DNA of 10,285 nucleotides from positions 1 to 10,285 of the forward strand of contig JBHLMQ010000081.1 in the NCBI GenBank assembly GCA_048938005.1, in the 5' to 3' direction. Numbering within the stretch: the first letter of the stretch is position 1; each line of letters opens with the position of its first letter. Positions 1 to 10,285 of the stretch are shown one piece after another. Position numbers and translations under genes: made by a program. The DNA comes from Promethearchaeota archaeon (GTDB lineage Archaea > Asgardarchaeota > Lokiarchaeia > Sigyniarchaeales > SOKP01). A model generated the notes under the pieces. The model made no database searches, was not told where the DNA came from, and worked only from the letters and a program-made list of their open reading frames with translations.

Positions 1-23
1 AAATCCTTAAAGGAGATAAAACT

Positions 24-215
24 TTACCAGATTTGTTTGCTTTTTTCTAATTTTTTACGCAAATCTTTATACGCTTTCTTTTGTGTACTTAACTTTTTAC
101 TTCTCAAGTTAGGGGATTTATTTTTTGATCGATGGACCCCTATTTTTTTTTCTTTTTTATGGTCTTTAAGAGATTCTATTCGGTGTTCATATCTTTTACT
201 CACATAAATCAACAT
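24..215 (-). CDS. Small, highly basic hypothetical protein (63 aa)
   Basis: ATG-to-TAA ORF with 22 Lys+Arg in 63 residues. A TATA-like TATATAAA lies about 25-32 nt upstream on the minus strand. No recognisable family; a Lys-rich ORF can also arise by chance in A-rich DNA. Confidence 0.5.
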   Translation of the reverse strand: MLIYVSKRYEHRIESLKDHKKEKKIGVHRSKNKSPNLRSKKLSTQKKAYKDLRKKLEKSKQIW

Positions 216-239
216 TTAATCTTTTTTTATCTTAAAAAA

Positions 240-247
240 TTTATATA
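240..247 (-). promoter_or_regulatory. Putative archaeal TATA box for the 63-aa ORF
   Basis: The + strand tttatata reads TATATAAA on the minus strand, at a spacing consistent with a near-leaderless transcript. Low specificity in this AT background. Confidence 0.3.
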
Positions 248-449
248 TATTAAATTAAAAATAAACAATTATATATAATAACTTAACAACTTTCATATCC
301 TTTAAATAATCTTATCAATTTCAAAATCTAAACCTCTAGAAAGTATGACTGGATTTGAATAAAAGACAATTTAAAGGATAAATCAAATCAAATCTTTAAA
401 TTATTATGACTATTTGTTAAAAGATTCAAAAGAATCTAAAATAATATTT

Positions 450-1925
450 TTAGATTGTTTCTCCAGTAATTCTATTTACTTTAAAGTGTCGAAATCTAGC
501 ACTTACTCGACCAATTTCTTCACTGGTTAATATTTTTCTAACAATTTCATCTGGAAACAAATACTTTGCAAGATGAATGATCATTTCTTTAGTTTCTATG
601 CAATTGAATAACTTTAAACTTTCAATTGAGTAAAATAATTCACTTATCAAATCATAATTTGTATCTACAGAAAATTCAAGAAGTTCTAAATTTCTATAAA
701 TTCTCTTTACGACACTATTCAGAATATTATAATCTTTTAGCTTTTCTAGAGTATTTTGCATATAATTAATAAACAGGACATAATAAATAGCTTCGGAAGT
801 AATAAATCCATCTCTATACTGTCTTATACCTTCAGGAACGATACGTGTTTCCAGTTCTTCTAAAATTGCTTTAATCTCACTATCCAAATCACTAACTCCT
901 AATTGTCTGTAAATTTTTAAAATTACTACCAGTTGTGAGGTCTCAAGGCTTTGTAAATAATTAGATTCTAAAAATTTTGGGTCCGTTTTAATTAGATTAT
1001 TTATTTGTTCATGTTTTAGCCATAATTTCATTAATATAGTTGATTTAAAAAAATAATAAGCACCATCTGTAGCTTCGAGAAGTGGAGATTCATATCTCTC
1101 TATAGCCTCATCGAATAAATTCAATAAAAAATCTGTAATTTTTTTTTTATCAAGCTTTACATTCAAAGATTTTGCCAAATAAATTCCACAAAAATAAAGA
1201 TCAGGATTTTTTAAAGAAACTAATGGAACATCTATCAACCATTCATCAATATTTTCTTCTAAATATAACTTTATATGAGAAAAATCAAACTTTTTTTGGA
1301 GATGGAAAAAATCAATAATTCTATAAATTAAATAAATTAGCTGAAGCTTATACTGAGGTTCTTCTAAATCCTCCAAACTTTCAATCTCTTGCTTACTTTT
1401 TATTAATTTACTAATTACTTTTTCTTGAATATGAATATATTTTCTTAATTTTTCCATTTTCTCAGGAACTCGTTCAATAAGAGTTTTTAAATTTCTTAAT
1501 TCCATAATTAATTCAATCGAAAGAAAACCCTCATCTTTGAATTTTAACATAAGAGGTGCAGTTCCCACTTCAACGAGATAAGCAATTATTTTTTCCAAAA
1601 AAATTTCGTATACTATTGGAGCTATTTTTTTTTTATAAAGATCTATAACCGAAGAAATATCTTCTTTTTCTTCTTTCTTTATTTCTAAAAATGGGTCTGA
1701 AAATTTATCCTCAATTTCAGTTTGTTTAAAACCTAAATCAATAAAATAATTTACATGGAATAAACATAATTTTTTATAAACATTCTTTACATTTTTTTTT
1801 TCTATTATACTATTACCAAAAGAATTTATGATTTTTGTTTGAAAATGAATATCTATATTATTATAAAAAAAATCAATATTGTTTAGATACATCTCTAAAA
1901 TATTAAATAATCCTTGAAATATCAT
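450..1925 (-). CDS. Hypothetical soluble all-alpha protein (491 aa); C-terminal half has degenerate prenyltransferase/terpene-cyclase-like alpha-alpha barrel repeats
   Basis: Long uninterrupted ORF with a central coiled-coil-like stretch (LRNLKTLIERVPEKMEKLRK...EIESLEDLEE). Repeated units resemble the G-x-F...T/S-x-Y/F-Y-x-hydrophobic helix repeat: NPDLYFCGIYLAKSL, ATDGAYYFFKST, EGIRQYRDGFITSEAIYYVLFIN, ISELFYSIESLKLF. Coding status is confident; the fold call is inference. Confidence 0.85.
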   Translation of the reverse strand: MIFQGLFNILEMYLNNIDFFYNNIDIHFQTKIINSFGNSIIEKKNVKNVYKKLCLFHVNYFIDLGFKQTEIEDKFSDPFLEIKKEEKEDISSVIDLYKKKIAPIVYEIFLEKIIAYLVEVGTAPLMLKFKDEGFLSIELIMELRNLKTLIERVPEKMEKLRKYIHIQEKVISKLIKSKQEIESLEDLEEPQYKLQLIYLIYRIIDFFHLQKKFDFSHIKLYLEENIDEWLIDVPLVSLKNPDLYFCGIYLAKSLNVKLDKKKITDFLLNLFDEAIERYESPLLEATDGAYYFFKSTILMKLWLKHEQINNLIKTDPKFLESNYLQSLETSQLVVILKIYRQLGVSDLDSEIKAILEELETRIVPEGIRQYRDGFITSEAIYYVLFINYMQNTLEKLKDYNILNSVVKRIYRNLELLEFSVDTNYDLISELFYSIESLKLFNCIETKEMIIHLAKYLFPDEIVRKILTSEEIGRVSARFRHFKVNRITGETI

Positions 1926-2355
1926 TCTTAAAAAAAATAATATAGTAATTTTTATTCCAATTATTTTAGAATAAATTATAAAAAAATTAATACTTTATCA
2001 TATTCTTAATTAAAATTCAACTTATTTAACAAACTATAGATTCTTTCAATAGTATCAATTAGTATATTCTTTATATTGGACCTTCTGTCAAGATTTCCGC
2101 ATATTTTGGCAACAACATTAATTCTATTATATAAAAATTAATAAATCACATTAATAGAATAGAATTAGTATTTGATTCATAATTGGAAGTAAGATTAATT
2201 CTATGACCCAAATTTACATTATAAAAATATCCAATTACTTTATTTAATCCTTTTGGAGCGTGCTTTCGAACTGTAATAGATAAATTTATACGTATGATTT
2301 AATTTTATTAATTTAAATTTATATTTTTTTTAAAATAAATAAAGTTGAGAATAAT
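1926..2355. promoter_or_regulatory. Divergent promoter region between the 491-aa gene and the ATP synthase operon
   Basis: 430-bp extremely AT-rich noncoding gap between head-to-head genes. TATA-like TTTATA at 2285-2290 and at 2318-2323 (the latter about 33 nt before the atpK ATG). Confidence 0.6.
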
Positions 2356-2724
2356 ATGAATGGGAAAAAAAAATTTTATCTATTACTGGGACTTTACCAA
2401 ATTGTATTAATTTTTATTGTATTTTTTTCAGTGGATGGATTAGTAACATTTGTTTCTGCTCAACCAACTGATGATAATTATTACTATTATAATTCAATAA
2501 CTGCGGCAGCCCTTGCAATTGCAGCCTCAATATCGGTCGCAGCTGCGGTATTAGGAAGTGCTATAGCTTTAAAAACAGTGGGAACTGCAGCAATCTCTTC
2601 ACTTTCTGAGCGAGAGGAAACATTTTTCAAAGCATTTTTAGTTGTTGCTTTATGTGAAGCTTTGGCAATATATGGGTTAATAATTGCTATACTCTTATGG
2701 ACAAAAATTCCCGGATATACATAA
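2356..2724 (+). CDS. atpK: A/V-type ATP synthase subunit K (c, proteolipid); single hairpin plus N-terminal hydrophobic extension
   Basis: Ala/Gly/Ser-rich helix (ALAIAASISVAAAVLGSAIAL), polar loop SEREE, and a second helix with the ion-binding Glu101 in ALCEALAIYGLIIAILL. Confidence 0.95.
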   Translation: MNGKKKFYLLLGLYQIVLIFIVFFSVDGLVTFVSAQPTDDNYYYYNSITAAALAIAASISVAAAVLGSAIALKTVGTAAISSLSEREETFFKAFLVVALCEALAIYGLIIAILLWTKIPGYT

Positions 2725-2726
2725 AT

Positions 2727-2760
2727 TTATTTTATTTATGTAAAAATTTTTATTTTTTCT
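2727..2760 (+). terminator. Possible leaky oligo-T terminator after atpK
   Basis: Several T-tracts (tttattttattt; tttttattttttct) directly after the atpK stop, in the longest spacer of the operon (55 nt). Archaeal intrinsic terminators are oligo-T. Confidence 0.35.
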
Positions 2761-2779
2761 ACAATCTGGTGGTTAACTT

Positions 2780-3838
2780 TTGAGCACAATAATCCCTTCT
2801 TATGCTTATACATTTATTAAAATTGCATTTTTGAAAAATCTAATTATTGACGATATTTCTTTGCAAAATTTCAATAAAGCCAAGGATATTAAAGCAGTTT
2901 TAGAGTCTATTAATCCTTTTTACCCAGATTTAAATATTAAAAAAATAGCGATTGGGAATATTGAATTAGCCCTGTATCATAATTATATTAAAATGATTGG
3001 AAAAATTATGCTTTATTCACCACCAAATATGAGATTATTTCTAAAAAATTTTCTTTTAAAATTTGAAATAATCAATATTAAACAAATTATTATTGGTTCA
3101 ATTCTAGGAATAGAAATTAAAAAGAAGATAAAAATGGTTAATTTTTTAGTTGAGGAATATTTAGAAAACACAGAATTTATTGAAGATCTGCTAAAGATCT
3201 CTTCTTTAGAAGAATTTCAATTATTTTTTAAAAAATCTAAATATAGAATCCCCATAAGAGAAGGTATTTCTTATTTTAAAAATTATAATGAAATTTTTGT
3301 ATTAGAAGCTTTTTTAGATAAATTCTATTATGAAAATATGATAAGCCAGTTAAAGAATTTGAATACAAAAGAAAAAAACATTATAACTGATTTTGTAAAA
3401 TACAAAACGGAAATCTACAACATAAATATTATCTATCGAGGTTTAAAAAATCATATTGAAAAAGAATTATTAGCTCAATTTCTTATAGATTATTATTTAT
3501 TTTTAGATAAAGGTAAGATTGATTATTTATTAAGTATAGAGGATCTTAACATATTATCATCTTTAATAGAAAATTACATTAAAAATGTTAAAGAAATAAA
3601 AAGGTTTTATAAAAACATTGTTATTGATAAGGAGCATTTTGTTTACTCAATTCAAGAGATTTATCAAAAGTATTATTTTAAGAAATTTAAAATAAAGATT
3701 GATGATATTGATTCAATTACAATTTTCAGGATATTAGAGCTTATTATCAAAAAAGAGAATGAAATTCAATTTAAAATTATTCCTAAAGTAATTAAAATTA
3801 TTAACAAGAAATTCGAAGAATTGAAAATACTTGATTAA
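2780..3838 (+). CDS. atpC: A/V-type ATP synthase subunit C (V0 d / AC39 family)
   Basis: 352 aa with TTG start and SD-like GGTGG at 2768-2772. Family-like motifs YAYTFIKIAFLK, KFEIINIK, LEAFLDKFYY and EIYNINIIYRG; operon context. Confidence 0.85.
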   Translation: MSTIIPSYAYTFIKIAFLKNLIIDDISLQNFNKAKDIKAVLESINPFYPDLNIKKIAIGNIELALYHNYIKMIGKIMLYSPPNMRLFLKNFLLKFEIINIKQIIIGSILGIEIKKKIKMVNFLVEEYLENTEFIEDLLKISSLEEFQLFFKKSKYRIPIREGISYFKNYNEIFVLEAFLDKFYYENMISQLKNLNTKEKNIITDFVKYKTEIYNINIIYRGLKNHIEKELLAQFLIDYYLFLDKGKIDYLLSIEDLNILSSLIENYIKNVKEIKRFYKNIVIDKEHFVYSIQEIYQKYYFKKFKIKIDDIDSITIFRILELIIKKENEIQFKIIPKVIKIINKKFEELKILD

Positions 3839-3859
3839 GAGTCATTAAAGGTTATAAAA

Positions 3860-4171
3860 ATGAAAATTTTCGAATGGGTCGAAGAAATCGAGAAAATTTA
3901 TAAAGATTTAATTGATAAAGCGAAGAAAGAAAATCTTGCTGAATTAGAAAATCTAAGATCTGAGCAAGAAAAGAATATGGAAAAAAGGATTAAAAACAAT
4001 CGTGAAATGGTTGATTCAGCTTTAAAATTACTCTTAAAAAAATTAAAAGATGAAGATATTTTTATTACAGAAAAATTAAACGATTTTAAAAAAAAAATGG
4101 AAAAAGAATATCAAAACTCTAAACAAAATTTAGGTGAATTAATAATAAAAGATATTGGATTTGATTTTTAA
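3860..4171 (+). CDS. atpH: Probable peripheral-stalk subunit H (G-like)
   Basis: 103-aa charged coiled coil (EEIEKIYKDLIDKAKKE...) with a hydrophobic C-terminal helix. Size fits, and it is the only subunit otherwise missing from the operon. AGGT upstream of the ATG. Confidence 0.7.
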   Translation: MKIFEWVEEIEKIYKDLIDKAKKENLAELENLRSEQEKNMEKRIKNNREMVDSALKLLLKKLKDEDIFITEKLNDFKKKMEKEYQNSKQNLGELIIKDIGFDF

Positions 4172-4491
4172 TGGCTGGAAAGAAAATTCATGTATTAGGT
4201 GACGAAGATATTATTTTGTTGTTTGGGCTTTTAGGAATAGATGGTAGTATAATTGAAAATAGTGAGGTTTTTCTTAAGAAATTTGACACATTGACTAAAG
4301 ACTCTTCGATTGGAATGATTATTATCTTTATGAAATTACCAAATGAAATTATAGATTTTATTTTAGAATTCAAAATAAGTAATAAAAGTCCATTCATATA
4401 TTTAATACCAGATATATTTCAATCAGATATTGAGAATCGAGATATATTTTTTAATAAAATTTTTGAATCTATCGAACAAATTATAAGTTAA
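4171..4491 (+). CDS. atpF: A/V-type ATP synthase subunit F
   Basis: 106 aa; KIHVLGDEDIILLFGLLGI matches the subunit F signature KIAVIGDxDxxxGFxLAG. TAATG stop/start overlap with the preceding gene. Confidence 0.92.
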   Translation: MAGKKIHVLGDEDIILLFGLLGIDGSIIENSEVFLKKFDTLTKDSSIGMIIIFMKLPNEIIDFILEFKISNKSPFIYLIPDIFQSDIENRDIFFNKIFESIEQIIS

Positions 4492-4504
4492 GAGATGTAG
4501 GGCT

Positions 4505-5227
4505 ATATCAAACATTAATACATTAAAAGAAAGATTTGGGAGACTTGGATTATATCTTATTGAAAGAGCTAAAGATGAAATTAAACTTATAGATCAGCAG
4601 ACTCTCTTTCAAATTGCAGAAATAAAAAAAAAGTATAGAGAGAGAATAGTAGATAATTCATCAAAAATTAAAACGAATTTTATTGAAACTTATAATAAAC
4701 GTTTAAATAACGCCTTATCTTCAACTCTTCTAAAAATAAAGGAAGAAACGTTGAATGTTAAAAACTCTTTAATTTCAAAACTAATTATAGATTTAAATCT
4801 AATATTGGAAAAGAAGATAAAAGATAATTATACAAATTACCTAAAATTTTTATTAGGAATATTTAAAAAAATTAAACATTTAATAGATAAGCCCCCTGAA
4901 ATCGTTATAAATTTAAATTCAAAAGATTATGAATATTTTATTAAGAATTTCGATAGAATTCAAAAGATTTTTGAAAATAATGTGACATTAAATCCTTCAA
5001 AAGAAGAATTTATAGGGGGTTTTAGAATTTTACAAACTAAGATGAATATTTCTTATGATTTTTCAATTACAAGTTTAATCAATAAAAAAAGATCCCTAAT
5101 TGAAATTGAATTTTCAAAAATCTTTTCAAATATTTATTTAGAAATTAACGAAATAATACAAAACTACGAAAAATTCGTCCAGAATCAAAAACTGGCTATA
5201 AAAGAATATTTAAAAAATTATGACTAA
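4505..5227 (+). CDS. atpE: A/V-type ATP synthase subunit E; start probably non-canonical (ATA 4505, or ATT 4514)
   Basis: The frame is open from 4487 (after TAA 4484-4486) to 5227. The part upstream of TTG 4751 encodes the expected N-terminal coiled coil (SNINTLKERFGRLGLYLIERAKDEIKLIDQQ...). The C-terminal domain has the E motifs INLNSKD, FIGGFRI and YDFSI. The exact start is uncertain. Confidence 0.85.
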   Translation: MSNINTLKERFGRLGLYLIERAKDEIKLIDQQTLFQIAEIKKKYRERIVDNSSKIKTNFIETYNKRLNNALSSTLLKIKEETLNVKNSLISKLIIDLNLILEKKIKDNYTNYLKFLLGIFKKIKHLIDKPPEIVINLNSKDYEYFIKNFDRIQKIFENNVTLNPSKEEFIGGFRILQTKMNISYDFSITSLINKKRSLIEIEFSKIFSNIYLEINEIIQNYEKFVQNQKLAIKEYLKNYD

Positions 5228-7070
5228 AGCTAACGAAAAAGTATATGAAGAGCTTACTTCTGGTTATATATCCGCAATAAATGGATCATTAATTGAAATA
5301 AAAGGATTTGAAAAGGAAGTTCGCATTCACGACTTGATAAGAGAATCTGAACATAATATTTTAGGAGAAGTGATTCAGATTTATTCAAATCACGTAACTG
5401 CTCAATGTTTCGAAAATACAGATAATTTAAAACTTGGTGAAAAAGTAGTTAATTTAAAAGAACCATTATCAATGGAATTGGGTCCTGGATTATTAGGTAA
5501 TGTTTTCGATGGTATTCAAAGACCATTAGATACCACTTTTCAAAATACTCATAAAGGCTTTTTAGATAGAGGTAATGATTTACCATCATTATCAAGAACT
5601 AAAAAATGGCATTTCAAACCACAAAAAAAAGTTGATGAGAGAGTAAGTAGTGGAGATATAATTGGAACTGTACAAGAGACTTTTTTAATTGAACATAAAA
5701 TATTAGTACCAATTGGAATCTCAGGAAAATTGAGTTATATTGCATCAGAAGGTGATTATACGATTAAGGATGAAATTTATCATGTGAAGGCTAAAAACAG
5801 TGAAAAATCATTCTCAATGATGCAAAAATGGCCAATCACTAGAAGTAGACCTTATAAAATGCGAATAAGCCCAACTGAACCATTAATAACAGGTATGCGT
5901 GTAATAGATCTATTATTTCCTATAGCAAAAGGAGGAACTGTTGCAGTACCAGGGGGATTTGGGACTGGTAAAACTGTTATACAACAATCTTTAGCAAAAT
6001 GGTGTAATGCTGATGTTATTATTTTTGTTGGATGTGGAGAACGAGGAAATGAAATTGCTGATGTTTTAAAACAATTTTCGGAAATTACTGATCCAAAAAG
6101 TGGAAGACCATTGTTAGATCGTATAACACTAATTGCTAATACATCAAATATGCCAGTGTCTGCTCGTGAAGCAAGTATTTTTTCAGGTGTTACAATTGGC
6201 GAGTATTATCGCGATATGGGGTATGATGTTGCAGTACTAGCAGATAGTACCTCAAGATGGGCAGAATCTTTACGAGAGATTTCAGGCTTATTAGAAGAAA
6301 TGCCGGCTGAAGAGGGATATCCTGCATACTTACCATCAAAAATCTCAAGTTTCTATGAAAGAGCAGGAGTTGTAAATATTTTAGGGGAAAATAATTCAGA
6401 TAAAGAGAGATTAGGTTCTTTAACGATAATAGGCTCAGTATCCCCCCCATCTGGAGATTTTAGCGAACCGGTTACAGCAACAACTAAACGTTTTGTCCAA
6501 GCTTTTTGGGCACTAGATGCTAACTTAGCTTATTCTAAACATTATCCCGCTATAAATTGGTTAAATTCGTATTCAAATTATCCAGATTATATAATTGATT
6601 GGTGGGCTGAAAAGGATATCTTTTGGTCTGAGATAAACGTTGATTGGTATGAAGCTAGAAACCAAATAAATAACATTCTTTCACAAGAGAATGAATTAAA
6701 AAATATAATGCAATTAATTGGTGAAGAAAATTTACCTGAAGATCAGCAATTAATTCTTTTTATTACAAAATTGATAAGAAATGGTTATTTAATACAAAAT
6801 GCTTTTGATGATATAGATAATTTCACGAATGTCAAAAAATTAATAGGACAGATTAAATTAATTCTTCTATTATATAAACAAGGGAAAGAATTATTAAAAT
6901 CGGGGTATTTAATTGAAGATATTAAGAATCTTGATGTGATCGATGACATTTTAAGAATTAGTTATTCGATTTCTAATGATGATTTTTTTAAAATCGAGAA
7001 CTTAAAGAAAAAGTTAGTAAATGAAGTAGAATCATTAAAGTTATCATATGGAGTTTCAAAAGAGAAATGA
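5220..7070 (+). CDS. atpA: A/V-type ATP synthase catalytic subunit A
   Basis: 616 aa; Walker A GGFGTGKT (5952-5975), [46 protein letters not shown]. Overlaps the atpE stop by 8 nt. No intein. Confidence 0.98.
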
Positions 7071-8458
7071 GTATAATATATGGGAAAATACAGCAGATTG
7101 TTGGACCTTTAATATTCTTAAGTAATCAACATGATGCACAATATGGAGAGATAGTTAAAATTATTACAAATGATGGAATGGAACGCACTGGTCAAGTTGT
7201 AAAAATAAATGAAGAGACCATAATAATCGAAGTATTTGAAGATACAGGTGGGTTATCTTCAGAAAATTCTAAAATTCTTTTCACAGAAGATTCATTTAAA
7301 GTTAAGATCTCAAATGATATGTTTGGTAGAACATTCAATTCAATTGCAAAACCAATTGACATTAATACTAAGAAGGTTTTAGATTCTGAACTAATAACAG
7401 AAGTAGAGCGTGATATTAATGGTACTCCTATTAACCCATTTGCGAGGGATTATCCTTCGGAAGTCATACAAACAGGTATATCAGTAATAGATGGGCTTTT
7501 TACCCTAATAAGAGGACAAAAACTTCCAATATTTAGTGGGCAAGGAATGCCACATAATGCATTAGCCGCTCAAATTGTTACTCAAGCAAAAGTTTTAACA
7601 GAAGAACCTTTTTTAATTATTTTTTGTGGAATAGGAATTATTCAAGATGAAGCGATTTATTTCTTAAATAGATTTCAAGAAAGTGGAAACATACAAAACA
7701 TTATTTCTTTTATTAATTTTGCGGATGATCCTATAATGGAGCGTTTAATCATTCCTAGGGTTGCATTAACAACAGCGGAGTATTTTGCTTTTGATAAAGA
7801 TATGCATGTTCTTGTTATTTTAATCGATATGACCAATTATGCAGAAGCTTTAAGAGAACTCAGTTCAGCAAAAGAAGAGATTCCTAGTCGAAAGGGTTAT
7901 CCTGGATATTTATATACTGATTTCGCATCTATTTATGAGAGAACAGGTAAAATAAAAGGTAAAAAAGGTACAATCACTCAGATACCAATTCTAACAATGC
8001 CAAATGATGATATTTCCCATCCAATTCCAGATACTACAGGATATATAACTGAGGGACAATTAGTTCTTAATAGAAATTTACATAAAACAGGAATATACCC
8101 TCCATTTGAAGTCTTAGCTTCTATATCTCGACTTATGAAGGATTCTATTGGCAAAGATACAACAAGGGAAGATCATAAAGATATAAGTTCCCAATTATTA
8201 GCATCTTATTCAAATTCCCTTGAAGTTAGAGATCTTATTTCAATAGTGGGAGAAGATGGGTTAACCTTTAATCAGAGAGCTGATTTAAATTTTGGACAAA
8301 TTTTTGAAAACAAATTTTTGAACCAGGGAATTGATGAAGATCGAGATTTTTCAGAAACATTTGGTATTGCATGGACTGCTTTATCTGAAATACCTAAAAA
8401 TCAGTTATTCAGAATTCACCAAAACTTAATAAATAAATATTATAAAGAAAAGGTGTAA
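7067..8458 (+). CDS. atpB: A/V-type ATP synthase subunit B
   Basis: 463 aa; RGQKLPIFSG, DMTNYAEALRE, PSRKGYPGYLYTDFASIYER, MPNDDISHPIPDTTGYITEGQ. ATGA overlap with atpA. Confidence 0.98.
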   Translation: MSIIYGKIQQIVGPLIFLSNQHDAQYGEIVKIITNDGMERTGQVVKINEETIIIEVFEDTGGLSSENSKILFTEDSFKVKISNDMFGRTFNSIAKPIDINTKKVLDSELITEVERDINGTPINPFARDYPSEVIQTGISVIDGLFTLIRGQKLPIFSGQGMPHNALAAQIVTQAKVLTEEPFLIIFCGIGIIQDEAIYFLNRFQESGNIQNIISFINFADDPIMERLIIPRVALTTAEYFAFDKDMHVLVILIDMTNYAEALRELSSAKEEIPSRKGYPGYLYTDFASIYERTGKIKGKKGTITQIPILTMPNDDISHPIPDTTGYITEGQLVLNRNLHKTGIYPPFEVLASISRLMKDSIGKDTTREDHKDISSQLLASYSNSLEVRDLISIVGEDGLTFNQRADLNFGQIFENKFLNQGIDEDRDFSETFGIAWTALSEIPKNQLFRIHQNLINKYYKEKV

Positions 8459-8464
8459 AAAACA

Positions 8465-9115
8465 ATTAGTTTTAGAGAATTTAAACCCACAAAAACAAAT
8501 TTAATTAATTTACAGAAAAAACTAAATTTTGCTATAAAAGGAGAAAGTTTTTTAGAGTTGAAACAAGAACAATTGATATTTGAAATCAAAACCTTATGGA
8601 ATGATTACAAAAAACAGCGTAAGAAATTTCTAAATTTATTAATAGAAGTTATGATCAAATTTCACCAAACTTATAAAGAAATGGGTAAGAATAATTTTAA
8701 AATTATTAGTAGTTTGAGTAAAATTCAATTTAAACCATCAATTAATATCAAATATATTAAAAAAATCGGAAATGTCGTACCCGATATAGAGTATGAACTT
8801 ATAAAAGATGAACTCCTTCCCGCCTATTCCTTTGAATATACGAGCCATTATTTAGACGATTTGATAACTATGTTAACATCACTTTTTAAACGAATTATTA
8901 GTTTATCCGAAATTGAAGATATTATGTTAAAACATTCTCTTAGCTATAAAAAAATAACTAGAAGGATCCATGGATTAGACAACATAATTATTCCTGCCCT
9001 TAATTCAGAAATTAAAAAAATTAAAGATATCTTAGAAGAACTTCAAAGAGAGAATTTTGTAAGATTAAAAAATACTAAAGATTTAATTTATAAAAAGAAG
9101 ATAATTAATATGTGA
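8465..9115 (+). CDS. atpD: A/V-type ATP synthase subunit D (central rotor); probable ATT start
   Basis: In-frame sequence upstream of TTG 8558 encodes SFREFKPTKTNLINLQKKLNFAIKGESFLELKQEQL, the conserved D N-terminus (PT..L..LK..L..A..G..LL..K...L). SD-like AGGTG at 8451-8455. C-terminal ITRRIHGLDNIIIP and LEELQRENFVRLK. Confidence 0.92.
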   Translation: MSFREFKPTKTNLINLQKKLNFAIKGESFLELKQEQLIFEIKTLWNDYKKQRKKFLNLLIEVMIKFHQTYKEMGKNNFKIISSLSKIQFKPSINIKYIKKIGNVVPDIEYELIKDELLPAYSFEYTSHYLDDLITMLTSLFKRIISLSEIEDIMLKHSLSYKKITRRIHGLDNIIIPALNSEIKKIKDILEELQRENFVRLKNTKDLIYKKKIINM

Positions 9116-9120
9116 TTTAG

Positions 9121-10285
9121 ATGACGAACAAGACAGTAATGTGTTTATTCGATATTAGCATTCGCAATAGTTATAAAGATCTTCTATTGCAGGAATTGTC
9201 TCAAATAAATTTAATTCATATAAAACCAAAACAAAAAACAGAGGAGAGTCAAAAGAAATCAGATAAAAATCTTGAAAGAATCAAGAAATTAAGAGTTAAT
9301 CTAGAAGATTTATTTAAAGCTCTTAAAATCTCGGATTACGATTTACAGAATTTGCAAACAAAAAAAAGTGAAAGGATAGAATTCAAAGTGAAAGATATTA
9401 ATGAATTAATAACCCATACATTAGAAGAAATAGATTTTTACAACAATCGTGTTGCAGAATTAGAAAGATATATGGCAAAAGCTAAAATTGAACTAAATAA
9501 GATGAAAACGATTGAGGAAAGTTATAAGTTCTTGGAGAAAGTTAATCTTACTCGAGATAACTTATCATACTTAAATCAATTAGCATTTAGAGTTTTCATA
9601 ACTTTTTCCAAAAATTTAATTAATGTAAAAAATCTTTTTGAATTCTCAAAATTTCCAAATTTCTATGAAACACAAGAAATTTCAGATGATAGAATCGTTT
9701 TTTATACCATGTATCCATTAGATAAAGAAGATGAATTAAAAGAAAGAATTCGCATAATTCACGCTGAAGAAATCCCAATCTTGAAAAAATATTTACTTGC
9801 TGATGGAATAAATTTTACAAGGATACATAGTGAGATTAACTTAATAAATAATACACTTGAAAAGTATGAGAAAGAATTAGAGAGACTCAGAGATGATAAT
9901 ATAATATTATTTGCCGCTATGCATGAAATAGTTACAAATATTGAAGAATATAATTGGGCTGAGCGGCAATTCGAAGATATATCATCTAATCGATCACAAC
10001 TCCAATTTTTTATTCCAGCGAATAATAAGGCATCCATACAACAAAGATTAATGGATGTTTTTAAAGATCAAATCACAATCCATTCAGTCGAAATTTCTAA
10101 AAAACCGCTTGTAATTTCAGAAGAAAAAGAACAGGAATTAAATTTAAAAGAACCTATTCGTAATCAACCTTTTAAGAGCGAAGAATTAAAATCAAATGAA
10201 CAAGAACCAGATAAAGATTTGAGGGATGAAACCCCACGGATTATGAAAAATAATTTTTTTGTGAGACCTTTTGAAACTTTAACTA
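9121..10285 (+). CDS. atpI: A/V-type ATP synthase subunit I (a), N-terminal soluble domain; truncated by the window edge
   Basis: Read manually and absent from the ORF track. ATG 9121 opens a frame with no stop to the end (388 codons): MTNKTVMCLFDISIRNSYKDLLLQELSQINLIHIK...ETPRIMKNNFFVRPFETLT. The end matches the subunit I motif PPT.L.N..F..PFE.L that precedes the membrane domain. Confidence 0.93.
   Translation, partial: MTNKTVMCLFDISIRNSYKDLLLQELSQINLIHIKPKQKTEESQKKSDKNLERIKKLRVNLEDLFKALKISDYDLQNLQTKKSERIEFKVKDINELITHTLEEIDFYNNRVAELERYMAKAKIELNKMKTIEESYKFLEKVNLTRDNLSYLNQLAFRVFITFSKNLINVKNLFEFSKFPNFYETQEISDDRIVFYTMYPLDKEDELKERIRIIHAEEIPILKKYLLADGINFTRIHSEINLINNTLEKYEKELERLRDDNIILFAAMHEIVTNIEEYNWAERQFEDISSNRSQLQFFIPANNKASIQQRLMDVFKDQITIHSVEISKKPLVISEEKEQELNLKEPIRNQPFKSEELKSNEQEPDKDLRDETPRIMKNNFFVRPFETLT

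Follow-up and report, generated by a model that had tools for sequence, protein, structure and literature searches.

The window, meaning the whole stretch of 10,285 nucleotides that was analyzed, carries an A/V-type ATPase operon on the + strand, whose genes, as identified by Pfam, follow the order c (proteolipid), C, F, E, A, B, and D (Table 1). The atpB product matched ATP-synt_ab (E value of 1.2e-74) as well as ATP-synt_VA_C and ATP-synt_ab_N. The gene ends in GTG TAA, with the stop at positions 8456 to 8458, and this final GTG also belongs to the Shine-Dalgarno (SD) site of atpD; the 16S rRNA tail to which this site is complementary was located on contig C41 of the genome. D lies directly after A and B, and its frame shares the phase of atpB and has no stop between 8459 and its end at 9115. 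It matched the Pfam family ATP-synt_D (PF01813) with an E value of 1.5e-32 and 113.5 bits, against a cut-off of 25.7, and the alignment pairs residues 14 to 207 of the 218-aa stop-to-stop frame with positions 1 to 195 of the 196-position profile. By this full-length match and by its place in the operon, the ORF is subunit D of the A/V-type ATPase.

Table 1. Features of the atpB-atpD junction and of atpE in the window
Feature	Positions	Strand	Basis or remark
atpB (A/V-type ATPase subunit B)	7067..8458	+	463 aa, ATG 7067; ORF list and Pfam
Shine-Dalgarno site AGGTG of atpD	8451..8455	+	complementary to the 16S rRNA tail ...GGATCACCTCCT
ATT, proposed atpD start codon	8465..8467	+	sole near-cognate codon before the Pfam domain; ATH conservation
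atpD coding sequence, re-annotated	8465..9115	+	216 aa plus stop
TTG, first canonical start in the atpD frame	8558..8560	+	internal here, encoding Leu at residue 32 of D
ATA, proposed atpE start codon	4505..4507	+	aligned ATH in same-genus loci
atpE coding sequence, re-annotated	4505..5227	+	240 aa plus stop

The 5' end of atpD

The frame contains no ATG, GTG, or TTG from the preceding stop up to the conserved N terminus of D. TTG 8558, which is codon 34 of the stop-to-stop frame, is the start that gene callers restricted to these three codons would choose. The region between the atpB stop and this TTG encodes KPTKTNLINLQKKLNFAIKG, and in the Pfam alignment 20 residues of the D domain lie upstream of the TTG. 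An earlier note on this DNA had placed the N terminus of D upstream of the first canonical start, and all the coordinates involved were borne out.

Thirteen codons precede the domain (AAA ACA ATT AGT TTT AGA GAA TTT AAA CCC ACA AAA ACA), among which ATT alone differs from ATG by one base. It begins 6 nt after the atpB stop and 9 nt behind AGGTG; the genomic optimum is 7 nt, and starts were observed at 4 to 10 nt. A D protein started at this ATT contains ATP-synt_D from residue 12 onward (profile positions 1 to 190). Leaders of at least 30 codons that lack stops and canonical starts alike were found in 123 ORFs, compared to 62 and 82 in two control frames (3214 ORFs). An open leader as long as that of atpD is rare but possible by chance, and leader length alone is a weak test. 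The conservation of the atpD leader and its domain match nevertheless establish that it is coding.

Start codons of atpD and atpE in related genomes

The codon aligned to ATT 8465 was ATA (11), ATT (6), or ATC (4), hereafter ATH, in all 21 genomes of the same genus, and ATG (6), GTG (1), or TTG (1) in all eight readable outgroup loci. All 21 same-genus loci have a GGTG no more than 20 nt before the aligned ATH, at an SD-to-ATH spacing of 6 to 10 nt, and 19 of them had no canonical codon from the upstream stop to the ATH. The view that ATT 8465 is the only plausible initiator behind AGGTG, also put forward in the earlier note, could thus be upheld. The codons for the K-P-T-K residues at the N terminus of D differ synonymously among the congeners (e.g., CCC/CCA/CCT and AAA/AAG). 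In the three closest relatives, D lies behind a longer in-frame leader of 11 to 32 codons, and both the ATT and the preceding GGTG are kept.

Public annotations of the relatives fall into two groups. The D proteins from JGI, ENA, and Logan are 197 to 203 aa long and begin inside the domain, whereas those from NCBI comprise 216 aa and have the N terminus M-SFREFKPTK. The shortened versions start with MNLQ, MGLQ, MLKK, or MSLQ, that is, at a downstream canonical codon that has no fixed place. The predicted systematic N-terminal misannotation is therefore real in the former databases, and NCBI carries D at full length.

The operon contains a second gene of this kind. The atpE frame is open from 4487, and its first canonical start, TTG 4751, is codon 89; a start there would cost the protein 82 residues, and the Pfam domain vATP-synt_E covers residues 27 to 198 of the stop-to-stop frame. 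Among the 21 same-genus loci with an N terminus, the codon aligned to ATA 4505 was ATT in 15 and ATA in 3. Two of the other three loci have Ile at the protein level, and the third has TTT, with an ATA two codons upstream. In the outgroup atpE loci (n = 7), the aligned codon was ATG (6) or TTG (1). Comparison with relatives thus supports the earlier proposal that the operon has two ATH starts, those of atpD and atpE.

ATH starts across the genome and alternative explanations

ATH starts behind SD sites were counted genome-wide, as the earlier note had proposed. At 4 to 9 nt behind GGTG, ATH codons headed long coding ORFs in 46 of 6807 cases versus 72 of 57402 for other codons (Fisher p 7e-16), the figure for canonical codons being 52 of 3780. 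This corresponds to a 5.4-fold enrichment of ATH over the other 58 codons, while unrelated control motifs gave values of 0.6 to 1.3. Both classes peaked at a spacing of 7 nt, with 24 canonical (of 462) and 25 ATH (of 1059) starts, compared to 10 (of 9606) for the other 58 codons; when the filter for absence of a canonical start was lifted, there were 41 ATH versus 38 canonical starts at this distance. Other near-cognate codons were not enriched as starts (CTG, 1/74; ACG, 0/58; AAG, 1/210; AGG, 0/263). The proposal that this organism has relaxed start codon selection is hence supported in the sense that AUH is frequent behind a strong SD site, both genome-wide and in the congeners; there is no general loosening.

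Thirty-nine ATH ORFs were inspected as candidates. In 17 of them, a Pfam domain sets in 10 or more residues upstream of any canonical start, and the onset is at profile position 1 to 5 in 16 of these and at position 43 in one; 10 of the 39 had no Pfam match, and at least two look noncoding. The ATH corresponds exactly to an ATG in other genomes for phosphodiesterase, Usp, and cupin genes, and nearly exactly for ThiF, MptA, and a Ras-like GTPase. We estimate from sequence counts that about 150 genes, or some 5% of all genes, may start with ATH, a figure that is the excess over control frames and could include broken genes. Another genome of the genus likewise showed high ATH usage, and two outgroup families, each represented by one genome (1.2 Mb, and 0.4 Mb with a GC content of 54%), showed lower usage.

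Two reviews call SD sites rare in Lokiarchaea (PMC12993045, PMC7531240). In this genome, ATH heads about half of the ORFs at the optimal distance of 7 nt from GGTG, and analyses based on canonical-start annotations therefore undercount SD-led genes.

The initiator tRNA, whose inspection the earlier note had also suggested, is encoded on contig C41 and is ordinary: it has an A1-U72 pair, an anticodon stem with three G-C pairs, and the anticodon CAU within the loop CUCAUAA. ARAGORN found 25 tRNA genes, 9 when the intron option was off and 16 when it was on, which is an incomplete inventory; within it, the only Ile tRNA was GAT, and there was no initiator with an anticodon other than CAU.

Several other explanations of the atpD start have to be considered. 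D could begin at TTG 8558, the 31 codons upstream being an untranslated, incidentally open leader. TTG is common among the confident starts of the genome (234 of 1119), some 2% of control frames have leaders of at least 30 codons by chance, and the non-NCBI gene calls of the relatives take such downstream starts. A start at this TTG would, however, remove profile positions 1 to 20 of the D domain, and the region upstream of it shows protein-level conservation, with synonymous changes, both in the 21 congeners and in the outgroups, which carry ATG at its head. Together with the varying place of the downstream canonical codon among relatives, this leaves the shorter D with hardly any credence. 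The true codon at 8465 might also be an ATG hidden by an assembly or sequencing error, since the sequence comes from a metagenome-assembled draft (101 contigs, 7% contamination). However, Logan contigs from four separate studies, compared over 8452 to 8472, contain no other letter at 8465 to 8467, and 21 congeneric species would have to share the deviation from ATG. We consider the probability of such an error negligible, and what the earlier note had called less likely can be taken as excluded.

Two further alternatives concern how the ribosome arrives at the codon and what reads it. The phase of atpD with atpB and the short distance to the TAA would fit re-initiation independent of any start codon, or read-through of the TAA to yield a B-D fusion, and for 11 of the 39 ATH ORFs, the stop of an upstream ORF is no more than 30 nt away. 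Re-initiation at any codon would, however, not demand an ATH at exactly the same codon in 21 of 21 loci, and the three closest relatives keep ATT and GGTG in spite of their in-frame leaders. Moreover, 25 of the 39 ATH ORFs are more than 150 nt from the upstream same-strand ORF or have none, and coupling is therefore not needed for ATH starts in general. We regard this explanation as very improbable for atpD. We hold an equally low opinion of a dedicated AUH-reading initiator, either a tRNAi with a modified C34 or a second initiator-like tRNA, in which case the first residue could even be Ile. It would fit the use of all three AUH codons and the disuse of near-cognates changed at the first or second position, as in mitochondria, and the tRNA inventory is incomplete. 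Yet the single initiator tRNA found is ordinary, the only Ile tRNA found is GAT, and none of the tRNAs found is a candidate gene for a special initiator; tRNA modifications cannot be read from DNA.

We conclude that atpD is very probably translated from AUU 8465 and that, judging from the comparison of genomes, AUA, AUU, or AUC about 7 nt behind a strong SD site very probably forms a regular start class of this Loki-type (Promethearchaeota) genus. In the mechanism we propose, the 16S rRNA tail (…CACCUCCU) would pair with the AGGUG overlapping the last codons of atpB and so place the 30S subunit, after which the ordinary Met-tRNAi (CAU) would pair with AUU, the mismatch at the third base being tolerated. 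Since the AUU is only 6 nt past the atpB stop, re-initiation by ribosomes that have just completed atpB may contribute as well. The first residue of D would thus be Met, and the weak start codon would be expected to lower the yield of D relative to B. The ATPase subunit encoded by atpE is present in multiple copies. Because this gene uses ATA too, we keep the idea that the weak start adjusts D to one third of the amount of B as a possibility only.

In each genome of this genus, an estimated 150 genes are shortened or overlooked by callers restricted to ATG, GTG, and TTG. The affected core genes include those for ATPase subunits D and E, aIF1, small GTPases, AFOR, ThiF, and MptA, some of which are recovered by the NCBI pipeline.

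A possible role of aIF1 and comparison with known systems

In 78 of 79 related species, the aIF1 gene starts at ATT (75) or ATC (3) and has no canonical start before the zinc knuckle. The gene starts at ATT in the genome studied here, where no canonical codon occurs before codon 55 of 107, which lies inside the SUI1 domain; the outgroup genome G030 has an ATA start. In an alignment of 5 sequences from the genus and 8 from the outgroup, aIF1 was intact and conserved, with genus-specific substitutions such as K to T/R before RKWG, and no interpretable loss of function was seen.

In the literature, aIF1 of S. solfataricus is reported to discriminate against AUU in vitro, and autoregulation of infC through its AUU start is established (both PMC4705826). 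By analogy, the conserved ATT/ATC start of the aIF1 gene suggests an infC-like autoregulation. The tolerance of the cell for AUH may then be set by aIF1, whose AUU-started gene could be autoregulated as infC is. For the altered aIF1/aIF2 fidelity that the earlier note had put forward as a possible cause, the one pointer is the ATT start of the aIF1 gene. We advance only tentatively, as a possibility we lean against, the wider reading that start stringency has been reset in this Lokiarchaeial family, with AUH behind a strong SD site as a regular third class (some 5% of all genes, and half of those with the best SD sites) that is set by an autoregulatory aIF1 loop acting from the conserved AUU. 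Through this AUU, the origin of eIF1/aIF1 self-regulation becomes accessible to direct tests in cultured Loki-type archaea. A search of the literature outside subscription journals returned no paper that describes AUH starts in Asgard archaea or an aIF1 started at AUU.

ATT, ATC, and ATA are rare alternative starts of genetic code table 11, used for example by pcnB of E. coli. The starts described here share with them the codons, the dependence on a good SD site, and the ordinary initiator tRNA. They differ in frequency, as ATH equals the canonical codons exactly 7 nt behind GGTG (25 versus 24). Likewise, E. coli has a handful of AUU starts, whereas AUH is estimated at 5% of the genes in this genome. 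Animal mitochondria also use AUA, AUU, and AUC as starts, but they have no SD sites, read AUA as Met, and employ a modified tRNA-Met. Common to them and to this genus is that relaxation is confined to the third codon base and that all three AUH codons serve; here, however, the code is standard and the starts are SD led.

For the aIF1 gene, the closest parallel is bacterial infC (IF3), which shares a conserved SD-led AUU start and a product that rejects noncanonical starts. However, the fold of aIF1 is unrelated to that of IF3, aIF1 being a homologue of eukaryotic eIF1, and autocontrol of aIF1 is hypothetical. Eukaryotic eIF1 is a homologous fidelity factor that is made from a deliberately weak start site and autoregulated (PMC4705826). 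There, the weakness lies in the context of an AUG, while in the aIF1 gene it lies in the codon itself, and the regulation is putative.

Start codons of atpD and atpE in the ATPase operon

The window is one entire contig (C42) of the draft genome G000 (3.72 Mb, 101 contigs, 29.8% G+C). An A/V-type ATPase operon lies on the + strand of the window, where Pfam recognized the c subunit and subunits C, F, E, A, B, and D. The earlier note had placed the start of atpD at an ATT codon behind the end of atpB, and on re-reading the window we found this layout to be exact. Pfam ATP-synt_D matched residues 14 to 207 of the stop-to-stop frame of D, corresponding to positions 1 to 195 of the 196 in the profile (E 1.5e-32). 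This confines the start of atpD to the first 13 codons, where, as proposed, ATT 8465 is the only plausible initiator.

Coordinates of start sites and neighboring features (window, unless another contig is named)
Feature	Position	Strand	Remark
ORF, 491 aa	450-1925	-	Opposite strand to operon; no Pfam match at E up to 0.01
ORF, 103 aa, coiled-coil-like	3860-4171	+	Between C and F; no Pfam match at E up to 0.01; possibly subunit H
atpE frame	from 4487	+	Open; first canonical start TTG 4751 (codon 89)
ATG-TAG start-stop pair	4495-4500	+	Minimal, out of frame, 5 nt before atpE ATA
atpE start ATA	4505	+	K-I-S-E-E-K; aligned with ATT or ATA in 18 same-genus loci
AGGTG	8451-8455	+	SD, 9 nt before ATT 8465
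atpB stop TAA	8456-8458	+	Gene ends GTG TAA
atpD frame	8459-9115	+	Open; in phase with atpB, directly after its stop
atpD start ATT	8465	+	Sole codon one base from ATG among first 13
TTG	8558	+	Codon 34 of atpD frame; first ATG/GTG/TTG in frame
ORF, 388 aa	9121-10284	+	After atpD, open-ended; no Pfam match at E up to 0.01; possibly N-terminal part of subunit I, in an unusual place for it
aIF1 start ATT	C41 (G000), 34030-34032	-	Pfam SUI1 match 33742-33957

We sought D in 41 related genomes, obtained a match in 36, and retrieved 30 loci; the close relatives are sediment MAGs of Promethearchaeota/Promethearchaeia, which are Loki-type Asgard archaea. Opposite ATT 8465, the Ile codon of I-S-F-R-E, each of the 21 same-genus loci had ATA (11), ATT (6), or ATC (4), collectively ATH, and GGTG was present at most 20 nt upstream. 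Nineteen of these loci had no canonical codon (ATG, GTG, or TTG) from the upstream stop to the aligned ATH; one of the other two has a TTG well upstream in a leader of 21 codons, and the other a GTG belonging to GGTG itself. In other genera of the order, all eight readable loci had a canonical codon at this place (ATG 6, GTG 1, TTG 1), heading M-S-F-..-K-P-T; one more outgroup locus, interrupted by a contig end, is outside these eight.

An ATT at this place could be a sequencing error. However, Logan contigs from four different studies, spanning 8452 to 8472, had only the same letters at 8465 to 8467, and this agreement, together with ATH in 21/21 congeners, excludes an error for practical purposes. 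Alternatively, the codons before TTG 8558 could form an untranslated leader, which is likewise excluded for practical purposes by the aligned ATH/ATG codons and by synonymous codon variation in the N-terminal K-P-T-K of D among congeners. At the sequence level, the ATT start of atpD is confirmed.

The second ATH start proposed for the operon, that of atpE, held as well. Among 21 same-genus loci with the N terminus, the codon aligned with ATA 4505 was ATT in 15 and ATA in 3; two of the remaining three encode Ile (codon not printed), and one has TTT with an ATA two codons upstream. Two more loci, lacking the N terminus, are outside the 21. The aligned codon in seven outgroup loci was ATG (6) or TTG (1).

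The NCBI annotation of related MAGs begins D at the aligned ATH (216 aa, M-SFREFKPTK), while D in the gene calls of JGI, ENA, and Logan has 197 to 203 aa and a start inside the domain, which is the N-terminal mis-annotation that had been predicted. A 227-aa NCBI D (P0002; locus L002 of the close relative G016) is probably over-extended: its ATA start lies within the end of atpB, 11 codons before the conserved ATT. ATT, ATC, and ATA are listed starts of translation table 11, and single AUU-started genes are classical. As that of a single gene already in the NCBI annotation, the ATT start of atpD is ordinary once seen; the scale of ATH use in the genus and the ATT start of aIF1 are a new variation on a known theme and merit experiment.

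ATH starts across the genome and the genus

The 16S rRNA of G000 ends in ...GGATCACCTCCT, and its confident canonical starts (n = 1119; ATG 778, TTG 234, GTG 108) carry a modest upstream GGTGAT signal. We scanned every GGTG in the genome, taking the codon 4 to 9 nt behind it as a candidate start. A candidate passed when an in-frame stop lay no more than 12 codons before it, the frame stayed open for 100 codons or longer, the 15 codons after it contained no canonical start, and codon usage scored positive. The scan was passed by 52/3780 canonical, 46/6807 ATH, and 72/57402 other codons (58 kinds), a 5.4-fold enrichment of ATH over the others (Fisher p 7e-16). Six unrelated control motifs gave ratios of 0.6 to 1.3, and SD-overlapping motifs gave intermediate values. 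Canonical (24) and ATH (25) codons shared a peak at 7 nt, where the other 58 codons numbered 10; these peaked at 1, 4, 10, and 13 nt, the in-frame neighbors of a 7-nt start. ATH starts behind SD sites are thus found genome-wide, as the note had predicted. At exactly 7 nt, the pass rates were ATA 13/322, ATG 12/172, ATT 10/491, TTG 9/226, GTG 3/64, and ATC 2/246, and for other near-ATG codons CTG 1/74, ACG 0/58, AAG 1/210, and AGG 0/263. Relaxation of the start codon is confined to the third base.

The 46 ATH matches represent 39 ORFs, 29 of them with a Pfam match. In 17, the first canonical start comes 10 or more residues after the beginning of the domain, the match starting at profile position 1 to 5 in 16 of them and at 43 in the remaining one, DUF6144. 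The 16 comprise two Ras-like GTPases, NTP_transf_3, Thiolase_N, Phosphodiest, Usp, ATP-synt_D, AFOR_N, ThiF, ABC2_membrane_2, DsrE, CTP_transf_like, DUF134, Response_reg, FAA_hydrolase, and GCHY-1. A further ORF, a DEAD-like helicase, is backed only by below-cut-off matches, and 10 of the 39 have no Pfam match, two of which look non-coding. Probable orthologues or homologues in the other genomes sampled had ATG at the very codon aligned with the ATH for the phosphodiesterase, Usp, and a cupin; for ThiF, MptA, and one GTPase, their ATG or GTG was at most one or two codons away from it. Three genes retained ATH in the sampled same-genus genome. Among 3214 coding-like ORFs, 187 had an in-frame leader of 25 or more codons free of stops and canonical codons, versus 126 per control frame. 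With a probability of 0.39 that the first 25 codons of a real protein are free of canonical codons, this excess corresponds to roughly 150 ATH-started genes in G000, about 5%. The estimate leans high, since broken genes would swell the excess.

The same scan at 4 to 9 nt gave canonical:ATH ratios of 52:46 in G000, 10:11 in G006 (same genus, 0.8 Mb sampled), 19:5 in G032 (another family, 31% G+C, 1.2 Mb sampled), and 11:3, the control level, in G033 (a third family, 54% G+C, 0.4 Mb sampled). At 7 nt, ATH versus canonical starts numbered 32 versus 26 in the genus and 2 versus 16 in the outgroups (Fisher p 0.001); the samples are small, and each outgroup family is represented by a single genome. 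This difference is not explained by AT pressure alone, and the relaxed AUH start selection read from the window is supported. Two loci of G006 (L258 and L261) hold more ATH-started genes, including an ATC before IVKHRGYRTKTRHK, in what we take to be a ribosomal protein, and an ATC before a small GTPase P-loop.

In the literature outside subscription journals, we found no paper on frequent AUH starts in Asgard archaea or on an AUU-started aIF1. Two reviews describe SD sites as rare in Lokiarchaea (PMC12993045, PMC7531240), a statement that would be biased by annotations restricted to canonical starts.

Probable initiation mechanism and the start of aIF1

The sole initiator tRNA found in G000 has the archaeal hallmarks (A1-U72, three G-C anticodon-stem pairs) and, on the inspection suggested earlier, proved ordinary, with a CUCAUAA loop. 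Given this ordinary tRNA, the simplest mechanism is likely one in which the SD anchors initiation and Met-tRNAi tolerates the third-base mismatch at AUH. For atpD, whose start lies 6 nt past the stop of atpB, translational coupling is possible. It is not a general feature, because an upstream same-strand ORF is found within 30 nt for only 11 of the 39 ATH ORFs, and for 25 there is none as far as 150 nt away. The initiator tRNA gene has a 32-nt intron at position 40/41. ARAGORN found few tRNA genes in G000 (9 without and 16 with the intron option), a tRNA-SeC (TCA) among them; many are probably intron-rich or unassembled.

Inspection of aIF1 (SUI1), also called for earlier, revealed that the fidelity factor itself starts at a conserved ATT. 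In G000 its first canonical codon is codon 55 of 107; the SUI1 domain begins at codon 28, preceded by a zinc knuckle. Across 79 related species, the start site was ATT in 75 and ATC in 3, behind aGGTTGTGA, with one locus interrupted by a contig end; none had a canonical start at the conserved place before the zinc knuckle. At the aligned place, the order's other genera use a canonical codon (ATG, GTG, or TTG), except for one (G030) with ATA. The closed genome G006 shows masked sequence, as runs of N, over parts of its aIF1 and atpE loci (L036/L142/L230), and both genes are unreadable there. An in-frame minimal start-stop pair, TTG-TGA(-TAA), precedes the aIF1 ATT and is conserved across the genus; this pair and the one before the atpE ATA may be part of the SD or of a regulatory start-stop element.

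According to one paper (PMC4705826), Sulfolobus solfataricus aIF1 rejects AUU in vitro, and autoregulation acts through the AUU start in bacterial IF3 and through a weak start context in eIF1. Because of these precedents and the conserved ATT, an autoregulatory loop like that of infC would be a reasonable inference for aIF1; that such a loop sets the genome-wide tolerance of ATH is more speculative still. Bacterial IF3 combines an AUU start with autoregulation; G000 aIF1 has the conserved ATT start and would share the autoregulation by analogy only.
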